In this document: piece by piece, positions 1-64,000 of the stretch
Layout of the letters: the number at the start of each line of letters is the position of its first letter
How positions within the stretch are numbered: position 1 is the stretch's first letter
Assembly: GCA_049318005.1 (NCBI GenBank)
Contig: JBMOHE010000002.1
Location: 13,824 to 77,823 of the forward strand
DNA: 64,000 nucleotides
From: Patescibacteria group bacterium
GTDB taxonomy: Bacteria; Patescibacteriota; Patescibacteriia; Patescibacteriales; UBA12465
Direction: 5' to 3'
Made by a program: the position numbers and the translations under genes
The notes under the pieces: model-generated
Told to the model about the DNA's origin: nothing
Databases searched by the model: none
What the model saw: only the letters and a program-made list of their open reading frames with translations

Positions 1-90
1 GTCACGAATAATAGATAAGCCAATGATTCCGGAAATAAGAATCATGGCAAAAAAAGCTAAATAAACTTTTGGTGATTTCCAGTCAGTCAT
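1..90 (-). CDS. Partial CDS (N-terminus only, continues past the window start): small membrane protein
   Basis: ATG at 88-90 on minus strand; reads MTDWKSPKVYLAFFAMILISGIIGLSIIRD, one hydrophobic helix; open to the window edge. Confidence 0.35.
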   Translation of the reverse strand, partial: MTDWKSPKVYLAFFAMILISGIIGLSIIRD

Positions 91-214
91 ATAATTTTTT
101 TGTATTTATTAATTTTAATTATTAAATTTAATTATAGCACTTTTTAAAAAAACAACATCATATTTAGACCATATTTAGGCTACTTATCCACCGTTTAACA
201 AAATCGCAATTAGG

Positions 215-682
215 CTATGCCTCATCATCGGCTTTAACCTGTTTTTCGCTATTTAGCTCTTTAGAACTTATTTTAACTTGTGCATCAACTAAATCAGGAT
301 TTAAATCTATATGGGCATTTTTTATCTCCCAAGCAATAACGGATAAAGCCTCATAAAAAGTTTTTCCGCCGGCCATTTTCTCCTTTAAGCTATCAGGCGA
401 ATATACTAATTTAACATATTCGGCCGCTAGACTATCGGGTAAGGCGCCTTCTTGATAATTAAACATCTCAAATATTTTTTTTGCATCTTTCTCGCCTAAA
501 TTTTGCAAAATATCGCGCGCTTTGCCAAGCGCATAATCTTTATTATTTAAAACAATTTCTCTGAACTGAATATACAGCTTATCCATCTCTAGCTTAGCGG
601 CGCGATTGTCTTTTGAAAAAGCTCCACCTGATTCATATTTATTCATATATTTTTGGGCTCGATACTTTGATATATCAAGCAA
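215..682 (-). CDS. Hypothetical protein (helical, 155 aa)
   Basis: Long ORF immediately downstream of and co-oriented with the alkD-like gene; no motif recognised. Confidence 0.55.
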   Translation of the reverse strand: MLDISKYRAQKYMNKYESGGAFSKDNRAAKLEMDKLYIQFREIVLNNKDYALGKARDILQNLGEKDAKKIFEMFNYQEGALPDSLAAEYVKLVYSPDSLKEKMAGGKTFYEALSVIAWEIKNAHIDLNPDLVDAQVKISSKELNSEKQVKADDEA

Positions 683-685
683 TAT

Positions 686-1399
686 TTACTTCTTTAAATA
701 ATATTCCCTATTTTTTGGCTCTAAATGCTCAATTGCATAACGTAGTGCTGTTCTCGGCATCTCCTTTACGTTTTCATCAAGAAATTTTAATAACTTTTTT
801 CTATCAACTCGTTTTCCGACTTCTCTAAGCATCCAACCCACTGCTTTATGCATCAAATCATGCTCATCTTTTAATAACTTCTTAGCTAAATAAAGCGCTT
901 CTTCCGCTCGTCCTTTTTGAATAAAAGCATAAGTTGAAATCATGGCCATGCGCCGCTCCCAAAGATTCTTTGACTCGGCAAGTTTATCTAAAATATCATT
1001 CTTTCCTTCCTCAAGTAATAAATAGTTTCCTAAAATTTTTGCGACTGATAAATCAACCAAATCCCAATTATTAATATGGGTCGTGTGCTTCAAATAAAAT
1101 TTAACGATATTTCCCTTAACTTTTCTATCATCAGTTTTCTCATACTTTTCAACTAAAATGAGTAAGGCCGCTAATCGAAATTCATGATATTTATTTTTTA
1201 ATAATTTCGAAACATCGTCCAAATCTAAAGAAACATATTTCTTAGCAATTTTTCGAGTTACCGGAACCTTAAGGCCTAAAAATACATCGCCATATCCGTA
1301 TTGACCTTTAGCGGTCTTAAAAAAACGCTGTAAATTAGATGCCTGTGGCTTATTTTCAGAAGCCCTTAGCTCTTTTATAATTCCGTTTAAATTAATCAT
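686..1399 (-). CDS. DNA alkylation repair protein (AlkC/AlkD-like HEAT-repeat glycosylase family)
   Basis: N-terminal block NLQRFFKTAKGQYGYGDVFLGLKVPVTRKIAKKY and HEAT-like helical repeats typical of the family. Confidence 0.8.
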   Translation of the reverse strand: MINLNGIIKELRASENKPQASNLQRFFKTAKGQYGYGDVFLGLKVPVTRKIAKKYVSLDLDDVSKLLKNKYHEFRLAALLILVEKYEKTDDRKVKGNIVKFYLKHTTHINNWDLVDLSVAKILGNYLLLEEGKNDILDKLAESKNLWERRMAMISTYAFIQKGRAEEALYLAKKLLKDEHDLMHKAVGWMLREVGKRVDRKKLLKFLDENVKEMPRTALRYAIEHLEPKNREYYLKK

Positions 1400-1432
1400 A
1401 TTTTTAAAAAAATTAACCCCTAAGGATTAATA

Positions 1433-1894
1433 TTAATAATGGTAATTCTTTTTTTGTAAAATCGTAGCGGCACGATATAGCTGTTCTAACATGACGACTC
1501 GAGCAAGTTCATGAGGGAAAGTTAGGGGAGATAGAGATAGACCTGGGTAACTACTATATAATTTATCACTAAAGCCCAAGGAGCCACCAAGGACTAAGAT
1601 CAAAGGTGATTTTTTATTAAGCCAATTAGCTAGAGCAACTGAATCATAAATTTCGCCACGCTCAGCGAGCAAATAAACGGCCGCATTATCTTTTTGCTTA
1701 TTCAAAAAATTCTCAATTCGTTCTGCCTCAAATTCTTTAGCCTTTTCTTTAGTCTTTTCAGAAAATGAAACCGCTTCAAGCTCAATTACTTTTAGACGCG
1801 AATATGGCTTTAGTCTTTTTTGATACTCAGAAGATAGGCCTAAATAGGATTTATCTTTTATTTTTCCGATTGTAACTAAAGTTATATCGAGCAT
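1433..1894 (-). CDS. rlmH: 23S rRNA (pseudouridine1915-N3)-methyltransferase RlmH (SPOUT)
   Basis: 153 aa; C-terminal LVLGGSLGFS...LSLSPLTFPHELARVVMLEQLYRA matches the RlmH knot motif. Confidence 0.9.
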   Translation of the reverse strand: MLDITLVTIGKIKDKSYLGLSSEYQKRLKPYSRLKVIELEAVSFSEKTKEKAKEFEAERIENFLNKQKDNAAVYLLAERGEIYDSVALANWLNKKSPLILVLGGSLGFSDKLYSSYPGLSLSPLTFPHELARVVMLEQLYRAATILQKKNYHY

Positions 1895-1921
1895 AAATTT
1901 ACGAAACCGATTTAAATTTAT

Positions 1922-2824
1922 TTACCAGCCGCCACTACTTCCGCCACCACCAGAGCCTCCGCCACCAAATCCTCCAAATCCACCGCCGCCAGATCTACCG
2001 CCACCGCCGCCACCCAAAAACCAGAAGCCGCCGCCATTATTTTTTCCCTGCGGCTTAGGTTGAGGTAAAACACGAGAAACTAAATAATCGGCAATTAAAC
2101 CAAAGATAGCGACTGAAATAGGTAAAATAATAAAATAAACAAAAGTTCTAAAAAATACAGCTGCAATAGTTAGTCCTATAACCAAACCAATAACACCGCC
2201 CTCCCACCAAGACTTACTCTTAGCTAAATAACGCCATAAAGCACTTAATGCATAAAAAATTCCAATAAAAATCCAAAAAATAGAATCAATACTGAGATTT
2301 TTAAAACTTAACTTAGTAGAAACTGGATCGGCTGTATACTCACCTCGAGTCGCTGAAATTATTTTATCAACGCTCGCGTTTATTCCCTCGTAATAATTAC
2401 TATTTTGAAAAGCTGGTTTTAAAGTATTAGTTACAATCTCGTAAGCCGTTGCGTCTGGCAGCGCTCCTTCAAGACCATAACCAACTTCTATTCTCATTTT
2501 TCTATCGCTTAGCGAAATAAGAAGTAAAACGCCATTATCTTTTTTATCTTTCCCAATCTTCCAATCAGCAAACAATTTAACGGCATAATTTTCAATCGTA
2601 TCGCCCTCAAGAGTATTTATAGTTACTACCGAAATTTCATTACTCGTATCTTTACTAAACTGGATTAGTTTATTATTTAATTCAGATACCTGAGCCGAGC
2701 TCAGCATTCCAGCATAATCATTAACAAAACCGGCCGGTTTCCCTGGGTTAGAATAAGCCCGAGCGGAAAATCCGACCGATAAGAATACGCAAAAACAAAA
2801 TATGTATAAGAAAAACTTTTTCAT
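1922..2824 (-). CDS. TPM-domain (YgcG-like) membrane protein with Gly-rich C-terminal tail
   Basis: Signal peptide, TPM-like block FVNDYAGMLS...ISVVTINTLEGD...RIEVGYGLEGALPDA, TM helices, poly-Gly tail; paired with LemA as commonly seen. Confidence 0.85.
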   Translation of the reverse strand: MKKFFLYIFCFCVFLSVGFSARAYSNPGKPAGFVNDYAGMLSSAQVSELNNKLIQFSKDTSNEISVVTINTLEGDTIENYAVKLFADWKIGKDKKDNGVLLLISLSDRKMRIEVGYGLEGALPDATAYEIVTNTLKPAFQNSNYYEGINASVDKIISATRGEYTADPVSTKLSFKNLSIDSIFWIFIGIFYALSALWRYLAKSKSWWEGGVIGLVIGLTIAAVFFRTFVYFIILPISVAIFGLIADYLVSRVLPQPKPQGKNNGGGFWFLGGGGGGRSGGGGFGGFGGGGSGGGGSSGGW

Positions 2825-2833
2825 CAGTGAAAC

Positions 2834-3409
2834 CTACTTAGTAACTTGAAGATCAACTTTTGGTGCTTCAGCGGCTACTGGAGCAACTTGGAAATATGCT
2901 TTCTGAGAATAATTAAATATTGAAGCCATTAAACTCATAGGAAAACGCTTAACTAAGATATTATAGTTTCTAGCCTCTTCATTGAAGCGACTACGTTCAA
3001 CGCTTATTCTGTTTTCTGTTCCCTCTAGCTGAGCCATTAAAGTATTTACCGTATCAATAGATTTTAATTGAGGATAGTTTTCCATGATAACGAGTAATCG
3101 ACTTAAAGCGCCTTCAACCTGAGAAGCAGCTTCAGCTTTAGCATTGGTAGTATTAGCCCCACTATAATTTTGACGAGCAGCGGCTAAATCACCAAAAACT
3201 TTTTGTTCTTGACCCATAGCGCCTTTAACAGCTCCCACTAAGTTAGGGATTAAATCAAAACGTCTTTGGTACTGAACCTCAACTTGTGCCCATTGTTGAT
3301 CAACCTGCTCATTAACAGTAACGAGAGTATTGTAAGAACTCCAGAACCAGCCAATTAATAGAACAACAATGCCTAAAATAGCCAGTAAAATAATTGAATT
3401 TTTTTTCAT
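2834..3409 (-). CDS. LemA family protein
   Basis: N-terminal TM helix then YNTLV...QWAQVEVQYQRRFDLIPNLV and ENRISVERSRFNEEARNYN, classic LemA blocks. Confidence 0.9.
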   Translation of the reverse strand: MKKNSIILLAILGIVVLLIGWFWSSYNTLVTVNEQVDQQWAQVEVQYQRRFDLIPNLVGAVKGAMGQEQKVFGDLAAARQNYSGANTTNAKAEAASQVEGALSRLLVIMENYPQLKSIDTVNTLMAQLEGTENRISVERSRFNEEARNYNILVKRFPMSLMASIFNYSQKAYFQVAPVAAEAPKVDLQVTK

Positions 3410-3580
3410 AATTTCGTAGTCCGCGATACGCGGATATTATTATTTATTTAATATTTAAGATGCCTATATTTTAGCACATTTTTATGAAAAAATCAACAAA
3501 AGCTCAAAAATATTGGGATTTTTACGTGCGGCTGTAACGGTTCCCTCCTTTCAACGTATTATTATATGAGTATAAATAAT

Positions 3581-3706
3581 ATGAAAAGAATAAATTGGAA
3601 AAAATCTCAAGCTCAAGAATGTGCAGCTCACGGCTACATGTTTTTTACTATTAATTTAGTCGATCCAAGAGCCGGGATTTTTAATGATTTTTATTTTAAG
3701 ATATAA
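3581..3706 (+). CDS. Candidate leader peptide (41 aa; alternative in-frame ATG at 3566) upstream of the MFS gene
   Basis: ATG 3581 to TAA 3704-3706, read by hand; 3' part encodes segment 1 (GCCGGGATTTTT, 3671-3682) of an alternative-hairpin set; no clear SD. Confidence 0.3.
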   Translation: MKRINWKKSQAQECAAHGYMFFTINLVDPRAGIFNDFYFKI

Positions 3707-3732
3707 ACTATAACTATTAAATATAAACAATC

Positions 3733-3769
3733 AAAAAAATCCCGACTATAAATTAGCCGGGATTTTTTT
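3733..3769 (+). terminator. Intrinsic terminator / attenuator hairpin in the MFS leader
   Basis: AAAAAAATCCCG...CGGGATTTTTTT; stem ATCCCG/CGGGAT with a 7-T run, 27 nt upstream of ATG 3796, followed by SD AAAGGAG (3782-3788). Confidence 0.6.
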
Positions 3770-3795
3770 AAATTAAACTAGAAAGGAGTAAAAAC

Positions 3796-5007
3796 ATGAA
3801 AAATTTAAAAAAAACCGCCGTAAAATCGCTAGTAAACCGTTTCTTAATCTTGTCCTTTTTAATCGCCCTAGTTGGCTCAGTTTCCGCCGCAACCTATGTT
3901 CTATTCTTAAAAAGTAAGGGGCTAGATCTTCTACAAGTAAATATAATTAATGCCTTTTTCATGGCAACGATTATCTTAATGGAGATGCCAACCGGATCAT
4001 TCGCTGATAAATTCGGTCGTCATCGCTCAATCACAGTTAGCTTTTTCTTATTTACGATTGCTCTCGTTACTTATTATTTCGCTGATAGTTTCTGGCTCTT
4101 TATTCTATCTGAAGTAATTGCGGGTCTGGCTCTAACTTTTTCTTCTGGCGCGCTAGAAGCTTGGCTAGTTGATTCACTTAAATTTCACGGTCTTGTTCAT
4201 TTAAAATTTAAATTATTTAGAAAGGAAGCTTACTTTGTTTCGGCCGGATTAGTTATTGGTAGCTTATCAGGATCATATCTTGGTGACTATGACTTATCTT
4301 GGCCTTGGATTTTAGGCGCTATTAGTTCACTATTAGCAGGAATATATTCTTTATCAATTAAAGAAGACTATCACGAAGCAGGAACTAAACGAGTCAAAAC
4401 GGGGCTAATAAAGCAAATAAAAATTGCTAGTCAACATGGTTTCAATAATCGTCATATTGTTATATTTATGTTTCTGGGGGCGATATTTAATCTATCTATT
4501 CAGGCACTTAATATGCAATGGACACTAGTATTTCAAAATGTATACCAAGTTGAAACAAAGTATTTAGGTTGGATATTTGTGGCCACGGCAATAATTATTT
4601 CTCTAGGCAGCACTTTATCTAAATATAGTCTTAAATATATTAAAGATGAGAAGAAATCATTAGCCATCACTCAAATATTAACGGCTATATTTATTATCAT
4701 TCTAGCTTTATCTAGCAATTTAATTATGGCCCTAAGCTTCTTCTTTCTTCATGAACTAACACGTAGTTTCTTCGGTCCTATAAAGAAAAATTTTCTTAAT
4801 GATCACATTCAATCAGAAACCAGGGCGACGGTTCTTTCCCTTGATTCGATGATGGCAAAAGTTGGAAGTTTAATTGGGCTTATTTCAAGTGGCTGGATCG
4901 CTAATAACTATTCAATTAAAACTGCTTGGCTAGCTTCCGGAATATTTCTCTTGGTTGTGCTCCTAGTATTCTTAATAGCAAAACCAAAAAACAAAAACGG
5001 ACTTTAA
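3796..5007 (+). CDS. MFS transporter
   Basis: 403 aa, about 12 predicted TM helices, motif-A-like MPTGSFADKFGRHRS; strong SD upstream. Confidence 0.85.
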   Translation: MKNLKKTAVKSLVNRFLILSFLIALVGSVSAATYVLFLKSKGLDLLQVNIINAFFMATIILMEMPTGSFADKFGRHRSITVSFFLFTIALVTYYFADSFWLFILSEVIAGLALTFSSGALEAWLVDSLKFHGLVHLKFKLFRKEAYFVSAGLVIGSLSGSYLGDYDLSWPWILGAISSLLAGIYSLSIKEDYHEAGTKRVKTGLIKQIKIASQHGFNNRHIVIFMFLGAIFNLSIQALNMQWTLVFQNVYQVETKYLGWIFVATAIIISLGSTLSKYSLKYIKDEKKSLAITQILTAIFIIILALSSNLIMALSFFFLHELTRSFFGPIKKNFLNDHIQSETRATVLSLDSMMAKVGSLIGLISSGWIANNYSIKTAWLASGIFLLVVLLVFLIAKPKNKNGL

Positions 5008-5018
5008 AGTCCGTTTTT
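4995..5018. terminator. Bidirectional intrinsic terminator between convergent MFS and deacetylase genes
   Basis: AAAACGGACTTTAAAGTCCGTTTT: perfect palindrome flanked by A and T runs, overlapping the MFS stop codon. Confidence 0.7.
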
Positions 5019-5033
5019 AATTTATCTAAATTT

Positions 5034-5990
5034 TTAATACAGAGACATCTCCCAGTCCTTAAGCCAAGAAATGAAAATTGCGCCCGACCTATTATCAGGC
5101 CTAATCCTTCTCAAAATCCATTTATTTTCTTCCCCCTGTCTTGAACCAGGGATAACTGAGACGGCCGTTAAGTATGGAGTTGAGGAAGCAAGCGCAAAAA
5201 ACTCTGGTTTATATAGGCCAAAAGGATAGGCGAAACTCAAAACTTTTTGGCCAGAAATTTGCTCTAATTTTTGACGACTAGCTTCTATTTCAAATCTTGC
5301 ATCTTTAAACTTTAAATTTCTTAAATCGGGATGATTAAAAGTATGCGAACCAATTTCCACTAAACCGCTTGAGGCCAATTCTTTTACCTGGGTTTTAGTT
5401 AAGTATCCCGGAGTGTCTAGAGCATTAATAATTACATAAAGAGTCGCCTTATAATTATACTTTACAAGCAAAGGGTAAACTTTAGTATAAAAATCTTCAT
5501 AGCCGTCATCGAATGTCAAAACTATATTATTATTACTCAACTTGTTTTTACTATTTATACTACTAGCCACATCAGAGATAAATAGCGAACTGTAGTTATT
5601 ATTTTTAAGTTCTTGAAGCTGGCCTTCAAATATTTTTGGATCTAAATATAACCCTTTTAGAGTGGACGAGGCCGGCGCAATTCCAATATAGTGATACATC
5701 AAAATTGGCACTGTTTCCGAGAAACCATTTAGTCTTGTGCTTTGTTGCGCTAAAGTATCGGTTTTTAATTTTGTCAGATTATTTATTAGCGGTAAATTTT
5801 CTTTAGTATTGGTCTTAGTCAAACTTTCATAAACTTCTATATTAGAGTTTGTAATCGTTTCACTGGGCTTTAAAATTTTTCTACTAAAAATATAAAATAT
5901 AATCAATAAAAGAATAACTAAAAATAGACTATAAATTATAACTATAGCCTTTTCTTTTTTTGATTTTTTAGACTCAAATAATTTAAACAT
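5034..5990 (-). CDS. Polysaccharide deacetylase (NodB homology domain), membrane-anchored
   Basis: N-terminal TM helix; LTFDDGYEDFY (TFDDG motif) and GSHTFNHPDL (HxxH motif). Confidence 0.85.
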   Translation of the reverse strand: MFKLFESKKSKKEKAIVIIYSLFLVILLLIIFYIFSRKILKPSETITNSNIEVYESLTKTNTKENLPLINNLTKLKTDTLAQQSTRLNGFSETVPILMYHYIGIAPASSTLKGLYLDPKIFEGQLQELKNNNYSSLFISDVASSINSKNKLSNNNIVLTFDDGYEDFYTKVYPLLVKYNYKATLYVIINALDTPGYLTKTQVKELASSGLVEIGSHTFNHPDLRNLKFKDARFEIEASRQKLEQISGQKVLSFAYPFGLYKPEFFALASSTPYLTAVSVIPGSRQGEENKWILRRIRPDNRSGAIFISWLKDWEMSLY

Positions 5991-6030
5991 AGACTCGTGT
6001 TTACTACATCTTAATAGATATATCTCAAAA

Positions 6031-6050
6031 ATAAAAGACCGGTCTTTTAA
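6031..6050 (-). terminator. Intrinsic terminator after the Cys-rich protein gene
   Basis: Minus strand reads AAAAGACCGGTCTTTTATTTTT, a palindromic stem plus T run. Confidence 0.55.
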
Positions 6051-6075
6051 ACCGGCCTTTTAGCTTTTCAAAATA

Positions 6076-6585
6076 TTATTTAAATGGGGTAGTAGTAGAA
6101 ATTACCTTTACTCCAGTTACACCAGTAGCTCCCGTTATAGTTATAACTTTGCCCGGTACTTGAGATTGTTCCATCATTGGACAAATTCCTTGTGTAGGAC
6201 CATTTTCTCGAGAATACTGGCATCCTCCTTGAGCACCGTTTTCTTGATTAAATTCTTTATTCATTTTTTGACATCCACCATGAGCACTATTTCCTTGAAA
6301 ATCGCCACGACTACCGTAGCCCATCATTGAACCGCGACCTTCATAGTTTCCAAAACGCTCAGAATGTCTTTCGCCAAATCTTGCTCCAATACATAAAAGA
6401 GTTAAAACGATAATCACCGCTAAAACTATCTTCATAATTTTATGGCCCATAGGACAACATTTATTCATCAAGGATAGAGATTTTTTATCTCCACAGCAAG
6501 ACTTTTGTTCACAACAGTCTTTCTCCTCACAACACCCCTTATCTTTACAACACTCTTTTTCCTCTAAATTTTTAATCTCTTCCAT
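6076..6585 (-). CDS. Cys-doublet-rich single-pass membrane protein (hypothetical)
   Basis: N-terminus ECCKDKGCCEEKDCCEQKSCCGDKK...KCCPMGH (five CC pairs), one TM helix, Gly/Gln-rich C-terminal part with further Cys. Confidence 0.6.
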   Translation of the reverse strand: MEEIKNLEEKECCKDKGCCEEKDCCEQKSCCGDKKSLSLMNKCCPMGHKIMKIVLAVIIVLTLLCIGARFGERHSERFGNYEGRGSMMGYGSRGDFQGNSAHGGCQKMNKEFNQENGAQGGCQYSRENGPTQGICPMMEQSQVPGKVITITGATGVTGVKVISTTTPFK

Positions 6586-6627
6586 AAATTTTTTTTAAAA
6601 AATAAGCTTTTTTAAAGCTGTTTTTAA

Positions 6628-7230
6628 TTATTTTTTTAAATCCTTAATATTAATACGCAAAGCAAGGCTTTTTTCTTTTAAATAGAAAACTTTAACTAAA
6701 TATGCACTCCCTATTCCTAAAATCGCCCCCGCTAAAATATCACTCGGATAATGAACCCCTGAGTATATTCTCGCCAAACCCATAAGGCCTGAAGCAATAA
6801 AAAAGGCTAAACCCAACTTTTTGTTTGAAAAATAGACAACCATTGATAGAGCAAAATAGATGAGTGCATGGCCCGAGGGGAAAGACTGTAAATTTTCACT
6901 CAGCGGAACAGTTACTAGTTGATGAATATTATTTAAGGCAATAAAAGGACGTGGACGACTAATAAATATAACTATAATTGGTTTTATAAAAACTATAGCA
7001 AATACACTTGATATAGAAGCAAACAGAACTAATTTCAAGGCACTTGTCTTTACTAGAGACTTATCTCTTAGGGCCAAAATAATATAAATTAAAAAGACAA
7101 CTATTAGAACATAACCTAAATAGTCGGCCAAAAATATGCCAAAATAATCAAGCCAAATATTTTTACCGGCTAAATTATTAAGGGCAAAAAAAATAATTAA
7201 ATCGAAATTCATTATATAATTGTAATACAA
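6628..7230 (-). CDS. PAP2-family lipid phosphatase (undecaprenyl-diphosphatase-like)
   Basis: PAP2 motifs SRPRP, PSGH and ARIYSGVHYPSD; polytopic membrane protein. Confidence 0.85.
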   Translation of the reverse strand: MYYNYIMNFDLIIFFALNNLAGKNIWLDYFGIFLADYLGYVLIVVFLIYIILALRDKSLVKTSALKLVLFASISSVFAIVFIKPIIVIFISRPRPFIALNNIHQLVTVPLSENLQSFPSGHALIYFALSMVVYFSNKKLGLAFFIASGLMGLARIYSGVHYPSDILAGAILGIGSAYLVKVFYLKEKSLALRINIKDLKK

Positions 7231-7330
7231 TCTGATAAATTATTACAATGGACATAAATTTCTAATGGTTATATAGTATTTAAGGTGGGTTTAATTAAAA
7301 TTTTATTAAAAATTATTAAAATATAATTTT

Positions 7331-8374
7331 ATGGCCAGAATTATTGCTAAAGGATATTCGTTTAACGACGTCCTTATTTCTCCTAAATATAATAAAATTG
7401 TCTCTCGACGGGACGTAAAATTTGAGACTCATATTACTAAAAATTATAAATTAGATATTCCTTTGGTCGCGGCCAATATGGACACTATTTGCGAAAGCGA
7501 AATGGCTATCGCCCTGGGTCGATTAGGCGGTCTCGGCGTTATTCATCGTTTTTTAAGCATTGAAGAACAAGCTGAACAAGTAAAAAAAATTAGATCCCAG
7601 AATTTAATTGCGGCAGCTGCAATTGGCGTTAAGGATTTCGAAGAAAGAGCGGCCGCCCTTGAAAAAGCCGGTGTAAATATTATTGTTTTAGATGTTGCCC
7701 ATGGCCATTCAAAACGGGCCGGAAAAACTCTTGATTATTTAAAAACCAATCATCCTAAAATTGATATTCTAGTCGGCAATATTGCGACTAAAGACGCCGC
7801 CGAGTATTTTATCAGTAAAAAAGCTGATGGAATTAAGGTCGGTATAGGCCCAGGATCAGCTTGCACGACACGAATCATGACTGGAGCTGGTGTGCCCCAA
7901 ATTACGGCCATTATGGACGTCTACGAGGCCTCTCAGGGGAGAGTTCCTGTTTGTGCTGATGGCGGAATAAAATGCCCAGGTGATATCGTAAAAGCAATTG
8001 GTGCTGGAGCTGATACTGTTATGAGCGGCTCGATATTTGCTGGCTGCGATGAGACTCCGGGAGAAATAATTGAAAAAGATGGCGAGAAGGTAAAAGAGTA
8101 TCGCGGTATGGCTAGTTTTCTAGCAACTGTTAAAAAATTAAAGCTTGATGGCCAAAAAATAGAGGAGGACGTTCATGTTGAAGGTGAAGCATCGGTTGTT
8201 CCCTGTCGTGGTCCAATTTCTAAAGTCGTACACCGCTATTTAGGTGGTTTAGCCTCTGGTATGACTTATGTAGGGGCGGATGAAATCGAAAAGTTAAAAG
8301 GCAAGGCTGACTTTATAGAAATATCAGCAGCGGGATATGCTGAAAGTGTGGCTAATATAAAAGCTCAAGATTAA
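7331..8374 (+). CDS. IMP dehydrogenase/GMP reductase family protein (short form without CBS pair)
   Basis: 347 aa TIM-barrel; catalytic loop GIGPGSACTTR; ADGGI...GS phosphate-binding blocks. Confidence 0.8.
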   Translation: MARIIAKGYSFNDVLISPKYNKIVSRRDVKFETHITKNYKLDIPLVAANMDTICESEMAIALGRLGGLGVIHRFLSIEEQAEQVKKIRSQNLIAAAAIGVKDFEERAAALEKAGVNIIVLDVAHGHSKRAGKTLDYLKTNHPKIDILVGNIATKDAAEYFISKKADGIKVGIGPGSACTTRIMTGAGVPQITAIMDVYEASQGRVPVCADGGIKCPGDIVKAIGAGADTVMSGSIFAGCDETPGEIIEKDGEKVKEYRGMASFLATVKKLKLDGQKIEEDVHVEGEASVVPCRGPISKVVHRYLGGLASGMTYVGADEIEKLKGKADFIEISAAGYAESVANIKAQD

Positions 8375-8394
8375 AAAAAATTATTTAGACAAAT

Positions 8395-8427
8395 AAAAAA
8401 AGCCAGTACTGATGTACGGGCTTTTTG
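8395..8427. terminator. Bidirectional intrinsic terminator between guaB-like (+) and phoH-like (-)
   Basis: AAAAAAAGCCAGTAC-TGAT-GTACGGGCTTTTT, 8 of 9 bp stem with A and T runs on both sides. Confidence 0.65.
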
Positions 8428-8470
8428 AGTTTTAAGCTTATTGCTTAAGCTTTTTACATTTACATTTCAA

Positions 8471-10003
8471 CTAAAGATACTTTTCAGCTAGTGACGCTAT
8501 GAAGCCACGAAGAGTTTGAACAAGCGTTACGGCGGCAATTTTCGTTGACTTATCAGCCAAATCCTTAATCGCATGGGCTAACCCGGAAGAATATTTATCC
8601 AGGTAATGACTGTCAATTTGAGCAAGGTCGCCGGTGAAAACAATCTTCGAATTTTCTCCAACACGAGTTAACATTGTTTTTGTCTCATGTAAATTCAAAT
8701 TCTGAGCATCATCAACAATAATAAACGCATCGTCAATTGTTTCACCTCGAACGTATTCTAGAACCGCAACTTCAATTCCGTTTTGTTCAAATATTTCATC
8801 AACATGCACCTCAAGATTAGAGGTTTTTTTACTGACTGGAAGCGGTTGAGAGGTTTGTCTTACTTTTTTCTCACTTCTTTCCGGTTTTGAATCTGCGCTT
8901 ATCTCCTCTCTTTCCAGTTTGATCAACGTTTTATCGCCCTTCAAAATTTTTAAAAGAGCTTGTTGAATTGGGCGAAGATAAAGACCAATTTTTGCACCAG
9001 CATCACCTGGCAGCAAACCAAGAGTTTTCTTGGGATCAACCGGAGCCGGAACACGATAAATTAATATTCGAGGATATATTCCCTTTCGTCTTTGTTCAAT
9101 GGCTGCGGCCATAGCAAGCAAAGTTTTTCCCGAACCAGCACCACCCTGCATAAAAATACATTGGTAAAATGGATCCAGCAAATAAAAAAGAGAAGCTGCT
9201 TGTTCCCAATTCGGTCGATTGTACTCTGGTTTTGTTTTTGGATGTATTCCGCATGATTCAATTTTCGGATTAACAATTTCGAAAATATCTCCTCGTCTAA
9301 TTGCAACAAATTCACCTTTCTTGGCATTCTTTTTATGAGAATAACCTATAAACGGCGAGCCATCAGGAACCTTTTTCGACCAACCATTAGATGGAAAAGT
9401 AAATTTCTTTTCCCAATTACCGTGAACTTTATCAAGAGGCACAAAAAAACTTGGTATATCCAGATCCTTTTTGTCAATTTTGGTTCTGGTTTTTTGATAC
9501 ATTTCAATAACTAAGTCTTTTTTATCTACTATTCGTCTAGCGACAACTTTAGCCCCTCTATCATTAGTAATAAACTTTACTTTGTCGTAACCGCGATATG
9601 GTTCGTGGCCCTTTGCGAAGTGATATAAAACGTAATTCAAAGTTGCAACAATCCGGTGATCTGGTTTGTCGGGATTAAGATTTAACTTACTAAAAATCAT
9701 ACCTGATTCTTCAATAAAATTTTTATCTCCGATTTCCTGGAAATGATCCATTTGTCGAATCGCCTCACGACATTCAAAACCAACTCTTTGATCATATTTT
9801 TTTCCATCTAGTTCGTCGGTTGTTGTAGCCGGAATAACTAATAGATTACCGCCTTTGCGAAGTATTTCGAAAGCTTCGGTATCGTCGATCGGAACGTTTG
9901 TATCAACAAGAATAATATTTTTTCCTGTCGGTTCAATTGGCCTAAGTGGCTCTTTTTTCTGTGCTCTCGGACGACTCTGTGAATTCCTTTTTTGATTATC
10001 CAT
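8471..10003 (-). CDS. PIN-domain plus PhoH-like ATPase (YlaK-type)
   Basis: N-terminal PIN-like ILVDTNVPIDD; Walker A GGAGSGKT; C-terminal PhoH blocks IIVDDAQN, FTGDLAQID. Confidence 0.85.
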   Translation of the reverse strand: MDNQKRNSQSRPRAQKKEPLRPIEPTGKNIILVDTNVPIDDTEAFEILRKGGNLLVIPATTTDELDGKKYDQRVGFECREAIRQMDHFQEIGDKNFIEESGMIFSKLNLNPDKPDHRIVATLNYVLYHFAKGHEPYRGYDKVKFITNDRGAKVVARRIVDKKDLVIEMYQKTRTKIDKKDLDIPSFFVPLDKVHGNWEKKFTFPSNGWSKKVPDGSPFIGYSHKKNAKKGEFVAIRRGDIFEIVNPKIESCGIHPKTKPEYNRPNWEQAASLFYLLDPFYQCIFMQGGAGSGKTLLAMAAAIEQRRKGIYPRILIYRVPAPVDPKKTLGLLPGDAGAKIGLYLRPIQQALLKILKGDKTLIKLEREEISADSKPERSEKKVRQTSQPLPVSKKTSNLEVHVDEIFEQNGIEVAVLEYVRGETIDDAFIIVDDAQNLNLHETKTMLTRVGENSKIVFTGDLAQIDSHYLDKYSSGLAHAIKDLADKSTKIAAVTLVQTLRGFIASLAEKYL

Positions 10004-10247
10004 TATCAGATTTTTTTAATTTACAATTACAACTATTTTTCAAAATATTAGTCATGCCCCCTCCAGTTGGCGTTTTTAGTGGTTAATATATATTATTTAT
10101 TCATAAATTGTTAAAGAATGTTTATATATAATCTTATTCTTTATTTAAAAATATTTCAAGTCTAAAAAATAGCTAATAAAAGCCCTATTTTTAAGATATT
10201 TTGACCGAACGAAAAACGCAACGTATAATAAATATATATAAATTATT

Positions 10248-10745
10248 ATGCAAACTCCCTATCGCCGCAAAGAAACCTATGTGAAGCCAAAACCGGATCC
10301 CTTTTTAACCGAGGCTAAGTTTTTAGAACTCAAAAATAAATTAGAACGCATGAAAGCTTCGCACCCCGCTCTTGCGACTGAAGTTAAGCGCTTAGCAGAA
10401 ATGGGCGACTTTTCTGAAAACGCCGGTTATCAAGATGCAAAACATAAACTACGAGGTTTGAACCAAAGAATTTTAGAACTCGAAGCTCATTTAAAAGTCG
10501 CCGAAATTTTTCATCCTAATAAAAATATTAATAAGGTTCAGTTAGGACACCATGTTACAATTGAAACTGGAGGCAAAGAAAAAACCTATACTATTTTAGG
10601 CGGGTCAGAAACTGATCCAACGGCCGGAATAATTTCTCATAGCTCACCAATTGGCGCCGCCATTTTAAATCATAGCGTTGGCGATATTATTAAGGTTATA
10701 ATTAATGATAAAGAAAAAATTTATAAAATATTAAAAATTTTTTAA
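10248..10745 (+). CDS. greA: Transcription elongation factor GreA
   Basis: Coiled-coil tip MGDFSENAGYQDAK (acidic D/E pair) and C-terminal GreA domain ISHSSPIGAAIL. Confidence 0.9.
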   Translation: MQTPYRRKETYVKPKPDPFLTEAKFLELKNKLERMKASHPALATEVKRLAEMGDFSENAGYQDAKHKLRGLNQRILELEAHLKVAEIFHPNKNINKVQLGHHVTIETGGKEKTYTILGGSETDPTAGIISHSSPIGAAILNHSVGDIIKVIINDKEKIYKILKIF

Positions 10746-10774
10746 TAATATTTAAATAAAATATCAAAACAAAA

Positions 10775-10802
10775 AAGAAGGGATCAATTCCCTTCTTTTT
10801 TT
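10775..10802. terminator. Bidirectional terminator between greA (+) and the SIMPL gene (-)
   Basis: AAAAGAAGGGATCAATTCCCTTCTTTTTTT. Confidence 0.7.
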
Positions 10803-10819
10803 ATAAACTTTTTTTAATT

Positions 10820-11557
10820 TTATTTTACTTCGTAAGTTAAGGTCACATCGACTTTAATTTCATTCTGACCTGATTGAATACTAGGAGAAGTAATTCCACC
10901 ACCAATTGCGGCTGAATCCATCTTAGCATTAGAATAACTCATCATAATTGGCTGACCTTGATCAGCGTTTTCATAAACGCCTTTTAACTCACCCAATTTT
11001 AATCCAGACTGTTTGGCGATTAACGCTGCTTTTTCCTGAGCTTTTTTAATAGCTAACTCACGAGCCTGATTCTTTAAAGCGAACTCATCGTCAATCGTAA
11101 AGCTAACATTACCGATTTGGTTAGCGCCTTTTTCGGTAGTTTTAGAAATTACATCACCAATTTTACTTAGATCTCTAATCTTTAATGTTAAATTCTGAGT
11201 AACTTCATAACCAACCAACTCTTGACCCTTTTCATTAGTATAATTATAAACTGGGCTTAAGCTATAGTTTGAAGTTTTGATGTCTTTATCTTCTATTCCT
11301 AAAGTTTTTAAAGCACTAATAATATCATTCATTTTATTTGTACCTTCGACAGTCGCTTCAGCTGCAGTTTTTTTAGCACCTGTTTTTAAACCAACTTCAA
11401 GATTAGCAATGTCCGCTTTAGCATAAACAGTCCCTGAGCCATTTACAGAAAAACGTTCTTGATTATTAATTCGATTAGCCATAACAAGCGCAACGATAAC
11501 AATCGCCGAAACAGCTAAGACCCCTAAACTAATCAGAAAGATTTGTGATTTTTTCAT
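10820..11557 (-). CDS. SIMPL-domain (DUF541) secreted/membrane-anchored protein
   Basis: N-terminal TM/signal helix; block resembling SIMPL family: ADIANLEVGLKTGAKKTAAEA...IKTSNYSLSPVYNY. Confidence 0.75.
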   Translation of the reverse strand: MKKSQIFLISLGVLAVSAIVIVALVMANRINNQERFSVNGSGTVYAKADIANLEVGLKTGAKKTAAEATVEGTNKMNDIISALKTLGIEDKDIKTSNYSLSPVYNYTNEKGQELVGYEVTQNLTLKIRDLSKIGDVISKTTEKGANQIGNVSFTIDDEFALKNQARELAIKKAQEKAALIAKQSGLKLGELKGVYENADQGQPIMMSYSNAKMDSAAIGGGITSPSIQSGQNEIKVDVTLTYEVK

Positions 11558-11639
11558 ATAATTATTTACTCCGCCTTAAGCGGAAATTTAATATTAACAA
11601 ACATATTATAGCACAAACTGGTTGATTCTGCGAACAAAT

Positions 11640-11665
11640 AAAAAAGAAGGGGGGCCCCTTCTTTT
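11640..11665. terminator. GC-rich bidirectional terminator hairpin
   Basis: AAAAAAGAAGGGGGGCCCCTTCTTTT; lies downstream of the 87-aa minus-strand ORF. Confidence 0.6.
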
Positions 11666-11692
11666 ATCAAATCTTTATCATGAAATAACAGG

Positions 11693-11956
11693 TCACTTAA
11701 AATATTTTGAGCCCTTAGCGAAACAAATGCAGGCCACGCAAATGCAAGTAAATGCCACCATACCAATACCACCAAATAGCATTAAATCAAAATTTTCTTT
11801 CGTATTTATGGCATGCGTATACATTACAAATTCTGGAGAAACACGACATATTATCGAAAGAATTATCATAAGTATTCCTGGAGGGCATAAAGTTAGTAGA
11901 ATTGGACGACTACCTTCCATTCTGTCCAAAAAAGAATTTAATTTTTTCATTACCAA
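11693..11956 (-). CDS. Small membrane protein (87 aa, two TM helices)
   Basis: Of three overlapping ORFs, the only one that ends before the 11640-11665 terminator; hydrophobic helices. Confidence 0.45.
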   Translation of the reverse strand: MVMKKLNSFLDRMEGSRPILLTLCPPGILMIILSIICRVSPEFVMYTHAINTKENFDLMLFGGIGMVAFTCICVACICFAKGSKYFK

Positions 11957-12035
11957 TAATTTTGAAGTTATACAATTATTTTATAATTTGTTAAAGTAAT
12001 AGATAATATTATAATAGTATACGTATTCTGTCAAT

Positions 12036-12068
12036 AAAAAAACCACCTTTTTTAAAGTGGCTTTTTTT
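12036..12068 (-). terminator. Intrinsic terminator after eno
   Basis: Minus strand: GCCACTTTAAAAAAGGTGGTTTTTTT. Confidence 0.6.
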
Positions 12069-12078
12069 ATTCATCTTA

Positions 12079-13368
12079 CTATTTCTTTAAAAATGGGAAG
12101 CTAACATATTCTGATTTGCCCTCAAGTTCGGCTTCAATCGCCATTAAACGATTATACTTAGCTGTTCTTTCGCTACGAGCTGGTGCGCCGGTTTTAATTT
12201 GACCAGTACCAAGAGCAACAACTAAATCAGCAATGAAAGCGTCTTCTGTTTCACCGCTACGATGAGAGATAACCGCTGTCATACCGTTAGCCTGAGCTTC
12301 ATTTACGGCTTTAATAGTTTCAGTTAATGATCCAATCTGATTTAGTTTAATTAAAATTGAGTTAGTAATTTTTTCGGCGATCCCCCTTTCTAATCTTTTA
12401 ACGTTAGTAACATATAGATCATCTCCTACTACTTGAACCTCCCAGTTAAACGCATCCGTGAAAGCTTTAAAACCAGTCCAATCATCTTCAGCTAAAATAT
12501 CTTCAAATGATAAAATAGGATGACGTTTACTTAAATCTTGATAGAAAGAAATTAATTCCGCGCTAGTCATTACTTTATTTTCTTTTTTCAAGTGATAGGC
12601 GTTATCAGAGAAAAATTCAGTCGCGGCTGCATCAATACCATAAACAATATCTTTGCCCAATTCATACCCAGCTTTTTTAACCGCCTCAGTTAATAAATCA
12701 AAAGTTTCTTCGTTAGATGATACGGCCGGAGCAAAACCTCCTTCGTCGCCAACACTAATACTATATCCTTTATCTTTCAAAACTTTTTTCAAAGCTTGAT
12801 AAATTTCCGCACACATCTGGACTGCTTGAGAAATTGATTTAGCGCCAACTGGTAAAATCATATATTCTTGAATATCAGTTGCCCAATTAGCATGTTTACC
12901 GCCATTTAAAACATTCATCATCGGCACAGGCATTTTATATGTTCCAGAAAAATTAGGATTAAACTTTGATAGATATTGATATAAAGGCTGGTTTAAACTA
13001 GTCGCCGCTGCACGAGCCACCGCCATGGAAACGCCTAAAATAGCATTAGCTCCCAAAACTGCTTTATTCTCAGTCCCGTCTAGATTAATCATAATACTAT
13101 CAATTTTTTCTTGCTCAGTTGCATCCTGGCCGATTAAGGCTGGAGCAATCTTTTCTTCGATATTTTTAACCGCATTTAAAACACCAGCGCCACCATAAAC
13201 AGCCTTATCGCCATCACGAAGCTCAACCGCTTCATAACTCCCAGTTGAAGCGCCACTTGGAACCGCCGCCCAACCACTAACACCGTTTTCTAAAATAACA
13301 GTTGCGGATAAAGTTGGATTCCCTCTTGAATCTAATATTTGAAGTGCTTTAATTGATTTTATTTTCAT
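12079..13368 (-). CDS. eno: Enolase (phosphopyruvate hydratase)
   Basis: 429 aa; ILDSRGNPT, SHRSGETED, IKTGAPARSERTAKYN signature blocks. Confidence 0.97.
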   Translation of the reverse strand: MKIKSIKALQILDSRGNPTLSATVILENGVSGWAAVPSGASTGSYEAVELRDGDKAVYGGAGVLNAVKNIEEKIAPALIGQDATEQEKIDSIMINLDGTENKAVLGANAILGVSMAVARAAATSLNQPLYQYLSKFNPNFSGTYKMPVPMMNVLNGGKHANWATDIQEYMILPVGAKSISQAVQMCAEIYQALKKVLKDKGYSISVGDEGGFAPAVSSNEETFDLLTEAVKKAGYELGKDIVYGIDAAATEFFSDNAYHLKKENKVMTSAELISFYQDLSKRHPILSFEDILAEDDWTGFKAFTDAFNWEVQVVGDDLYVTNVKRLERGIAEKITNSILIKLNQIGSLTETIKAVNEAQANGMTAVISHRSGETEDAFIADLVVALGTGQIKTGAPARSERTAKYNRLMAIEAELEGKSEYVSFPFLKK

Positions 13369-13410
13369 AGATTTATCTATTCCGCCTCGAGCGGATAAAT
13401 TTATTAATTT

Positions 13411-14448
13411 TTAATCTGCAATATATGTTTTTTGCAAATATTCTTCAGTTCTCACTATAACTTTCTTTAATGTTTTAACCGCCGCAACACAATGATCCCC
13501 AACAGTTGTTTCGTCAGACAACATAATCATATCAGCCCTATCAAAAACTCCATTAGCAATATCACTAATTTCAGCGCGAGTTGGATGTGGGTTTTTAATC
13601 ATTGAAGTCATGACCTGAGTCGCTAAGATAGCTGGTTTATTGTGCCAATGAGCATGTCTAATTATATTCTTTTGGATAATAGGCAAATCTTCAATCGGTA
13701 CTTCAATTCCTAAATCACCACGAGCAACCATAATAACATCAGAAGCAGTTATAATTGTATCAATATTCTTTAAAGCAATACCGCGTTCAATTTTTGAAAT
13801 AATTTTTACCTTACTATCCTTGCCTAACATTTTTCTTAAACGATTAACATCATCTTCAGTTTGCACGAAAGACAAAGCAATGTAATCCATTCCCTCCTTT
13901 AAACCGAATTTAACATCTTCTAAATCTTTAGCAGTCATTCCGCCCTTTTTAATATTTGTATGAGGGACATTAATTCCTTTATTAGAACTTAAAACGCCAC
14001 CAATAATTACCTCGGCAGTAATAACTTTATTTTTTACCTCTAAAACAGTTAATTCAATTGCGCCATTACATAAAAATAATGACTCGCCTTTTTGAATATA
14101 TTTATATAAATCAGCATTATCGATTGGAATAATACCACCGTCTTTATATGGTAACTTTGAATAAGAAAACTTATGAATCTCGTCAACGTGTAACATAATT
14201 CCATTTTCAGGCATTTTGCCAACGCGAATACGTGGACCCTGAAGATCAAGCATTAAAGAAACTTTTCTGTCTTTATGTTTTCTATTACGAGAATCAATTA
14301 TTTTCTTAATTCTCTTATACTGCTCGTAAGAAGCATGGGAAAAGTTAACGCGCACCATATCAACGCCAGCGTCAATTAAGGCTAGTAAATCTTTTTCTGA
14401 TTCAGTCTTTGGGCCGACTGTAGCGACGATTTTTGTGTTCATAGTCAA
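13411..14448 (-). CDS. pyk: Pyruvate kinase, short form lacking the C-terminal regulatory domain
   Basis: 345 aa; TKIVATVGP, MVARGDLGIEVP, LSDETTVG blocks; ends right after the A domain. Confidence 0.9.
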   Translation of the reverse strand: MTMNTKIVATVGPKTESEKDLLALIDAGVDMVRVNFSHASYEQYKRIKKIIDSRNRKHKDRKVSLMLDLQGPRIRVGKMPENGIMLHVDEIHKFSYSKLPYKDGGIIPIDNADLYKYIQKGESLFLCNGAIELTVLEVKNKVITAEVIIGGVLSSNKGINVPHTNIKKGGMTAKDLEDVKFGLKEGMDYIALSFVQTEDDVNRLRKMLGKDSKVKIISKIERGIALKNIDTIITASDVIMVARGDLGIEVPIEDLPIIQKNIIRHAHWHNKPAILATQVMTSMIKNPHPTRAEISDIANGVFDRADMIMLSDETTVGDHCVAAVKTLKKVIVRTEEYLQKTYIAD

Positions 14449-14497
14449 TTTATATAAAATATTATTAAATTTTTACCTCTCTTAGTATAAAGTAAAT

Positions 14498-14833
14498 TTA
14501 CTTTTTTGCCAAGGTTTCTTGATTTTTAATAAGTTTAATATTTCTCAAACCTAGAATTAATGAAGCAAGAATTATTAGCTTTAAGACATAGTGTCCATTT
14601 AAATCAATAAAGTCCTTAAACATCTGAGTCTTAGCACTAAAAATGAAGTGAAATATAAGCCCAATTGGTAAGGTCAAAAATACCCAATTTAACCTTGGCA
14701 CGTCTAAATTTATTTTTTTACACCACTTTGAAAGACGAGGCGCTAGAAGATAAATTCCAATGAATGATACGACTAAATCAAAGATTGCATAACCCCCTAA
14801 TCTAAACTGACGTATAAATTCAAGTACATTCAT
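14498..14833 (-). CDS. Hypothetical membrane protein (111 aa)
   Basis: Three or four hydrophobic helices; co-oriented between ackA and pyk. Confidence 0.55.
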   Translation of the reverse strand: MNVLEFIRQFRLGGYAIFDLVVSFIGIYLLAPRLSKWCKKINLDVPRLNWVFLTLPIGLIFHFIFSAKTQMFKDFIDLNGHYVLKLIILASLILGLRNIKLIKNQETLAKK

Positions 14834-14850
14834 GTTTGATATTTTATAAT

Positions 14851-16038
14851 TTAAAGACTAGCTGAAAGCTTATAAGCAATTTTTGCGATCTCTTCCATCT
14901 CGTCAGTCTTAACAACTAAAATCTTTACCTTAGAGCCAACTTGACTTAATTCAACTTCAACGCCTTCTGATATATTATTTAATTCCTTATTCAACTCTAC
15001 TCCCAAAAATTCCATATTCTCACAAATTCTTTCACGCATAACAAATGAACGTTCGCCAACAGTTCCGGCTAAAATAATTAAATCAACTCCGCCTAAAACA
15101 GCGGCCATACGGCCAATGTATTGCTTAATGCGATTAACGTAAATTTTTAAAGCTAAGGTTGAATCAGCATGTCCAGCCGCTTCGCTGGCAAGTAACTCTC
15201 TAAGATCATCGCTCTTGCCAGATAAACCAAGCAAACCGCATTCATTATTAAAATACTTTCCTAACTCTTTATAATCTTTATTTAATTTTTCCGATAAATA
15301 TAAAACGGCTCCCGGATCAAGATCGCCAACTCGAGTAGCCATAACCAAGCCTTCAAGCGGCGTAAAACCCATTGAAGTATCAATACTTTCACCATTTTTA
15401 ACAGCGGTTATACTGGCGCCGCCGCCTAAATGACAAACAATAACTTTTTCAGGCAGCGCTCCTAAAGTTTCGGCCGCCTTAGAAACAACAGACTGAACTG
15501 AAATTCCGTGATAACCGAAACGACGCAATCCTAATTCTCGTGAATCTTTAATCGGAATAGCATAATAACGAGCCGCCTCAGGAATACTAGCGTGAAAGGC
15601 GCTATCGGAAACGCCAGCTACGGGATGATTATCGCCAAAAACTTTTTTCAAACATTTGATTTCTTCAAGCGCCGGTGCTAAATGAAGAGGAACTTTTTCC
15701 AGGGCAGCGCTCGCCATTTCTAAATACTCATTATCAATGATTTTATTTGTTAAAAAATACTCACCCGGAGCGACAATTCTAATACCAGACAAATCAACTT
15801 CTTCACGCGAGTTAATTAATTTATTTCTAACTAATGACTCGGCAATAAACTCAACCGCATTAATATAAATATCTTTATCAATTGTGGTTTTTACAGACTC
15901 GTTATTAAATTTTTCCGCAACAACATAGATTCCGTCCTCCATCTCAAAATGCGCCGTATAAACTTTTTTCTCATCACTATAAAAGGAATATTTTTTAGAT
16001 GTGCTGCCGGTGTTGATAATTAAATATTTCTTAGCCAT
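14851..16038 (-). CDS. ackA: Acetate kinase
   Basis: YLIINTGSTSKKYSFY N-terminal motif, RFGYHGIS, ASKHA-fold length (395 aa). Confidence 0.92.
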   Translation of the reverse strand: MAKKYLIINTGSTSKKYSFYSDEKKVYTAHFEMEDGIYVVAEKFNNESVKTTIDKDIYINAVEFIAESLVRNKLINSREEVDLSGIRIVAPGEYFLTNKIIDNEYLEMASAALEKVPLHLAPALEEIKCLKKVFGDNHPVAGVSDSAFHASIPEAARYYAIPIKDSRELGLRRFGYHGISVQSVVSKAAETLGALPEKVIVCHLGGGASITAVKNGESIDTSMGFTPLEGLVMATRVGDLDPGAVLYLSEKLNKDYKELGKYFNNECGLLGLSGKSDDLRELLASEAAGHADSTLALKIYVNRIKQYIGRMAAVLGGVDLIILAGTVGERSFVMRERICENMEFLGVELNKELNNISEGVEVELSQVGSKVKILVVKTDEMEEIAKIAYKLSASL

Positions 16039-16058
16039 AAAATATACTTAGTATGAAT

Positions 16059-16085
16059 AAAAGAGTGATTATTCATCACTCTTTT
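16059..16085. terminator. Terminator hairpin between nrdB and ackA
   Basis: AAAAGAGTGAT-TATTC-ATCACTCTTTT, 10-bp stem with flanking A/T runs. Confidence 0.6.
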
Positions 16086-16111
16086 ATAAATATATCATTA
16101 TATTTGCCAAA

Positions 16112-17158
16112 TTACCACTCTAGGCTCCCCGTTGAATATTCCTTTACCGTCGACTCAAAAAAATTACTTTCTGTCATATTTCCCTGAGTAAATTCATCTA
16201 ACCAAGAAAAAGGATTTTCGGAGTTCCATTTTTTAGGTAAACCAAGTGCTTTTAATCTTAAATCGCCAACGAAATGGAGGTAGCTCGTTAAATTATCTTT
16301 ATTTAGACCGAGAATACCATCCTGAATGCAGGATATTCCCCAGGCAAGCTCATGATCAACTGCCCCTTCAATGTTTTTAATAATCCTTTCTTGAAATTCC
16401 GGTGTCCAAAGTTCGGGTTGCTCATGCTTTATTGTATTTACAATATTAATAAACAGTTTTAGATGCATATCTTCATCACGATTTATAAACTGTATCATCT
16501 GAGCGCTACCGGGCATTTTATTATTACGACGTAAAACATAGAAATTTAAGAAAGCGCTATAAAAATAAATGCCTTCTAAAATAACATTCCCTACGCATGC
16601 CTCTAAAAATAATTGATCATTTTCAAAACTTCCAGTTTGAAAAGTTGGGCTACCAATTTTATTAATAGCTGATAAAACATACTGATTTTTAGAATATAAT
16701 TCCTTATCGTTCTTATACATTCCGTATATTTCATCTGGATTAAAACCTAAAGCTTCAATCATGGTTGCATAACTATGCACATGAAGCGCCTCTTCAAAAG
16801 CCTGTCTAACGATTGCTAAAATTATTTCTGGTGACGTTATCTGATTAACAATATTTGTCGTTAAATTACCAGTTTGAATTCCATCTAAATTTGAGACAAA
16901 AGATAAACTGCGCATATAAACACGTCTTTCATTTTCTGTTAGAATATCTGTTTTACGCCAAGTTTCAATATCTTCCTGGAGATTAACTTCTTGCGGTACC
17001 CAATTATTCTTTAACATCGTCTTAAATATCTCATCAGCAAATGGATGCTTTAAGGGCGCAACTTGCATTAAGCCATCGTCTTCCCCATTTATAACGCGTC
17101 TATTATTTATTACCTCAGCATTCGACAAGGTATTCATCTTTCCTATTACTCTTCCCAT
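16112..17158 (-). CDS. nrdB: Ribonucleotide reductase class I beta subunit
   Basis: Di-iron ligand blocks EEALHVHSY and NRDEDMHL; acidic C-terminal tail for alpha binding. Confidence 0.92.
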   Translation of the reverse strand: MGRVIGKMNTLSNAEVINNRRVINGEDDGLMQVAPLKHPFADEIFKTMLKNNWVPQEVNLQEDIETWRKTDILTENERRVYMRSLSFVSNLDGIQTGNLTTNIVNQITSPEIILAIVRQAFEEALHVHSYATMIEALGFNPDEIYGMYKNDKELYSKNQYVLSAINKIGSPTFQTGSFENDQLFLEACVGNVILEGIYFYSAFLNFYVLRRNNKMPGSAQMIQFINRDEDMHLKLFINIVNTIKHEQPELWTPEFQERIIKNIEGAVDHELAWGISCIQDGILGLNKDNLTSYLHFVGDLRLKALGLPKKWNSENPFSWLDEFTQGNMTESNFFESTVKEYSTGSLEW

Positions 17159-17199
17159 ATATTTATGTGCTCGCCTAGCGCAAGCTTAATTTTAATTTA

Positions 17200-19611
17200 T
17201 TACTGACAAGCCTCACAATCAGGATTATTTATCAGACAGGCTTTAGGTTCAACTTTCTCAACTGGCGCAACTACTTGCTCTTTGGGCATTTCAATAGTTT
17301 TAGAAATCTGAGAAGCCGCTAAGGTTCTTAAATAATAAGTTGTCTTAAGTCCCGTCTTCCAGGCATCAATATATAAATCGCTCAAGGCCTTACCACTACT
17401 AGTTGAAACAAAAATATTAGTCGAAGCACTTTGATCTATCCATTTCGCTCTATAAGCCGCCGCTTTAACAACCCACTCAGGCTCAACTTCAAAAGTTTCC
17501 CTATATTTATTTTTTAATTTATTTGGAATAGAGCCAATACTTGCAACAGATCCATTATTGTATTTTATCAAATCAAGAGTGGCTTTATTCCAGAGACCGG
17601 CCAAAATTAAATCATCTACTAAATATTTATTAATAACCAAGAAGCTACCAGACATATTCTCCTTACTATAAATATTTTTAAATATTGGCTCAACGCAAGG
17701 AGCCACGCCGGTAATATTTGAGATAGTAGCCGTCGGCGCGATTGCTAAGCAGTTAGAATTTCTCATTCCCTGACTCTTAATCTTTTCTCGTAAAGCGTTC
17801 CAATCAAGACTAGAATTTTTATCAATCGTTAAAGCTAAGCCACGTTCTTTTTCTAGTATATCTAAGGTATCAATAGGTAAAATTCCGCGACTCCATTTAC
17901 TTCCCCTATAAGTTTCATAAGCGCCTCTCTCTAAAGCTAAATCCGAACTGGCTGAATATGCATAATACGAAATTAACTCCATTGAATAATCAGCGAATTT
18001 TAAATTTTCATTACTAGCAAAATCAATATCAAGCTGATAAAGAGCGTCCTGATAGCCCATCAATCCTAGTCCAACCGGTCGATGACGATTATTAGATTTT
18101 TCAGTTTCAGGGATTGTATAGAAATTTATATCAACTACGTTATCAAGCATACGCATGCCCGTTTTAACTGACTCCCTTATTAAATCACTATTGAGCTTTC
18201 CGTCTTTAATCATTAAGCTCAAATTCAAACTAGCTAAATTACAAACTGCTACTTCATCAGCCGAATTATTTAAAGTAATTTCTGTGCACAAATTTGAATT
18301 ATGAATCACGCCAACATGATCCTGCGGCGAACGTAAATTACAAGGATCTTTGAACGTAATCCACGGATGACCAGTTTCGTAAAGCATAGTTAAAATTTTC
18401 TTCCATAATTCTTTAGCCGATATTTTTCGCGCCCCAAGGATATCCTTTCTTTCATATTCTTCATATTTTTCCTCGAACTTATGTCCGTATAAATCATGAA
18501 GCTCGGGAACGTCGCTCGGAGAAAATAGAGTCCAATCGCCGTCACTCAAAACTCTTTTCATAAATAAATCAGGAATCCAACAAGCGGGATGAATATCATG
18601 AGACCGGCGACGTTCGTCTCCAGTATTCTTCTTGAGTTCTAAAAACTCTTCGATATCGTTATGCCAAACTTCTAGATACGCCGCGAGCGCTCCGCGACGT
18701 TTTCCGCCCTGATTAACAGCAACCGCGATATCATTAAAAATTTTGATGAATGGAATTATTCCTTGAGAGTCACCGTTAGTTCCTTTTATTTTTGACCCCA
18801 TTGATCTAACAGGCGTCCAATCGGTTCCTATTCCGCCCGACCATTTTGACAAACGAGCCACGTCAGAAAATGATTTAAAAATCCCTATTAAAGAGTCGTC
18901 GACCGTATTAAGGAAACACGAACTTAATTGACTATGGATGGTCCCACTATTAAATAGAGTTGGCGTTGATGGAACTAGTAAAAACTGAGACATTAAATTA
19001 TAAAACTCAATCGCCCTATCTTCGCGCTTATCTTCTTTTAAGGCTAAACCCATAGCAATTCGCATCCACATCCACTGCGGCAGTTCAAATATATGCCGAG
19101 GCTTAGTCGGTGTTTTTAATAAATATCTATCATAAATAGTCTGGGCACCTAAGTATTGAAAATTATTATCGCGATTTTTATCAAGCGCGCCGGATAATTT
19201 AAATAAATCAAACTTAGCTAGCTCTGGATTTAGTAGTTCGTATTTGATTCCTTTAGAAATATAATCAATAAACCCTTGTCTATGCTTTTTAAGGCTTAAA
19301 TCTTCACCTAGCAGCTCTTTGTCATAATCAAGTCCAAGGACCTCCTCGCATAATTCATCAATTAATAAACGGGCTGCTAAATAGGAATAGTTATAATGTC
19401 TCTCAATCAAGAAAGTCGTCGCATTAATAATCGTTTTTTTAAGTTCGCTAACTTTAATTCCTTCATAAAGATTCTTATTTATTTCTTCGAGAATAATTTC
19501 AATATCAATGTGCTCGAGATCTTGCGATATAATTTTCAATTTTTCTTTAATTTTATCTTCGGAAAAATTTTCGACACTGCCGTCGTTTGCAATAATTTTA
19601 TGGATACTCAT
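17200..19611 (-). CDS. nrdA: Ribonucleotide reductase class I alpha subunit with N-terminal ATP-cone (start moved to M28 of the track ORF)
   Basis: SNLCTEITL active-site block, C-terminal CxxC (CEAC); the first 27 track codons overlap the promoter, ATG at 19609-19611 starts MSIHKIIANDGSVENF. Confidence 0.92.
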   Translation of the reverse strand: MSIHKIIANDGSVENFSEDKIKEKLKIISQDLEHIDIEIILEEINKNLYEGIKVSELKKTIINATTFLIERHYNYSYLAARLLIDELCEEVLGLDYDKELLGEDLSLKKHRQGFIDYISKGIKYELLNPELAKFDLFKLSGALDKNRDNNFQYLGAQTIYDRYLLKTPTKPRHIFELPQWMWMRIAMGLALKEDKREDRAIEFYNLMSQFLLVPSTPTLFNSGTIHSQLSSCFLNTVDDSLIGIFKSFSDVARLSKWSGGIGTDWTPVRSMGSKIKGTNGDSQGIIPFIKIFNDIAVAVNQGGKRRGALAAYLEVWHNDIEEFLELKKNTGDERRRSHDIHPACWIPDLFMKRVLSDGDWTLFSPSDVPELHDLYGHKFEEKYEEYERKDILGARKISAKELWKKILTMLYETGHPWITFKDPCNLRSPQDHVGVIHNSNLCTEITLNNSADEVAVCNLASLNLSLMIKDGKLNSDLIRESVKTGMRMLDNVVDINFYTIPETEKSNNRHRPVGLGLMGYQDALYQLDIDFASNENLKFADYSMELISYYAYSASSDLALERGAYETYRGSKWSRGILPIDTLDILEKERGLALTIDKNSSLDWNALREKIKSQGMRNSNCLAIAPTATISNITGVAPCVEPIFKNIYSKENMSGSFLVINKYLVDDLILAGLWNKATLDLIKYNNGSVASIGSIPNKLKNKYRETFEVEPEWVVKAAAYRAKWIDQSASTNIFVSTSSGKALSDLYIDAWKTGLKTTYYLRTLAASQISKTIEMPKEQVVAPVEKVEPKACLINNPDCEACQ

Positions 19612-19636
19612 ATGAGAATTCTTTTTATATAAATAA

Positions 19637-19685
19637 ATACTACACATTGTGGTAGTAATTAATATTATACCACAACATATAGTAC
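19637..19685 (-). promoter_or_regulatory. Two candidate NrdR boxes (19637-19652 and 19670-19685)
   Basis: Minus strand GTACTATATGTTGTGG and CCACAATGTGTAGTAT, each about 11-12/16 to the remembered consensus acaCwAtATaTwGtgt; centres 33 bp apart; they flank/overlap the -10. Confidence 0.45.
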
Positions 19686-19692
19686 TCGCCAA
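19664..19692 (-). promoter_or_regulatory. Sigma-70-type promoter of nrdAB
   Basis: Minus strand TTGGCG-17 nt-TATAAT with TGg extended -10. Confidence 0.6.
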
Positions 19693-19704
19693 GATGCTAA
19701 AACA

Positions 19705-19735
19705 TTAAAAAAAGAGCGATATTTTAAGTCGCTCC
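19705..19735 (-). terminator. Intrinsic terminator after the 67-aa ORF, insulating nrdAB
   Basis: Minus strand GAGCGAC-TTAAAATA-TCGCTC followed by TTTTTTT. Confidence 0.65.
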
Positions 19736-19750
19736 GTTTTACAAGTTTAA

Positions 19751-19954
19751 TTATTTAACTTTTGATTTATAAGTTATAATAACTCTTCCATCTTTTGGAT
19801 CCCAAATTACGCAATCATCATCCTTCTTGAATATCTTCCAAGAGGCATAATTTATGCAAAATTTCCATCCATTTTCTTTGAAATACTCTTCTTTGAGTAT
19901 TTGGTCCTCAAAAACCTCACGAGGTTTTACTTTTTTCTCTCCGGGATCATCCAT
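19751..19954 (-). CDS. Hypothetical small protein (67 aa)
   Basis: ORF with its own downstream terminator; no motif recognised. Confidence 0.45.
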   Translation of the reverse strand: MDDPGEKKVKPREVFEDQILKEEYFKENGWKFCINYASWKIFKKDDDCVIWDPKDGRVIITYKSKVK

Positions 19955-20040
19955 GAATTAAGTTGTTATATTCGATTAATACTATTATTTATAAAATGAA
20001 CTAAAAATAATATATCATATTATTTATATTATGTCAATAT

Positions 20041-21267
20041 CTATTCTATTCTTAGGGCTTCAACCGGATCTAAATTAGCTGCCTGCTTAGCTGGTCTATA
20101 ACCAAATAACAGACCGCATAAAATTGAAAATAGTAAAGAAGCGCCAATTCCCTGCCAAGGGAAAATAAACTGCCAATTTAAATTAAAATATTTAGCCAGT
20201 AAGGTTAAAAGAAAGGAAAAAATAACTCCCAAGATAGTTCCTAGCAACCAGCCCCAGAAAGTAATTAATAATGATTCAATTAAAAACTGCCAGACAACAT
20301 CTTTTTTAGTTGCGCCCAGCGCTTTACGCAAACCAATCTCTGGAGTTCTCTCAACGACAGTAACATACATAATATTCATAATACCGACTCCTCCGACCAA
20401 CAAAGAAATTAAGACAATCGCTAGTAATAAATATGTAACGGCATTAGTAACCGTTCCCAGTGTGTTTAACATTTCTTCCATGGTCGAGACCCTGAAATCA
20501 TCTTTATCGGGGTTAGTGATATTATGGCGCTCGCGCAACAAACCTTTAATTTCTTCGGCCGTCTCGGGCGCTCGATTAACATCCCTAACTTGATGCATGA
20601 AATAAATTGCATAATCAATGCCCAAGATACTTTTATGGAGAGTATTTATAGGAACATAAACAATATTATCGAAATCAATGAATGCCGCTCCTCCTCCCTG
20701 AGCGCTCAAAACGCCAACGACTTTAAATTTCTTACTACCTAATTTAATTGATTTTCCTACCGCCTCCTGATTACCAAATAAATAATCTTTTAAAGAAGCC
20801 CCTAAAACGGCGACCATGGCCTGACTTTTGTCATCATCTTCACTGAAAAATTCCCCTGATGCTAATTTAGTTTTAGAATCTATCTGTGCATAAGGAGCGC
20901 TAGTTCCAAAAATAAATACTTTCTTACTCTGCGATTCATAACTAACCCTCTGCTGCGCCAATGAGGCGGCATAGCTCATTGAAACATTACTAATTCTATT
21001 AATCGCCGACATGTCATCCATTTTCAAAGAAGTAACTTCAACCACGCCATTAGGGCTATTACCTGGAGCCTTAGCCTCGGTCTGGATAACATTAGTTCCA
21101 TATGATTTAATCTCGCCTGAAACAAGATTGCTCAACATGCTCCCGGCTGAAAAAACAATAATAATCGCCGAAACTCCGATAACCACGCCTAAAACAGTTA
21201 AACTTGTTCTAAGAAGATTCAAGCGTAATGATCTGTAAGCTAATTGGAAGGCAATGATAATCCGCAT
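20041..21267 (-). CDS. ABC transporter permease, MacB/FtsX type (second copy)
   Basis: N-terminal TM, large extracytoplasmic domain, C-terminal FtsX block GIMNIMYVTVVERTPEIGLRKALGA. Confidence 0.9.
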   Translation of the reverse strand: MRIIIAFQLAYRSLRLNLLRTSLTVLGVVIGVSAIIIVFSAGSMLSNLVSGEIKSYGTNVIQTEAKAPGNSPNGVVEVTSLKMDDMSAINRISNVSMSYAASLAQQRVSYESQSKKVFIFGTSAPYAQIDSKTKLASGEFFSEDDDKSQAMVAVLGASLKDYLFGNQEAVGKSIKLGSKKFKVVGVLSAQGGGAAFIDFDNIVYVPINTLHKSILGIDYAIYFMHQVRDVNRAPETAEEIKGLLRERHNITNPDKDDFRVSTMEEMLNTLGTVTNAVTYLLLAIVLISLLVGGVGIMNIMYVTVVERTPEIGLRKALGATKKDVVWQFLIESLLITFWGWLLGTILGVIFSFLLTLLAKYFNLNWQFIFPWQGIGASLLFSILCGLLFGYRPAKQAANLDPVEALRIE

Positions 21268-21269
21268 AA

Positions 21270-22517
21270 TTATTCGTAACGTAAGGCTTCTATAGGACTT
21301 AAGCGACTAGCTCGTTTAGCGGGATAATAACCAAAAATAACTCCAATTAAAGTCGAAAGGCCGATAGCAACTATAATAGAAGATAAAGATACAACAAAAT
21401 CCCAACGATAGCCCAAGGAGCGTACAACAACGGCCGTTAAATAAGATATAAGTGATCCCATAAATAGACCAATTAAGCCGCCAAACAAAGTCAAAATGAT
21501 TGCTTCAAATAGAAATTGATTTAATACCTGGCGATTTGTTGCGCCAAGTGCTTTGCGCAAACCAATTTCCCTGGTTCTCTCAGTAACACTAACCAGCATT
21601 ATATTCATAATTCCAATACCACCAACAATTAAAGATAGACCAGCCATGGCTGCTAGAAAATAACGAATTGAATCAGTTATGGTTGTAATTAGAGCGAGCG
21701 CATCACGAAAACTTCGAACTGAAAAATCATCGTCAGCTGGATTATCTATTCCATGACGCTCACGTAATGTCTGACTAACATTTTCCATTACCTCGTCAAT
21801 ATTAACAGCGTTATCAACCTTAACTCTAACAGCACTTAAATAATTAATTCCGGCAATTTCTTTTTGTGCGAATAAAAGAGGCGCGAAAACTAAATTATCA
21901 TAACTTTGAAAACCAACCTGCCCTCTTTTTTTCATTACTCCTATTACCGTAGCGGTTTGATTTTTAATTTTTATTTTTTGACCTACCGGATCAGTTCCAC
22001 CAAATAATTCAGTGGCGGCCGTACTTCCTAAAACCGCTAAACGTAAATCGGATGAAAGTTCTTCTTTAGAAAAAAAGCGACCTGACTCAACTTCTCCACC
22101 GTCAACTGCCAAATAATCACCATATATTCCCTGCAAATTTGCGTCATAACTTTGATCACGCCAATAAACAGTTGCGCTAGATTGATAATAAGCAAAAACG
22201 GCCGAAACATGCAAAACATTTTTAGGATCTCTAAAGGCCTCAGCATCGCTAAGTTTTAAACTTGTAACCTTAACACCAAAAACAGACGCTGGTGGTCCTT
22301 TCTCATCAGACTGACCTGGCAAAACCCCTACCAAATCGCTACCAAAACCCGATAACTGACCAAGAATTAATGATTTGGCACCAGCTCCCAGCGACATGAT
22401 CAGAACAACGGCACCAACGCCAATAATAATTCCCAGCATAGTTAAAAAACTCCTGGTCTTATTACCAAGCAAAGAAATAAAAACTATTTTGAGTAATTGG
22501 CGAAAATTTTCTAACAT
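21270..22517 (-). CDS. ABC transporter permease, MacB/FtsX type (first copy)
   Basis: Same architecture; GIMNIMLVSVTERTREIGLRKALGA. Confidence 0.9.
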   Translation of the reverse strand: MLENFRQLLKIVFISLLGNKTRSFLTMLGIIIGVGAVVLIMSLGAGAKSLILGQLSGFGSDLVGVLPGQSDEKGPPASVFGVKVTSLKLSDAEAFRDPKNVLHVSAVFAYYQSSATVYWRDQSYDANLQGIYGDYLAVDGGEVESGRFFSKEELSSDLRLAVLGSTAATELFGGTDPVGQKIKIKNQTATVIGVMKKRGQVGFQSYDNLVFAPLLFAQKEIAGINYLSAVRVKVDNAVNIDEVMENVSQTLRERHGIDNPADDDFSVRSFRDALALITTITDSIRYFLAAMAGLSLIVGGIGIMNIMLVSVTERTREIGLRKALGATNRQVLNQFLFEAIILTLFGGLIGLFMGSLISYLTAVVVRSLGYRWDFVVSLSSIIVAIGLSTLIGVIFGYYPAKRASRLSPIEALRYE

Positions 22518-22519
22518 AA

Positions 22520-23242
22520 TTATTTCAAAGTTTCACCTTCAGTAGCAAAGCGTCTATGCTTGACTATCTCATCGCCAACTATTTTTCCGTCATGAACTCG
22601 AATAATGCGCTTAGCATGTTCAGCGGTATATGTTTCATGGGTAACCAAAATAATTGTTTTACCCTGTGCATTTAAATCTTGTAGAATTTTCATTACCTGA
22701 ATACCGGATTTTGAATCAAGGTTACCGGTTGGTTCATCAGCAAAAATAACCGAAGGATTATTAACCAAAGCTCTGGCAATTGCAACTCTCTGCTTTTCCC
22801 CGCCAGAGATTTGATTAGTATGATAGTTAAGTCGATGATCAAGGCCAACGCTTTTTAAGACATCGGCCGCTCTATCGTCCATTTTTAATTTATTATCGGA
22901 ATAAATTAAAGGCAACTTAACATTATCTAAAACACTAGTACGTGCTAAAAGATTAAAGGCTTGAAAGACAAAGCCAATTTCCTTGTTTCTTAAATGTGCT
23001 AATTCTTCATCATCTAATTTACCAATATCACGACCAGCAAAAAAATAATGACCTAAAGTCGGACGTTCTAGTAAACCAAGAATATGCATTAAGGTTGACT
23101 TGCCAGAACCAGATGGACCCATAATAGAAACGAATTCCCCTTCTTTAATTTCAAAATTTACATCCTTTAAAACTTCAGTCGTCAAATCTCCAGTAATATA
23201 CGTTTTTGTGAGATTGCTAATTTCAATCAAAGCTTTTGTCAT
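22520..23242 (-). CDS. ABC transporter ATP-binding protein (MacB/LolD-like)
   Basis: Walker [10 protein letters not shown], signature [15 protein letters not shown], Walker B IFADEPT. Confidence 0.95.
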
Positions 23243-23249
23243 AATTTTA

Positions 23250-25193
23250 TTATTTAGCTGGAGCTGGGGTAGTTGTTTTAATAAAAGTTATCACATTGTC
23301 ACCTTCTTTTAGACCACTTAAAATCTCAACCATGCCCTCATCTCCTCGTAAGCCGGTTTTAACAGCAACTTCCTGAACCAAGCCGTCCACCAAAAGACGG
23401 ACGATAGTTTGCGAGTCTTTTTCAATTAACGATCGGGCTGGAACCTGCAAAGCCTGATCTCTCTTCTCTGTCATAATAACAACATTAGTCGTCATACCGG
23501 ATTTAAGGCTTAAACCCTTAGAATCAAGGAGACTAATTATTTCATTGATATTTGTAAAATCAATTTTAACTTTATAATAAACAACGTCTTGAATTACGGT
23601 TTGAGCGGGCTCGATAAAACTTACCTGTCCCTTCAAAATTAAATCTCCCGGGAAAGCATCAAGAGTTAAATCAACTTGATTGCCAATCTTAATTTTACTG
23701 ATGTTTGATTCAGCAATATCAACTTCAACATTAAAACTATTATTCACCAAAATTGAAACCATTGATTTAGCACTTGGAGAAAACTGTTCACCAACTTCAA
23801 AATTAACCTGGTTAACAACGCCATCTAAAGGAGAAACTAATAAAGAATCTTTAATTTGTTGATTAATACCATCAAGAGTTGCTTGAGCTTGATTAACTTG
23901 AGCTTGGGCGACAGAAATATCTTGGGCACGAGCCGGAGCAACGGTATTAATATATTGTGCCTGAGAAACCGCAAGACTATTATTAGCACTATTTAGGCGA
24001 GCCTGAGCAGATGAAATCTGCTGATCACCACTTAGTTTAACGCTACTCAAAGCGTTACGAGCGGCTAGTTTAGCATTATCAAGATTAACTTGGGCCTGTC
24101 CTAAATTATCTTCAGCGCTAGCAACACTTGTTTGCTTATTTAAAACTGCATTATGAAAATTCTGAATAGACACTTCTAAGGCGGAGCTAGCTCCATTAAC
24201 CTGGCTAACTTGAGAGCTTATAATAGTTTTATAGGAATCTAATTTAGTTTGAGAGAATGAAGAGCTAACTATACTTGATTCAAGCATAGCGTAAGCATAA
24301 TCAAGCGCATCATCAGTAGCAATTAAAAGCTTCTTAACAGCTTCTCCGGCCAGGCTAATAGAATTTTCATCGTTCTGTTGCCTAGCTTTAGTCGCTAACG
24401 ATTCGGCGGATGGTATTAAAGCGAGGGCCGCCAATCTAGCGTCTTTGGCTTGGTTTAGAGAGGATGAATTTTTGGCGCCTAATACATTCGTCGCACTATC
24501 ATCAGTTAAAAGCGTATTTATATTATCAAGCGCAATTTTCGCGTTTAATATCTTGTCGTTGATAGTTAAAACAGCTGAACTCCTAGTATTATCAATAGTT
24601 TTTTGACCATTTTTCTGTGCATTATCAAGGGCTGTTTTGGCTTGCGCAACTGATTGTTCTTGAGGGGTAATAGTTGATGAGCTAGTCGATTCTAAATCAG
24701 CTGAAGTTTTTTCAGCTTGGCGAATATTTTCAGCGACAGTTTTTTTGATTTTTTCTAAATCAGTTTTGGCTGAAGCAATTGTAGCTTGAGCCTGAGCAAG
24801 ACTTGAACGACTAATGTTAACTGTTTCGCTACTTGCACCAGCCATAAGCTTTGAAAGAGTCGCCTTGGCCATGCTAAGGCCAGCCTCAGCTTCTGTTTTT
24901 CTAACCTGCAAAGAGCTATCATCGAGTGAAGCCAAAACTTTATCTTTAGTTACTTTATCGCCAACCTTTACGTTTACAGTTTTAATTCGTCCTGAAGACA
25001 AAAAATTCAAGGCAATTTCCTTAATAGGCATAACCGTTCCAGATTCATTGACGGTTTGAAGCAATGGGGCTGATTTCACTAAAATAGTTGAATAATCAAC
25101 TTTTTTATTCTTACTTGAAAGCCACCACCAAATACCAATAATAGCCAAAATTACTATAACTAAAATCCAAAGCCAACGCTTATTTTTTTTCAT
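23250..25193 (-). CDS. HlyD/MacA-family periplasmic adaptor with greatly extended coiled-coil (start moved to M22, MKKNKRWLW)
   Basis: TM anchor, lipoyl-like halves GRIKTVNVKVGDKVTKDKVLASLD and SPLDGVVNQVNFEVGEQF separated by roughly 370 aa of Ala/Ser/Gln-rich helix. Confidence 0.85.
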   Translation of the reverse strand: MKKNKRWLWILVIVILAIIGIWWWLSSKNKKVDYSTILVKSAPLLQTVNESGTVMPIKEIALNFLSSGRIKTVNVKVGDKVTKDKVLASLDDSSLQVRKTEAEAGLSMAKATLSKLMAGASSETVNISRSSLAQAQATIASAKTDLEKIKKTVAENIRQAEKTSADLESTSSSTITPQEQSVAQAKTALDNAQKNGQKTIDNTRSSAVLTINDKILNAKIALDNINTLLTDDSATNVLGAKNSSSLNQAKDARLAALALIPSAESLATKARQQNDENSISLAGEAVKKLLIATDDALDYAYAMLESSIVSSSFSQTKLDSYKTIISSQVSQVNGASSALEVSIQNFHNAVLNKQTSVASAEDNLGQAQVNLDNAKLAARNALSSVKLSGDQQISSAQARLNSANNSLAVSQAQYINTVAPARAQDISVAQAQVNQAQATLDGINQQIKDSLLVSPLDGVVNQVNFEVGEQFSPSAKSMVSILVNNSFNVEVDIAESNISKIKIGNQVDLTLDAFPGDLILKGQVSFIEPAQTVIQDVVYYKVKIDFTNINEIISLLDSKGLSLKSGMTTNVVIMTEKRDQALQVPARSLIEKDSQTIVRLLVDGLVQEVAVKTGLRGDEGMVEILSGLKEGDNVITFIKTTTPAPAK

Positions 25194-25392
25194 AAAATCA
25201 AATATATATTCATTTATATTATAAATACTTACGATAATAAAATACCATAAATACACAAAAATAACAAAACAATCGACAAAAAATAGCTAGTACATATGTC
25301 TGAATATATACTCTTGACAAATAGTGATTAATTATGCTAAGTTAATCTAGCAACTTAACAATTAATATTACAAACAAAAAAATGCAACTGCG

Positions 25393-25854
25393 ATGACTAA
25401 AGAAACGGAATTAATCCCTGTAACCAGAAAAACTTACGAAATTATGCTCAAAAAAGAAAATGAACTTAACGAGCTGATTGGCGATGGACAAAAAGAAAAA
25501 GCTCTGGAGAACGAAAACAGAAACGAGAATTTACAAGATTCAACCGCCGAGTTTCATGAAGACTTAAAAGTGTATCGATCTCGTCGTGAAGATCTAAAAA
25601 AAGATTTAGAAAAAATCGAAGTGATACAACCGGAACCACAAAACAAAATTGTAAAAATTGGTAACGCCGTTGTCTTACGAACAAAAACAAATGAAGTTGC
25701 GACCCGCATTCTTGATGGACTAAGTTACTCAAAAAATGTCTGTAGCTTAAAAAGCGCCCTCGGGAACCTTATTTACGGGAAAAAAGTTGGCGATATAGTA
25801 TCTTTAAATAACAAAGAATATACTATCCAGGAAATACTACTTCCTGAATTTTAA
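25393..25854 (+). CDS. GreA/GreB-family paralogue (Gfh-like?)
   Basis: Coiled-coil N-half, tip NLQDSTAEFHED only partly matches the GreA acidic tip; C-terminal IVKIGNAVVL...GKKVGDIVSL GreA-C-like. Confidence 0.5.
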   Translation: MTKETELIPVTRKTYEIMLKKENELNELIGDGQKEKALENENRNENLQDSTAEFHEDLKVYRSRREDLKKDLEKIEVIQPEPQNKIVKIGNAVVLRTKTNEVATRILDGLSYSKNVCSLKSALGNLIYGKKVGDIVSLNNKEYTIQEILLPEF

Positions 25855-25892
25855 ATTTTTTCTTATTTAATCGTATTTATTGCCTCATTAAA

Positions 25893-25925
25893 AGAGTCTC
25901 CTTTCACAGGAGGCTCTATTTTTTT
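25893..25925 (+). terminator. Intrinsic terminator after the greA-like gene
   Basis: AGAGTCTCC-TTTCACA-GGAGGCTCT then ATTTTTTT. Confidence 0.7.
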
Positions 25926-25984
25926 ATAGAAACATATACCAAGCTATGGTATAATTAATATATAAATTTATTAAACATTAAAAT

Positions 25985-26878
25985 ATGTCGATTGAAAAAA
26001 TTACAACTGCAGTTATCCCGGCTGGAGGCTGGGGCACACGCTTTATGCCGGCCACTAAAAGTATTCCTAAAGAAATGTTCCCTCTTGGCAGCAAGCCAAT
26101 TATATTACATGTTGTTGAGGAATTAGTCGCTTCGGGAATAACTAATATCATTTTTGTCGTCTCACACCACAAACAGTCTATTGAAAGTTTTTTTGCTCCC
26201 AACGAAATACTCGAAAATTATATATCAAAGATTAGCGACAAAAACAAAGGTGACGAATTAAAATCTATTCCAAATCTAGCAACCTTTGATTTTGTTTATA
26301 CTCATGAACCGATGGGAAATGGTGGCGCTCTAAGCTCAGTTAGACACTTAGTAAAAGACAAGCCATTTGTCTTAATTTGGTCTGACGAAATTATCTTATC
26401 GAAAACCAAACCACGGGTCGCGCAATGCCTTGATGCTTATTATAAATACGGTAAACCAGTTATCTCCGCTATTAAAATTGAAGACCCATTTAAACGCTCA
26501 AAATATGGGATGGCCGAATTAAATGATTTAAAAGGAGAAACAGAGATAAAAGAAATAAAAAACATTATCGAAAAACCAGCCTTTGGAAAGGCGCCGTCTA
26601 TGTATGCAACTCATGGCGCCTACGTTTTAACTCCAGCTATTTTTGATGCCCTAGATAAGACTAAGGCCGGAGCCAATGGCGAAATTTGGCTAACGGACAT
26701 AATAAATATTATGAGGAAAGAAACCGGACTACTAGCAAAAATAATTAGTGATGGCCATTACTTAGATTGTGGCGATCCTATGCAATACTTATTGTCACAA
26801 GTCGATTACTTTATTAATTACTCAGAATTTGCTGACGAAGCACTTATGGCTCTGGCCCAACCAGTTTGTCATCGTTAA
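25985..26878 (+). CDS. galU: UTP--glucose-1-phosphate uridylyltransferase
   Basis: AVIPAGGWGTRFMPATKSIPKEMFPL N-terminal signature; extended -10 TGgTATAAT at 25947-25955. Confidence 0.9.
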   Translation: MSIEKITTAVIPAGGWGTRFMPATKSIPKEMFPLGSKPIILHVVEELVASGITNIIFVVSHHKQSIESFFAPNEILENYISKISDKNKGDELKSIPNLATFDFVYTHEPMGNGGALSSVRHLVKDKPFVLIWSDEIILSKTKPRVAQCLDAYYKYGKPVISAIKIEDPFKRSKYGMAELNDLKGETEIKEIKNIIEKPAFGKAPSMYATHGAYVLTPAIFDALDKTKAGANGEIWLTDIINIMRKETGLLAKIISDGHYLDCGDPMQYLLSQVDYFINYSEFADEALMALAQPVCHR

Positions 26879-26885
26879 TTTTCTT

Positions 26886-28403
26886 ATGCAAGGTATAAAA
26901 AGAAAATTAATAACCTATATATCATATCTATCTTTAGTAAGTCTATTTTTTTATTTCATTTTGAGAGTCTATATTTATTATAGTCAGAGTTATGGATTTA
27001 TAAATTCTCTTTTTGGCGCGCTATTACTAGCCGCTGAAACGCATTCCGTTCTTCAGTCTTTAGGATTTATCTCAAATATAATTCGCTTAAGAAAAACTGG
27101 GGTTAACTATCAACGACACGTTAAACTTGATTTAAAAAATCTACCAGAAGTTACTATTCTTGTTCCAGCAAGAAATGAGCCACTAAAAATTCTCGAGGAA
27201 ACTTTTATTTGTTTGAGGTCTTTGAACTACGACGCTAAAAAAATTATGTTTCTAGACGGATCAGATAAGGAATACCTAAAAGAAAATAAAAAATTAGCTG
27301 ATAAATATGGATTGGAGCATTTTGTTCCACGCGTCCCTTCTAAAAATAAAGCAGAAATAGTGAATCTTGCTCTAAAAAATATAGATACTAAATATCTTTC
27401 AATTTTTGACGCCGACCAAAATCCGATGCCAAATTTTTTACTTGAAACGGTTGCTGTCGCGGAATATTCAGAAAATATATCATTTGTTCAAACACCACAA
27501 CTCTACACAAATATCAGCGTCGGTCCGATTGCCAAAGGAGCTGCTCTGCAGCAGTCGATCTTTTTTGAAAATATTTGCGAAGGTAAAGGCACTAGCAACG
27601 CCATGTTCTGCTGTGGCACAAATTTTCTTATGCGAACTAAAGCTCTTAAAGAAGTTGGTGGTTTTGATGAAAATTCAGTAACTGAAGATTTTGCAACCTC
27701 CGTTAAAATACATGCACTTGGCTATCGATCTGTTTACTATAATCATGTTCGCGTTTTTGGTATGGCGCCGGAGACTCTCTCAGCTTACTTTAAACAACAA
27801 TATCGATGGTCAGCGGGAACTGTCGGTGTTGTTAGAAAATTAAGCTCTGAAGTCTATCACGGTCGAATTAAACTAAATTTACGCCAAGTTTGGGAGTATT
27901 TTTTATCGGCGACTTACTATTTTACTGGCTGGTCTTTCTTTCTATTAATTATGTGTCCGGCCCTTTATTTACTATTTAATATTCCATCCTACTTCGCCAA
28001 CCCTATCTTTTATCTAATCACTTTCGTTCCCTACTATATTTTAACAGCCACGGTTTTTTATGCGACCATGAAAGGAAGAAATTATTCGATGAAAGATGTT
28101 TTTACAGGAAATATTATGAGCTCATTAAGCTTTCCGATTTTAATGCAATCAACCCTATCAGGCATATTAAATAAAAAAATTTCATTTCAAATAACTGATA
28201 AAGGTAAAAGTGATATTCTTCCTGTCTGGAAATTATGGCCCTGGATAATAGTTATCCTATTTAATCTGCTTGCTATCATAAAAGGTTTTTCCAGATTGCA
28301 AGAAAACTACTACGCGATTGGGATTAATATGTTTTGGTGCACTTATCACGTTCTTCTTCTGTCTAACATTTTTAAATTAAATAAAATTCCTAAATATAAA
28401 TAA
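26886..28403 (+). CDS. bcsA: Processive GT2 beta-glycan synthase, BcsA/cellulose-synthase-like, no PilZ domain (start moved to ATG 26886)
   Basis: ILVPARNE, DADQNP, QTPQ, TEDFATS (TED), QQYRWSAG (QxxRW), gating-loop-like FQITDK (FxVTxK); only two TM helices follow. Confidence 0.75.
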   Translation: MQGIKRKLITYISYLSLVSLFFYFILRVYIYYSQSYGFINSLFGALLLAAETHSVLQSLGFISNIIRLRKTGVNYQRHVKLDLKNLPEVTILVPARNEPLKILEETFICLRSLNYDAKKIMFLDGSDKEYLKENKKLADKYGLEHFVPRVPSKNKAEIVNLALKNIDTKYLSIFDADQNPMPNFLLETVAVAEYSENISFVQTPQLYTNISVGPIAKGAALQQSIFFENICEGKGTSNAMFCCGTNFLMRTKALKEVGGFDENSVTEDFATSVKIHALGYRSVYYNHVRVFGMAPETLSAYFKQQYRWSAGTVGVVRKLSSEVYHGRIKLNLRQVWEYFLSATYYFTGWSFFLLIMCPALYLLFNIPSYFANPIFYLITFVPYYILTATVFYATMKGRNYSMKDVFTGNIMSSLSFPILMQSTLSGILNKKISFQITDKGKSDILPVWKLWPWIIVILFNLLAIIKGFSRLQENYYAIGINMFWCTYHVLLLSNIFKLNKIPKYK

Positions 28404-28404
28404 T

Positions 28405-28635
28405 ATGACTAGTAAAAAGCAAGCCGTCATAGAAAAAATTAACGAAGCCATGATAAAAGAAGAGCTGGCCATTCCCTTATACGTTAGCCACATTCAGCAA
28501 AGTCTATTTTGGTCAGGTCTAAGCAAGAAAAAACAAGAAACTATTATTATAGGTTTAAAAACATTAGCGGCTGAATCTAAAATGCATGTTACATACTTAA
28601 ATAAAGTTTTGGATATTTATAAAAAATCAAAATAA
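28405..28635 (+). CDS. Small helical protein (76 aa), hypothetical
   Basis: Starts 2 nt after the synthase stop; all-helical, no TM. Confidence 0.5.
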   Translation: MTSKKQAVIEKINEAMIKEELAIPLYVSHIQQSLFWSGLSKKKQETIIIGLKTLAAESKMHVTYLNKVLDIYKKSK

Positions 28636-28639
28636 ATAT

Positions 28640-28828
28640 ATGTTTAATAAAAAAGATTACTTACAATACTTTAATGAACTATACGAGGTTGAGACAGTTA
28701 TGAAAGAAGAGATGAATGATTTACTTAAAATAATTGAACTCGAGGATGCCAGAAAGATTATCAAACAAATAAAAAAAGACGAAATCAGACATGCAAAAAT
28801 TGTCCAATCCCTAATTAAACTTATTTAA
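28640..28828 (+). CDS. Small helical protein (62 aa), hypothetical
   Basis: Tightly follows the previous ORF; DEIRHAKIV contains an ExxH-type motif; with its neighbour it could be a split four-helix bundle (speculative). Confidence 0.45.
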   Translation: MFNKKDYLQYFNELYEVETVMKEEMNDLLKIIELEDARKIIKQIKKDEIRHAKIVQSLIKLI

Positions 28829-28837
28829 TTTCAAAAG

Positions 28838-30409
28838 CTACTTAAAGAGATAACTAGAAGATTTAACCTGGAGAGAGTCACTGAGACGATCCCAGGTTTT
28901 ATTATTATTAAGCTTATAAAAAAGACCGCCGTTGTTTTGCAAGATTGTTCCTGTTTGGTTTTCGGAAACCAGGTCTGTTTTTGGAAGGTTATTTAATAAG
29001 CTTGCCTGATTTAAATTAGCCGAATCAAGAGGATTGATTAATAATAATCTTTTCAACAACTCAGACAAAGCTAAATAACTCACTCTTTCATTAATATAGC
29101 TAGTTTTGATCTCACTACTTTCATTAAAACCAGGTCCAAATATTTTAATTGCAACTGGAACTTGAGTAATTGAGGGTAGTGGAATTTCACGAACCGTAGC
29201 TGTTTGAACCGCTGAGCCGCGAAGAGCAGCGCCATGTTCGCCAATTACAATAACAATTGTCCGCCTATTACTCTTTTTTATGTCTGAAAAAAAACTATCC
29301 AGGTCACTAGTTAAATTATTCAAAGCTAGATTATATTGATCAACACTCGGCAAGTATTCTCCGTCAACATAATAACCGCCGGTATGAAGAGTGATACTAT
29401 TATAAAACAAGGCTGATTTTTTATTATTATCTTTTTCTCTAGTTACAGACCAGAGATTTAAAGCTTCTTTATCGCTATAAACCGGAGTATTATCAAAGCT
29501 ATTTTCCTTAGCCTTAAGTTGTGAATTATCTAAAGGCGTGTCAGCATGACCATACTTTAAAATTGCATCTCTAAAACCAGAGTAATAACCATCGTGATTA
29601 ATACTAGTATAAGTCGAATAGCCTATATTTCTAAGGCTATCAATTAAATAGCATTCTTTATTGGCCTCAGCAAATAAGTTTCCCTCGGAAACCTGACCAC
29701 AGGTAGAGCGCAAAAGGCGCAAGACGGCTGGATTACTATAGGTCGCCGCGGAATTAAAATTAGTAAATACAAAATCAAACTGTTTAAAGAAAGGCTTCAT
29801 GTCTAAGCTTGCATAATCAAAATCATCCCAAGAGAACGAGCATAACTGAAGAATAACTATATCATATTCACTTTCGGGATTATTTATTAAACTAATATTC
29901 TTTTTCGCCTCGTCAGAATAGAAATTACCTAATAAATTATCTTTAAGCGACTTTACTTCCGTAAAACCAACCACAAAGAAAAAAATTATAAAAAATATTG
30001 ATGAATATTTTCTTAACCTAGTAAATGAAATTAGATAAGAGAATAAAAGCAGGCTTAAAAAAAAGGCGATTAGCTTAAAATTAAAAATAGATAAAATAAA
30101 ATGCCAAACAAACGCCGAACTTGGCTGAAGAGAATTAACGGTTAAAAAATTCCAAAGAACACTAAAAGATGGCAAATATGACTCGTGCCATAACAGGACA
30201 ATCGCTAGAATAATTGCGACGCTATTTTTAATTAATTCCCAGAGTCTTATTTTCTTCAATCTTTCCGAAATTGGAAAAAATATAAAAATAATTAAAAAAA
30301 GATTAAAGAAAGCATGGGCGGCAATTATTCCTAAAAGATGCAAAGAGAAAACTAATAAAAAATATAAGCTCCAGAACATTAACTTAAAACCACTAACTTT
30401 ATAATTCAT
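28838..30409 (-). CDS. bcsG: BcsG-like membrane phosphoethanolamine transferase (alkaline-phosphatase superfamily)
   Basis: N-terminal polytopic TM region; blocks LQLCSFSWDD, FTNFNSAATYSNPAVLRLLRSTCGQ, FYNSITLHTGG, IVIGEHGAAL, REIPLPSITQVPVAIKIFGP match remembered enterobacterial BcsG blocks. Confidence 0.75.
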   Translation of the reverse strand: MNYKVSGFKLMFWSLYFLLVFSLHLLGIIAAHAFFNLFLIIFIFFPISERLKKIRLWELIKNSVAIILAIVLLWHESYLPSFSVLWNFLTVNSLQPSSAFVWHFILSIFNFKLIAFFLSLLLFSYLISFTRLRKYSSIFFIIFFFVVGFTEVKSLKDNLLGNFYSDEAKKNISLINNPESEYDIVILQLCSFSWDDFDYASLDMKPFFKQFDFVFTNFNSAATYSNPAVLRLLRSTCGQVSEGNLFAEANKECYLIDSLRNIGYSTYTSINHDGYYSGFRDAILKYGHADTPLDNSQLKAKENSFDNTPVYSDKEALNLWSVTREKDNNKKSALFYNSITLHTGGYYVDGEYLPSVDQYNLALNNLTSDLDSFFSDIKKSNRRTIVIVIGEHGAALRGSAVQTATVREIPLPSITQVPVAIKIFGPGFNESSEIKTSYINERVSYLALSELLKRLLLINPLDSANLNQASLLNNLPKTDLVSENQTGTILQNNGGLFYKLNNNKTWDRLSDSLQVKSSSYLFK

Positions 30410-30502
30410 AATGTAAATATTATAACAAAATAAATATAAAAAGTCCCTAACTCAAAAATATATATAAAAAAAGGAAACCAAAACTGATTCCCTTAATAAG
30501 CA

Positions 30503-30898
30503 CTAAGAATTGTCTAATAAAAGATTAACCGCTTGAAGTAAATGATCGCTTTCCCTATTCTTTAATAAAAAAAATATCTTTGGATCATTTTTATAAATTA
30601 CTTCTTCCCTGCCAAAACCTTCTTTTCTAAACCATAAAATTACCGGAAGGCTAAATTCCTTGAGCTTCTCTTCGTAAAGCATTAAACCAGTCTTCGTGTC
30701 GACTAATACCTCCTTGCTAGAAAAGTAAGAAGTGGGACCAATTTCAAGAACAACTAAATCATAGCAATTCTCCCTGTTCAAGCGAAGTAAGGCGCTGCTA
30801 GGATAGGTAAATTCGTCAACTAAGTACTTATCTTTTAATTTTTCAATATATGAAACATCTCCGATAAGCCTACTTGCAATCAATAAAATCCTTTTCAT
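30503..30898 (-). CDS. Stand-alone degenerate receiver-like (pseudo-receiver) protein
   Basis: 131 aa with CheY-like beta-alpha periodicity: RILLIAS (no DD), YDLVVLEI (E at the phospho-Asp position), PVILWF, FFLLKN. Confidence 0.35.
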   Translation of the reverse strand: MKRILLIASRLIGDVSYIEKLKDKYLVDEFTYPSSALLRLNRENCYDLVVLEIGPTSYFSSKEVLVDTKTGLMLYEEKLKEFSLPVILWFRKEGFGREEVIYKNDPKIFFLLKNRESDHLLQAVNLLLDNS

Positions 30899-31009
30899 GA
30901 TGCATGTTTTTTAAGGTTAATATATGTGTTTTTACAACTTTTCCTTTTTTTTGAATTGTTAAGGTAATTAGTCAATATAGACTATTTATCAAAATTGGTC
31001 AATAATCAT

Positions 31010-31459
31010 TTATTTATTTTTCTTTAACTGTTCTAGGTCTAAATTTATTTTCATTAGATTGTCCTGAATGTCTTTCATCAATCGTCTATCAGCCTCTTCC
31101 TCGTTTTCCTCCTCAGCATCTTCCTCCTGGAGTTCTTCGACATCTTCCGCAATTTCTTCGACGTCTTCAGCAATTTCATCAACATCTTTTTGAATCTCAT
31201 CAATATCTTTTTCGACCTCTTCTAAGCTCTCAGTATTTCGATTAATAGACATCTGAATAAAGATTGCCAAATATATAGCCTCCAAGGAAACAAGCGTCGT
31301 AAGCACAAGCAAAATTGTATCCCAATTCCCCCAAACTAATCCTGCCATAAGACAAGACAGGAACAATAAAGTATGTATAATTAAGGAAGTAAAAGAACCA
31401 ACCCATTTAATAAATGAGTTTACTTTTTCATCAATAGATTTAATTTTTTGTGGAGTCAT
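31010..31459 (-). CDS. DUF1003-family membrane protein with acidic coiled-coil tail
   Basis: Two TM helices ending SLEAIYLAIFIQMSINRN; then repeats of DIDEIQKDVDEIAEDVEEIAEDVEEL. Confidence 0.7.
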   Translation of the reverse strand: MTPQKIKSIDEKVNSFIKWVGSFTSLIIHTLLFLSCLMAGLVWGNWDTILLVLTTLVSLEAIYLAIFIQMSINRNTESLEEVEKDIDEIQKDVDEIAEDVEEIAEDVEELQEEDAEEENEEEADRRLMKDIQDNLMKINLDLEQLKKNK

Positions 31460-31535
31460 TTTTTTAAAAAATAGTTATTTTATTTGCAGAAAACATTGCT
31501 TATATAATTATAGCACAATATGCCAATACAAGCTC

Positions 31536-32432
31536 TTATAAACAGCATTTCTTAGATAAGGGGCATTCTTTTAATCTAATCAAATTGGCTAATGATTTTT
31601 TATATATATCAGACTTCGATTTTTTATTGTAAGCCGCCATAATTGAGGCTTCTAAGATAATCGAATTTAAATATACATTTTTAATATTTATTTTTCTTCT
31701 ACTCAATTTCTGATAATAATTAATTATTTCTATGCTCAAGCTTGGACTAGTTGAGAATAGATGAGAGAATTCCCTGTCTATATTTTCAACGGCCACGTCA
31801 CTAAAATCAAAAACTCCTACAATATTCTTGTTTTTCCTATCATAAGCGATATTATCGCCGTGCAAATCATTAAAAGCAATAATAAATTTCAACTCTTGTC
31901 GTCTTAAAATCTGATATTCCTTTAAGGCTAGTTTAATAAATGCTAAAAGTGAGCTATCTTTAATTGTATTTAATAAATATTTTCTTATAATTAATGGTCG
32001 CCAAGTTTCACCGTCTTTTTTTAAATTAAATTTTTTGATCAATCTTATCGGCAACGCCTCATGAAACTCATAAAAGAATACAGCAATACTTTTAGCCAAT
32101 GCTAAACTTTCTTTTTTGTTAAGAGAAAGTATAACTTCAGGAGTCAAAGAATCGCCAATTATTTTTTTATAGCCAACATATTTAATTTTTTTGCCAACAA
32201 ATTCATAGTTAGGAATTTCCAAAGTAATTTTATCTTTCAAATATTTAAGAACTTCGATTTCTTTATTCAAGTTAAATTCATCTTTTTTGGGAAAACGAAA
32301 AATATATCCTTTATTTATTTCAAAAACAAAATTATCCCAACCACCCTTTAGAGGCTTGATTGATTTAACTTTAAATTCCGAATAATCAGATTTCAAAACT
32401 TGCTTAACTTTTGTAACTGAAATTGTTTTCAT
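31536..32432 (-). CDS. Aminoglycoside-phosphotransferase-family (APH/ePK-like) kinase
   Basis: FNDLHGDNIAYD catalytic loop and VGVFDFSD (DFG-equivalent). Confidence 0.75.
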   Translation of the reverse strand: MKTISVTKVKQVLKSDYSEFKVKSIKPLKGGWDNFVFEINKGYIFRFPKKDEFNLNKEIEVLKYLKDKITLEIPNYEFVGKKIKYVGYKKIIGDSLTPEVILSLNKKESLALAKSIAVFFYEFHEALPIRLIKKFNLKKDGETWRPLIIRKYLLNTIKDSSLLAFIKLALKEYQILRRQELKFIIAFNDLHGDNIAYDRKNKNIVGVFDFSDVAVENIDREFSHLFSTSPSLSIEIINYYQKLSRRKINIKNVYLNSIILEASIMAAYNKKSKSDIYKKSLANLIRLKECPLSKKCCL

Positions 32433-32941
32433 TTTTTCAAAACTTTTTTATATATATCACTGCCACGAACATTTAAACCTTTAGTCTTAGCTTCATATTT
32501 AAGTTTCAAAATAAGATATTTATTATTTACAGTTATTCTCGACTTAACCAGGTTAATGAGTTTTTCGGTTGGTTTGAAAGCTTCATTAATTAGCCAAACA
32601 TCAATTTTCCATTTTCTCTTTTTAAACTCAGTCTTTAATCCAATATAATAACCCCTAGGAAAACCAACGTGATATTTTTTAGTCCAATCATAATATAAAT
32701 ATCCCTTGAAATCCTCCTCCATTATTAAATGTTTTAGAATATCGATGCTCTTCTTTTTATCTATATTTTTATTAACAATAAATAAATCTATGTCACCGTC
32801 CATCATTAAATCAAGGTAATAGCTACCACTAATAACCACCTTCCCAAATTTGGAAAGTTTTTCTATTAGTTTTGTCTTTCTCAATAAATTATCGGCGTCT
32901 CCATGAAGAGAGTTCGACAATTTTATTAAATCTAATCCCAT
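32429..32941 (-). CDS. Pol-beta-superfamily nucleotidyltransferase-like protein
   Basis: ISGSYYLDLMMDGDIDLFIV (GS...DxD NTase signature); 4-nt overlap with the kinase gene. Confidence 0.55.
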   Translation of the reverse strand: MGLDLIKLSNSLHGDADNLLRKTKLIEKLSKFGKVVISGSYYLDLMMDGDIDLFIVNKNIDKKKSIDILKHLIMEEDFKGYLYYDWTKKYHVGFPRGYYIGLKTEFKKRKWKIDVWLINEAFKPTEKLINLVKSRITVNNKYLILKLKYEAKTKGLNVRGSDIYKKVLKK

Positions 32942-32945
32942 ATAT

Positions 32946-33185
32946 TTAATATATTAACTCTAATTTTTCTTTTCTAGATAGTTTTTTTAATTTCATCTCA
33001 GCCGAAGTAGCCAAGGAACGACTCTGAAACTTTTTAAAATATACAAGCTTGACTGGTCTTCTTGACGAAGTATATTTAGCGCCTAATTTAGAAAAATTAT
33101 GCTCATGAACCCGCCGTTTTAAATCGAGCGTAATCCCGGTATAAAGAGTCTTATCAAAACATTCAAGAATATATAAAAAATACAT
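32946..33185 (-). CDS. GIY-YIG nuclease family protein (stand-alone, 79 aa)
   Basis: YFLYILECFDKTLYTGITLDLKRRVHEHN. Confidence 0.85.
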   Translation of the reverse strand: MYFLYILECFDKTLYTGITLDLKRRVHEHNFSKLGAKYTSSRRPVKLVYFKKFQSRSLATSAEMKLKKLSRKEKLELIY

Positions 33186-33194
33186 TTTAGGAAA

Positions 33195-33734
33195 TTAATT
33201 ATCCAGCTTTATGACGCCGTTATAATTTTCACTAATAATTATTCCTGAATATTTTGGCAAAGCTTGCGTCCCCTCTAAAGGATACCTTTTTGGCTGAGAA
33301 AAAAATATTCTAGAAACACAATTTTTCTCTAATAATTTATCAGCGAAAGAACATTTATCCAAATCACCGGAGAAAATAACTAATTTTAAATCTTTTACAG
33401 CTTCAAATATTTTTTCACTATAATTCTCCATATTTTTTATTAGAATAACCCGTCCATCTAAATTCTCAATCTTTTCAATAGTATCAAGAAAATCCTGCTC
33501 TTCGCCAGATTCAATAATTATGGCATTGTCCTCATTATTAATTATCTGCTCTCTAAAAGCTTCTTTAGCGGCAGGATAAGCCGAAAAAAATATCACCTTT
33601 TTTCCTGAATTTAATAAATTAGCTATAAGACAAATGCTAAAAAATGATGTTCCAGTTTTTTCGGCCCCAGAAATTAATATCGGAAAATCACCACTAGAAA
33701 AATTTGTCTCTTGGTTATTTACTAAAATATTCAT
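33195..33734 (-). CDS. Hypothetical protein with degenerate P-loop
   Basis: ILISGAEKTGTSFF resembles Walker A but has T in place of the conserved K; alpha/beta pattern. Confidence 0.5.
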   Translation of the reverse strand: MNILVNNQETNFSSGDFPILISGAEKTGTSFFSICLIANLLNSGKKVIFFSAYPAAKEAFREQIINNEDNAIIIESGEEQDFLDTIEKIENLDGRVILIKNMENYSEKIFEAVKDLKLVIFSGDLDKCSFADKLLEKNCVSRIFFSQPKRYPLEGTQALPKYSGIIISENYNGVIKLDN

Positions 33735-33741
33735 ATTTTTT

Positions 33742-34206
33742 CTATATTATTTTACTAAATATTTTCATATTATTTTCAGTCTTACCAATAGCCTCATAGC
33801 CCATATTTTTATAGAAGCCATAGGCAGTGTCCTTATAACGCTCCGCACTCCTAATAAATAATTCCGTATAGCCCTGATTCCTAGCCTCCTGCTCTAAAAA
33901 TTCTACCATCTGTCTTCCGGCGCCCTTGCTCTGATGAATACTATTAATATATAATATTTTAATTTCTCCTGGTTTTTTAGACTTCGATAATGATAATATT
34001 TTAGGCAATGGCTCAGCTAAGCCGCCAACTCCAATTACAAATTTTCCGTCTTTAACAACCCAGAAGTTCATAGAATATTCTGTATACCCATTAATTTCTG
34101 ATTCTATTCTGGATAAGTATTTTTCAACCTCTTCTTTTTCGGTCCACTGTTCTAGAATCTGAGCTATCGCTTTTAAATCTTCAATTTTTGGTTTTTCGAT
34201 TAACAT
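33742..34206 (-). CDS. GNAT family N-acetyltransferase
   Basis: Acetyl-CoA motif HQSKGAGRQMVEFLEQEA. Confidence 0.85.
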   Translation of the reverse strand: MLIEKPKIEDLKAIAQILEQWTEKEEVEKYLSRIESEINGYTEYSMNFWVVKDGKFVIGVGGLAEPLPKILSLSKSKKPGEIKILYINSIHQSKGAGRQMVEFLEQEARNQGYTELFIRSAERYKDTAYGFYKNMGYEAIGKTENNMKIFSKII

Positions 34207-34231
34207 ATTTTAATTATATAACTGCAAAAAG

Positions 34232-34573
34232 TTATTTAAAAAAATCATCATTAACATCTATCAACTCTATTAAATTTCCATCAGTATCTCTTAAAAAATT
34301 CTGCAAGTTATCATCTGAAAAATCAAAAATATTTATACCTTTATTCTTTAAATTAATTTTATAATCAGTTAAATTATCAATTTCAATTGCAAAATGATAA
34401 AAAGTATTAGGAACGGGAACGCCAGAATTCTCCGTAATATGAAGATATTGCTCACCGATTTTTATCCAGAGCCTCCCTCCGATTTCTTTTGACTCAAAGC
34501 CCAATATCTCAGTATAAAATTTCCTTGATACATTTTTATCTTTGACGAGTATTGTAACGTGATTAATTCTCAT
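34232..34573 (-). CDS. VOC/glyoxalase-family protein
   Basis: MRINHVTILVKDKNVSRKFYTEILGF and HFAIEI, typical VOC half-sites. Confidence 0.8.
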   Translation of the reverse strand: MRINHVTILVKDKNVSRKFYTEILGFESKEIGGRLWIKIGEQYLHITENSGVPVPNTFYHFAIEIDNLTDYKINLKNKGINIFDFSDDNLQNFLRDTDGNLIELIDVNDDFFK

Positions 34574-34627
34574 ATTTTTAGATTTGTTCTTAGTCTAATC
34601 ATATTATATCCCAAAAACTACTAATTT

Positions 34628-34667
34628 AAAAACAAACTACCGTCAGCAAAGTAGCCGACGGTAGTTT
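34628..34667 (-). terminator. Intrinsic terminator after the YtxH-like gene
   Basis: Minus strand AAACTACCGTC-loop-GACGGTAGTTT then GTTTTT. Confidence 0.65.
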
Positions 34668-34688
34668 AGTATTTTTATATTTTTGAGT

Positions 34689-35087
34689 TTATTTTTTACC
34701 AACTACTTTTTTACCAACCACCTTTTTTGCAACTTTTTTATTTACTTTTTTATTTTTTACGGCTCCATTAAGTGTTTTCCAATGTTTCTTTAATTCTTGA
34801 GCTAGTTCATTTACTTCTTTAGAGTTTAACTTCATTATTTTTTCATGTTTGGCGGCTACCGAATCAATAATTTCATGGTATATTGGCTCCGTAACATCGC
34901 GAGCGGCCTCAAGTTTCTCAACTACATCACCCTTCATTTTAATCGCCCAAGCTTTAGCATATTTCTGGTTTTCTTTTCCTTTGGCGCTAAGAAAAAAATA
35001 GGCACTTGCAGCTAGTCCAGCTAAACCCGCTCCTAAAGTCAGTAATGTAGCCGCTCCCGAACCATTCTTCTTAATCATTTTTTTCAT
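34689..35087 (-). CDS. YtxH-like membrane-anchored protein with Lys-rich tail
   Basis: Gly/Ala-rich TM helix GAATLLTLGAGLAGLAASAYFF, helical body, C-terminal KKVAKKVVGKKVVGKK. Confidence 0.55.
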   Translation of the reverse strand: MKKMIKKNGSGAATLLTLGAGLAGLAASAYFFLSAKGKENQKYAKAWAIKMKGDVVEKLEAARDVTEPIYHEIIDSVAAKHEKIMKLNSKEVNELAQELKKHWKTLNGAVKNKKVNKKVAKKVVGKKVVGKK

Positions 35088-35128
35088 ACGTTTGAAAATT
35101 ATTTAATTTAATTAAATATAACTATTAT

Positions 35129-35515
35129 TTAAGTGATAGTAACTATTAAATTCTTTCTAATTTTGTCATCGAGCGTAAAATCTTTAAGTTTACCAGGTTT
35201 ACTAGCCAAATTTTCAATGCCCATCTTATTGTAACGTGGAACTAAATGCCAGTGAACGTGATTAATTTCGTCCATATAGAGTAAGTATACTTTTTTGACT
35301 TTCAGGGTTTTCATCATGGCCCGTCTAAGCTCGCTAACTCTATCCATTAAATATTCATAGTCTTTACGGCTCAACATCTGTAAATCTTTTATTTCCTTAT
35401 TCCAAACAACAACTACGTGACCACGAACAATAGGACTGTTAGCCAAACAAGCGTATAATTTATCATCTTTATAAATTATTGCATTCTTAAAAGGTTTTGG
35501 AAATATATTTTTCAT
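35129..35515 (-). CDS. HIT family hydrolase
   Basis: Histidine triad HVHWHLVPR. Confidence 0.85.
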   Translation of the reverse strand: MKNIFPKPFKNAIIYKDDKLYACLANSPIVRGHVVVVWNKEIKDLQMLSRKDYEYLMDRVSELRRAMMKTLKVKKVYLLYMDEINHVHWHLVPRYNKMGIENLASKPGKLKDFTLDDKIRKNLIVTIT

Positions 35516-35547
35516 AACTAAATAATACCATTTATAGAATATATTAA

Positions 35548-35575
35548 CAAAAAAACAGACTTTTTTAAGGTCTGT
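35548..35575 (-). terminator. Intrinsic terminator after dinB
   Basis: Minus strand ACAGAC-CTTAAAAAA-GTCTGT then TTTTTTT. Confidence 0.6.
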
Positions 35576-35719
35576 TGATTAGAACGCAGTTTGCATATTT
35601 AAATAGCTGGAAAGCCGTATTCGTGGTTGAATACTTTTATATTTTTTATGCCGGTTGCATTTAAAAGCAAAACAATATTATTTAAAATACTTTAAAAAAT
35701 TAATCACTCCGGTCATTCA

Positions 35720-37042
35720 TTATATTACCACCCCCAAAAAAGGAATAGCTAATCTTTTCCTGGCCGTCTCTCCTTGGAAAAGATTATCCTTGCGCTCGGC
35801 TGCTATTTGACGATCTCCTTTGTGCTGATTCTTACTCATAGCCGATAAACTAGAGCCAAGAAATAAAGTGTGTTTACCGTAACGTTTAGAAATACCGTCA
35901 ACGCTACCAAATATTTTAGAAATCTTCTCAGCCATAACTACTTCATTAAACAAATCGGCCTGCCTTGATACATTCTCAACTAAATCAATTAAAACTATGC
36001 CGCTAGCTCTAAATAGCTTACCAGCTGAGAATACTGAGTCAAAATACTTATCAATCATTTTAATAATCTCAACCGGATTATCAGTCGGGCGAACAAGTTT
36101 AAACTCATAACCTTGGCAAGCAAAATCTTGAGTCTTTAAAAAGAAGAACACCTTCTTGGCGGCTAACTTATAGCGTCGTAATTTAATACAAGAGTTCTCG
36201 GTATTTTTAGAAAGCTGACTAAAAACATACTCTCTATCGTTAGATGGCGGAGTAAACGTCTTAGTCTTGCTTATCGATTGATAGCTACTCTTTTTCCCGG
36301 GATCAACTTTATAAATCATCTGCCCTCTTAACTCCTGCCATATTTCTTGATGCGGTTTAGTTAATTTATTTTTAATCCAATCCTCATCTTTTTCAGCAAA
36401 TTGCAGAGCAGTAGTAATTCCCAGTTTATTTAAATAAGCAGTCGTCTGCGGCCCAATACCCCAAACAGATTCAATTTTTAACTTGCCAAGGTAACTATTG
36501 ATTTCATTACTAGGAATAATAGTTAAACCGGACGGCTTCTTCCATTTAGAACCTAACTTAGCTAGAACTTTAGTCGGCGCTAAGCCAACCGAGAAAGTAA
36601 AACCTAATTCACTGTCTAAGGTAGCTTTAATCTTCTCGGCCATCTTCTCGTAAGACATCTTATTAGGCCTCTGCAGTCCCGTTAAATCCGCAAAGCATTC
36701 ATCAATACTATATTCTTCAACATCTGGCGTAAAGCGCCTAACTATACTAAACATCCTTAGAGAATAAAGACTATAGGTCTCATAATCAGAGGGTAAAAAT
36801 ATTACATCAGGGCAAATCTTTTTCACCTCTCTCGGCGACATCGCTCTTTTAACTCCTCTAGCTTTTGCTTCGTACGTTAAGGAAGAAACAATGCCACGTT
36901 CTAAACCAGTTACTACCGGCTTTCCTTTTAACTCAGGATGACGAGCAACTTCGCAGGAAGCAAAAAAAGAATCCGCATCGATATGCAAAATCGCCTGCGG
37001 AAATGATGACAAACTATAAGACATATTAATATTTTCTAACAA
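35720..37042 (-). CDS. dinB: Y-family DNA polymerase (DinB/UmuC-like)
   Basis: ILHIDADSFFASCEV, SIDECFADLTG, HhH GIGPQT; 17-nt overlap with the upstream lexA-like gene. Confidence 0.9.
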   Translation of the reverse strand: MLENINMSYSLSSFPQAILHIDADSFFASCEVARHPELKGKPVVTGLERGIVSSLTYEAKARGVKRAMSPREVKKICPDVIFLPSDYETYSLYSLRMFSIVRRFTPDVEEYSIDECFADLTGLQRPNKMSYEKMAEKIKATLDSELGFTFSVGLAPTKVLAKLGSKWKKPSGLTIIPSNEINSYLGKLKIESVWGIGPQTTAYLNKLGITTALQFAEKDEDWIKNKLTKPHQEIWQELRGQMIYKVDPGKKSSYQSISKTKTFTPPSNDREYVFSQLSKNTENSCIKLRRYKLAAKKVFFFLKTQDFACQGYEFKLVRPTDNPVEIIKMIDKYFDSVFSAGKLFRASGIVLIDLVENVSRQADLFNEVVMAEKISKIFGSVDGISKRYGKHTLFLGSSLSAMSKNQHKGDRQIAAERKDNLFQGETARKRLAIPFLGVVI

Positions 37043-37592
37043 CTGCTTTAACTACCGCAGCAATCTTTAATTCCTCAGTCGGATAAATATTTGAAAACTT
37101 TTTATTAGCCGGCTCTAAATAAAATTCTTTACCATTTTTACGTAAATATTTTATAGTCCATTGATTATCAATTTCAGCAATTACTATATCACCGTCAGTC
37201 GCCGTTGAGCTTCTATCAACCAAAACCATATCGCCAGGCATAATGCCAGCATCTTTCATTGAGTCGCCGCTAACCTTTAACATATAAGTAGCTTCTTTAT
37301 TTTTTATAAGATACTCATCCATACTCATAGTATCAGCCAATTCTTCTTCGGCCGGAGATGGAAAGCCAGCTTCAACCTGCCCCAAGACTCTTAATTCTCC
37401 ATAGAGATGTTTTGGAATTAATTTCCCTTTCTCGTCTTTAGTTAAAAAATTATCCTCTTTTAATTTATTAACTAATTTAAAAACAGCGTTCTTAGATTTA
37501 AAACTTAAGAGCGCCATGATTTCGCCATAGTTGGGCATGCGTCTATTTTTTTGATAGAAACGAATAATTTGTTTTTTATACTTCTCTAGCAT
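37026..37592 (-). CDS. lexA: LexA-like repressor (wHTH plus S24 peptidase)
   Basis: N-terminal wHTH, cleavage-site-like VEAGFPSP, Ser-Lys dyad blocks SGDSMKDAGI and IKYLRK. Confidence 0.85.
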   Translation of the reverse strand: MLEKYKKQIIRFYQKNRRMPNYGEIMALLSFKSKNAVFKLVNKLKEDNFLTKDEKGKLIPKHLYGELRVLGQVEAGFPSPAEEELADTMSMDEYLIKNKEATYMLKVSGDSMKDAGIMPGDMVLVDRSSTATDGDIVIAEIDNQWTIKYLRKNGKEFYLEPANKKFSNIYPTEELKIAAVVKAVVRKY

Positions 37593-37612
37593 ATGTTTTT
37601 ATATATAAATAT

Positions 37613-37641
37613 AGTATAGTAAACATTCGTTCACCTGTAAA
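37613..37641 (-). promoter_or_regulatory. lexA-dinB promoter with SOS (Cheo-type) box in the spacer
   Basis: Minus strand TTTACA-GGTGAACGAATGTTTAC-TATACT; box GAACGAATGTTT (37621-37632) is GAAC-N4-GTTC with one mismatch. Confidence 0.6.
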
Positions 37642-37652
37642 GCAAAAGTAAT

Positions 37653-37683
37653 AAAAAAACCCTGCAACATTTAAGTTACAGGG
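37653..37683 (-). terminator. Intrinsic terminator upstream of the lexA promoter
   Basis: Minus strand CCCTGTAAC-TTAAAT-GTTGCAGGG then TTTTTTT. Confidence 0.7.
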
Positions 37684-37717
37684 CTAATGCGATATTAAGG
37701 TATTATCCATAGAGATA

Positions 37718-37921
37718 TTACCCATATAGTTGATTCAGAAAATGCTCCTCAACTATGTCCACCTGACTTTCAAGTTCTGGATTAGCTTTAAGAAGCTCTT
37801 GAACCTCTTTCTCGTATACACGATGCTCTTCTTCAGCCTTTGTATTACCAAAGCTTGCTCTTTTCCAGGCTTTTTCTCTTTTACCAATTAACGTGTGCAG
37901 TTGCATTCTTGGAGTATCCAT
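37718..37921 (-). CDS. Hypothetical small protein (67 aa)
   Basis: Monocistronic: consensus promoter upstream and terminator downstream. Confidence 0.5.
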   Translation of the reverse strand: MDTPRMQLHTLIGKREKAWKRASFGNTKAEEEHRVYEKEVQELLKANPELESQVDIVEEHFLNQLYG

Positions 37922-37967
37922 TATTTCGTGTTTTTTTAATGTTCGACAATCAAATTTAACTAAAATT

Positions 37968-37996
37968 ATTATATCACATATTTAAATATTTGTCAA
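37968..37996 (-). promoter_or_regulatory. Consensus sigma-70 promoter
   Basis: Minus strand TTGACA-17 nt-TATAAT, preceded by an A/T-rich TTTTTTATTATA UP-like tract. Confidence 0.65.
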
Positions 37997-38002
37997 TATA
38001 AT

Positions 38003-38030
38003 AAAAAACCCGTTCGTTTTATTGAACGGG
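38003..38030 (-). terminator. Intrinsic terminator after the HD gene
   Basis: Minus strand CCCGTTC-AATAAAAC-GAACGGG then TTTTTT. Confidence 0.7.
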
Positions 38031-38061
38031 CTAATATAAAGTTAGTGGCTTCTACTTGTAT

Positions 38062-38703
38062 TTAAGAATAAAGATTGTTAATTGCTTTCTCAATATTTTC
38101 TCTCGCTGTTTTTTCATACTTCTCTTGAAAAAATTCAGTTAGATAAATACTTGGCCTATCCAAAAACGATTGCAAGATATTTGATCTACCACTATTAAAC
38201 GCATTTTCCGGGGCAAAAGAATATTCTTCCCGTACTAATTTATTAGTTTCTTTAAATTTATCAGCCGAACCAATATTAGATATATCGATATCTAACATTA
38301 ACTTCGCATCAAAACTCTTAGGAACTTCAAGGTGTTTTGTAGCGATTATTATATCACGAACTTTCGTAATTAAGTCTTCAGCTAATAAGAAGTCTCTCAT
38401 TACTCCTTCAACTAAATCAGCGCTGCGTTCTTCATTATCATTAGCACCAATATCATAGATTGCATCATGATACCAAATAGCTAGCGCTAGAACACTTGGT
38501 TCTTCGGTCCATAACCAAACTGAGTTAAGCTCCGCCAAGCAGTGATTAATGTGCCCAAGGTTATGATATTTACGATGCGGCTCATTATAACGTTCTAAAA
38601 GATCTATGTAGGCATTAAAAATCTTGTCGACGGAGCAAACGCCTAATCCACGCCAAAGCCTTAACCAATGCCTTTTGTCGCAAAAATTTATACAATTCTC
38701 CAT
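38062..38703 (-). CDS. HD-superfamily metal-dependent phosphohydrolase-like protein
   Basis: H...HD pattern: YHNLGHINH and AIWYHDAIYD. Confidence 0.65.
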   Translation of the reverse strand: MENCINFCDKRHWLRLWRGLGVCSVDKIFNAYIDLLERYNEPHRKYHNLGHINHCLAELNSVWLWTEEPSVLALAIWYHDAIYDIGANDNEERSADLVEGVMRDFLLAEDLITKVRDIIIATKHLEVPKSFDAKLMLDIDISNIGSADKFKETNKLVREEYSFAPENAFNSGRSNILQSFLDRPSIYLTEFFQEKYEKTARENIEKAINNLYS

Positions 38704-38826
38704 TAATTTAATGTTTTAAAAGTTCAAAACAAATTTTAACTATCAAAGTAAAATACCACGAGGCATGCTTTTTGTCAATGTAATAAAAAAGCTCAATCTT
38801 GCGAAAGAGCTGTTGACTTGAATAAT

Positions 38827-39201
38827 TTATTTAACGCTTAATACGCTTAGCATGCGTTCAATAATCACATCAAATTCTTTTTGCTTTTTGCGATCAAAAT
38901 TGCTGCAATAGAATTGGGATGGGTTCTTAGCGTCTCTTTTTAATAACAAGCTTTTTTCTTTTTTTGAATCTTTAATACCGTAGCGAATACGAATTATAGA
39001 ATCACCCTGAACAGTCATTGCCATAATTAACTGCCTGTTACTGTCATAACGATAATAACTTTGCTCTCTGGCTCCATCTTTCGAAAAATAGTCAGAGAAT
39101 TTACTCGCGTCTACATAAACCGGTTTTTTAGCGTAGCCAGAAGCAGGTAAACATAAAAATGCGACAAGCAAAATACTTTTAAAAAGGACTAACTTTTTCA
39201 T
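38827..39201 (-). CDS. Secreted hypothetical protein (124 aa)
   Basis: Signal peptide MKKLVLFKSILLVAFLCLPASGYA; candidate promoter TTGACG-17-TATTAT at 39257-39285. Confidence 0.55.
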   Translation of the reverse strand: MKKLVLFKSILLVAFLCLPASGYAKKPVYVDASKFSDYFSKDGAREQSYYRYDSNRQLIMAMTVQGDSIIRIRYGIKDSKKEKSLLLKRDAKNPSQFYCSNFDRKKQKEFDVIIERMLSVLSVK

Positions 39202-39324
39202 GATGAATATAGTTTTTGTGTGAATAATAATATTTTAAAGACCAATACCTACTCTTATAATAAAATAATTTATGCTTTTCGTCAATTTTGTATGATTTGA
39301 GTTTAATATTTAAATATATGCCAC

Positions 39325-39756
39325 TTACCAATCTTTAGCACATTCAATATATTTCTCACCAATATCATATTTCTGTTTTTTATAGAAATCCAAGGTTTTC
39401 TTATTATTAGTAGCTGCATAAAGAACTGTCCAGGAGCAGCCATCTTGCTTAGCATTTTTTTCAAATTCTTTGAGCAGTTTTTTACCTATTCCCTGACCCC
39501 TAAATTTTTTATCTACCACAATTACCCAAACAATAGAACCGGCGGCTTTTAACTTCTCACCAAAAATTAGACCAATAACTTTTTTATCTTCTTCGGCGAT
39601 TAAAAAATAATTCTTGTTTAGAAGATGCTTAAGATGGCCAACAGTAAAATGTCCGCCGTTAGGATAAAATAATTCCGGAGAGTTACATAAATCTTCACAC
39701 TGTTTTAAGTCAATTGTTTTGCATGGCTTAATATTCATAATCCTCATATTACTCAT
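39325..39756 (-). CDS. GNAT family N-acetyltransferase
   Basis: VVDKKFRGQGIGKKLLKEFE acetyl-CoA motif. Confidence 0.8.
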   Translation of the reverse strand: MSNMRIMNIKPCKTIDLKQCEDLCNSPELFYPNGGHFTVGHLKHLLNKNYFLIAEEDKKVIGLIFGEKLKAAGSIVWVIVVDKKFRGQGIGKKLLKEFEKNAKQDGCSWTVLYAATNNKKTLDFYKKQKYDIGEKYIECAKDW

Positions 39757-39841
39757 AAATTATATCAAATTTTTTTGGAAATAAAAAACCCTGAAACTGC
39801 ATTAGTCCCAGGGATTAATTTTTACGATTTTATCGTTTCTC

Positions 39842-40303
39842 TTACTTAATAAGGCCGATTTTTTTCGCGCACCGAATGGACATACAATATCCATTAGTGT
39901 ATTTAAATTCCGAAAGAGTTCTGGCTTCAGGATCAACAACGAATGCCCAGGCATCAATACACATTTCAACCAGTGCGGATTTTCTCAAATTTTTCAAAGC
40001 ATTATTTAGTGACCAGCGCCAACTATTTGCTAATAGATTTTCTGCCACATATTCTTGAAAGCGAATAATATCTCCCTCCACTTCCAAGGCCTGTTCGCAA
40101 ACCGGAGTAAACGTATGACATTCATCTAAGCGTTTTTGGGTAATAATGTCTTCAAAAAGACTTCTTTTCATTGACCAACTATTACCATGCTTGGTAAATA
40201 TCTTAATGATAATATCCAACATGCCGTCATTTTCGACGCTATAAAAAAATTTTTGATTCCAGCCCGTTTTTACATTACTCGGACTATTGCTTTGCATCTT
40301 CAT
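39842..40303 (-). CDS. Hypothetical protein (153 aa)
   Basis: Long ORF, no recognised motif. Confidence 0.5.
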   Translation of the reverse strand: MKMQSNSPSNVKTGWNQKFFYSVENDGMLDIIIKIFTKHGNSWSMKRSLFEDIITQKRLDECHTFTPVCEQALEVEGDIIRFQEYVAENLLANSWRWSLNNALKNLRKSALVEMCIDAWAFVVDPEARTLSEFKYTNGYCMSIRCAKKIGLIK

Positions 40304-40336
40304 CTTTTACTAGTATTTGATTGTTGTTAATGTAAT

Positions 40337-40360
40337 AAAAAAACATACCATATGGTATGT
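40337..40360 (-). terminator. Intrinsic terminator following repeat copy R1
   Basis: Perfect palindrome ACATACCATATGGTATGT followed on the minus strand by TTTTTTT. Confidence 0.7.
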
Positions 40361-40376
40361 CTTTTGTCAATACTTC

Positions 40377-40453
40377 TCCGCGAACTGAATCTTATTAGAG
40401 CTTGTTTAATTAGTTAATTTTACCCCCAGGGTAACTCACTATATATTAGTCAC
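40377..40453 (-). repeat. Copy R1 of a ~70-nt 3'-flank element (orphan copy)
   Basis: TCCGCGAACTGAATCTTATTAGAGCTTGTTTAATTAGTTAATTTTACCCCCAGGGTAACTCACTAT aligns along its length with 42337-42405 and 48951-49020. Confidence 0.75.
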
Positions 40454-40555
40454 GATAGCGTAACCGCTTTTGGTTTCGCTAGCAATATAGAGAGAGGTGG
40501 TAAAAATAAAAAAGAGAGGTCTATTGCTAGCCTCCCTGATTTTAATTTTAATTAA

Positions 40556-40810
40556 TCATAAATTACCAAGCGCTTTTCCTAATTTATCCAATTGATCTTT
40601 GCTATACCCAGCCTGAGTAAAAGAATTAGGATTGTCAAAGTCTGATGGATGAGATATATGACGGATATGATACCCCTGGCCACCACAATCCGTACAAGTT
40701 TGTTTTCCGCTTCCATACTTTTTCCAGGAAGAAGTGTCTCCGCATATCCATTCAAAATTTCTTTCTTTACCTGATCCATTACAGGTAGTACAAGTTACCT
40801 TTTTTTCCAT
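40556..40810 (-). CDS. Small DnaJ-type zinc-finger protein (84 aa)
   Basis: CTTCNGSGK...CTDCGGQG (two CxxCxGxG motifs). Confidence 0.6.
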   Translation of the reverse strand: MEKKVTCTTCNGSGKERNFEWICGDTSSWKKYGSGKQTCTDCGGQGYHIRHISHPSDFDNPNSFTQAGYSKDQLDKLGKALGNL

Positions 40811-40879
40811 GACAGTGTTTTTTACAAGATTAATACTAATACGTTTTTTAACGATTTAATAACAAATTAACCAAAATAA

Positions 40880-41068
40880 TTACTGTGTGTAGTCAGTGTA
40901 AGTAGTGCTTACTGTGACTTTACGACGACCATCACATTCTGTACAAGTAACTTGTTTTGGTTTCTCATCCCAATAACGGCCACCAAAGCTGTAATGCCAG
41001 TTAGATATTTTACCTACACCATTACAACGTGAGCAATTTTCTTCTGTAACAACCAACTTTTGTCTCAT
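40880..41068 (-). CDS. Small zinc-finger protein (62 aa), paralogue-like of the 84-aa protein
   Basis: CSRCNGVGK...CTECDGRRK. Confidence 0.55.
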   Translation of the reverse strand: MRQKLVVTEENCSRCNGVGKISNWHYSFGGRYWDEKPKQVTCTECDGRRKVTVSTTYTDYTQ

Positions 41069-41169
41069 CTTATTTGCTTTTTAAATTAGTACTTATTAAA
41101 TTTTTAAAGTTCTATTAGCTATTAACAAATTATTTTAATACAAATATTGAATAATGTCAAACAAAATTA

Positions 41170-41198
41170 TTGACTAATTACAGATAATGAATTATATT
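41170..41198 (+). promoter_or_regulatory. Sigma-70 promoter for the plus-strand trio 41269-42125
   Basis: TTGACT-17 nt-TATATT. Confidence 0.55.
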
Positions 41199-41268
41199 AA
41201 ATAGTTGAGTTATATAAATAAAACTTACAAATTTAACTAGTTTTTTTAACAATTAAATACTTATTAAA

Positions 41269-41733
41269 ATGGAAAGAGTAATTGTAGATTTTAGTGTAGA
41301 TTATAGTATTTCACTTGAAGACATGATTGACGATAGCTCATTCGTGTCACAAGGCAGCGGAGCTCATTGCCTAAAAGAAATTGATTGTGATTTATTTACT
41401 CACCCTAATGAATTAGATGGCAATACAGATTATCTTGAAGGGACACTATTCAGTTTTTATCACTCAGCTCACGGTATGCATGTAATTCCAGAAGAAAGAA
41501 TTATCGAAGAAATGGAGCGCGAGGGGTATCGACCAGCTAACGTAGCCGAACTTTTAGCTTATTGCCAAGCTGCTTTAGATGATAATTTTTTAGAAGAAGG
41601 CTGTATTATGGCAGTAGGACAAAACGAAACTGAGGCAAGAAGTACTCGGTGGCCATGTATTAACTTGGAGGAAAAAACTATTTTTACTGATCTTAATTTG
41701 TATTATAAACATAGTTTTCTGGGCGTAAGATAG
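41269..41733 (+). CDS. Hypothetical acidic protein (154 aa)
   Basis: Long ORF downstream of the promoter; no motif recognised. Confidence 0.5.
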   Translation: MERVIVDFSVDYSISLEDMIDDSSFVSQGSGAHCLKEIDCDLFTHPNELDGNTDYLEGTLFSFYHSAHGMHVIPEERIIEEMEREGYRPANVAELLAYCQAALDDNFLEEGCIMAVGQNETEARSTRWPCINLEEKTIFTDLNLYYKHSFLGVR

Positions 41734-41765
41734 AATAAAACATTAATAATTTAAAAAGGTAAGCA

Positions 41766-41993
41766 ATGAAAACAGTTATTGTAGTAATTGACAAAGTTAC
41801 CATGGAACCAATTCCTGGTAAACGTATTGTACTGGGATTTTCCTGGGGTATGAGTAAAACAGTTTATACCGATGATGACGGTGAGGCTGAAATCGAACAC
41901 ACTAGTTCAGCAATGGCAGAAGTTTATATTAACGGCACTTATGTCGACAAAATACAAACTCCGACCAGAAAAAAGTTTTATGTGAAAAATTAA
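41766..41993 (+). CDS. Hypothetical small beta-rich protein (75 aa)
   Basis: SD-like AAAGGTAAG upstream; same transcription unit. Confidence 0.5.
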   Translation: MKTVIVVIDKVTMEPIPGKRIVLGFSWGMSKTVYTDDDGEAEIEHTSSAMAEVYINGTYVDKIQTPTRKKFYVKN

Positions 41994-42013
41994 TAACCGT
42001 TTAAAAAACAGAT

Positions 42014-42125
42014 CATGGACACTAAAAACAGCTACTGCCCAAGATGCAGTAAGGTTACCAGTCAAACAAAAGTTAGCAAAAACACAATGGATTATCGTTG
42101 TGATGACTGCGGAAGAGTTTCTTAA
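42014..42125 (+). pseudogene. Frameshifted zinc-ribbon mini-gene (CPRC...CDDC)
   Basis: ATG 42014 reads MDTKNSYCPRCSKVTRSNKS*; the second Cys pair (MDYRCDDCGRVS*) is in the +1 frame; removing one G of CCAGG at 42057-42061 gives one 36-aa ORF. Confidence 0.4.
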
Positions 42126-42145
42126 GAGTAAAGTAAATAATTAAA

Positions 42146-42180
42146 ACCGCATTTATGAAAATTAAATGCGGTCTTTTTTT
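42146..42180 (+). terminator. Intrinsic terminator of the plus-strand unit
   Basis: ACCGCATTTA-TGAAAAT-TAAATGCGGT (10-bp perfect stem) then CTTTTTTT. Confidence 0.85.
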
Positions 42181-42299
42181 ATTAAAAAAGGAGACTCAAC
42201 TATAAAAAATTTACTATTTTACTTTTTAAAATACTTATATTTCAGTCACAATAACGTCACACTTTGATATTTTAGGCAGTGTATTTTACGTGTTTACAA

Positions 42300-42326
42300 C
42301 AAAAAATAGGCTAATGTTAGCCTATT
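42300..42326 (-). terminator. Intrinsic terminator after repeat copy R2
   Basis: Minus strand AATAGGCTAACATTAGCCTATTTTTT. Confidence 0.65.
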
Positions 42327-42336
42327 TAATGTTTGC

Positions 42337-42405
42337 TCCGCGAACTGAAGCTTATTAGAACCTGTTTGATGAGTTAATCATACCCCATGGTAACTCACTA
42401 TGTGT
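42337..42405 (-). repeat. Copy R2 of the ~70-nt 3'-flank element, directly after the giant-gene stop codon
   Basis: TCCGCGAACTGAAGCTTATTAGAACCTGTTTGATGAGTTAATCATACCCCATGGTAACTCACTATG. Confidence 0.8.
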
Positions 42406-45400
42406 TTATTTTAAATCACCCACATCTATTTTTCTAATATTTTCATTACTTATTCCAAGAGATAACTGTCTCATTATTTGATAAGCAGCCTCTCCGTTAG
42501 CGAGATAATATCTGTAACCATCAGTTGGGTTAATATACCAGGCTTCCCCGTTATTTTCTACTTGAAGAACTATTCTGCCTTTTAATCTATTAGTTAGAGC
42601 GGTTGAATAATTAGTATTCTTGATATAATCACTTGGTAAGACAGAAGTAGGAGCAACTGGTATTTTGTTTAAATCGGCATTAGTTATTCCTAACCCAAAC
42701 TTACGTAGAGCTTGATAGGCAGCTGGTCCATCAGCTAGATAATATCTTGATAAAGAGACCTTGTCTAAATACCAGGCTTGGCCTTTAGTTTCTACTTGGA
42801 GTAATATGCGGCCAGCTAGTTTAGTTGAAAGCTTCTTATCTATTATCTTAGATAGTAGTGATCTTTCATATTGATAGATGCTGGAAATATAATTATTAGC
42901 CTGACCATCTTTGGTTGGCTCATTGACTTCTGGGGTAGTAGGGGATCCGCAACTTCTTTCAGTGAGAGCTCTTTGCTCAGCTGTTAGTGAGCAGAAGTTT
43001 GGAGATTTAGCTAGAACGTTTCTAAATTGTTTACCGCCGATACAAGTGGTTTGCCAAGCGTCGTAAGTTACTTCAGAGCAGCTAGAGATAACTAGAGGAG
43101 AATATGAGCTGCCACTTGCAGGGCTAGCTACTGGATTATTACCAGTATAGACAACGTATTCGGAAAAGTGCTTAGTCCAGACAATCAAATCGCTGCCAAC
43201 ATTAATTTTACAATCGCCATTAGCTATTAAGGCGTCACCGTCTAACTGGGAATCACCGGAGCAAGTATTACTAATTGGCCTAAACTCTCCCATATTGTTA
43301 ATAAAGCCAACATTATTACCAGCCTGACCGAAGAATGTCACTCTAACTGCTTTATTTAGAGTTAAGGTGGCGTTAGGGTCGCCGATTTCGAAAATGGAGA
43401 TAATGTCACTAGTTTTAAGAGATATGGACCCCGCTGCTTTTTGCTGAGGCAAACTAAATACCTCCGACCAAGCTAAAGTATTAGCAGTCATAGTTGTTCC
43501 ACTAAATACTTCCAAGCGAATATCTGAGGAGATATTAGCAATTAATTTCTCAGCGAAAGTGACTGTTTTACTACCACTAACAGTTTCAACGACAGAAGAA
43601 AGGTCAAGAGATATTTTATTAACACTATCAACACTACTAATTGTTGTTTGGGCATGCTTCATGTCTGGTGAAAATGCGATAGCTTGTGAATTACTAGTAT
43701 TTATGTATATAGGCTGAACGTTTATTAAAGTAACTGATTTAGCAAAATAGTTAGAGACTAAACCGCTACTATCTTTTGACCAGGCGTAAAGATTGTTTCC
43801 AAACGATGAGGTATAAATATTATTTCCAGATACAGCAATCAGGTCAGAGCCTCTATTAGAAGCAGCGACCAAAGATCCACTAAGGGTAGAATTAAAACTA
43901 GTCCAATTAGCGCCACCATCTAGAGACTGGTAACCATTACTTCCAGACAAAGCTATAATGTGTTTATCATCCTCTCCTGAGATGATAAAGGAATTAATAG
44001 ATGTGTCTTGAATCTTAAACTCTGTCCAAGTATTACCATCGTCTTCTGAAAAATACTTACTATCAACTCCGTCATTATTAACCGTCGCTACTAATTTAGT
44101 TCCGTAAGATGAGTATTTCAAACCGCCGCTAATTAGTGTTCCCGATGGACGAGTCTTTTGCAAATAGTTAACACCACCATCTGTTGACACCCAGATAAAA
44201 TTACCAACTTCAGAATTACCAGCCGCAATTTTTTCACCATTTCTAGTCATTGTGATTGCTAGCCAGTCACTAACAGCCACTGATGAAGAAGCCCAGGTGG
44301 CTCCACTATCACTGGACATATAGATGTCGGTAGCGTTACCAGTAACAACAATCTTTGAGCCATCAGAAGATGAATCTATTACTCTGAAATTTCCAGTAGT
44401 AGCACTAGACCAAGTAGAGCCGCCATTAATAGATTTCGAAACACCGCTTGAACCAGCTAGATATAATTTTAGGCCATCAGCGGAGGCGCCAAGATCATAC
44501 CAAGTACCAGCCTCTGTGCTTACAGAACTCCATATTTGACCATAGTCAGAGGAAGTTGAGATGGTGCTGTTATTTATTAGAGCAAAAATCTTCTTACCAT
44601 CAGCTGCGCTAATTATTTTCTGAATAGCGTTAGAAGTAGTGGTTGATAAAGTCCAGGTAGCTGGATGACTTGGCTTTAGACTACTAAAGGCGTGGCTGGT
44701 TGGCGCCTGAGATCGCCAGCGAGAATTATTAGATAACGGCTTTTGATCTGTTTCGGTTAACAGATAGGCGGCAGCATTAGTTACTGGACTGAGGATTAGA
44801 GAAACAACTGAAGAGCTAGACACAAGAGGAATAGACAAAGAATCGGAATTGGAAGTAACTAAAATTTTCCATTGGCCATAAGCTGTTTCTTCGTTATTAG
44901 TAGCATAGGCACGGTAGTAATAGACAGTACCAGAAGTTAATCCCGACAAATCATATGAATAGTTACTATCAGAGAATGGACTACTTTCTGTAGTAGTGGC
45001 ATAGTTATTAATACTTGCCCCCCAGTTGAATCCTCTAACCGTTGGATCAAAAACATCTACATATTCAATGTTACCATTAATGGTTGCTGAGCTTGATTCT
45101 AGATTAGAAACTTCATCTGTTATTATCTTTTCAGATTTAAACTTGATTATGAAGATATCCATATTTCCATCTGAAACAAGATTAGAAACACCATATCCTG
45201 TGTCAAAATCGACGGTACCAGGAAAATAACCAGTGACATAGACGTTACTCAAAGAATCTACGGTAACTGATTCTCCATAATCATTACTAGTTGCACCAAT
45301 ACTTTTAGCCCAGGCGAATGCTCCATCAGCATTTAATTTAGAGATGAAGATATCTACATTGCCAGCTGAGACAAGATTATAAACACCAGACCCTGGGTCA

Positions 45401-48400
45401 AAATCAACAGTACTAGAAAAAGAACCAGTTGTATAGACATTGCCTGAGAAGTCTACAGTAATTGAATGCCCAGTATCATAACCAGTTCCACCCATCTTTT
45501 TTGCCCAAACAAAATTACCATTACTATCTAATTTTGAGATGAAAATATCATCACTAGCTGAAGTGAGATTATATACCTCCTCTCCTGGATCAAAATCACC
45601 GACGCCACGAAAATAACCAGTAGTATAAATATTACCTAAAGAGTCTACAGTGATTGAGTTTCCTCGATCATCACTAGTTCCGCCCATCTTTTTTGCCCAA
45701 ACAAAATTACCATTACTATCTAATTTTGAGATGAAAATATCATCACTAGCTGAAGTTAGATTATATACCTCCTCTCCTGGATCAAAATCACCCGTACCAG
45801 AAAAATAACCGGCGGTATAGACGTTACCCAAAGAATCTACAGTGATTGAATATCCATGATCATTACTAGTTGAACCAATCTTTTTTGCCCAAACAAAATC
45901 ACCATTATTATCTAACTTTGAAATAAAGATGTCAGCACTACCAGTTGAAACAAGATTGTAAGCGCCAACTCCGGGATCAAAATCAGCGATATAATCAAAA
46001 TAACCAGTGGTATAGATATTGCCCAAAGAATCTATAGTGATTGATTTTCCTGCCTGACCAGAAATTCCGCCAATTTGTTTAACCCAAATAAAATCACCAT
46101 TACTATCTAGTTTTGAAATAAAAATATCACTTTCACCAGATGAAACAAGATTATGTGTCCCCTCTCCTGGATCAAAATCAACGGTACCTCGGAAAGAACC
46201 AGTAGTATAAATATTACCAAAAGAATCTACAGTAATCGAATATCCATGATCATCACTAGTTGAACCCATCTTTTTTGCCCAGGCAAATGTTCCATCGGCG
46301 TTTAATTTAGAGATGAAAATATCTTCATTGCCAGCTGAGACAAGATTATACACGCCAGATCCTGGGTTAAAATCAACAGTATCAGAAAAACTACCAGTAA
46401 TATAAACATTATCCAAAGAATCTACAGTTATTAAGCGTCCATTATCACCACCATTTCCGCCAATCTTTTTTGCCCAAACAAAATTTTGTTCATAATTAGG
46501 GGACTTGGTTTTGAATACCGTCCAATCCCCATAAACAGTGTCTTCATTATTACTAGTAGCGTAAGCCCGATAATAATATATCGTATCAATTTCTAGATCA
46601 GTTAATTCATAAGAAAATGTTCCCGCTCCAAATGTACCATTCTCTGTAGTTGTGGCAAAAGTGCTAGTACTTATTCCCCAATTAAAACCCCTAGTCGTTA
46701 AGACAATTGAGCCTATTCCTAAAATATCACCCCTAAGAATGGCTGTATGTTCATCAATACTGTTTAAAATTAGCGCTTCTACGGAAAAGCTATTAAAAGA
46801 TTTCCACTCGCTATAACTGGTTCCCATATTATCAGTAGCATAGGCCCGGTAATAATATATAGTACCAGGAACAAGATTTGAGAGATTATAAGAATAAGTT
46901 CCTTCGCTGAAAGTGCCATTCTCTGTAGTTGTGGCAAAAGTGCTAGTACTTGTTCCCCAATTAAATCCTCTGACATTCGGATTACTTTCACCAATAGATA
47001 ATATATCGCCATTTAAGATAGCTGAATCTCTATTTAAGCCACCGACAATTGAGTTAAGTTCTAAAACTCTGTTAGTAGTAAACGAAGTCCACTCGCTATA
47101 ACTGGTTCCCATATTATCAGTAGCATAGGCCCGGTAATAATATATAGTACCAGGAACAAGATTTGAGAGATTATAAGAATAAGTTCCTTCGCTGAAAGTG
47201 CCATTCTCTGTAGTTGTGGCAAAAGTGCTAGTACTTGTTCCCCAATTAAATCCTCTGACATTCGGATTACTTTCACCAATAGATAATATGTCGCCATTTA
47301 AGATAGCTGATGATGTGCTAATATTATTAACAGTGGAAGAAACCATAGCTAAATCTATTTTCCGTATTTTTAAAATATAAGCATCAGATAGACCGGCTGA
47401 GACAAGATTGGAAACACCGACCCCTGGGTCAAAATCAACCGTGCCAGAAAAATAACCAGTGGTATAGAGGTTACCCAAAGAATCTACAGTGATTGAATAT
47501 CCATGATCATTATTATTTACACCAATATTCTTAGACCAAATAAAGTTACCACTGCTATCTAATTTAGAGATAAAGACATCGTTGCCGCCATTTGAAGTCA
47601 GATTATATACTCCACTTCCTGGATCAAAATCACCTGTACCAGAAAAATAACCAGTGGCATAGATATTACCCAAAGAATCTACAGTGACTGAGTTTCCTTG
47701 ATTGCTATTAGTTGAAACTATCTTTTTTGCCCAAACAAAAACGCCATTACTGTCTAACTTGAGAACAAAAGTGCCACCGTTCATCAGACTAGAAACACCA
47801 GTTCCTGGGTCAAAATCAACCGTGCCAGAAAAATAACCAGTGGTATAGACATTTCCCGAGGAGTCTAAAACAATTGAAGCCCCTCCATCTACTACAAAAG
47901 ATTTGCCAATTTTCTTATACCAAAGAGAATTCCCATTAATATCTAATTTGGAAATAAATATATCAGATCCATTCTCGCCAGTTATATAGGTATTTCCAGA
48001 TGGATCTACGGTGATTGATTTTCCTTGATTATAATGACCAGCGGTAGATCCGCCTATCTTTTTGGCCCAGGCAAAAGTACCATTAGCATATAGCTTAACG
48101 ATAAAATCAGAGGAGTCATTCGTCGAAGTTAGGTTAAAAACACCAGCTCCCGGATCAAAATCAACGGTGCCTTGAAAAAAGCCAGTGGCATAGATATTAC
48201 CCAAAGAATCTACAGTGACTGAGTTTCCTCGTCCTCCATAAATTCCGCCGCCCATATTCTTAGCCCAAGCGAATGTTCCATCGGTATTTAATTTTGAAAT
48301 GAAAATGGAATCGGCGCCACCAGAAACAAGATTAGAAACACCAGCTCCTGGGTCAAAATCAACGGTGCCATAAAATACACCAGTTGTATAGACATTACCC

Positions 48401-48756
48401 GAGGAATCTAAAACAATTGAATGCCCAGCATCATAACTAGTTCCGCCCATCTTTTTTGCCCAAACAAAATTACCATTACTATCTAATTTTGAAATAAATA
48501 TGTCATAATTACCAGCTGAAACAAGATTAGAAACACCAGCTCCTGGGTCAAAATCAACGGTGCCATAAAATACACCAGTTGTATAGACATTACCCAATGA
48601 GTCTAAAATGATTGAATATCCAATATCATCGCCAGTTCCACCAATCTTTTTAGCCCAATCAACAGCAACATCTTCCGCTAACGCTGGCCTAGAAGAGAAA
48701 AAAATTAGAGCGAAAACTAAAATAAAAAAGCATTTTTTGAAAGTTTTTAAATTCAT
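42406..48756 (-). CDS. Giant secreted surface protein (2116 aa): two SBBP-type beta-propeller repeat arrays, four FN3/Ig-like modules, Asp-box (BNR-like) region, Cys module, two C-terminal ~60-aa repeats
   Basis: Signal peptide ...SSRPALA/EDV; many repeats of the type G.S.D.G.SI.VDS.GN.Y.TG.F.GT.DFDPG....L.S.G..D.FISKL; SxDxGxTW-like boxes (SSDYGQIW, SDSGATW, EDDGNTW, LDGGANW). Confidence 0.85.
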   Translation of the reverse strand: MNLKTFKKCFFILVFALIFFSSRPALAEDVAVDWAKKIGGTGDDIGYSIILDSLGNVYTTGVFYGTVDFDPGAGVSNLVSAGNYDIFISKLDSNGNFVWAKKMGGTSYDAGHSIVLDSSGNVYTTGVFYGTVDFDPGAGVSNLVSGGADSIFISKLNTDGTFAWAKNMGGGIYGGRGNSVTVDSLGNIYATGFFQGTVDFDPGAGVFNLTSTNDSSDFIVKLYANGTFAWAKKIGGSTAGHYNQGKSITVDPSGNTYITGENGSDIFISKLDINGNSLWYKKIGKSFVVDGGASIVLDSSGNVYTTGYFSGTVDFDPGTGVSSLMNGGTFVLKLDSNGVFVWAKKIVSTNSNQGNSVTVDSLGNIYATGYFSGTGDFDPGSGVYNLTSNGGNDVFISKLDSSGNFIWSKNIGVNNNDHGYSITVDSLGNLYTTGYFSGTVDFDPGVGVSNLVSAGLSDAYILKIRKIDLAMVSSTVNNISTSSAILNGDILSIGESNPNVRGFNWGTSTSTFATTTENGTFSEGTYSYNLSNLVPGTIYYYRAYATDNMGTSYSEWTSFTTNRVLELNSIVGGLNRDSAILNGDILSIGESNPNVRGFNWGTSTSTFATTTENGTFSEGTYSYNLSNLVPGTIYYYRAYATDNMGTSYSEWKSFNSFSVEALILNSIDEHTAILRGDILGIGSIVLTTRGFNWGISTSTFATTTENGTFGAGTFSYELTDLEIDTIYYYRAYATSNNEDTVYGDWTVFKTKSPNYEQNFVWAKKIGGNGGDNGRLITVDSLDNVYITGSFSDTVDFNPGSGVYNLVSAGNEDIFISKLNADGTFAWAKKMGSTSDDHGYSITVDSFGNIYTTGSFRGTVDFDPGEGTHNLVSSGESDIFISKLDSNGDFIWVKQIGGISGQAGKSITIDSLGNIYTTGYFDYIADFDPGVGAYNLVSTGSADIFISKLDNNGDFVWAKKIGSTSNDHGYSITVDSLGNVYTAGYFSGTGDFDPGEEVYNLTSASDDIFISKLDSNGNFVWAKKMGGTSDDRGNSITVDSLGNIYTTGYFRGVGDFDPGEEVYNLTSASDDIFISKLDSNGNFVWAKKMGGTGYDTGHSITVDFSGNVYTTGSFSSTVDFDPGSGVYNLVSAGNVDIFISKLNADGAFAWAKSIGATSNDYGESVTVDSLSNVYVTGYFPGTVDFDTGYGVSNLVSDGNMDIFIIKFKSEKIITDEVSNLESSSATINGNIEYVDVFDPTVRGFNWGASINNYATTTESSPFSDSNYSYDLSGLTSGTVYYYRAYATNNEETAYGQWKILVTSNSDSLSIPLVSSSSVVSLILSPVTNAAAYLLTETDQKPLSNNSRWRSQAPTSHAFSSLKPSHPATWTLSTTTSNAIQKIISAADGKKIFALINNSTISTSSDYGQIWSSVSTEAGTWYDLGASADGLKLYLAGSSGVSKSINGGSTWSSATTGNFRVIDSSSDGSKIVVTGNATDIYMSSDSGATWASSSVAVSDWLAITMTRNGEKIAAGNSEVGNFIWVSTDGGVNYLQKTRPSGTLISGGLKYSSYGTKLVATVNNDGVDSKYFSEDDGNTWTEFKIQDTSINSFIISGEDDKHIIALSGSNGYQSLDGGANWTSFNSTLSGSLVAASNRGSDLIAVSGNNIYTSSFGNNLYAWSKDSSGLVSNYFAKSVTLINVQPIYINTSNSQAIAFSPDMKHAQTTISSVDSVNKISLDLSSVVETVSGSKTVTFAEKLIANISSDIRLEVFSGTTMTANTLAWSEVFSLPQQKAAGSISLKTSDIISIFEIGDPNATLTLNKAVRVTFFGQAGNNVGFINNMGEFRPISNTCSGDSQLDGDALIANGDCKINVGSDLIVWTKHFSEYVVYTGNNPVASPASGSSYSPLVISSCSEVTYDAWQTTCIGGKQFRNVLAKSPNFCSLTAEQRALTERSCGSPTTPEVNEPTKDGQANNYISSIYQYERSLLSKIIDKKLSTKLAGRILLQVETKGQAWYLDKVSLSRYYLADGPAAYQALRKFGLGITNADLNKIPVAPTSVLPSDYIKNTNYSTALTNRLKGRIVLQVENNGEAWYINPTDGYRYYLANGEAAYQIMRQLSLGISNENIRKIDVGDLK
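46804..47310 (-). repeat. Intragenic near-perfect tandem duplication, 285-bp period (two FN3-like modules)
   Basis: 46804-47025 and 47089-47310 are nearly identical (one mismatch noticed: ATATATCGCC vs ATATGTCGCC); a diverged third unit lies at about 46505-46790. Confidence 0.85.
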
Positions 48757-48950
48757 AAAGAATATACTATTTTATTTTAACATATATATAGATTTATTTT
48801 AACATATAGAATTAAAAGCATCAAAAAAATTAATTAAACAAAGATAAAAATATTCTAAGATAGGAGTGGTAAGCTTTTATTAAACCGTTTTACTAAAATA
48901 ACTTAAATATAGCAAAAACAAGCATTTCTTCCTATTTTTGAATTACTAGC

Positions 48951-49020
48951 TATGCGAACTGAAGCTTATTAGAACCTGTTTGAGGAGTTAATTATACCCC
49001 CAGAGTAACTCACTATTGTT
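48951..49020 (-). repeat. Copy R3 of the ~70-nt 3'-flank element, directly after the truncated-paralogue stop codon
   Basis: TATGCGAACTGAAGCTTATTAGAACCTGTTTGAGGAGTTAATTATACCCCCAGAGTAACTCACTATTG. Confidence 0.8.
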
Positions 49021-49965
49021 TTATTCTAAGTCACCAACACCTATCTTTCTAATATTTTCATTACTAATTCCAAGAGATAACTGTCTCATTATTTGATAAG
49101 CAGCCTCTCCACTGGCAAGATAATATCTATAACCATCAGTTGGATTAATGTACCAGGCTTCCCCGTGGTTTTCTACTTGAAGAACTATTCTTCCTTTTAA
49201 TTTATTGGCTAAAGCGGTTGAATAATTTGAACTTTTTACATAATCACTTGGTATCGCTGATTTTGGCGCTACAGGTATTTTAGCGAGATTGACATTATTA
49301 ATACCTAAACCAAACTTACGCAAAGCCTCATAGGCGGTTGGGCCATCAGCTAGGTAATATCTCTGTAGTGACACGGCATCTAAATACCAAGCTTGACCAA
49401 AACGCTCTGTTTGCAGCAATATCCTGCCAGCCAAACGTTTAACTAGGTTTTTATCAATTTTTATTGTTAATTTTTTTTCGTCCAATATAACGCTAGACGT
49501 TTTAGAATTGATAATGTTACCTAAATTTTTTATTTCTAAAATTGATTCAGTGGACGTTGCTTCTTTAAGTATTTGTTCAGTTGATGTGGCTAATTCACAA
49601 ATCCTACTAGATGCTATTTGCTGAATTGTGGTTAATGTACAAGAAGCTGGAGTACTAGTTAAAACTTTACGAAATTGTTGATTGCCAACGCAAGTCTGCC
49701 AAGGAGAATAAGTTATATCCGAACAATAAGTTGTGGCTGGTCCACCACCGCCACCGCCACCTCCTCCGCTTGTAACGGTCGCTGTTTGAGTATATGTAGC
49801 AAAACTAGTAAAATGCTTAGTCCAAATTACTAAATCTGAACCTGAATTTATTTTACAGTCTCCGTCAATAATTAAATTTGCATCTGCCCAAGTTTGAGAG
49901 TTTTCTCCGCAAGCAGTTGATATCTCAGTAAAATCAATTTCTGTTCTTATCATGTTTTCTTGCAT
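49021..49965 (-). CDS. 5'-truncated paralogue of the giant protein C-terminus (314 aa, no signal peptide); possibly a pseudogene or silent cassette
   Basis: Colinear with roughly the last 330 aa of the giant protein (GDCKIN.GSDL..WTKHF, Cys module, two GRI.LQVE..G.AWY repeats); last ~200 nt highly similar at DNA level. Confidence 0.6.
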   Translation of the reverse strand: MQENMIRTEIDFTEISTACGENSQTWADANLIIDGDCKINSGSDLVIWTKHFTSFATYTQTATVTSGGGGGGGGGPATTYCSDITYSPWQTCVGNQQFRKVLTSTPASCTLTTIQQIASSRICELATSTEQILKEATSTESILEIKNLGNIINSKTSSVILDEKKLTIKIDKNLVKRLAGRILLQTERFGQAWYLDAVSLQRYYLADGPTAYEALRKFGLGINNVNLAKIPVAPKSAIPSDYVKSSNYSTALANKLKGRIVLQVENHGEAWYINPTDGYRYYLASGEAAYQIMRQLSLGISNENIRKIGVGDLE

Positions 49966-50055
49966 TTTGGCTTGTTTCCGAGAAGTATCTCGGTCAACAG
50001 CACAAAAAATGTGTTGGCTCCCAGGGTCGGATTCGAACCGACGACCAATTGGTTA

Positions 50056-50621
50056 CACTTATCCAATAGTTTCCTAAAGGGGTGGACTATATCATCATCC
50101 ATACGCTTATGGATGCAAGGCGCTTCGGGCCGTCTACCGACGGACCTACTCCCTTTCGGGATAGTCTCTGAACCTTCCCTAAACTCTAGGGCTTGGCTGC
50201 TGATTACCATATCCTTACAGATTTAGGCTTCCAGACAATTCACCTTGTTTTTCGACCTCAATTACTTGAGGAAGCTGCGTAGAACCTTCGTGCACTTCAC
50301 GATGACAATTTGCACATAATAGCATACATTTATTAAGCTCTTCCTTTATCATTTTCCAACTTCTTGTATATCCTTTTGCAGATATACCAAAATCTTTTTT
50401 ATCAGATTCTAGATGATGGAATTCAAGAGCTTTTAAACATTTACTATAACCACAAACTGAGCATCTACTGCCTTTGTATTCAAGAGATAATTGACGAATC
50501 TTTTTACGTCTTCTATCAACTGCCTGTTTTAAATACTCGGCACGATCGGCATATTTTCTTTTATCTTTTGTCATACAAATATATAAATATATTCATAGTA
50601 GCTAAAGATAAAAAAGAGTTC
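50056..50621 (-). mobile_element. Group I intron (P7.1/P7.2-bearing, IA-like) with HNH ORF in the P1 loop
   Basis: IGS GCAGCT (50273-50278) pairs with exon GGCTGT incl. U.G; P2 CCTCAA-GTAA-TTGAGG; P3 CAAGGTG/CGCCTTG; P6 CCCTA/TAGGG; P7 GACTAT/ATAGTC; P8 CATCCATA-AGCG-TATGGATG; GTTCAGAGACTA and GATATAGTCC core elements; omega-G 50056. Confidence 0.8.
50215..50574 (-). CDS. Intron-encoded HNH endonuclease (119 aa)
   Basis: CSVCGY...LEFHHL...NKCMLLCANCHREVH (CxxC...HH...N...CxxCH HNH motif); last ~35 codons overlap IGS, P2, P3, P4; stop codon in L5. Confidence 0.85.
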   Translation of the reverse strand: MTKDKRKYADRAEYLKQAVDRRRKKIRQLSLEYKGSRCSVCGYSKCLKALEFHHLESDKKDFGISAKGYTRSWKMIKEELNKCMLLCANCHREVHEGSTQLPQVIEVEKQGELSGSLNL

Positions 50622-50708
50622 ACAGCCAACTGCGCTACCGCTGCGCTACCTGGGAATATTAAGTTGTCTCAAAAAAACAAAAATGTTTTTTAAACATCTT
50701 ACTATCAT

Positions 50709-50736
50709 ATTTTAGCAGATGCCAATATTATGTCAA
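50709..50736 (-). promoter_or_regulatory. Candidate promoter of the tRNA-Asn gene
   Basis: Minus strand TTGACA-16 nt-TAAAAT, about 50 nt upstream of tRNA position 1. Confidence 0.5.
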
Positions 50737-50798
50737 CATTATAATAAGCTTAAAATACGCATCTAAAAACCTAATTTTAAGGTCATATTTCTATATTA

Positions 50799-50827
50799 TT
50801 GACATTTTAGTATAAATATGTTATAAT
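50799..50827 (+). promoter_or_regulatory. Perfect consensus sigma-70 promoter
   Basis: TTGACA-17 nt-TATAAT, 50 nt upstream of ATG 50878. Confidence 0.7.
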
Positions 50828-50877
50828 TATCTTAGTTAATTAACATTAATAATCAATCTAAAAACCCATAATAGATA

Positions 50878-51186
50878 ATGGAACAATCAATAAGCATTAT
50901 TCTTGCAATTTTACTCCTTGTGTTTATCTTCAGCCCTGGTAAGAATACCAGCAAGCACCTTAAGGGAATTAAACTTCCCTCCTGGGCCAAACGCTTAAAA
51001 TCATCTGATAGATGGACAATCAGCGGACGCGAAATATTCGCACGTCTTCGCCTGGTAAAATGGTTCCTGCTCGCAATCCTTAAATTAGCGCTCATTAGTC
51101 TTTCTTTGACTATTGCTCTTTTAAAGGTTTCATTGTCGGCAGCGATAAATCTCATGCCGGGAGTAAAAAAAGTTGCTAAACCATAG
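50878..51186 (+). CDS. Small membrane protein (102 aa), hypothetical
   Basis: Preferred over the antisense 116-aa ORF: consensus promoter upstream, terminator just downstream, hydrophobic N-terminal helix. Confidence 0.45.
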   Translation: MEQSISIILAILLLVFIFSPGKNTSKHLKGIKLPSWAKRLKSSDRWTISGREIFARLRLVKWFLLAILKLALISLSLTIALLKVSLSAAINLMPGVKKVAKP

Positions 51187-51201
51187 TGACTAGCACAAAA
51201 C

Positions 51202-51230
51202 AAAAAACTGCCTTAAAAAAGCAGTTTTTT
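51202..51230. terminator. Bidirectional terminator (ends rpoD on minus, the small ORF on plus)
   Basis: AAAAAACTGC-CTTAAAAAA-GCAGTTTTTT. Confidence 0.7.
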
Positions 51231-51253
51231 CATATCTAAAATATATTTCTTTC

Positions 51254-52618
51254 TTAGTAATCTCTTAACTTCTCAAGCCCCTTAAACTTTCTAATTTTTT
51301 CTAAAGCCTTAGACTCAATCTGACGAATACGTTCACGAGTAACTTCAAACTCCTGACCAACTTCTTCTAAAGTATGCGCAACACCGTCAACTAAACCAAA
51401 ACGCATTTCTAAAATCTTTTGTTCACGAGGCGAAAGTTGAGCAACAATGTTTTTTACATAATCTTTTAATAACTGAAGAGCGGCGGCGTGATCCGGAGTA
51501 ACGTTCTTAACGTCCTCAATAAAATCTTCTAGAGTTGAATCTTCCTCATCGTCTCCAATAGTAGTTTCAAGAGAAATCGTGTCTTGAGAAATTTTCATAA
51601 TGTATCTAACCTTCTCAATTTCCTCTCCCATCTCAGCGGCAATTTCATCGGCTAGCGGTTCTCTTCCTAATTCTTGAATTAAATTTCTCTGCACCTGTTG
51701 GAATTTATTGATTGTTTCAACCATATGAACAGGAATGCGAATTGTTCGAGATTGATCAGCGAGCGCACGAGTAATCGCCTGACGAATCCACCAAGTAGCA
51801 TAGGTTGAAAATTTATAACCTTTTCTATATTCAAATTTTTCTACCGCACGGAATAAGCCAATATTTCCTTCTTGAATTAAATCTAGAAGACTCATGCCTT
51901 TGGCGCCAGCAAATTTTTTAGCAATAGAAACAACTAAACGTAAATTAGCTTCAATAATTCTCTTCTCTGCTTCCTTATCACCTTTTTCTTTTCTCTTCGC
52001 AAGTTCTACTTCCTCTTCGCCAGTTAAAAGCGCGACTTTACCAATCTCCTTCAAATACATCTGGATTGAGTCAGCGCTTAATTTTGATAAATCGATATTC
52101 ATCGCGTTATGGTGAGCTAAAGCTTTTCCAGTTAGCGGCGGTTCATTGGCTTTCTTTTCGGCCATATCTAAAATTCTTCCTGAATCTTCGGCAATTCTAA
52201 TTCCATTTCTCTGAAGATCACCAAGGAAAACATCATAATCATAAACATATTCTTCAACTTCCGGAAATAAATATAAAAGCTCAGTTTCAGTTATGAAACC
52301 ACGTAAACGTCCTTTATCTATTAAACGCTTCATCGATTCTTCTGATGGTTTAGCAACTGGCTTAGCCTCTCTTTCTTGATGTTTAACCAGCTTAATAGTT
52401 GGCTTATGCGCTTTTTTTGGCGCCACCTTTTTAACAGTTTTTTTAGCAACCGGACTTTTCTTCTTTTCAATCTTTTTGATTACTTTTTTGACTGTTTTTT
52501 TAGCAACTGGAGCCTGCTTCTTCGGCGTGGGTTTTTTAATAACTTTCTTGGCCACAGTTTTAGAATTGGTCATTTTTTTTACAGATTTTATAATTTTTTT
52601 TGGCTTTTTTTTTGCCAT
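51254..52618 (-). CDS. rpoD: RNA polymerase sigma factor RpoD with Lys-rich repetitive N-terminus
   Basis: Region 2 [40 protein letters not shown]; region 4 [20 protein letters not shown]; N-terminal VAKKTVKKV repeats. Confidence 0.95.
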
Positions 52619-52625
52619 ATAAATT

Positions 52626-54452
52626 TTAACCTAAATTAATCATTTTTATTTGATCCATCAAACTTTTTAACTCTTGCATTAATATTTCTAAATCTTCTTG
52701 ACGCCCATCTTTCTCCGCATTCATTATCGTCTTCTCTAATTTTTTTATTTTCTTCTGCAAACCATATTTCTTTAACTCAACAATAATCTTAATTATTTCT
52801 GATTTAGCCGCCATGGCATCGAAATCATAAAAATCTTTTTCTCCTAAAAGAATAAGCTTATCTAATAGCTTTTCAGCCTCTTCTCCTTGATCCTCTAAAT
52901 ATACTCTAAATTCACCATAATCTAAAGAGGCAGTCTTATTATAGTAGATTATTAGGCTCTTGTAAATTCTAATATCCTCTTCTCCGTTTAAAAAATCCGG
53001 CTCTAAGTTGCTTAAAGTATATCCAATAAAGTCGGGAAATTTAACGATTAGGGCTAGTAATAATTCCGATAAACGCTCTTCTCTTGTTCTATACTCGGTC
53101 CTAACGTCTGGTTTTTTTTCTGTTTTTAAAACACTAGGCTTTTGCTTATTTACCCAGTCCTTAAACTCGTTTCGCATGTCCTCCTCGGAGAATCCAAGCT
53201 CTTCGCTAATCTTTTTTAAATAGAATCCTTGCTCGGTCTGATTTTTAACTAAATCAATCATGATAAACATTTGATCACGTATCTTAGTTTTATTATCAAA
53301 TTTTTCTAAATCTAAATTAGCACTTATTTTTTCAAAATAATATTCAAGCATCGGTTTGGCGTCCGTAACTGCTTGCTTAAAATCGTCGGGATTATTACGC
53401 AAACATTCATCCGGATCTTTTCCATTAGGAAGCACAATAATTTTTAAACTTAGCTCTTGAGCCAATACTTCTCTTATCCCTCTATCAGCTGCCATTTGAC
53501 CGGCATTATCCATATCAAAAGATAAGGCAACGTTACTAGTAAATCTTTTTATTAAAGTAACTTGCTCAGTTGTTAAGGCTGTTCCTGATGAGGCAACTAC
53601 GTTCTGAAAGCCGTGCTGATGGCAAGAAATGGCATCCATTTGCCCTTCTACGACAATTGCGAGATCTTCCTTCCTAATAGCATTTTTAGCCTTATTTAAT
53701 GCAAATAGGACCCGGCTTTTATCATAAACTTCAGTCTGGGGACTATTAATATACTTGCCCATTTTTTCCGTCAGTTCCTTCTCTGGATTAATACGCGCCG
53801 TGAAAGCAATTAAGTTATTATTTACATCCCAAATTGGAAACATTATTCGATCACGGAATCTATCATAGTAACTTCTTGAGCCTGTTACCGCTCGGTCTTT
53901 CTTAATAATTAAACCTGCGGCTAATATTTCATCGTCCGTATACTTTTTTCCAGTTAAAGGACGGGCTTTTAAAAAACTATATAAACTATCCCAGGAATCA
54001 GGGCTATAACCAAGACTCCATTCACTAATCGTATTTTCTTTTAACTCACGCTTGGCCAAGTAATCTTTAGCAACTTTTCCAGTCGCATTATTTAAAACAT
54101 GCGCATAATATTTTCCAGCTATTTCAAGGATATCAAGTAGGCGATTACGCTTCGAATAATTATCGGGATTTTCATATTGAAGGGTTACCCCAGCCTTTGG
54201 GGCAAGTAATCTCAAGGTCTCCATAAAACCCAATGACTCTTTTTCCATTACAAAAGCTAAAACGTCTCCCCCGCGGCCACAACCGAAACAATGCCAAATC
54301 TGTTTATCTGGCGAAATCACAAAAGACGGTGACTTCTCATTATGAAAAGGACAAAGAGCTTGAAAGTTAGCGCCCACAGCTTTAACCGGAGTGTATTCAC
54401 GAATCACCTCCACGATATCGAGTTTAGATTTTATTTCTTCCGCTTGTCCCAT
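52626..54452 (-). CDS. dnaG: DNA primase
   Basis: Zinc finger [30 protein letters not shown]; TOPRIM VVEGQMD. Confidence 0.95.
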
Positions 54453-54469
54453 ATTTAAATTTTATAAAT

Positions 54470-54799
54470 TTAAAGTAAAAAATCCGGTAATAATAAACTT
54501 TTTAAACGATCAATTTCTCCTTCAACCAAATCTCCATCATATTCCGCATTATGACGATTTTGCCCGGCGTATCCCGGACGCTTCTGATCAAGATGTAAAT
54601 TAAAGGTTACAATTTCATCCCCAGTCGTCGTCTTCTGTGAAGTAAAGTAAATATGAAAACGCGGATAAAAATCACGCGACATGCGACGCGCAAAACTTGC
54701 TTGACCGTCTTCGCGTTCAGGAATAAAAGTATAGCCTGCCGATCTAAGCCAAATCTCCGGCGCTTGCGATAGAAGTTTTTTGTTCGTTATTAATTTCAT
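54470..54799 (-). CDS. Hypothetical protein (109 aa)
   Basis: ORF between the gtrA-like gene and dnaG; 56-nt overlap with the upstream ORF, so one boundary may be wrong. Confidence 0.45.
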   Translation of the reverse strand: MKLITNKKLLSQAPEIWLRSAGYTFIPEREDGQASFARRMSRDFYPRFHIYFTSQKTTTGDEIVTFNLHLDQKRPGYAGQNRHNAEYDGDLVEGEIDRLKSLLLPDFLL

Positions 54800-55289
54800 G
54801 TTTGACGTTTTTAAAGACTACTAAGCGATAAATAAAAAAATTATATATTCCAATCACTACATTAACTATAACTTGGGATAAAAGATACCAAATATTTAAT
54901 TCAACTACCAGGGTGTGCATGAAAATTCCATTTAAATTCAAAGTTACAAATGCATTAAGCATGTAGAGTGCAAACTGGCGCGCGGTTTTATTATTATTAA
55001 AATTCCTAAAAGTCCAAAATTTCTGAAGATTAAAACTAACTATAAATGATAGAATAAAGGCAAGACTAGTCGATACAACAATCCCCCAATGAAATAAACT
55101 ATGGAAAATATAAAGAAAAACTAAATCGGTCGTACTCGCTACGCAACCCGCGAAAAAAAATTTAATAACCGATTTACGATTATCACAAAAACAATATAAT
55201 TTTGGGTGCTGACAAGATAAAAAATTTCTGAATTTAAAATATAATCTATTTATATGGGGCATAAAAAATAAAATGCTTAAGGACGCCAA
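54744..55289 (-). CDS. GtrA-family membrane protein (start possibly at M10, 55262)
   Basis: Four TM helices, IKFFFAGCVASTTDLVFLYIF GtrA-like first helix. Confidence 0.7.
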   Translation of the reverse strand: MASLSILFFMPHINRLYFKFRNFLSCQHPKLYCFCDNRKSVIKFFFAGCVASTTDLVFLYIFHSLFHWGIVVSTSLAFILSFIVSFNLQKFWTFRNFNNNKTARQFALYMLNAFVTLNLNGIFMHTLVVELNIWYLLSQVIVNVVIGIYNFFIYRLVVFKNVKHEINNEQKTSIASAGDLA

Positions 55290-56146
55290 TCATAATTATT
55301 AAAAACCCAGTTAACTAAACTCTTACTTTCTTTAAAACGCTCGTTTTTTCCACTACTATTTAAAACAACTGAAATTATCTCACGTCCATTACCATCTTTA
55401 AATCTTCCCACGAAGCAATAGCCCGCCTTATCTGTATATCCAGTCTTCCCCCCTAAAACGGAAAAATTGTTTTTTTCTGAATCAAATAATAAGTTATCGG
55501 TTGATTCAATTTTTTTTTCTCTTCCATTTAGAGTCTTAAAATTATACTCCTTAGTTTCGGTTGCCTCTCTGATTTCTTTTTTTGATAGTGCTTCTTTCGC
55601 TAGTAAAGCAACTTCCTTGGCGCTAGAAATATTATTATCGCTAAGACCAACCGTATCGACAAAACTTGTTTTTTTAAGACCAAGCGCGAACGCTTTCTCA
55701 TTCATTTTTTTTATAAAATCATCTTCACTTAATCCACTTGAATGAACCAGCGCGAGAGTTGCTCCATTATCAGAGGCGATTAGGCTTGTCTTAAATATAT
55801 CTTTGATTTTTAACTCTTCCCCAATAAATAAGTTCAATCGTCCACCCTCGACACTATCTTTATCAGTAATTGTATAATTTGTTTCCCAACCAGGATTATT
55901 TTCTAGAAAAACTAGGGCGGTCATTAACTTACTTATACTAGCAATTGGCTGAACGAGATCAGAATTTTTACTGTAAAAAAACACCCTATCATTAACTGAT
56001 AATACCGCCCCCTTGTCTGCACTTAAAGTAAATTCTGGAGCAGCCGGATTAAGCTTAATTATTTTAAAATCATTATTAACTAGAACGTTACCATTTGATT
56101 GTAATAAAATTAAACTTAAAATTAAATTTGAAAACCAATGCCACAT
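55277..56146 (-). CDS. D-alanyl-D-alanine carboxypeptidase (S11 penicillin-binding protein)
   Basis: SxxK ASISKLMT, SxN IASDNGA, KTG GGKTGYT. Confidence 0.9.
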   Translation of the reverse strand: MWHWFSNLILSLILLQSNGNVLVNNDFKIIKLNPAAPEFTLSADKGAVLSVNDRVFFYSKNSDLVQPIASISKLMTALVFLENNPGWETNYTITDKDSVEGGRLNLFIGEELKIKDIFKTSLIASDNGATLALVHSSGLSEDDFIKKMNEKAFALGLKKTSFVDTVGLSDNNISSAKEVALLAKEALSKKEIREATETKEYNFKTLNGREKKIESTDNLLFDSEKNNFSVLGGKTGYTDKAGYCFVGRFKDGNGREIISVVLNSSGKNERFKESKSLVNWVFNNYDWRP

Positions 56147-56157
56147 TTTATTTTAGT

Positions 56158-56712
56158 TTAATTCTTCTCAATTTCTAAGATCGTCTCTATTACTTCGTTA
56201 ACCTTCTCGTCAGCTCTAAGTTTTTTATATTCAGGCAAATCATCGACACTATTTATTCCTAAAAATCTGACAAAATCATGCGTTACTGTATAATAATTTT
56301 CTTCTTTACTCTTCTCAAATTTTTCTTCAATTAAACCGCGTAATAATAAATTTCTTAAAATCAAACTACAGTTAACGCCTCTGATTTTTTCAAGCTCTAA
56401 CTTCCCAATTGGGCCACGATAAGCAATAATAGTTAGCGCTTCTAAACTTGGCTGAGATAATTCGCCACTTGTTTCGTCTTTTAAAAATTCTTGAATAATT
56501 GCAGCGTTAGCAGGAGAACTTGTTAACTGATATTGATTATTATTTTTTATTAAACTCAAACCCCTTTCTTCCCCAGAATAATCTTTCTCAAGATCAGCTA
56601 AAGCTTCTTCGACTTCCTTATTTTTCGTATTGGTAAAAGCGGCCAGTTCTTTTATGGCTAGTGGTTTAATAGCAACAAATAATAGAGACTCTAGTTGTGA
56701 TTTTAAGGACAT
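56158..56712 (-). CDS. scpB: Segregation and condensation protein B
   Basis: LESLLFVAIKPL N-terminal motif, two wHTH repeats; follows scpA. Confidence 0.88.
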   Translation of the reverse strand: MSLKSQLESLLFVAIKPLAIKELAAFTNTKNKEVEEALADLEKDYSGEERGLSLIKNNNQYQLTSSPANAAIIQEFLKDETSGELSQPSLEALTIIAYRGPIGKLELEKIRGVNCSLILRNLLLRGLIEEKFEKSKEENYYTVTHDFVRFLGINSVDDLPEYKKLRADEKVNEVIETILEIEKN

Positions 56713-56733
56713 ATTTTAATTTTAATTTTTATT

Positions 56734-57468
56734 TTAATTTTCAATCTGCTCCTCAAAGCGGGTGATATTTATTTCTCCAAATAGCTCATCTTGTTCAAAG
56801 TTTAACTCTTTTTGTTTGGCTAACTCGAGCACCGCTAAGAAACTAACTATTACCTCAGTTTTATTCTCAGCCGCCGCAAGCAATTTAGAAAAGTTTATTT
56901 TTATTTTATCAAGCAACATTCTTTTTATTGATAAAATTCTATCTTCAATATTTATTTTAGGTTCAAGATGCTCTTCTGGTAATTTTTCTTCCTGCTGTTT
57001 TTCTAGAACGGTTAAAAGTTTAATTAAAACTTCATGTAAAATCTCTGGACTGACTTTTGTCGGAGCGGTAAAAACCGGAAGATTAAATTGATGACGGCGA
57101 TTTTTAATTAATGGTGGTAAAAATAGGAAATTTTTATTTAAAATAGTTTCTTTTATTTTTTGACTAGCCGTAACAAACTCTTTATACATTCTAAGTTGCC
57201 TCTCTAAATCCTCAACTTCAACTTCATCTTCTTTGGTATATAAATAAGGTAAAAGAGCTTTTGATTTAATCAACAATAGCTTCGCAGCCACGACCAGAAA
57301 ATCAGCCATCTCATCAGGATCAATATCTTCAGCTGAGCGGATATAATTAACATACTCATCAGCAATTTTTGCCAAAGCAATTTCCGTTATATCCATTTCC
57401 TCACTCTCAATCATGCTTAAAAGCAAGCCGAGCGGTCCAGAAAATTTTTCAGTCGTAAAATCCATCAT
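56734..57468 (-). CDS. scpA: Segregation and condensation protein A
   Basis: FSGPLGLLLSMIESEEMDITEIALAKIADEY kleisin N-terminus; C-terminal VSFLAVLELAK. Confidence 0.9.
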   Translation of the reverse strand: MMDFTTEKFSGPLGLLLSMIESEEMDITEIALAKIADEYVNYIRSAEDIDPDEMADFLVVAAKLLLIKSKALLPYLYTKEDEVEVEDLERQLRMYKEFVTASQKIKETILNKNFLFLPPLIKNRRHQFNLPVFTAPTKVSPEILHEVLIKLLTVLEKQQEEKLPEEHLEPKINIEDRILSIKRMLLDKIKINFSKLLAAAENKTEVIVSFLAVLELAKQKELNFEQDELFGEINITRFEEQIEN

Positions 57469-57470
57469 AA

Positions 57471-58427
57471 CTAGTTAACTATTGTAGTAGTGGCTGGCTC
57501 TGCCTTAATAACTGACCAAAGATTTCCTGGTACACATTGATAACCAGCGGCATGATTTTTATCGCCAGGAGAAGACGGATAGACCTGATAAGGAGTAGCA
57601 ACATCGCGACCACTTGAATCTTTTCGGCTATCGGTTCTAAAAGTTGCGCAGAATTTAAATTCAGTCTCACTTACTTTTTGATAAACGATCGCTTGTTTTG
57701 TTTCTGGGTCAACTAAGGAAAAATTATCTAAATAAAAATTCTTCCCCGTCTTAAGGGCTTCTAAATTATCTGGTAACTTTTTATAGCTTTCATAATAACT
57801 ATTAACTGAATTTTCTAGATTAGAAATATTGTTAATAACTTTTTCATCAAGTAGACGATTTCTCGCATTTTTAGGAGATTCAACAAAAAAGAAAGCAGCA
57901 ATAAAAGCAGCCACTACTAAGGCTAAAGATATAATAAAGAAAAGACGAATTACTAAATCTTTTTTAATTAAATCCTCTCTCTTAATATCATAAAAATAGA
58001 AAGAAAAAGAACTAGCTGAGATTATAAAAACAGTCAGCGCTTTTAAAATAAAGCGGCTAGTAAGTTCACCGGATAAAAAATTATTTATAACGCTAATTAA
58101 AGTACCAAGAATAATAACTGAGGAAACTAGAAGAATAAAATAAGTTAACCAGCGACGAACACCAGAATCTTTCTCCAAATCGCCTTTTTTAAGACCTCTT
58201 AAAATTAAACTGGAAAGAAAATAAAAAATAGGAGTAGCAATAATTAAGGCTGAAATTGCAAATTTTAACTGGCCATCATAATTTCCATAATAAATATACA
58301 AAGCATCAGGAACGGTTTTATCAATTATGCTATAAACAATCATCCCAACTGAAATTGAAACAAAAATCAAGGCAACTAGTGACAACAAGTAGTAGAAGGC
58401 GTATTTGGCGTTTTGTTTATTATTCAT
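57471..58427 (-). CDS. Polytopic membrane protein with extracytoplasmic C-terminal domain (DUF5671-like); start moved to M32
   Basis: MNNKQNAKYAFYYLLSL then about 6 TM helices; the 31 upstream track codons run through the 58471-58589 hairpin. Confidence 0.6.
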   Translation of the reverse strand: MNNKQNAKYAFYYLLSLVALIFVSISVGMIVYSIIDKTVPDALYIYYGNYDGQLKFAISALIIATPIFYFLSSLILRGLKKGDLEKDSGVRRWLTYFILLVSSVIILGTLISVINNFLSGELTSRFILKALTVFIISASSFSFYFYDIKREDLIKKDLVIRLFFIISLALVVAAFIAAFFFVESPKNARNRLLDEKVINNISNLENSVNSYYESYKKLPDNLEALKTGKNFYLDNFSLVDPETKQAIVYQKVSETEFKFCATFRTDSRKDSSGRDVATPYQVYPSSPGDKNHAAGYQCVPGNLWSVIKAEPATTTIVN

Positions 58428-58470
58428 ATATTTTTTGTTATATGTTGATTTTAATTTATTTAATATAATG

Positions 58471-58589
58471 TTTAATTGCTCTGGATATGTTTTCGAAGCG
58501 CATATGATTTCGTACCGCAAAAACGAACGTCAGTGAGTTTTTGCCCCAGAAATCATCTAAGCGCAGAAAATAAATCCAGAGCAATTAAA
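58471..58589. other. 119-nt extended imperfect hairpin (16-bp perfect terminal inverted repeat)
   Basis: TTTAATTGCTCTGGAT (58471-58486) vs ATCCAGAGCAATTAAA (58574-58589); inner pairs GATTTC/GAAATC and GCAAAAAC/GTTTTTGC; 12-nt apical loop. Confidence 0.6.
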
Positions 58590-58612
58590 ATTCAATAGTT
58601 AAACTTCAATAA

Positions 58613-60004
58613 TTAAAACTCAGCATTCTTAGGCGTACGTGGAAAAGGAATAACATCACGAATATTGGCCATGCCAGAAAAATACATAATCAATCTTTCA
58701 AAACCAAGCCCAAAGCCAGCATGCTTAACTGATCCAAAGCGACGTAAATCTAAATACCAGTCATAATCTTCTTGAGACAAACCAAGTTCTTCCATTCTTT
58801 TAATTAAAACTTCTAAACGTTCCTCTCTCTGACTACCGCCAATAATTTCACCAATTCCAGGAACAAGTAAATCAACAGCCGCTACAGTTTTATTATCATC
58901 ATTAAGGCGCATGTAAAAAGCTTTAATTTCTTTTGGATAGTCAGTTAAAAAAACTGGACCACCTACGACCTCTTCACAAAGATAACGTTCATGTTCAGTT
59001 TGCAAATCAATCCCCCAAGAAACCGGATATTCAAATTTCTTCCCACTCTTTTCTAAAATATCTATTCCCTCCGTATAAGTCATGCGACGGAAATCAGAGT
59101 TAGCAATTTTATTTAATCTTTCAAGTAAAGTGTTATCAATAAATTTATCAAAGAATTCCATCTCTTCAGGAATTTCTTTTAAGACATAATTAATTAAATA
59201 TTTAATCATTTTTTCTTCCATATCCATATCATCATTAATATCGGCGAAAGCCATTTCTGGTTCCATCATCCAAAATTCAGAAGCGTGACGAGTTGTGTAA
59301 GAATTTTCAGCTCTAAAAGTTGGGCCGAATGTATAAACCTTATCAAGGCCCATAACTAATGCTTCAGCATTTAATTGACCACTAACAGTTAAACCCGCTT
59401 TTTTACCAAAAAAATCTTCTTTGTAATCAATTTCTCCTTTATCATCAGTCTTTGGTTTTTTCAAATCAAGAGTAGTTACTTGAAACATTTCGCCCGCTCC
59501 TTCAGCATCGCTAGTTGAAATTATTGGTGTATGAATATAAGAAAAACCTTGTTCTTGAAAAAACTTATGAATCGCATAGCTAAGAGTTGAACGAAGACGA
59601 AAAACCGCTGAAAAAGTATTGCTTCGTCCACGTAAATGAGCGATGGTTCTTAGAAATTCAAAACTATGTTTCTTTTTCTGAAGAGGATAATTTTCTGGGG
59701 CTAAACTAATAATAGTAATTTTGGTTGCTTTAAGTTCAAAAGCCTGACCAGCGGCCGGCGATTCAACTAAATCACCTTCAATTTCAAGTGAAGAACCAAC
59801 ACTAACTTTTTCTACTTCAGAGAAATTATTTAAATTATTATCAAATACGATTTGCAATCCCTTAAAGAAAGAACCATCATTTAATTCAATAAAACCAAAT
59901 TCCTTTGAGCTTCTTGACGTTCTTACCCAACCAGAAACTAAAATATTTTTTCCTAAATATTTTTCTGTTTCACGATATAATGATTTGATTATAATTTTTG
60001 ACAT
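58613..60004 (-). CDS. asnS: Asparagine--tRNA ligase
   Basis: [69 protein letters not shown], close to remembered E. coli AsnS blocks. Confidence 0.95.
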
Positions 60005-60033
60005 ATGTTTATACCCGACGTAAAGGGTTTTAT

Positions 60034-61830
60034 TTATTTGTTTTTTACTTCTTTGATATTTATTGAGAGTTCATCAAGTTGATTAGGATAAACTTCGCTC
60101 GGACTATCCATCATTAAATCTTTTCCATTTCCATCTTTTGGAAAAGCATAAATATCGCGAATAGAATCCCAATCATTTAAAACCATCAGTATTCTGTCGA
60201 CGCCAGGCGCATTACCTCCATGAGGTGGGGCGCCATAAGAGAAAGCGTTAATCATTCCACCGAATCTATTATCGACTTCCTCACGACTATAACCAGCGAT
60301 CTTAAAAGCTTCATACATTATTTCTGGTTCATGATTACGAATAGCGCCGCTTGAAACTTCAAAGCCATTTAAAACTAAATCAAATTGAAAAGCTAAAATA
60401 TCAAGTGGATTTTTTTCTTGCAAAGATTTTAAACCACCTTGAGGCATGGAAAAAGGGTTGTGACCGAAATCAATTCTTCCCTCTTCGATATCTGAATAAT
60501 CATACATCGGGAAATCAACTACCCAGGCCCAAGCCGCTTTAGAATTATCCTTAAGACCTAAGCGTGTTGCTACTTCATTTCTAATAACGCCTAAGACATT
60601 ACAAGCTGTTCGCCAAACGTCAGCCGCAAAGAAAACAATATCGCCTTCTTTAACTTCACATTCTAGGGCTAAAGAATTTAATTTCTCTGGGCTTAAAAAT
60701 TTTGCAAATGGTGAATTCAAAGCTCCTTCTTTCATCGATAAATAAGCCAAGCCTTTAGCGCCACGTTTTTTTGCAATTTCGGTTAATTCATCAATTTCTT
60801 TACGAGTAAACTTTGCCCCGCCATCAATTTTCAAAGCATGGACAACGCCATTATTTTTAATTGCTTCTTCAAAAACACTAAAACCGCAATCAGCAACTAA
60901 ATCACTAACATTTTTAATTTCTAAATCAAATCGTAAGTCTGGCTTATCAACACCATATCTTTCCATTGATTCCTTCCAAGACAATCTTTTAAAGCGACCG
61001 GAATCTAAAAGTCCAACAATTTTCTTTTCACTAAATTTATCAGTTAAATTTTTTGCGAATGGTTCCATTAAAGCAAAGATATCTTCTTGATCAACAAAAC
61101 TCATTTCAATATCTAATTGATAAAATTCGCCATAGGCCCTATCCATACGTGGATCCTCATCTCTAAAGCATGGGGCAATTTGAAAATATTTATCAATCCC
61201 GCCCACCATTAATAATTGTTTGAATTGCTGAGGCGACTGAGGGAGAGCATAAAACTTACCTGGATATAAACGAGAAGGGACTAAAAAATCACGTGCCCCT
61301 TCAGGAGATGAATTGGCTAAAATAGGAGTCTGGACTTCAATAAAACCATTATCATGGAAATACTCCCTGCAATAAGTAAAAAACTTATCTTTAACGGCTA
61401 ACATTTTCTGAAGTTTAGGGCGTCGCAAATCTAAATAACGATATTTTAATCTTAAGGCTTCATTGGCCTCACCATTTTTATCTTCATTAAGCTCAAAAGG
61501 CATAACCTGAGCCTCACTTAAAACTTCAATACTTGAAATAATTATTTCAATTTCGCCAGTGGCTATTTTTTTATTCTGCATTTCCTGTGGTCTAGCTTCA
61601 ACATAACCTATAATTTTTACAACCCATTCGGAATGTAATTTTTCTGCAATCTCAGCCGCCTCTTTATTTGTAGTAGGATCAAGTTTGGCTTGAGTTATGC
61701 CATAGCGATCGCGCAAATCAATAAAAATCAAACCACCTAGATTACGCGCACTAGCCACCCAGCCAGACAAAGTTACAGTCTCGCCAACATGACCCGTATT
61801 TAATTCTCCGCAAGTATGAGTTCTTAACAT
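60034..61830 (-). CDS. aspS: Aspartate--tRNA ligase (bacterial type with insertion domain)
   Basis: [10 protein letters not shown] start, [11 protein letters not shown] motif 2, GGLAYGVDR-like [11 protein letters not shown] motif 3. Confidence 0.95.
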
Positions 61831-61918
61831 AAAAAATTAAACGAAATTTGTCGTTTTTTATCTTAAATTATATATATTCAACTACCTAAATTTTAACTTA
61901 TTTTAGGCGTCTTAGCAA

Positions 61919-61949
61919 GAAAAAACGACCCCAATTTGAGGCCGTTTTT
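61919..61949. terminator. Terminator hairpin after recO
   Basis: AAAAAACGACC-CCAATTTGA-GGCCGTTTTT (6 of 7 bp) with flanking A/T runs. Confidence 0.5.
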
Positions 61950-61971
61950 ACTTAGAATACTAGAAAATATG

Positions 61972-62721
61972 TTAGACATGAAAATTTAAAAAATTAGTGG
62001 TTAAATTTGACAATTCCTTGATAACCTTTTTATCCAATTTTAATTTTTTAGCCATATCAAGTTTATTATCCATAATGAAACGCATTAACTTGATACAATT
62101 ATCAGATATTGTCAATATTTCAGCCGCTGAAAATACTTGTGTCTTGCGTTCTCTCTCAAGGCAAGGCCCACAAACCAGGCCACCATTTTTTAAATTAAAA
62201 TAATTCTTACCTGGCTCAATTAAATTTCGACAGTTTAAACATTCATACATTTCCGGCTTATACCCTAACTCGGTCATTAGTTTAAGTGCAAAAAAGATAA
62301 AAAATAGTTCCCCATTCTCTTTAGTAAAATCGTCTTCAAAATACTTATCCGTAACCTCTAGCCAGCGCTTTAAAAGAAGAAATAGGCGCTCGTCGCGCTC
62401 ACCATCACGCACTAAACGACTAAACCAGCTTATTACTCTACCCGAATAATATATTTTATTTAAATTATCCTTCAAATTTAAATACGCATTCTCGCCTAGC
62501 GCACTACCTATATAATCAAACCCCTTCCCCTTGATAATTAATATGTTTACTAAACTAAATGGCTCTAAATGACCCGCTAATTTTGAGTTTATTTTTTTTG
62601 TTCCTCGTGCCACTAGAGATAATTTGCCGAATTCCTTAGTATAAACCGTAACTAAAGAATCGCTCTCGCGATAGTCGGAGCGATTCAAAATTATTGCGCT
62701 TGAAATTCTAGTCTCGTCCAT
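61972..62721 (-). CDS. recO: DNA repair protein RecO
   Basis: OB-fold N-terminus AIILNRSDYRESDSLVTVYT, zinc finger CLNC...CGPC. Confidence 0.88.
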   Translation of the reverse strand: MDETRISSAIILNRSDYRESDSLVTVYTKEFGKLSLVARGTKKINSKLAGHLEPFSLVNILIIKGKGFDYIGSALGENAYLNLKDNLNKIYYSGRVISWFSRLVRDGERDERLFLLLKRWLEVTDKYFEDDFTKENGELFFIFFALKLMTELGYKPEMYECLNCRNLIEPGKNYFNLKNGGLVCGPCLERERKTQVFSAAEILTISDNCIKLMRFIMDNKLDMAKKLKLDKKVIKELSNLTTNFLNFHV

Positions 62722-62722
62722 C

Positions 62723-63103
62723 TTAATTACTATCTAAATAGTCTTGTAAAATAATAGTCGCCGCAATTTCATCGCGCTCAGCTTTATCTTTTTTTTCTCC
62801 ACTTAAAGCATCGGCCGCTAAGCTACTGAGTCGCTCGTCTAAAAAATTTATTTTCTTGCCACTCTTTATTTCTAATTGCTCAACAAAGTTTAACCAAAGT
62901 GGGTTATTGGCCACATCGCCATTCATTTTCTTAGGACTGCCAATAACTATCTCATCAATTTCTTCTTCTTTAATTACAGCCAAAAGCTCAGTCAAGCTAC
63001 TCACCGTTTTAAAAGGCAAAGCTAAACAAGTCTCCTCGTCAGCCAAGGCAAGCCCGATTCTCTTTTCACCCCAATCAATTCCTAAATATTTTTTATCGTC
63101 CAT
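62723..63103 (-). CDS. ruvX: Holliday junction resolvase-like nuclease RuvX (YqgF)
   Basis: YLGIDWGEKRIGLALAD N-terminal motif, DERLSS block. Confidence 0.9.
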   Translation of the reverse strand: MDDKKYLGIDWGEKRIGLALADEETCLALPFKTVSSLTELLAVIKEEEIDEIVIGSPKKMNGDVANNPLWLNFVEQLEIKSGKKINFLDERLSSLAADALSGEKKDKAERDEIAATIILQDYLDSN

Positions 63104-63104
63104 A

Positions 63105-63935
63105 TTACCTAGTTAATATCTCGCATCCATGACCAGTAACGGCCACTGTATGCTCGAAATGAGCGCTCAGAGAATGATCATTGGTAACAACAGTATAGCT
63201 GTTACGCGCCATTTTAACGCGATAATCGCCGAGATTAATCATCGGCTCAATCGCTATAACCATTCCCGGTTCAAGAACTATATTTTCTTTGGCATCTTCA
63301 TTAATTTCAAAATTAAAAACATCAGGTTTTTCATGAGCAAAATATCCAACCCCGTGTCCGACTAAATCACGAACCACTCCGTAACCATATGACTCAGCAT
63401 AATCTTGGACAGCCCTCGCTAAATCATTAATTGTATTTCCTGGCTTAACTTTTTTAATTGCTCGATATAAACATTCCTCGGCAACTTGTAAAAGTTTTTT
63501 TGCGTCTTTATTTATTCTACCTGCTGGAACAGTAGTGCACATATCTGTAAAAAAACCACCGCCTTTAGAATGCTTATTAATAGGGGCTTTAAATTTTTCC
63601 CTTAAATCAGGGGTCATTGGCCATTCCATACCAATATCGAGATCAACTATATCTCCTTCTTTAATAATTCTGTTAGGAAGAGCTGCGCCGTGAACAACTT
63701 CATTATTTATTGAAACACAAACACCAGATGGAAAAAATATTCCGCCACCCATAGGATAATTTTTAAAAGCCGGGCGGCCACCAATTTCACGAACCATTTT
63801 ATCAAATAGCTCTTCAATCTTAGCCGTCTCTGCTCCCGGTTTAACTTCTTTGGCTAAGCAAGATAAAATTGCGGACAATCTTTTTCCGCCTTCTCTAATA
63901 ATTCTAATTTCTTCCGTCGATTTTATGTAAACCAT
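63105..63935 (-). CDS. map: Type I methionyl aminopeptidase
   Basis: Metal ligand blocks DIVDLDIG, GHGVG, IAIEPM, HFEHTV. Confidence 0.93.
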   Translation of the reverse strand: MVYIKSTEEIRIIREGGKRLSAILSCLAKEVKPGAETAKIEELFDKMVREIGGRPAFKNYPMGGGIFFPSGVCVSINNEVVHGAALPNRIIKEGDIVDLDIGMEWPMTPDLREKFKAPINKHSKGGGFFTDMCTTVPAGRINKDAKKLLQVAEECLYRAIKKVKPGNTINDLARAVQDYAESYGYGVVRDLVGHGVGYFAHEKPDVFNFEINEDAKENIVLEPGMVIAIEPMINLGDYRVKMARNSYTVVTNDHSLSAHFEHTVAVTGHGCEILTR

Positions 63936-63942
63936 ATTTACT

Positions 63943-64000
63943 TTAAGATATAAATGTTTCTAACAGATCTTTTAAATCATCCAAATCAGTTCGGCTAAGG
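63943..64000 (-). CDS. Partial CDS (C-terminal 18 codons; gene starts beyond the window end)
   Basis: Minus frame reads ...LSRTDLDDLKDLLETFIS* with stop at 63943-63945, 7 nt before the map ATG; identity not determinable (adk would be the usual neighbour). Confidence 0.35.
   Translation of the reverse strand, partial: LSRTDLDDLKDLLETFIS

What the first reader, a model, noticed from the sequence alone, without database searches (positions are those of the whole stretch)
42406..48756. 2116-aa secreted mosaic surface protein, with two propeller-repeat arrays plus an Asp-box propeller and a duplicated C-terminal module
Seen directly, in order from the N-terminus:
- a cleavable signal peptide;
- about 7 repeats of roughly 60 aa (G.S.D.G.SI.VD..GN.Y.TG.F.GT.DFDPG....L.S.G..D.FISKL..NG.F.WAKK.GG), which I recognise as the SBBP beta-propeller repeat type;
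- three FN3/Ig-like modules, each ending in YYYRAYAT;
- a second array of about 8 propeller repeats, then a fourth FN3-like module;
- a region with six SxDxGxTW-like Asp boxes, which is BNR or Sortilin-like;
- Ig-like segments, a Cys-bearing module and two copies of a ~60-aa unit (GRI.LQVE..G.AWY......RYYLA.G..AY..(M/L)R..(S/G)LGI.N..(L/I).KI).

This one gene takes up about 10% of the window. In reduced episymbiotic bacteria a protein like this is a prime candidate host-attachment adhesin. The C-terminal double module is unassigned and may be the cell-envelope anchor.
Basis: partly seen in the sequence, partly recalled or inferred. Interest (0 to 1): 0.6.

Follow-up and report, generated by a model that had tools for sequence, protein, structure and literature searches.

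The report
Self-cleaving tethered surface protein, Patescibacteria
This 2116-residue secreted protein of an ultra-small (Patescibacteria) bacterium carries three beta-propellers and four FN3-like domains on a stalk that looks like the recently described self-cleaving "MAIN/GAIN" domain, followed by an uncharacterised, lineage-specific double module sitting where other bacteria place their cell-wall anchor.

Summary
The ORF (42406-48756, minus strand, 2116 aa) is real and intact. It is identical to NCBI MFZ4631818.1, annotated "SBBP repeat-containing protein", from a Patescibacteria MAG.

- a signal peptide;
- four FN3-like modules;
- a six-Asp-box propeller that matches Sortilin-Vps10;
- six cysteines;
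- a duplicated C-terminal unit.

Two things are new.

1. **The "Ig-like" stretch (~1681-1876) looks self-cleaving.** It is a beta-sandwich whose best structural matches are GAIN and ZU5 autoproteolytic domains. It carries H1863-F1864-S1865 at the break between its last two strands. This matches the "MAIN" domain of a 2026 preprint (signal peptide, adhesion or enzymatic domains, MAIN, anchor). That preprint's text does not mention Patescibacteria.

2. **The C-terminal double module is a large family without a Pfam or NCBIfam model.** It has about 3,700 clusters at 50% identity, with named members almost all Patescibacteria. In relatives, the same slot after the cleavage motif holds PG_binding_1, SLH, LysM, dockerin or a membrane helix.

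So this is most likely a cell-envelope-tethered protein whose ectodomain may be sheddable. Cleavage, anchoring and host adhesion are all untested inferences.

The parts
42406..48756 (-). Whole gene, 2116 aa, identical to NCBI MFZ4631818.1 'SBBP repeat-containing protein' (Patescibacteria MAG)
48676..48756 (-). Signal peptide, residues 1-27 (MNLKTFKKCFFILVFALIFFSSRPALA|EDV); no lipobox
   Evidence: read from the translation; no predictor was available
47341..48666 (-). SBBP beta-propeller array 1, 7 repeats (residues ~31-472)
   Evidence: Pfam SBBP; 7 cores at 49-422; 192-195 nt period
46492..47340 (-). Three FN3-like modules (residues ~473-755), each with YYYRAYAT; modules 1 and 2 are 98% identical at DNA level
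45121..46491 (-). SBBP beta-propeller array 2, 7 repeats (residues ~756-1212)
   Evidence: (NCBIfam LipL53-type SBBP, 291 bits, below its equivalog cut-off of 400)
44851..45120 (-). Fourth FN3-like module (residues ~1213-1302)
   Evidence: Pur_ac_phosph_N and PhoD_N stretches; YYYRAYAT at 1279
43717..44850 (-). Asp-box (BNR / Sortilin-Vps10-like) beta-propeller with six SxDxGxxW boxes (residues ~1303-1680), flanked by short beta segments
   Evidence: the same unit occurs in L001
43129..43716 (-). MAIN / GAIN-B / ZU5-like beta-sandwich (residues 1681-1876), including the C1832/C1849 pair
   Evidence: AF2 model with pLDDT 70-90 over most of this domain; Foldseek top hits are GAIN and ZU5; 385 related genome loci; MAIN preprint
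43162..43170 (-). H1863-F1864-S1865, the predicted autoproteolytic site (cut between F1864 and S1865)
   Evidence: HF[ST] in all relatives; strand break at S1865 in the model; HFS is cleaved F|S in B. subtilis YfkN
42937..43128 (-). Linker plus 4-Cys module (residues 1877-1940; C1893, C1905, C1922, C1936)
   Evidence: TSP_1 sub-threshold at E 0.029
42655..42846 (-). C-terminal module, copy A (residues ~1971-2034)
42421..42612 (-). C-terminal module, copy B (residues ~2049-2112)
48774..48824 (-). Two overlapping sigma-70-like promoter matches with extended -10 TG in the 264-nt AT-rich upstream spacer (weak evidence)
   Evidence: the number of matches in the region is not above the shuffles
42304..42327 (-). 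Terminator-like hairpin about 80 nt after the stop codon (weak evidence)
49021..49965 (-). Adjacent 314-aa truncated paralogue. It holds the last ~60 residues of the MAIN-like domain (with HFT), the 4-Cys module and the same double module. It has no signal peptide.

Best explanation
This is a Sec-exported, modular surface protein of a Patescibacteria bacterium, built on the 'MAIN-domain' plan.

Shown:
- Residues ~30-1680 form a large ligand-binding ectodomain. It has two 7-repeat SBBP arrays (presumably 7-bladed propellers), four FN3-like spacers and one Asp-box propeller.

Inferred from predicted structure, motif and architecture:
- Residues ~1681-1876 fold as a GAIN-B/ZU5-type beta-sandwich.
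- It cleaves itself between F1864 and S1865. His1863 activates Ser1865, an N-to-O acyl shift follows, and the resulting ester is hydrolysed.
- The new C-terminal fragment starts with the strand SEYVVYT, which stays inserted in the sandwich. The ~1840-residue ectodomain would therefore stay attached non-covalently.

Inferred from position and distribution:
- The 252-residue C-terminal fragment consists of a linker, a 4-Cys module and two copies of a ~62-residue Patescibacteria-specific module.
- This double module tethers the complex to the cell envelope, most likely the wall or a wall-associated polymer.

Speculative:
- Pulling force on a bound ligand could release the ectodomain, allowing detachment or shedding.
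- What the propellers bind, and whether it is a host cell, is unknown.
For: Domains.

MAIN-like fold:
- The AF2 model of residues 1660-1945 is all-beta, with pLDDT 70-90 over most of the sandwich and 80-90 at the last strands.
- Seven of the top ten Foldseek PDB hits are GAIN (4dlo_B, E 1.5e-3, prob 0.99; 9mqr) or ZU5 (6m3p, 3g5b, 4d8o).
- 3g5b and 4dlo are the ECOD references under which the preprint's structure-based domain parser (DPAM) files MAIN domains.

Motif:
- WTKHF[ST] is the most conserved stretch of the domain.
- The residue after HF is S or T in 82 of 82 copies, and that position was not in the retrieval pattern.
- The predicted strands break exactly at S1865.
- The same HFS motif is cleaved F|S in YfkN, shown by Edman sequencing and an S-to-A mutant.

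Architecture:
- The preprint reports the order signal peptide, adhesion or enzymatic domains, MAIN, anchor in virtually all MAIN proteins. fn3, LTD, SBBP, BNR_2 and Sortilin-Vps10 are among the partner domains it lists.

Homology bridge to Bacillota:
- The domain is 34-44% identical (tblastn E 1e-25 to 1e-30) to a domain in Paenibacillus proteins. Eight of these were inspected and carry SLH-type C-terminal tails.
- The P. pectinilyticus protein reads our-type domain, then a second HFT domain, then 3 SLH. This matches the preprint's row '...FIVAR Big_2 Invasin_D4 ZU5 ZU5 SLH'.

Anchor slot:
- In 81 relatives the tail after the cut site (median 211 aa) carries PG_binding_1 (26), SLH (9), Dockerin_1 (4) or LysM (1), a terminal TM helix (10), or the double module (3).

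Double-module family:
- 3,695 cluster representatives at E<=1e-3.
- 138 of 140 top representatives have two copies. 100 are C-terminal, 30 sit right after a signal peptide and 10 are internal. 109 of 140 have an N-terminal hydrophobic leader.
- Partner domains are typical of secreted or surface proteins: CARDB, fn3, trypsin, subtilase, SH3_3, LTD, cupredoxin, S-layer.
- The AF2 model is confident, with pLDDT 92 and pTM 0.82.
- The neighbouring paralogue keeps the module at 88-93% DNA identity, while the rest of the aligned region is 41-75%.
Against: - Nothing links the domain to GAIN, GPS or ZU5 by sequence at significance. Pfam ZU5 is hit by only 2 of 81 family members at E~0.04. PDB profile searches found nothing. 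hhalign against the Paenibacillus second (Pfam-ZU5-hitting) domain gives only P 1e-3 and probability 22%.
- The structural match rests on one AF2 model built from a 7-sequence alignment (mean pLDDT 62.8). Its Foldseek TM-scores are low (0.2-0.3), and I could not inspect the residue alignment.
- Conservation of H and F in the genome set is circular, because the retrieval pattern contained WTKHF.
- The double module has no structural or sequence relative of known function, so 'anchor' rests on position only.
- Its appearance at N-termini and internally shows it is an autonomous domain, but not what it binds.
- No full-length orthologue exists in the databases searched. The next hits cover only about 22% of the protein.
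Confidence: 0.6

Rival explanations
1. It is an uncleaved, permanently attached adhesin. The 1681-1876 sandwich is only a structural Ig-like spacer, and HF[ST] is conserved for folding reasons.
For: - No significant sequence match to ZU5, GPS or GAIN.
- The model has moderate confidence and low TM-scores.
- The preprint itself says 'nearly all', not all, tested MAIN domains cleave.
Against: - The strictly S/T position after HF in 82 of 82 copies.
- The motif sits at the last beta-turn.
- The conserved [ST]xFxTYTQ strand is followed by a Gly-rich linker.
- The top structural hits are coherently GAIN and ZU5.
Confidence: 0.2
2. It is a secreted or tethered glycan-processing or nutrient-scavenging protein rather than a host adhesin. 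The Asp-box propeller would be a glycoside hydrolase and the SBBP and FN3 parts would act as substrate-binding scaffolds. This is compatible with MAIN-type release.
For: - NCBIfam 'F510_1955 family glycosylhydrolase' hit at 55.9 bits.
- MAIN proteins are enriched in glycoside hydrolases.
- Relatives with the same stalk carry enzymes, for example Peptidase_S8 in L058 and a beta-helix in L010.
Against: - The NCBIfam hit is far below its cut-off of 175 bits.
- The better match is the non-catalytic Sortilin-Vps10 propeller.
- No catalytic motif was identified.
Confidence: 0.15
3. The double module is not a self-envelope anchor. It binds something else, such as the host wall, an S-layer lattice or a partner protein, or it mediates oligomerisation.
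For: - No similarity to any known wall-binding fold.
- It also occurs N-terminally and internally.
- It co-occurs with SH3_3, SH3_4 and PG_binding_1, which are themselves wall binders.
Against: - In MAIN-type relatives the same slot holds PG_binding_1, SLH, LysM or a TM helix.
- It almost always comes as a tandem pair, as many wall-binding repeats do. That count is biased by the two-copy profile used.
Confidence: 0.25
4. The ORF is a repeat-driven assembly chimera.
For: - FN3 modules 1 and 2 are 98% identical over 235 nt.
- The only full-length copy comes from one assembly.
- A truncated paralogue lies next door.
Against: - The SBBP units are 60-90% identical at DNA level and in register.
- The frame is open for 6.35 kb.
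- The C-terminal 810 aa are colinear with L001 from another MAG.
- The C-terminal cassette recurs in independent metagenome fragments P0001 and P0241.
Confidence: 0.05

Closest known systems
MAIN (Microbial Autoproteolysis INducing) domain proteins, e.g. Bacillus subtilis YfkN (Brogan & Rudner, bioRxiv 10.64898/2026.05.12.724683)
   Same: - The order signal peptide, large adhesion/enzymatic ectodomain, beta-sandwich with HFS, C-terminal tethering region.
- HFS at the last beta-turn.
- Structural matches to the same ECOD references (3g5b, 4dlo).
- Partner domains fn3, SBBP, BNR and Sortilin are also listed in the preprint.
   Different: - The host is a Patescibacteria bacterium. The preprint's text does not mention that phylum.
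- The anchor is not sortase, SLH or a known wall-binding domain. It is an uncharacterised double module.
- A 4-Cys module lies between the domain and the anchor.
- The CPR and archaeal subfamily has a Cys pair before the cleavage strand that Paenibacillus members lack.
- Cleavage is untested here.
GAIN domain of adhesion GPCRs (BAI3 4dlo, CD97) and ZU5 domains (UNC5b 3g5b, ankyrin)
   Same: - Best Foldseek matches for the modelled domain.
- H-x-S/T scissile motif between the last two strands.
- Adhesion modules sit N-terminal to the domain (mechanism as summarised).
   Different: - No helical GAIN-A subdomain and no 7TM region.
- No significant sequence similarity.
- TM-scores are low.
SBBP-repeat surface proteins (Pfam PF06739; Leptospira LipL53-type lipoproteins; T9SS-sorted SBBP proteins of Bacteroidota)
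   Same: The ~64-residue SBBP repeats are about 50% identical to arrays in Bacteroidota, cyanobacterial and planctomycete proteins.
   Different: - Those proteins use a lipobox or a T9SS C-terminal sorting domain (PF18962).
- This one has two arrays, no lipobox and no T9SS tail.
- It scores 291 bits against the LipL53 equivalog cut-off of 400.
Candidatus Parcubacteria bacterium OH_PDB_195 protein (locus L001, 1363 aa)
   Same: 38% identity over residues 1305-2116, covering the Asp-box propeller, MAIN-like domain with HFS, 4-Cys module and double module.
   Different: It lacks the whole SBBP-FN3-SBBP-FN3 N-terminal 1300 residues and has a second Asp-box unit instead.
Repeat-type cell-wall-binding modules (SLH, LysM, PG_binding_1, choline-binding repeats, CWB2)
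   Same: - Small autonomous units used in tandem at a protein terminus.
- Attached to many different secreted domains.
- They occupy the same slot after MAIN-type domains.
   Different: - No profile match to any of them.
- The predicted fold (short helix, 3-stranded sheet, helix, strand, short helix) matches nothing in PDB or BFVD.
- Binding is untested.

Membership tests
SBBP beta-propeller repeat (PF06739) | Repeated units matching the Pfam model above the gathering score | tested here: met
   234.5 bits against 20.5, in 14 stretches; 7+7 cores
SBBP lipoprotein, LipL53 family (NF047494, equivalog) | Score at or above 400 bits, and a lipoprotein signal | tested here: not met
   291 bits; no lipobox in the N-terminus
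FN3-like (fn3 PF00041 / Pur_ac_phosph_N PF16656) | Profile match above the gathering score | tested here: met
   60.5 bits against 30 in 4 stretches; fn3 26.3 against 25
BNR/Asp-box propeller, Sortilin-Vps10 type (PF15902) | Repeated SxDxGxTW boxes and a profile match above the gathering score | tested here: met
   Six boxes; 47.5 bits against 33 on the segment
Sialidase / F510_1955 glycosylhydrolase | Score above the family cut-off; catalytic residues | tested here: not met
   55.9 bits against 175; catalytic residues were not examined
MAIN / GAIN-B / ZU5 autoproteolytic domain | GAIN-B/ZU5-like beta-sandwich fold | tested here: inconclusive
   Foldseek top hits are 4dlo_B (E 1.5e-3, prob 0.99), 6m3p, 9mqr, 3g5b and 4d8o. 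TM-scores are only 0.2-0.3, and the model has mean pLDDT 62.8 from 7 sequences.
MAIN / GAIN-B / ZU5 autoproteolytic domain | Conserved H-x-(S/T) at the turn between the last two strands | tested here: met
   H1863-F1864-S1865. DSSP strands at segment residues 197-205 and 207-211 break at S1865. S/T follows HF in 82 of 82 copies.
MAIN / GAIN-B / ZU5 autoproteolytic domain | Architecture: signal peptide, adhesion/enzymatic domains, MAIN, cell-surface anchor | tested here: met
   Domain order. Relatives' tails carry PG_binding_1, SLH, LysM or a TM helix. In this protein the anchor itself is inferred.
MAIN / GAIN-B / ZU5 autoproteolytic domain | Sequence homology to established members | tested here: inconclusive
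   34-44% identity to a domain of SLH-anchored Paenibacillus proteins, whose architecture matches a 'ZU5 ZU5 SLH' row of the preprint. Pfam ZU5 is hit by only 2 of 81 at E 0.04, and hhalign probability is 22%.
MAIN / GAIN-B / ZU5 autoproteolytic domain | Autoproteolysis with the fragments staying associated | not testable with these tools
   Needs expression and S1865A mutagenesis, as done
Known wall/envelope anchors (SLH, LysM, PG_binding_1, LPXTG, choline-binding, CWB2, T9SS CTD) | Profile match or sorting motif in the C-terminal 250 residues | tested here: not met
   No Pfam or NCBIfam match. The protein ends ...IRKIDVGDLK, with no LPXTG or TM helix.
Thrombospondin type 1 repeat (PF00090) for the 4-Cys module | Profile match above the gathering score | tested here: not met
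   15 bits against 21.6, E 0.029

The most novel reading that the evidence does not exclude
The ~62-residue double module is a previously undescribed cell-envelope-anchoring domain that defines much of the Patescibacteria surface proteome (at least 3,700 clusters at 50% identity). Patescibacteria, and also DPANN and Nitrosopumilaceae archaea, would use GAIN/MAIN-type self-cleaving stalks to hold force-releasable ectodomains. That would give ultra-small episymbionts a built-in attach-and-release mechanism.
Probability: 0.35. Interest if true: 0.75.

Novelty: new variant of a known kind. Interest (0 to 1): 0.55.

Why it matters
How Patescibacteria display proteins on their surface, and how they attach to and let go of hosts, is largely unknown. 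They lack the classical Gram-positive anchors in this protein class.

If the reading is right, three things follow:
- The just-described microbial GAIN-like (MAIN) mechanism extends to the ultra-small bacteria and archaea.
- A very abundant, unnamed domain becomes a candidate surface-anchoring module for this group. It would be a practical handle for predicting their surface proteomes from sequence.
- There is a concrete, cheap experiment: an S1865A cleavage assay and sacculus binding by the double module.

The propeller and FN3 part on its own is ordinary and is already annotated in NCBI.

Tried and rejected
- The look-up of encoding contigs on the protein found nothing on record. The organism came instead from the protein search and cluster look-up.
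- PDB sequence searches found nothing relevant, whether with the double module or with the MAIN-like profile from 6 and from 81 sequences.
- Foldseek of the confident double-module model against PDB and BFVD gave no hit with E<0.07. Chemokine-like beta3-alpha hits at TM ~0.4 were judged topological coincidence.
- Pfam on the isolated single module, and on a 'spliced' Ig-like segment with the propeller removed, gave no hit.
- The word-based homologue search for residues 1660-1945 found only 4 proteins. The pattern-based genome scan was needed to reveal the family.
- Literature searches for SBBP in Patescibacteria, or for a described CPR anchor domain, found nothing.
- I could not match the Paenibacillus protein to a preprint accession by molecular weight, because the table was cut when stored.
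- A C-terminal sorting-signal reading of the double module (T9SS-CTD-like) was rejected, because 40 of 140 representatives carry it N-terminally or internally.
- A lipoprotein reading was rejected because there is no lipobox.

Full report
**The observation**

The window is AT-rich (GC 0.29-0.38) and is chromosomal. dnaG (52626-54452) and rpoD (51254-52618) lie upstream on the same strand. A GNAT acetyltransferase gene and a DinB-type polymerase gene lie downstream.

The ORF at 42406..48756 on the minus strand is open for 2116 codons. Its product is identical to NCBI MFZ4631818.1, 'MAG: SBBP repeat-containing protein [Patescibacteria group bacterium]', on a 161.5-kb contig. The gene is therefore already called and named for its most obvious repeat.

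- **Signal peptide.** A type-I signal-peptide-like N-terminus, MNLKTFKKCFFILVFALIFFSSRPALA|EDV (read directly).
- **SBBP repeats.** 14 in total (Pfam 234.5 bits), in two arrays of seven at residues 49-422 and 776-1164.
- **FN3-like modules.** Four, each with YYYRAYAT.
- **Asp boxes.** Six. The segment passes the Sortilin-Vps10 gathering score, 47.5 bits against 33.
- **Cysteines.** Six, between residues 1832 and 1936.
- **C-terminal units.** Two copies of a ~62-residue unit.

At DNA level the SBBP units are 60-90% identical with a 192-195 nt period. FN3 modules 1 and 2 are 98% identical over 235 nt. Only the FN3 copy number is at real risk of mis-assembly.

**The C-terminal double module**

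No Pfam, NCBIfam or PDB sequence match exists for this region. A word-based search with the last 161 residues returned 132 short proteins. Nearly all the named ones come from Patescibacteria lineages: Falkowbacteria, Komeilibacteria, Kerfeldbacteria, Buchananbacteria and the Parcubacteria group. The single exception was labelled Elusimicrobiales.

An exhaustive profile search of 1.84 billion cluster representatives found 3,695 at E<=1e-3 and 2,655 at E<=1e-30.

Among the 140 best representatives:
- 138 have exactly two copies. This count is biased, because the profile used holds two copies.
- 100 carry the pair at the extreme C-terminus, 30 directly after a signal peptide and 10 internally.
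- 109 have an N-terminal hydrophobic leader.

The partner domains are typical of secreted or surface proteins: CARDB, fn3, trypsin-like and subtilisin proteases, SH3_3/SH3_4, LTD, cupredoxin, Laminin_G_3, TIG and an S-layer domain. A calcium-binding TSP3 repeat often sits in the linker between the two copies.

AlphaFold2 with a 60-sequence alignment gives a confident model (pLDDT 92, pTM 0.82). Each copy is a short helix, a three-stranded sheet, a helix, a strand and a short helix. Foldseek finds nothing comparable in PDB or BFVD.

The module is therefore an autonomous, abundant, essentially Patescibacteria-specific extracellular domain of unknown fold class. Because it also occurs at N-termini, it is not a position-dependent sorting signal.

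**The 'Ig-like' stretch**

Residues 1660-1945 have no Pfam hit and only four homologues in the word-indexed search. The alignment shows one sharply conserved stretch, C-K-I-N-V-G-S-D-L-x-x-W-T-K-H-F-[S/T].

An AF2 model was built from only 7 sequences and has mean pLDDT 62.8. Confidence is 70-90 over most of the sandwich and 80-90 at the last strands. The model is all-beta, and the last two strands are separated exactly at S1865.

Foldseek against PDB returned these as best hits:
- the GAIN domain of BAI3 (4dlo_B, E 1.5e-3, probability 0.99);
- ankyrin ZU5 (6m3p);
- CD97 GAIN (9mqr);
- UNC5b ZU5 (3g5b);
- ankyrin-B ZU5 (4d8o).

TM-scores were low, at 0.2-0.3. GAIN and ZU5 are both families of self-cleaving beta-sandwiches.

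A literature search then found a May 2026 preprint by Brogan & Rudner (10.64898/2026.05.12.724683). It describes 'MAIN' domains, microbial GAIN-B-like sandwiches that cut themselves at a conserved HX(S/T).
- In B. subtilis YfkN the motif is HFS. Cleavage between F and S was shown by Edman degradation and by an S-to-A mutant.
- The two fragments stay associated after cleavage.
- Nearly all MAIN proteins have the order signal peptide, adhesion or enzymatic domains, MAIN, cell-surface anchor.
- The preprint's structure-based domain parser (DPAM) files MAIN domains under ECOD 'ZU5/Nup98-C/GAIN-B autoproteolytic', with references e3g5bA1 and e4dloB6. These are the same two entries that appear among my hits.
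- Its partner-domain table includes fn3 (566), LTD (554), BNR_2 (23), SBBP (11) and Sortilin-Vps10 (2).
- Its text does not mention Patescibacteria.

**Family context**

A pattern scan of one genome per species, confirmed by tblastn, found 385 loci that encode this domain. The 80 loci kept break down as follows:
- about 43 from Patescibacteria of many lineages;
- 10 from archaea (Nitrosopumilaceae/Thaumarchaeota, Woese-, Pace- and Micrarchaeota);
- 14 from Bacillota (Paenibacillus, Desulfotomaculum, Desulfoscipio, Pelotomaculum, Syntrophomonas, Fimivivens);
- the rest unclassified or doubtfully labelled.

In all 81 copies the domain lies near the C-terminus of a large protein of up to 3182 aa. 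It is followed by HF[ST], as 68 HFT and 13 HFS. The H and F are circular evidence, because the retrieval pattern contained WTKHF. Three pieces of evidence are independent of that pattern:
- S or T at the next position in 82 of 82 copies;
- one copy in L068 that was not retrieved by the pattern and still carries HFT;
- the second Paenibacillus domains, which carry HFT or HLT.

After the cut site all tails begin [ST]xFxTYTQ and continue into a Gly-rich linker. The rest of the tail (median 211 aa) carries one of the following:

| Tail element | Copies |
|---|---|
| PG_binding_1 | 26 |
| SLH | 9 |
| Dockerin_1 | 4 |
| LysM | 1 |
| C-terminal transmembrane helix | 10 |
| Double module | 3 |

This is the anchor slot of the MAIN plan. 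It is the main argument that the double module is an envelope tether.

The Paenibacillus pectinilyticus example (2483 aa) reads our-type domain, then a second HFT domain, then three SLH. Paenibacillus tails of this type hit Pfam ZU5 at E 1.4e-4 (2 of 81 tails). Its architecture matches the preprint's row 'FIVAR Big_2 Invasin_D4 ZU5 ZU5 SLH'. That identification is my inference, not a verified accession match.

The closest relative overall is a 1363-aa Parcubacteria protein, L001. It is colinear with residues 1305-2116 at 38% identity, covering the Asp-box propeller, MAIN-like domain, 4-Cys module and double module. Another relative, L058, puts a subtilase on the same stalk and anchor.

No full-length orthologue of the whole mosaic exists in the databases searched. 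The next hits cover about 22% of the protein, namely the SBBP array, and come mostly from Bacteroidota, cyanobacteria and planctomycetes.

**Weak points**

- Sequence-level links to ZU5, GPS or GAIN are absent or sub-threshold.
- The structural evidence is one shallow-alignment model, and I could not see the residue-level superposition.
- Nothing shows what the double module or the propellers bind.
- I rate 'MAIN-type domain' at about 0.7, actual self-cleavage at about 0.55, the double module as envelope anchor at about 0.6, and host adhesion as the biological role at about 0.35.

**Verdict**

The ectodomain is ordinary and already annotated.

The added value is the self-cleaving stalk and the recognition of a very large unnamed Patescibacteria module in the anchor slot. 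Together these make this a new variant of a recently described kind of surface protein. It is moderately interesting and directly testable.

Noticed in passing
window 49021-49965 (-): The upstream neighbour is a 314-aa paralogue, 58% identical to residues 1818-2116 of the big protein. It starts inside the MAIN-like domain (keeping HFT) and has the 4-Cys module and the double module, but no signal peptide. It is probably a 5'-truncated remnant. DNA identity to the big gene rises from 41-75% to 88-93% over the last ~180 nt, which suggests purifying selection or gene conversion on the anchor module.
   Followed up: partly
window 50015-50655 (-): A tRNA gene is split by a group I intron (Rfam Intron_gpI at 50063-50293, 90 bits). 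The intron region carries an HNH-endonuclease-like ORF (50215-50574). ARAGORN missed the gene, but the joined exons fold as a valid tRNA. Under the U/G splice-site rule it would be Thr(UGU) or Asn(GUU). The annotated-looking ORF 49950-50210 is a spurious read-through of the intron and T-arm. The truncated paralogue starts ~50 nt after this tRNA.
   Followed up: partly
window 46791-47025 and 47076-47310: FN3-like modules 1 and 2 are 98% identical at DNA level over 235 nt. This indicates a very recent internal duplication, or a spot where short-read assembly could have the copy number wrong.
   Followed up: no
window 43717-44850 (-), residues ~1303-1680: The Asp-box propeller appears to be inserted into a small Ig-like domain. 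'...AAAYLLTETDQKPLSNNSRWRSQAPTSHAFSS' precedes it and 'NNLYAWSKDSSGLVSNYFAKSVTL' follows it. This pattern I recall as one contiguous domain in other surface proteins. L001 has the same arrangement twice. A Pfam scan of the spliced halves found nothing.
   Followed up: partly
window 42937-43128 (-), residues 1877-1940; also L032, L072, L074: A 4-Cys module (CxxxxYxxWxxxCxxGxQxRN...PxxC...C) sits between the cleavage domain and the anchor. It recurs in CPR and DPANN relatives and gives a sub-threshold TSP_1 (thrombospondin type 1) match at E 0.029.
   Followed up: partly
loci L032, L039, L045, L056, L073 (tails after the HF[ST] site): Another recurrent, unassigned C-terminal module occupies the same anchor slot in several Patescibacteria proteins. 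It ends '...LRPxDRNLxSEKxAIxxFKxIFKxxPxxAxDWDIVRAIAYSGAxR'. P0243 and L068 carry yet another repeat ('KIYVLxNGKKxHIxxLxELKK').
   Followed up: no
loci L005, L008, L018, L041, L076 (Nitrosopumilaceae/Thaumarchaeota) and L051-L054, L072, L074 (DPANN): The same HFT-bearing domain occurs in archaeal proteins. The Nitrosopumilaceae/Thaumarchaeota tails are long (~530 aa in L005, L008, L018, L041), and four end in the same or nearly the same sequence. Several DPANN tails end in a C-terminal TM helix.
   Followed up: no
loci L002, L034, L044, L050, L080: These contigs are labelled 'uncultured Gammaproteobacteria' but carry Patescibacteria-type proteins. The L002 tail is 96% identical to that of the Parcubacteria locus L001, so these look like mis-binned or mis-labelled MAG records.
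   Followed up: no

Follow-up and report, generated by a model that had tools for sequence, protein, structure and literature searches.

The open reading frame (ORF) on the minus strand at positions 49021 to 49965 of the window (the whole 64-kb stretch of Patescibacteria DNA that was analysed) is, with a probability that we put at about 0.6, the remnant of a second surface-protein gene, which would have been beheaded beside a tRNA gene and had its 3' end converted by an adjacent giant gene. Such a history would be one of ordinary genome wear and not of programmed cassettes. A first-pass annotation of this DNA had described the ORF as a 5'-truncated paralogue of the C-terminus of the giant protein, and possibly as a silent cassette or a recombination scar.

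The ORF and the giant surface-protein gene

The two genes and the residue map of the shorter one are as follows.

49021 to 49965, minus strand: ORF of 314 codons, putative 3' remnant of a secreted surface-protein gene
42406 to 48756, minus strand: giant secreted protein gene, 2116 aa
ORF residues 1 to 65: tail of a beta-rich domain
ORF residues 67 to 75: poly-Gly linker
ORF residues ~80 to 125: four-Cys module, followed by a helical linker
ORF residues 176 to 236: repeat 1
ORF residues 250 to 314: repeat 2

The giant protein comprises a signal peptide, SBBP beta-propeller repeats, fn3-like domains, and a C-terminal Cys module with two repeats. The colinearity of the ORF with this C-terminal end, claimed in the first-pass annotation, is borne out over the last approximately 300 aa: BLASTP aligns ORF residues 5–314 with giant residues 1818–2116 at 58% identity (E = 6e-111), and the GDCKIN/WTKHF block, the four-Cys module, and both repeats of approximately 55 aa are indeed common to the two. 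The DNA similarity also runs past the stop codon as described (81.8% over 478 nt, 49431–48954 versus 42816–42340, by blastn), extending 67 nt beyond the stop codons of both genes. In 60-nt windows, identity is approximately 45–55% across the first ~500 aligned nt, 70–80% in repeat 1, and 90–93% from codon ~247 onwards, continuing into the flank. The NCBI annotation (PGAP) starts the ORF at Met5 and records a 310-aa hypothetical protein (ACOYL8_01260).

The C-terminal module is very widespread on secreted proteins of the Patescibacteria and is without an assigned family or structure. The ORF has 763 homologues at E ≤ 1e-3 (best foreign matches 1e-115 to 1e-93, 60–68% identity), and the combination of Cys module and two repeats found no match in Pfam, NCBIfam, or the PDB. 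Similarity spans the Cys module and both repeats, with the invariant Gly, Trp, and Tyr positions retained in the ORF, and repeat 2 is the best-conserved part across 78 homologues. AlphaFold predicts the structure of the ORF's module with pLDDT > 90 and leaves its N-terminal 65 residues unfolded; in the control, the intact giant C-terminus, the upstream domain is also unfolded (pLDDT < 50). Because the prediction fails on this domain even in the intact giant protein, sequence conservation is the sole basis for saying that the ORF starts mid-domain.

Of the N-terminal signal peptide and passenger domain found in the module family, the ORF keeps the passenger tail alone. The earlier observation that it has no signal peptide is confirmed by a maximum 12-residue Kyte–Doolittle hydrophobicity of 0.48 in its first 50 aa; 79 of 106 Met-starting homologues reach a maximum N-terminal value of at least 2.0. 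Without an export signal, the product presumably no longer does the family's extracytoplasmic job. The ORF is the only member of its protein cluster, and no second example of its signal-less architecture was found: the signal-less homologues P0013 and P0042, considered as parallels, both start just past N runs in scaffolds and are scaffold-gap artefacts. The best full-coverage protein match, P0002, was rejected as a full-length guide, lying on a chimeric 2.2-kb contig with part of a GC-rich DotU gene. Exact-sequence look-up gave no contig on record for the ORF or for P0001.

Mosaic ancestry and conversion of the 3' end

Colinear as it is with the giant C-terminus, the ORF is not a simple copy of it, as the word paralogue might suggest: its residues 6–236 belong to a different lineage. 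The nearest relatives over this span are foreign: the C-termini of two secreted proteins of 1224 aa (L082) and 626 aa (L083), and a clade with poly-Gly linkers. Residues 6–65 share 85% identity with L082 versus 49% with the giant protein, and residues 66–125 share 66–68% with L083 and P0003–P0005 versus 38% with the giant. Over residues 237–314 the giant is closest, at 86% versus at most 78% for others. A nearest-neighbour bootstrap, used to assess affinity segment by segment, recovered the giant as nearest neighbour in 0–1.4% of replicates over residues 6–236 (0% over 66–236) and in 92–95% over 237/247–314. Among 29 diagnostic sites in ORF residues 66–175, 24 carry the poly-Gly-clade state and none the giant-clade state; the giant module, for its part, has P0008, P0010, and P0013 and not the ORF as its nearest relatives over residues 66–236.

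These data bear on whether the ORF could have arisen by a recent tandem duplication of part of the giant gene, namely its 3' end, an origin to which the colinear 58% identity and the common flank would be suited. Codons 1–236, however, are saturated at synonymous sites, residues 6–236 are far nearer to foreign proteins than to the giant, the linker is of a different type, and the diagnostic sites are those of the other clade. The segment identities, bootstrap, and diagnostic sites thus refute such a duplication, which we consider hardly tenable. The ancestor of the remnant would rather have been a second, independent large secreted surface-protein gene of the poly-Gly-linker lineage, related to proteins of 300–1200 aa that elsewhere carry signal peptides.

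A mosaic tract did appear at the 3' end when the two copies were aligned at the nucleotide level. Synonymous divergence between ORF and giant gene, saturated up to codon 236, drops at codons ~237–247, which identifies a gene-conversion tract of ~280 nt.

48950 to 49257, minus strand: converted tract, ORF copy; last ~68–78 codons, stop codon, and 66-nt element
42336 to 42642, minus strand: converted tract, giant-gene copy; codons ~2039–2116, stop codon, and 66-nt element

The two copies of the tract are approximately 90–91% identical. A maximum-chi-square analysis of synonymous codons places the break after codon 236–239 (permutation p = 0.0002), with 55% of synonymous codons differing before it and 20% after. 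Over codons 247–314, pS is 0.33 for the ORF versus the giant gene and 0.55–0.84 in all other pairs. It is this mosaic, recombination-type tract that makes the earlier term recombination scar broadly right.

Homology for recombination would have come from the C-terminal module and the 66-nt element behind the stop codon, both of which the two genes have in common. Non-reciprocal gene conversion with the adjacent giant gene would have made the final ~70 codons and the 3' flank alike, at a time that preceded the truncation or at which selection still acted on the copy. Four diagnostic columns in the tract make the giant gene the probable donor and the ORF the recipient: the giant gene keeps its own clade's state in all four, and the ORF has the giant-clade state in two. 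With pS in the tract now at 0.33, the exchange was old and probably rare, not frequent.

The flank of approximately 70 nt that the first-pass annotation took to be shared by the two genes does follow both, but it is not private to them; it is a separate 66-nt repeat with a third copy.

48950 to 49016, minus strand: 66-nt element copy 1, beginning 4 nt past the ORF stop codon
42336 to 42401, minus strand: 66-nt element copy 2, behind the giant gene stop codon and followed by a terminator hairpin (42327–42304)
40376 to 40442, minus strand: 66-nt element copy 3, with no module paralogue nearby, followed by a terminator hairpin (40360–40343)

The neighbours of copy 3 are an 84-aa zinc-ribbon ORF and a 153-aa ORF. 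No copy of the element was detected in 144 fetched loci by nhmmer, in viral or metagenome collections with a pattern of 19 specified bases, or in Rfam even at a permissive threshold, and RNAalifold found no covariation in the conserved part of the three copies. An integron attC site was rejected on comparison by eye, the RYYYAAC/GTTRRRY cores being absent.

Concerted evolution by gene conversion is known among paralogous genes for surface or outer-membrane proteins of one genome, in their conserved 3' anchoring segments, for example in babA/babB and sabA/sabB/hopQ of Helicobacter pylori. As in the babA/babB type, two co-resident genes here have divergent bodies, 5'/3' phylogenetic incongruence, and, behind a sharp boundary, a far more similar 3' segment that encodes a conserved C-terminal module. 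Unlike in that type, one of the two genes is truncated at its 5' end, the tract extends beyond the stop codon to take in the separate 66-nt element, and the host is a member of the Patescibacteria (CPR) whose module is without a characterised function.

Antigenic variation from silent cassettes is a different matter, known from Neisseria pilS/pilE, Borrelia vls, Treponema tprK, and the MgPa repeats of Mycoplasma genitalium. The ORF would serve here as a silent donor that varies the 3' end of the giant gene in programmed antigenic or phase variation. Several features resemble such systems: a truncated, signal-less partial copy without a promoter of its own lies near a full-length, expressed surface-protein gene, non-reciprocal exchange has left a conversion tract between the two copies, and direct repeats of ~280–300 nt (family D7; 84–91% identical, depending on the measure) bracket the giant gene. 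In contrast to the known systems, however, there is one fragment and no array in the 64-kb window (part of a 161-kb contig), where tblastn matched the ORF itself and the giant gene 3' end only; what was exchanged is the best-conserved segment of the protein and not a variable, exposed one; the exchange is old and probably rare; the diagnostic sites suggest that transfer probably went from the expressed gene to the fragment; and the fragment retains start codons and is under purifying selection, as an ordinary protein-coding gene would be. This part of the first-pass reading fails on the features that can be tested, and we consider a donor cassette very unlikely indeed.

It is likewise very unlikely that the ORF and the giant gene form a recombination switch through the direct repeats, each with the 66-nt element at its end, that bracket the 6.6-kb, adhesin-like giant gene. 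If they did, recombination would cut out the giant gene in circular form, with a hybrid short ORF left behind under the tRNA promoter, re-integration would restore the giant gene, and the three direct copies of the 66-nt element, at intervals of 6.6 kb and 1.96 kb, would flag modules open to exchange downstream of tRNA-Asn. Such a switch would also explain why related assemblies break exactly at this tRNA.

Truncation beside an interrupted tRNA-Asn

The region upstream of the ORF contains the following features, in the order of transcription.

50709 to 50736, minus strand: near-consensus match to a sigma-70-type promoter, TTGACA-16-TAAAAT, TG-extended, upstream of the tRNA
50622 to 50655, minus strand: tRNA-Asn(GUU) 5' exon, ending ...GGCUGU
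50056 to 50621, minus strand: group I intron in the anticodon, 566 nt, with its Rfam core at 50293–50063
50015 to 50055, minus strand: tRNA-Asn 3' exon, UAACC...GGGAGCCA
49966 to 50014, minus strand: spacer of 49 nt separating the ATG from the CCA end of the tRNA, holding a stable hairpin

ARAGORN reports no tRNA at this site because the group I intron splits the gene. The intron matches Rfam RF00028 with 90.2 bits (gathering score 50), contains an HNH endonuclease ORF (50574–50215) that apparently sits in the P1 loop and overlaps the start of the core, and has a candidate internal guide sequence, GCAGCU (50278–50273). The splice junctions read ...CUGU|G...GUG|UAACC, with U before the 5' splice site and G ending the intron, and the joined exons equal the uninterrupted tRNA-Asn of the relatives L002 and L003 except for stem changes that are compensated. 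The tRNA-Leu(UAA) and tRNA-fMet genes of cyanobacteria are known to be interrupted by group I introns carrying homing endonucleases. The intron described here resembles known tRNA introns in its anticodon-loop site, the U and terminal G at its boundaries, its internal endonuclease ORF, and the existence of intron-less alleles in close relatives; it differs from the cyanobacterial cases in that the host is tRNA-Asn(GUU) and the endonuclease is of the HNH type, apparently in the P1 loop. Group I introns have been noted in CPR tRNAs (PMC8172020).

The ATG lies at 49965 and the CCA end at 50015, which agrees with the 49 nt given earlier. The hairpin in this spacer has the core CCGAGA-UACU-UCUCGG (49993–49978; −17.8 kcal/mol, z = −3.7), with no U-tract behind it. 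Directly 3' of it, at ~49974 and approximately 40 nt from the tRNA, homology to full-length relatives ends. With L082 and L083 as tblastn queries, the window matches only from 49974 downstream, and the same queries reach ~65–70 residues further on the giant gene; the upstream homology runs at least 65 residues further in L082, L083, and the giant protein alike. At the DNA level, blocks downstream of codon 6 are identical to L082, L083, and L001 at 7–11 of 12 sites, and upstream blocks only at the background level. Because homology stops in this way, the gene is 5'-truncated, and this, together with the missing signal peptide, upholds the original description of the ORF as 5'-truncated.

As judged from these alignments, ~49974 would be a deletion or rearrangement breakpoint. 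We infer that such an event removed everything up to a point inside the last beta-rich domain, signal peptide and passenger domains included, and joined what was left of the gene to the tRNA-Asn 3' trailer immediately behind the hairpin, which may be a former tRNA terminator stem minus its U-tract.

An ultra-small CPR/Patescibacteria genome would thus have large surface-protein genes being rearranged beside a tRNA. As in integrase-mediated islands at tRNA 3' ends, a variable region, holding the giant surface-protein gene and small hypothetical genes, starts directly after the tRNA gene, and it is at this tRNA that the contigs of relatives end. Here, unlike in such islands, there is no composition shift, no duplicate of the tRNA 3' end in the window (patterns of 32 nt and 20 nt, with up to three mismatches, occur once), and no integrase match in Pfam or PHROGs among the flanking ORFs scanned between 38062 and 54452. 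In RpoD-anchored loci, tRNA-Asn lies downstream of rpoD in L002, L003, L006, and L031; the GC-rich L031 has unrelated genes downstream of the tRNA, and in none of these relatives does an ancestral full-length gene occupy this position.

The contigs of L002, L003, and L006 end 0–152 nt past tRNA-Asn, so the spot is hard to assemble, and the tRNA/ORF junction is known from one contig of a metagenome-assembled genome (MAG). An assembler could have linked the trailer of tRNA-Asn with an internal part of a surface-protein gene that is in truth full-length; chimeric or gapped contigs are common among homologues (L001, L145, L146), and the absence of decay in the ORF, described below, would be trivially explained. 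We nevertheless consider an artefact unlikely: no repeat or common k-mer able to mislead an assembler was found at the junction, base composition is uniform across it without Ns, and the ORF belongs to this genome, as its 91%-identical tract with the giant gene and the three occurrences of the 66-nt element in the window show.

Selection on the putative remnant ORF

The ORF shows no sign of decay. Its 314 codons contain no stop or frameshift, and Tajima relative-rate tests are non-significant, indicating no acceleration. In the converted tract, 14 synonymous and six nonsynonymous differences correspond to a dN/dS of ~0.1; at least 26 nonsynonymous differences would be expected had the ORF been neutral since the conversion, and neutrality is rejected (P = 2e-6). 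Even in the orphan domain tail, pN versus orthologues is 0.08–0.13, and the intact frame caps any neutral period at about 0.02–0.06 substitutions per site or less. Plain decay, which the first-pass annotation had held equally possible, is excluded over any long time, and the ORF, if a pseudogene, is a very young one. This absence of decay leaves three possibilities: a recent truncation, a fragment under continuing selection, or a misassembled junction.

That the ORF is functional as it stands is the second of these possibilities: read-through from the tRNA-Asn promoter and a start at Met1 or Met5 would yield a selected short protein of Cys module and two repeats. The intact frame, the two in-frame ATGs at the junction, and the purifying selection suit such a protein as well as they suit a remnant, and a 314-codon frame has stayed open in a genome of 34% GC. 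The first-pass description of the fragment as promoter-poor is questionable, as a near-consensus promoter serves the tRNA and no intrinsic terminator lies between it and the ORF; on sequence grounds the promoter at 50709–50736 is a possible source of read-through transcripts. The ORF has no Shine–Dalgarno site, a lack without meaning in a genome that rarely uses them (4 of 47 ORFs). PGAP, moreover, annotates the protein.

Against function in this form stand the missing signal peptide in a family, with its four-Cys module, that is otherwise exported; a start that falls inside a block conserved among homologues; the one-member cluster and the lack of any second example of the architecture other than scaffold-gap artefacts; and the predicted hairpin, which sequesters the bases just upstream of the AUG. 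We regard a functional short protein as a minority possibility and as fairly unlikely.

As a remnant, the fragment reveals no new mechanism. Its use lies in annotation: the 310-aa hypothetical protein would be better described as a gene fragment, and the adjoining tRNA-Asn is one that tRNA finders miss owing to its group I intron.

Gene Order and the Interrupted tRNA-Asn Gene

The window is AT-rich (34% GC), and the features considered here are arranged as follows, in minus-strand order, the copies of the repeat element being given last.

54452-51254, minus strand: dnaG and rpoD, first in this order
between rpoD and tRNA-Asn, strand opposite to dnaG and rpoD: small membrane-protein ORF
50655-50015, minus strand: tRNA-Asn gene
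49965-49021, minus strand: 314-codon ORF (the fragment), after tRNA-Asn
between the fragment and the giant gene: spacer of 264 nt
48756-42406, minus strand: giant gene, encoding a secreted protein of 2116 aa, followed by small hypothetical genes
48950-49016, 42336-42401 and 40376-40442, all minus strand, in direct orientation: copies 1, 2 and 3 of a 66-nt element

The exact fragment product has been deposited (P0001) as a hypothetical protein of a "Patescibacteria group bacterium" MAG (contig of 161,512 nt), and the closest rpoD loci belong to Candidatus Falkowbacteria-type MAGs (RpoD identity 80-81%).

An ARAGORN search of the window found no tRNA, missing the tRNA-Asn gene entirely. This tRNA-Asn(GUU) gene (50015-50655, minus strand) is split inside the anticodon, between CUGU and UAA, by a 566-nt intron with a group I core at 50293-50063 (Rfam, 90 bits). 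Its exons (50655-50622 and 50055-50015) join as TCCCAGGTAGCGCAGCGGTAGCGCAGTTGGCTGT followed by TAACCAATTGGTCGTCGGTTCGAATCCGACCCTGGGAGCCA, essentially the uninterrupted tRNA-Asn(GTT) found downstream of rpoD in the related loci L002 and L003. The intron encodes a 119-aa HNH endonuclease ORF (50574-50215; PHROG HNH, E 7e-29; Pfam HNH, 20 bits), which would lie in the P1 loop given a candidate guide, GCAGCU (50278-50273), that would pair with exon GGCUGU, the splice-site pair being U.G. Earlier work has already noted CPR tRNAs with group I introns (PMC8172020).

The order rpoD then tRNA-Asn is kept in the closest relatives (L002, L003, L006, and L031), all four with intron-less tRNAs. Three of these contigs stop 0-152 nt after the tRNA (L002, 12523-12595; L003, 20844-20916; L006, 4134-4207), and in the fourth, the GC-rich L031, unrelated genes follow it; the arrangement seen in the window is therefore not fixed across these relatives. 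The region after tRNA-Asn seems to resist assembly in a systematic way, a hint that its content is repetitive or varies between strains, and the giant gene together with the small-ORF cluster downstream of it (39842-42400) has the look of a variable region that begins at tRNA-Asn. The hypothetical ORFs of this cluster, without Pfam or PHROG match, include two CxxC...CxxC zinc-ribbon proteins (40556-40810 and 40880-41068, minus strand) and three ORFs on the plus strand. Two 22-nt repeats in tandem (ATATA.TA.TTTATTTTAACAT; 48762-48805) directly precede the start codon of the giant gene and overlap two TG-extended promoter-like matches.

Ancestry of the Fragment and Its 3' End

The fragment is best read as a young remnant of a separate surface-protein gene, the 3' end of which was converted by its giant neighbor. 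The likeness of the two genes described in the first-pass annotation is reproduced: fragment residues 5-314 are colinear with residues 1818-2116 of the giant protein (BLASTP, 58% identity, E 6e-111), and both proteins contain the GDCKIN...WTKHF block, the Cys module, and both C-terminal repeats. Windowed identity rises toward the 3' end, from ~45-55% to ~70-80% in repeat 1 and ~90-93% from codon ~247 through the flank, and DNA similarity (blastn, 81.8% over 478 nt) does not end until 67 nt downstream of the two stop codons.

Among 5.8 billion proteins searched, the fragment has 763 homologues, almost all of them Patescibacteria proteins of 200-550 aa in which the same C-terminal module is preceded by a signal peptide and by N-terminal domains of various kinds (fn3, CAP, SH3, peptidase S11, subtilase, TSP3, and others). 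A poly-Gly linker is present in the fragment and in homologues P0002-P0007 and absent from the giant protein. Two full-length relatives with signal peptides, from metagenome loci L082 (1224 aa, 64% identity) and L083 (626 aa, 58% identity), match the fragment from residue 6 or 7 to its end.

Table. Amino acid identity of the fragment to its relatives, by segment
Residues 6-65: L082 85%, P0002 78%, L083 76%; giant protein 49%
Residues 66-125: P0003-P0005 and L083 66-68%; giant protein 38%
Residues 176-236: L082 and P0003 85%; giant protein 77%
Residues 237-314: foreign relatives at most 78%; giant protein 86%

In nearest-neighbor bootstraps over residues 66-236, the giant protein was the fragment's closest relative in 0% of replicates, its own nearest relatives there being P0008, P0010, and P0013; over residues 237/247-314 it was closest in 92-95%, and the fragment was in turn its nearest relative over 247-314 in 93%. 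The foreign relatives, nearest up to residue 236, rule out that the fragment was copied from the 3' end of the giant gene. Public contigs carrying the closest homologues are flawed: L001 (1-2242) is chimeric, joining a GC-rich DotU-type gene to the 3' end of a CPR gene, and the signal-less P0042 and P0013 begin directly after N runs in scaffolds (L145, ~3790-3880; L146, ~7810-7820).

Recombination between the two genes, as had been proposed, is borne out by synonymous divergence, which steps down at codon 236-239 (maximum chi-square 21, permutation p 0.0002; p 0.015 within the repeat region alone): codons for the same amino acid differ between fragment and giant gene in 55% of cases before this break and 20% after it. 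Over codons 247-314, pS is 0.33 for this pair and 0.55-0.84 for every other pair drawn from the fragment, the giant gene, L082, L083, and L001. Since the drop is confined to one pair, it is not explained by general synonymous constraint, and the 3' similarity is, on these sequence comparisons, a recombination tract. Four columns separate the clades in the 247-314 segment; the giant protein matches its own clade at each of them, and the fragment has the giant-clade residue at the two internal columns (N247 and Y279) and its own at the others (S246 and E314). This evidence, four diagnostic columns and so thin, suggests that the giant gene was the donor. Of the two earlier proposals, a recombination scar with truncation stands and a dedicated silent cassette does not. 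Events of this type, combining concerted evolution with the truncation of a gene, are familiar; the organism is not.

Truncation Point and Present State

Truncation is upheld by tblastn, in which the L082 and L083 proteins match the window at the fragment only from 49974 downward, whereas the same queries reach 65-70 residues further upstream on the giant gene. DNA identity, taken block by block against L082, L083, and L001, falls away sharply upstream of codon 6, except in one block (8/12, ~49969-49980). The N-terminus is not hydrophobic, agreeing with the reported absence of a signal peptide, and the ATG does lie 49 nt from the tRNA's CCA end. This spacer holds a stable hairpin (49978-49993, minus strand; -17.8 kcal/mol, z -3.7; 3' arm ending at 49978), with a U-run before it, an A-run after it, and no U-tract after; the tRNA of L003 also has a hairpin behind it, there with a U-tract. 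The hairpin in the window may have been the stem of a terminator whose tail was removed by a deletion; the left end of that deletion would lie just past the stem and its right end inside the surface-protein gene. The window contains no other pieces of an L082-like gene and no duplicate of the tRNA 3' end.

Plain decay had been offered as an alternative, and old decay can be rejected. Tajima relative-rate tests of the fragment against six full-length relatives, with three outgroups, were non-significant in 20 of 21 comparisons, the fragment being slower in the sole exception. Over the orphan domain tail, the fragment differs from L082, L083, and L001 by a pN of 0.08-0.13, and full-length genes differ from one another by only slightly less (0.05-0.09). 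Since the conversion, 14 synonymous and 6 nonsynonymous differences have arisen, where neutral drift of the fragment predicts at least 26 nonsynonymous (P 2e-6). A stop would result from 5.6% of all possible point changes, so the intact frame allows a neutral period of at most about 0.06 substitutions per site, or of 0.02-0.03 with indels counted at 5-10% of the substitution rate, an assumption of our own. As rates, pN, and frame give no sign of decay, either the truncation is much younger than the conversion, or selection still acts on the fragment, or the junction is spurious.

The fragment may be expressed from a predicted promoter ahead of the tRNA, where there is a near-consensus match; no terminator was found between tRNA and fragment. 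The trailer hairpin, as folded in silico, occludes bases just upstream of the AUG. Shine-Dalgarno-like motifs precede only four of the 47 ORFs of at least 150 aa in the window, most leaders being plain A/T-rich, so the lack of one is uninformative on gene status. Without an export signal, the product would be in the wrong compartment for an otherwise secreted family.

The 66-nt Element and the C-Terminal Module

The flank of ~70 nt said to be shared by the two genes is present just past both stops (ATAGTGAGTTAC...TTCAGTTCGC) but is not private to them: copy 3 (40442-40376), 87% identical to copy 1, is flanked by two unrelated small ORFs. The element is therefore an independent repeat. That it follows both genes does not by itself point to duplication, but it could have given recombination an anchor. 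The copies are spaced 6615 and 1960 nt apart and are 85-91% identical; two of the three start within a few nucleotides of a stop codon, and hairpin-plus-T-run terminators are clear after copies 2 and 3 and weaker after copy 1. The element had no match in Rfam, its core pattern of 19 specified bases had none in viral or metagenome collections, and no further copies occur in 144 related loci; candidate identities are a 3'-UTR/terminator module, a small RNA, and a recombination site.

The C-terminal module (42406-43400 in the giant gene and 49021-49740 in the fragment, both minus strand; also in homologues P0002-P0120) is built of a four-Cys unit of ~45 aa, a long helix, and a pair of repeats, each of ~55 aa and arranged beta-beta-beta-alpha-beta-alpha, that carry the motif GRILLQVE..G.AWY..P....RYYL...A..IMR.LSLGI, and has an AlphaFold pLDDT above 90. 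No relatives were found in Pfam, NCBIfam, or the PDB. This module forms the end of more than 760 secreted proteins of Patescibacteria whose N-terminal domains differ widely (peptidase S11, CAP, SH3, fn3, and subtilase); it probably serves in cell-envelope anchoring or binding.

Follow-up and report, generated by a model that had tools for sequence, protein, structure and literature searches.

The window analyzed here, that is, the whole stretch of 64,000 nucleotides, has a GC content of 34.5% and carries the two halves of a tRNA-Asn gene on its minus strand. The 5' exon (50655..50622, minus; TCCCAGG-TA-GCGC-AGCGGTA-GCGC-A-GTTGG-CTGT) comprises the acceptor strand, the D arm, the 5' strand of the anticodon stem and C32-U33-G34-U35, with U35 as its final base. 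The 3' exon (50055..50015, minus; TAA-CCAAT-TGGTC-GTCGG-TTCGAAT-CCGAC-CCTGGGA-G-CCA) shows U36-A37-A38, the 3' strand of the anticodon stem, the variable loop, the T arm, the acceptor strand, G73 and an encoded CCA. Both are separated by a 566-nt group I intron of subgroup IA architecture (50621..50056, minus) with a terminal G at 50056, whose P1 loop contains an ORF for a putative HNH endonuclease (50574..50215, minus). ARAGORN folded the joined exons into a 75-nt cloverleaf and named it tRNA-Asn(GTT); in default mode it reported zero tRNAs in the 64-kb window, and no uninterrupted tRNA-Asn gene was found within the window.

The rpoD gene is located just upstream of the split tRNA-Asn and, according to RpoD similarity (L013, L003 and L006), the host appears to be a Falkowbacteria-like member of the Patescibacteria. 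A predicted sigma-70-like promoter (50709..50736, minus; TTGACA-16-TAAAAT, TG-extended) lies about 50 nt upstream of the tRNA 5' end and matches the consensus in 11 of 12 positions; a similar promoter precedes the intron-less allele L156 described below, and the window's promoter is probably functional. Furthermore, the window contains the gene of asparagine--tRNA ligase, AsnS (58613..60004, minus; NCBIfam NF003037, 686 bits with a cut-off of 414), adjoined by AspS (60034-61830; NF001750, 792 bits). AsnS requires tRNA-Asn as substrate. The original prediction, made on the window's sequence, had given the coordinates of both exons and the intron (50015-50655, minus), all of which were correct, and had placed AsnS about 8 kb away, where it was found.

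Ribozyme core and subgroup

A search with Rfam Intron_gpI (RF00028), which had been proposed as a check, matched 50293..50063 with 90.2 bits (gathering score 50, E 9e-22) over the full model, positions 1-253, and was the sole Rfam match in the 64 kb. The structure was further analyzed by aligning 67 copies from the guide sequence to the 3' exon and projecting onto them the helices of the window (13 helices, 65 pairs). Across these sequences 91.5% of the alignment cells are paired, compared to 33-45% when the partners are slid by one to three columns. Changes on both sides were found in 53 of the 65 pairs, and none of 500 shuffles reached the observed values. Rfam score and covariation both agree with the group I core that had been read from the sequence.

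The internal guide sequence GCAGCT (50273..50278, minus), which lies within codons T99-Q100-L101 of the ORF, pairs with the exon sequence GGCUGU as foreseen, with G50278 opposite U35 (50622) in the U.G pair at the splice site. GCAGC pairs with C32-U33-G34-U35 and, in the window copy, also with G31. GCAGC, the exon-terminal U and the terminal G, whose place at 50056 had been predicted as well, are invariant in the relatives (67 sequences for GCAGC and the terminal G). No covariation was observed between the guide and exon position 31, which is G, A or C while the guide stays GCAGC(T); since the anticodon loop is fixed, P1 is unable to covary and rests on four to five invariant pairs. A P10 was sought in which UAACC of the 3' exon would pair with the bases that precede the guide sequence; no convincing pairing was found, and P10 was dropped because the GGTT of the window, being E-G codons, is not conserved in the relatives. 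The same guide motif is located 5 nt past the splice site in the ORF-less intron whose splicing was demonstrated experimentally (Nakagawa, Amikura, Omae and Suzuki, mSystems 2026, PMC13011429; bioRxiv July 2025, 10.1101/2025.07.03.662931).

Downstream of the guide sequence, the P2 hairpin CCTCAA-GTAA-TTGAGG (50256..50271, minus) is 99.5% paired and shows compensatory changes in all six pairs. It is followed by the 5' strand of P3 (50247-50241), J3/4 AAT and the P4-P5-P5a-P6-P6a domain (together 50172..50247, minus), whose helices are 94-99% paired, P5a being 80% paired. Covariation was also found in the region which contains the 5' strand of P7, GACTA (50166-50162), P7.1 (50161-50150), P7.2 (50146-50127) and the 3' strand of P3, CGCCTTG (50122-50116; whole region 50116..50166, minus), as well as in the last part of the intron (50056..50115, minus) with P8 (50115-50096), J8/7, the 3' strand of P7, TAGTC (50089-50085), P9 with a GAAA loop (50080-50063) and the tail ATAAGTG, which ends in the invariant G. 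P9 (CCTTTAG-GAAA-CTATTGG) shows two U.U mismatches in the window copy. All helices named beforehand (P2, P3, P6, P7, P7.1, P7.2 and P8) are supported by compensatory changes, while the boundaries of P6, P7, P7.1 and P7.2 had to be corrected: P7 is GACTA/TAGTC with 5 bp, and the next T opens P7.1 (TCCC-GAAA-GGGA); P7.2 has 8 bp and reaches GGTCCGTC/GACGGCCC; and the helix formerly taken as P6 is P6a, closed by a P6 of 2 bp (CC/GG).

All 12 pairs of P7.1 and P7.2 covary. The presence of these two hairpins between P7 and the 3' strand of P3 is a hallmark of subgroup IA. The intron shows both and belongs to this subgroup, to which the tRNA-Asn introns were also assigned in PMC13011429. Since the P7.1/P7.2 pair marks IA, the intron is not an IC intron of the Tetrahymena or Azoarcus type, with whose cores the original prediction had compared it.

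Exon junction and intron-less alleles

One genome per GTDB species was scanned, which yielded at least 587 stretches encoding a relative of the HNH protein, and the best 80 were examined. A split tRNA encloses the HNH gene in 78 of the 80, and contig ends truncate the other two. Each of the 78 has a 5' exon that terminates in CTGT and a 3' exon that opens with TAA right after a G, and therefore only a junction between U35 and U36 keeps the exon-terminal U and the intron-terminal G everywhere. The two bases which precede the terminal G vary among the loci (GTG, TTG, ATG, GCG, TCG, CTG and ACG, terminal G included), so that a junction at 33/34 would often leave the intron without a terminal G.

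This bears on the only other reading of the junction, in which the splice sites are two bases upstream (CT/GTG...AAG/TGTAACC), the intron interrupts positions 33/34 and the host gene is a tRNA-Thr(UGU). This Thr(UGU) call is the one made by ARAGORN in intron mode on the window and on roughly half of the related loci and, in the window copy, either junction would have a U ahead of the 5' site and a G ahead of the 3' site. Among the relatives, however, the Thr junction would often make the intron end with T, A or C, or would give differing anticodons, whereas G/TAA is invariant. Moreover, the guide GCAGC forms a U.G pair with U35 only, while U33 would face an A. U1-A72 and G73, which are features of bacterial tRNA-Asn rather than of tRNA-Thr, are present in every copy. 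The anticodon is GTT in the intron-less genes that share the backbone, and the authors of PMC13011429, who documented the same tool error, obtained an Asn sequence for the ligated product of a homologue. The Thr reading, which had been named beforehand as a possible refutation, is thus extremely improbable: it fails across the relatives and the Asn reading stands, with the split between positions 35 and 36, as proposed, borne out by ARAGORN on the joined exons, by the junctions of the relatives and by the intron-less genes. We rejected the Thr(UGU) call of ARAGORN, by comparison across relatives, as an artefact of a sequence ambiguity in the lineage of the window.

Metagenome contigs were scanned with the exact pattern of the joined anticodon arm, and at least 120 uninterrupted genes were found. 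Identity to the joined exons of the window is 73/75 in L107, 72/75 in L156 and 71/75 in L189. The two differences of L107 form a compensatory acceptor-stem pair, and 15 intron-bearing loci have joined exons of exactly its sequence. In L107, L156 and L189 rpoD is located just upstream of tRNA-Asn, in synteny with the window, and the C-terminal 255 residues of the L156 RpoD are 99% identical to those of the window, closer than in any intron-bearing locus. The intron-less genes of this backbone have CTGTTAA at the syntenic site, and the Rfam tRNA model gives 71.5 bits for both L107 and L156. Intron-less alleles, a search for which had been suggested among related genomes, are thus present at the rpoD-linked site of close relatives; the empty sites of L107, L156 and L189 fix the exon junction independently and show a recent gain or loss of the intron.

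Standard tRNA finders overlook the split gene, as ARAGORN did in the 64 kb, or misname it as tRNA-Thr; a genome of this type would consequently be counted as devoid of tRNA-Asn, with a wrong estimate of its completeness.

HNH endonuclease and its relatives in bacteria and phages

The ORF in the P1 loop encodes 119 amino acid residues followed by a stop codon, and its last 22 codons overlap the guide sequence, P2, P3, P4 and P5. It had been predicted to fill L1 and to run through the guide sequence, P2, P3 and P4, with which its coordinates and the ORF-less relatives agree, but it also enters P5; its stop codon, formerly assigned to L5, is a TAA placed in the GUAA tetraloop of P5a. No evident Shine-Dalgarno sequence was found before the ORF. 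In the ORF-less relatives only 4-28 nt separate the splice site from the guide sequence (published Table S3), which indicates that the HNH gene is an insertion in the P1 loop. The conserved protein ends at about residues 97-102, and homologues have lengths of 102, 108, 116 and 119 residues. Since the tail of the ORF covaries as RNA in P2, this tail would be a read-through into the ribozyme and not a constrained peptide. As the ORF traverses the guide sequence and P2-P5, its translation should exclude folding of the ribozyme on the same RNA molecule.

The protein shows the motif CxxC...HH...N...CxxCHxxxH. The score with Pfam HNH (PF01844) is 20.1 bits, slightly below the cut-off of 21.4, and several close homologues carry PF01844. 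Across 24 sequences, no variation was observed at C38, C41, H53, H54, C87, C90, H91 and H95, and at least 90% have N89. The protein thus has the two CxxC pairs of zinc ligands and the catalytic His and Asn which characterize the beta-beta-alpha-metal fold. The dN/dS ratio in codons 1-97 has a median of 0.10 against 26 relatives and is 0.18 against the closest relative, L001, so the endonuclease is under purifying selection. A large protein collection contains 1730 homologues, mostly unnamed; those named come chiefly from Patescibacteria MAGs and a few from other phyla. The exact protein of the window is on record in two Logan assemblies only, and a sequence search of the PDB gave only insignificant matches (E of at least 0.2).

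The unit formed by HNH gene, intron and tRNA-Asn, as found in the 78 loci, is also present in Acidobacteriota, Elusimicrobia, Nitrospira, Acetothermia and Aerophobetes; in PMC13011429, HNH-bearing introns at 35/36 were found in Patescibacteria only. One of these loci (L058) is in a complete 5.5-Mb Pyrinomonadaceae chromosome (Acidobacteriota). Rfam Intron_gpI gives 70-87 bits in eight loci outside the Patescibacteria.

Among viral contigs, at least 573 stretches encode relatives of the HNH protein; relatives are also found in 445 deposited phage genomes. The sample consisted of the top 80 hits only, and 64 distinct viral loci were analyzed. The viral proteins show 46-64% identity over residues 17-100, approximately, and their genes are free-standing inside tRNA arrays. 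The nearest tRNA on either side is tRNA-Asn in 44 of the 64 distinct loci, where tRNA-Asn accounts for 55 of 446 tRNAs. In Cronobacter phage CR3, the HNH gene begins 18 nt after tRNA-Asn, and in Bacillus phage Bastille it lies between two tRNA-Asn genes. Two of the viral loci show a free-standing HNH gene directly upstream of a tRNA-Asn which is split at 35/36 by an ORF-less intron, of 206 nt and 67.4 bits in L217 and of 194 nt and 54.1 bits in L253. Rfam in gathering mode on the whole viral loci missed both introns, which exceed the threshold only as short stretches, and therefore two of 64 is a lower bound. One viral contig (L203) has an intron-borne HNH gene. In a rough tree generated by the neighbor-joining method, 75 intron-borne HNH proteins form one clade, apart from 58 viral ones. 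A limited literature search found nothing specific on an association of HNH genes with tRNA-Asn in phages.

The position of the free-standing relatives beside phage tRNA-Asn suggests that tRNA-Asn DNA is the target of the family. We give about even chances to the proposal that the HNH family is dedicated to tRNA-Asn genes and occurs in three states: free-standing by an uninterrupted tRNA-Asn in phage tRNA arrays (44 of the 64 viral loci, and also the cultured phages CR3 and Bastille), free-standing by a tRNA-Asn with an ORF-less intron (L217 and L253), and inside the P1 loop, in bacteria of at least six phyla. The pattern in phages and bacteria fits a published model, according to which an intron takes up, at a later stage, a free-standing endonuclease that targets its insertion site. 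If so, these loci would constitute a living series for the capture of a free-standing homing endonuclease by an intron, and the tRNA-Asn intron would be far more mobile horizontally than the survey of complete genomes in PMC13011429 concluded.

Proposed mechanism and relation to known introns

We consider it very probable that the locus is a tRNA-Asn(GUU) gene from a Falkowbacteria-like patescibacterium, split between U35 and U36 by a mobile group I intron of subgroup IA with a homing HNH endonuclease. The precursor would be transcribed from the predicted promoter at about 50736. P1 would arise when the last exon bases, (G)GCUGU, pair with GCAGCU, the guide located some 340 nt further downstream, which places the U35.G pair where cleavage occurs. 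P7 would bind an external guanosine, whose attack would fall just after U35; the terminal G (50056) would then replace this guanosine and the exons would be ligated, giving the anticodon loop CU-GUU-AA. By analogy with its spliced homologue, the window copy would be expected to self-splice. The 119-aa HNH protein would act as a homing endonuclease which cuts intron-less tRNA-Asn genes, repair copying the intron into them, and its cleavage would accordingly be specific for such genes.

Two other explanations concern the activity of these elements. In one, the intron is a dead relic, the split gene is a pseudogene and an intact tRNA-Asn elsewhere serves translation; the two U.U mismatches in P9 and the absence of P10 in the window copy would be in line with it. 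The window copy, however, retains intact all the helices of the catalytic core, together with the U.G pair, both exons and the terminal G; a predicted promoter is found ahead of the gene, and the ORF is both intact and constrained. Furthermore, a complete Patescibacteria genome with an intron-bearing tRNA-Asn normally has no second tRNA-Asn gene (PMC13011429), and we regard a relic as very unlikely. If the window copy is likewise the only one, all asparagine decoding in this organism would rest on a ribozyme. In the other, somewhat less improbable but still unlikely, the HNH protein has no homing function at the tRNA-Asn site and acts instead as a maturase or as a nuclease with another role, and the intron is inherited vertically only. 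Against it, tRNA-Asn genes in at least six phyla carry the HNH-intron unit, with no relation between the contexts, L156, which is the closest relative by RpoD (99%), is without intron, and ORF-less versions splice unaided (PMC13011429). The free-standing relatives also flank phage tRNA-Asn, which is where a homing endonuclease is typically found relative to its target. A mobile, self-splicing intron with a homing endonuclease is therefore the reading that we prefer.

The original prediction had considered a tRNA-Asn intron at 35/36 with an HNH gene unusual; the arrangement is already known and was published in 2025-2026. Nakagawa et al. described IA introns at 35/36 of tRNA-Asn(GUU) in Patescibacteria, in split genes overlooked by annotation tools or miscalled as Thr(UGU) through a 2-nt shift, and the tFind study, as cited there, had earlier catalogued 'Asn.4Ug'. 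In vitro, self-splicing was precise at 35/36, as confirmed by sequencing of the ligated exons, and a terminal-G mutant blocked ligation. HNH genes (PF01844) were found in four of 15 tRNA-Asn introns. Their survey covered complete genomes only, in which endonuclease-bearing IA introns at 35/36 were restricted to Patescibacteria, and limited horizontal transfer was inferred. The window shares with the published introns the host tRNA, the insertion site, the guide sequence and P1, the core strings GGTTCAGAGACTA and GATATAGTCC, and the same 2-nt miscall of ARAGORN as Thr(UGU); the ORF of the HNH-bearing copies also starts alike, with MPDTRTYADRREYLKRA compared to MTKDKRKYADRAEYLKQA. Alignment with the spliced intron of GCA_016700035.1 shows 169 of 252 columns identical, P1, guide sequence and core being shared. 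Unlike the window's, the intron tested in PMC13011429 is ORF-less and differs in the P7.1/P7.2 region, and the window copy belongs to another genome, Falkowbacteria-like and uncultured. The part that goes beyond PMC13011429 and is worth following is the spread across phyla and the free-standing phage HNH genes beside tRNA-Asn; together with the empty sites in near-identical relatives, they provide a testable case for the assembly and movement of mobile group I introns.

The cyanobacterial tRNA-fMet intron (I-Ssp6803I) and the introns of tRNA-Leu(UAA), tRNA-Ile(CAU) and tRNA-Arg(CCU) are likewise self-splicing group I introns in bacterial anticodon loops, and that of fMet has its own homing endonuclease gene, as is proposed for the window's. 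The classical bacterial tRNA introns are mostly of subgroup IC3, and the endonuclease of the fMet intron is a PD-(D/E)XK enzyme, not an HNH. Unlike the window's, these four introns interrupt other tRNAs, at positions 33/34, 34/35 and 36/37 (in part from PMC13011429). The phage IA introns (T4 td, nrdB and nrdD; SPO1 and SP82 DNA polymerase with I-HmuI and I-HmuII) show P7.1 and P7.2 as in the window and, also like it, an HNH or GIY-YIG endonuclease ORF looped out of a peripheral element. In these phage introns, a conflict between translation of the ORF and folding of the ribozyme is known. Their hosts are protein-coding genes, and the ORF is usually located in the P6, P8 or P9 loops rather than in L1 and is not known to include the guide sequence.

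Free-standing homing endonucleases of phage tRNA clusters or next to sites of intron insertion, comparable to the phage HNH relatives found here, are T4 SegB (PMC2330249), T4 MobE with I-TevIII (PMC2790892) and cyanophage F-CphI with the psbA intron. Two of our phage contigs share the layout of 'collaborative homing', with a free-standing HNH gene beside a tRNA-Asn that contains an ORF-less intron; SegB is a GIY-YIG enzyme, unlike the putative HNH family described here.

Intron-less alleles and distribution of the tRNA-Asn intron

At the rpoD-linked position occupied in the window by the split gene (50015-50655, minus strand), three metagenome contigs carry an uninterrupted tRNA-Asn: L156 (1512-1583), L107 (2036-2107) and L189 (about 4640-4715). 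The RpoD of L156 is 99% identical to that of the window, a value which exceeds that of every intron-bearing relative among the loci examined. Because the RpoD of this empty-site contig is nearer to the window than those of intron-bearing relatives, gain or loss of the intron in the lineage of the window must be very recent.

Among the best 80 of at least 587 stretches of GTDB genomes encoding HNH relatives, the HNH-bearing tRNA-Asn intron was also found outside Patescibacteria: in Acidobacteriota (L058, L075, L051, L052 and L069), Elusimicrobia (L041, L047, L055, L060, L064, L076 and L078), Nitrospira (L067), Acetothermia (L068) and Aerophobetes (L046). Occurrence beyond Patescibacteria was not seen in the published survey of complete genomes (Nakagawa et al., mSystems 2026, PMC13011429). 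Many TPA_asm records named 'uncultured Gammaproteobacteria' look like mislabelled Patescibacteria, since they show the rpoD-tRNA-Asn synteny. In L079 (Peregrinibacteria, OY970195.1), which has an HNH relative, tRNA-Asn is split by a 511-nt insert that gave no match to Rfam Intron_gpI at the gathering score. Some divergent intron cores are reported to escape RF00028 (PMC13011429), and the L079 insert may be a group I core of this type.

The position of the HNH stop codon varies among homologues (window 50215-50290, alignment A1), giving products of 102, 108, 116, 119 residues and other lengths. The tail of the ORF beyond TQLP is an in-frame reading of ribozyme P2-P5, and codons T99-Q100-L101 coincide with the guide sequence (GCAGCT, 50273-50278, minus strand).

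HNH relatives in phage tRNA arrays

Free-standing relatives of the intron HNH, with 46-64% identity, are housed in phage tRNA gene arrays (IMG/VR viral contigs L203-L282 and two phage genomes, L283 and L284), as in Cronobacter phage CR3 (L283, NC_017974.1, 145846-146292) and Bacillus phage Bastille (L284, NC_018856.1, 5857-6685). tRNA-Asn(GTT) immediately adjoins the HNH relative in 44 of the 64 distinct viral loci drawn from the best 80 of at least 573 stretches, and some relatives are flanked by it on both sides. A limited literature search found no paper on this association.

In two phage contigs, a short group I intron lacking an ORF interrupts tRNA-Asn at 35/36, and the gene immediately upstream encodes a free-standing HNH relative: L217 (517-1150) shows an HNH of 120 residues and an intron of 206 nt (Rfam score of 67.4 bits), and L253 (1908-2764) an HNH of 175 residues and an intron of 194 nt (54.1 bits). 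Rfam applied to whole loci failed to detect either intron, althoughBoth HNH relatives have a different N-terminus. This layout is the one expected of an intermediate preceding the move of the endonuclease gene into the intron.

Another phage contig with an HNH relative, L271, shows a below-threshold Intron_gpI match (1138-1360, minus strand, 33.9 bits) within a tRNA-Leu(TAA) called by ARAGORN with a 687-nt insert.

Surroundings of the split tRNA gene

Directly downstream of the tRNA, a 314-aa protein (49021-49965, minus strand) shows nine consecutive glycines and a C-terminal module that occurs twice, as …GRILLQTERFGQAWYLD…RYYL and as …GRIVLQVENHGEAWYINP…RYYL; the protein has no match in Pfam or NCBIfam. 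The 2116-aa protein at 42406-48756 (minus strand) contains SBBP beta-propeller repeats, LipL53-like with a score of 291 bits that falls under the cut-off, and a glycosylhydrolase-like segment; this is a surface-type protein of giant size within a small genome.

At the exon-intron border (50612-50634, minus strand), the 5' strand of the anticodon stem and the first intron bases can fold into the short hairpin CGCAG-TTGG-CTGTG, after which comes the U-rich run AACTCTTTTTT; the site resembles a terminator. This site may mean nothing, because 0.4 such sites are expected by chance and one was found. A promoter that matches the consensus at 12 of 12 positions (50799-50827, plus strand; TTGACA-17-TATAAT and an upstream TG) faces away from the tRNA, toward a 102-aa hydrophobic ORF (50878-51186, plus strand) located between the tRNA gene and rpoD, which was also called as a gene on a Logan contig.
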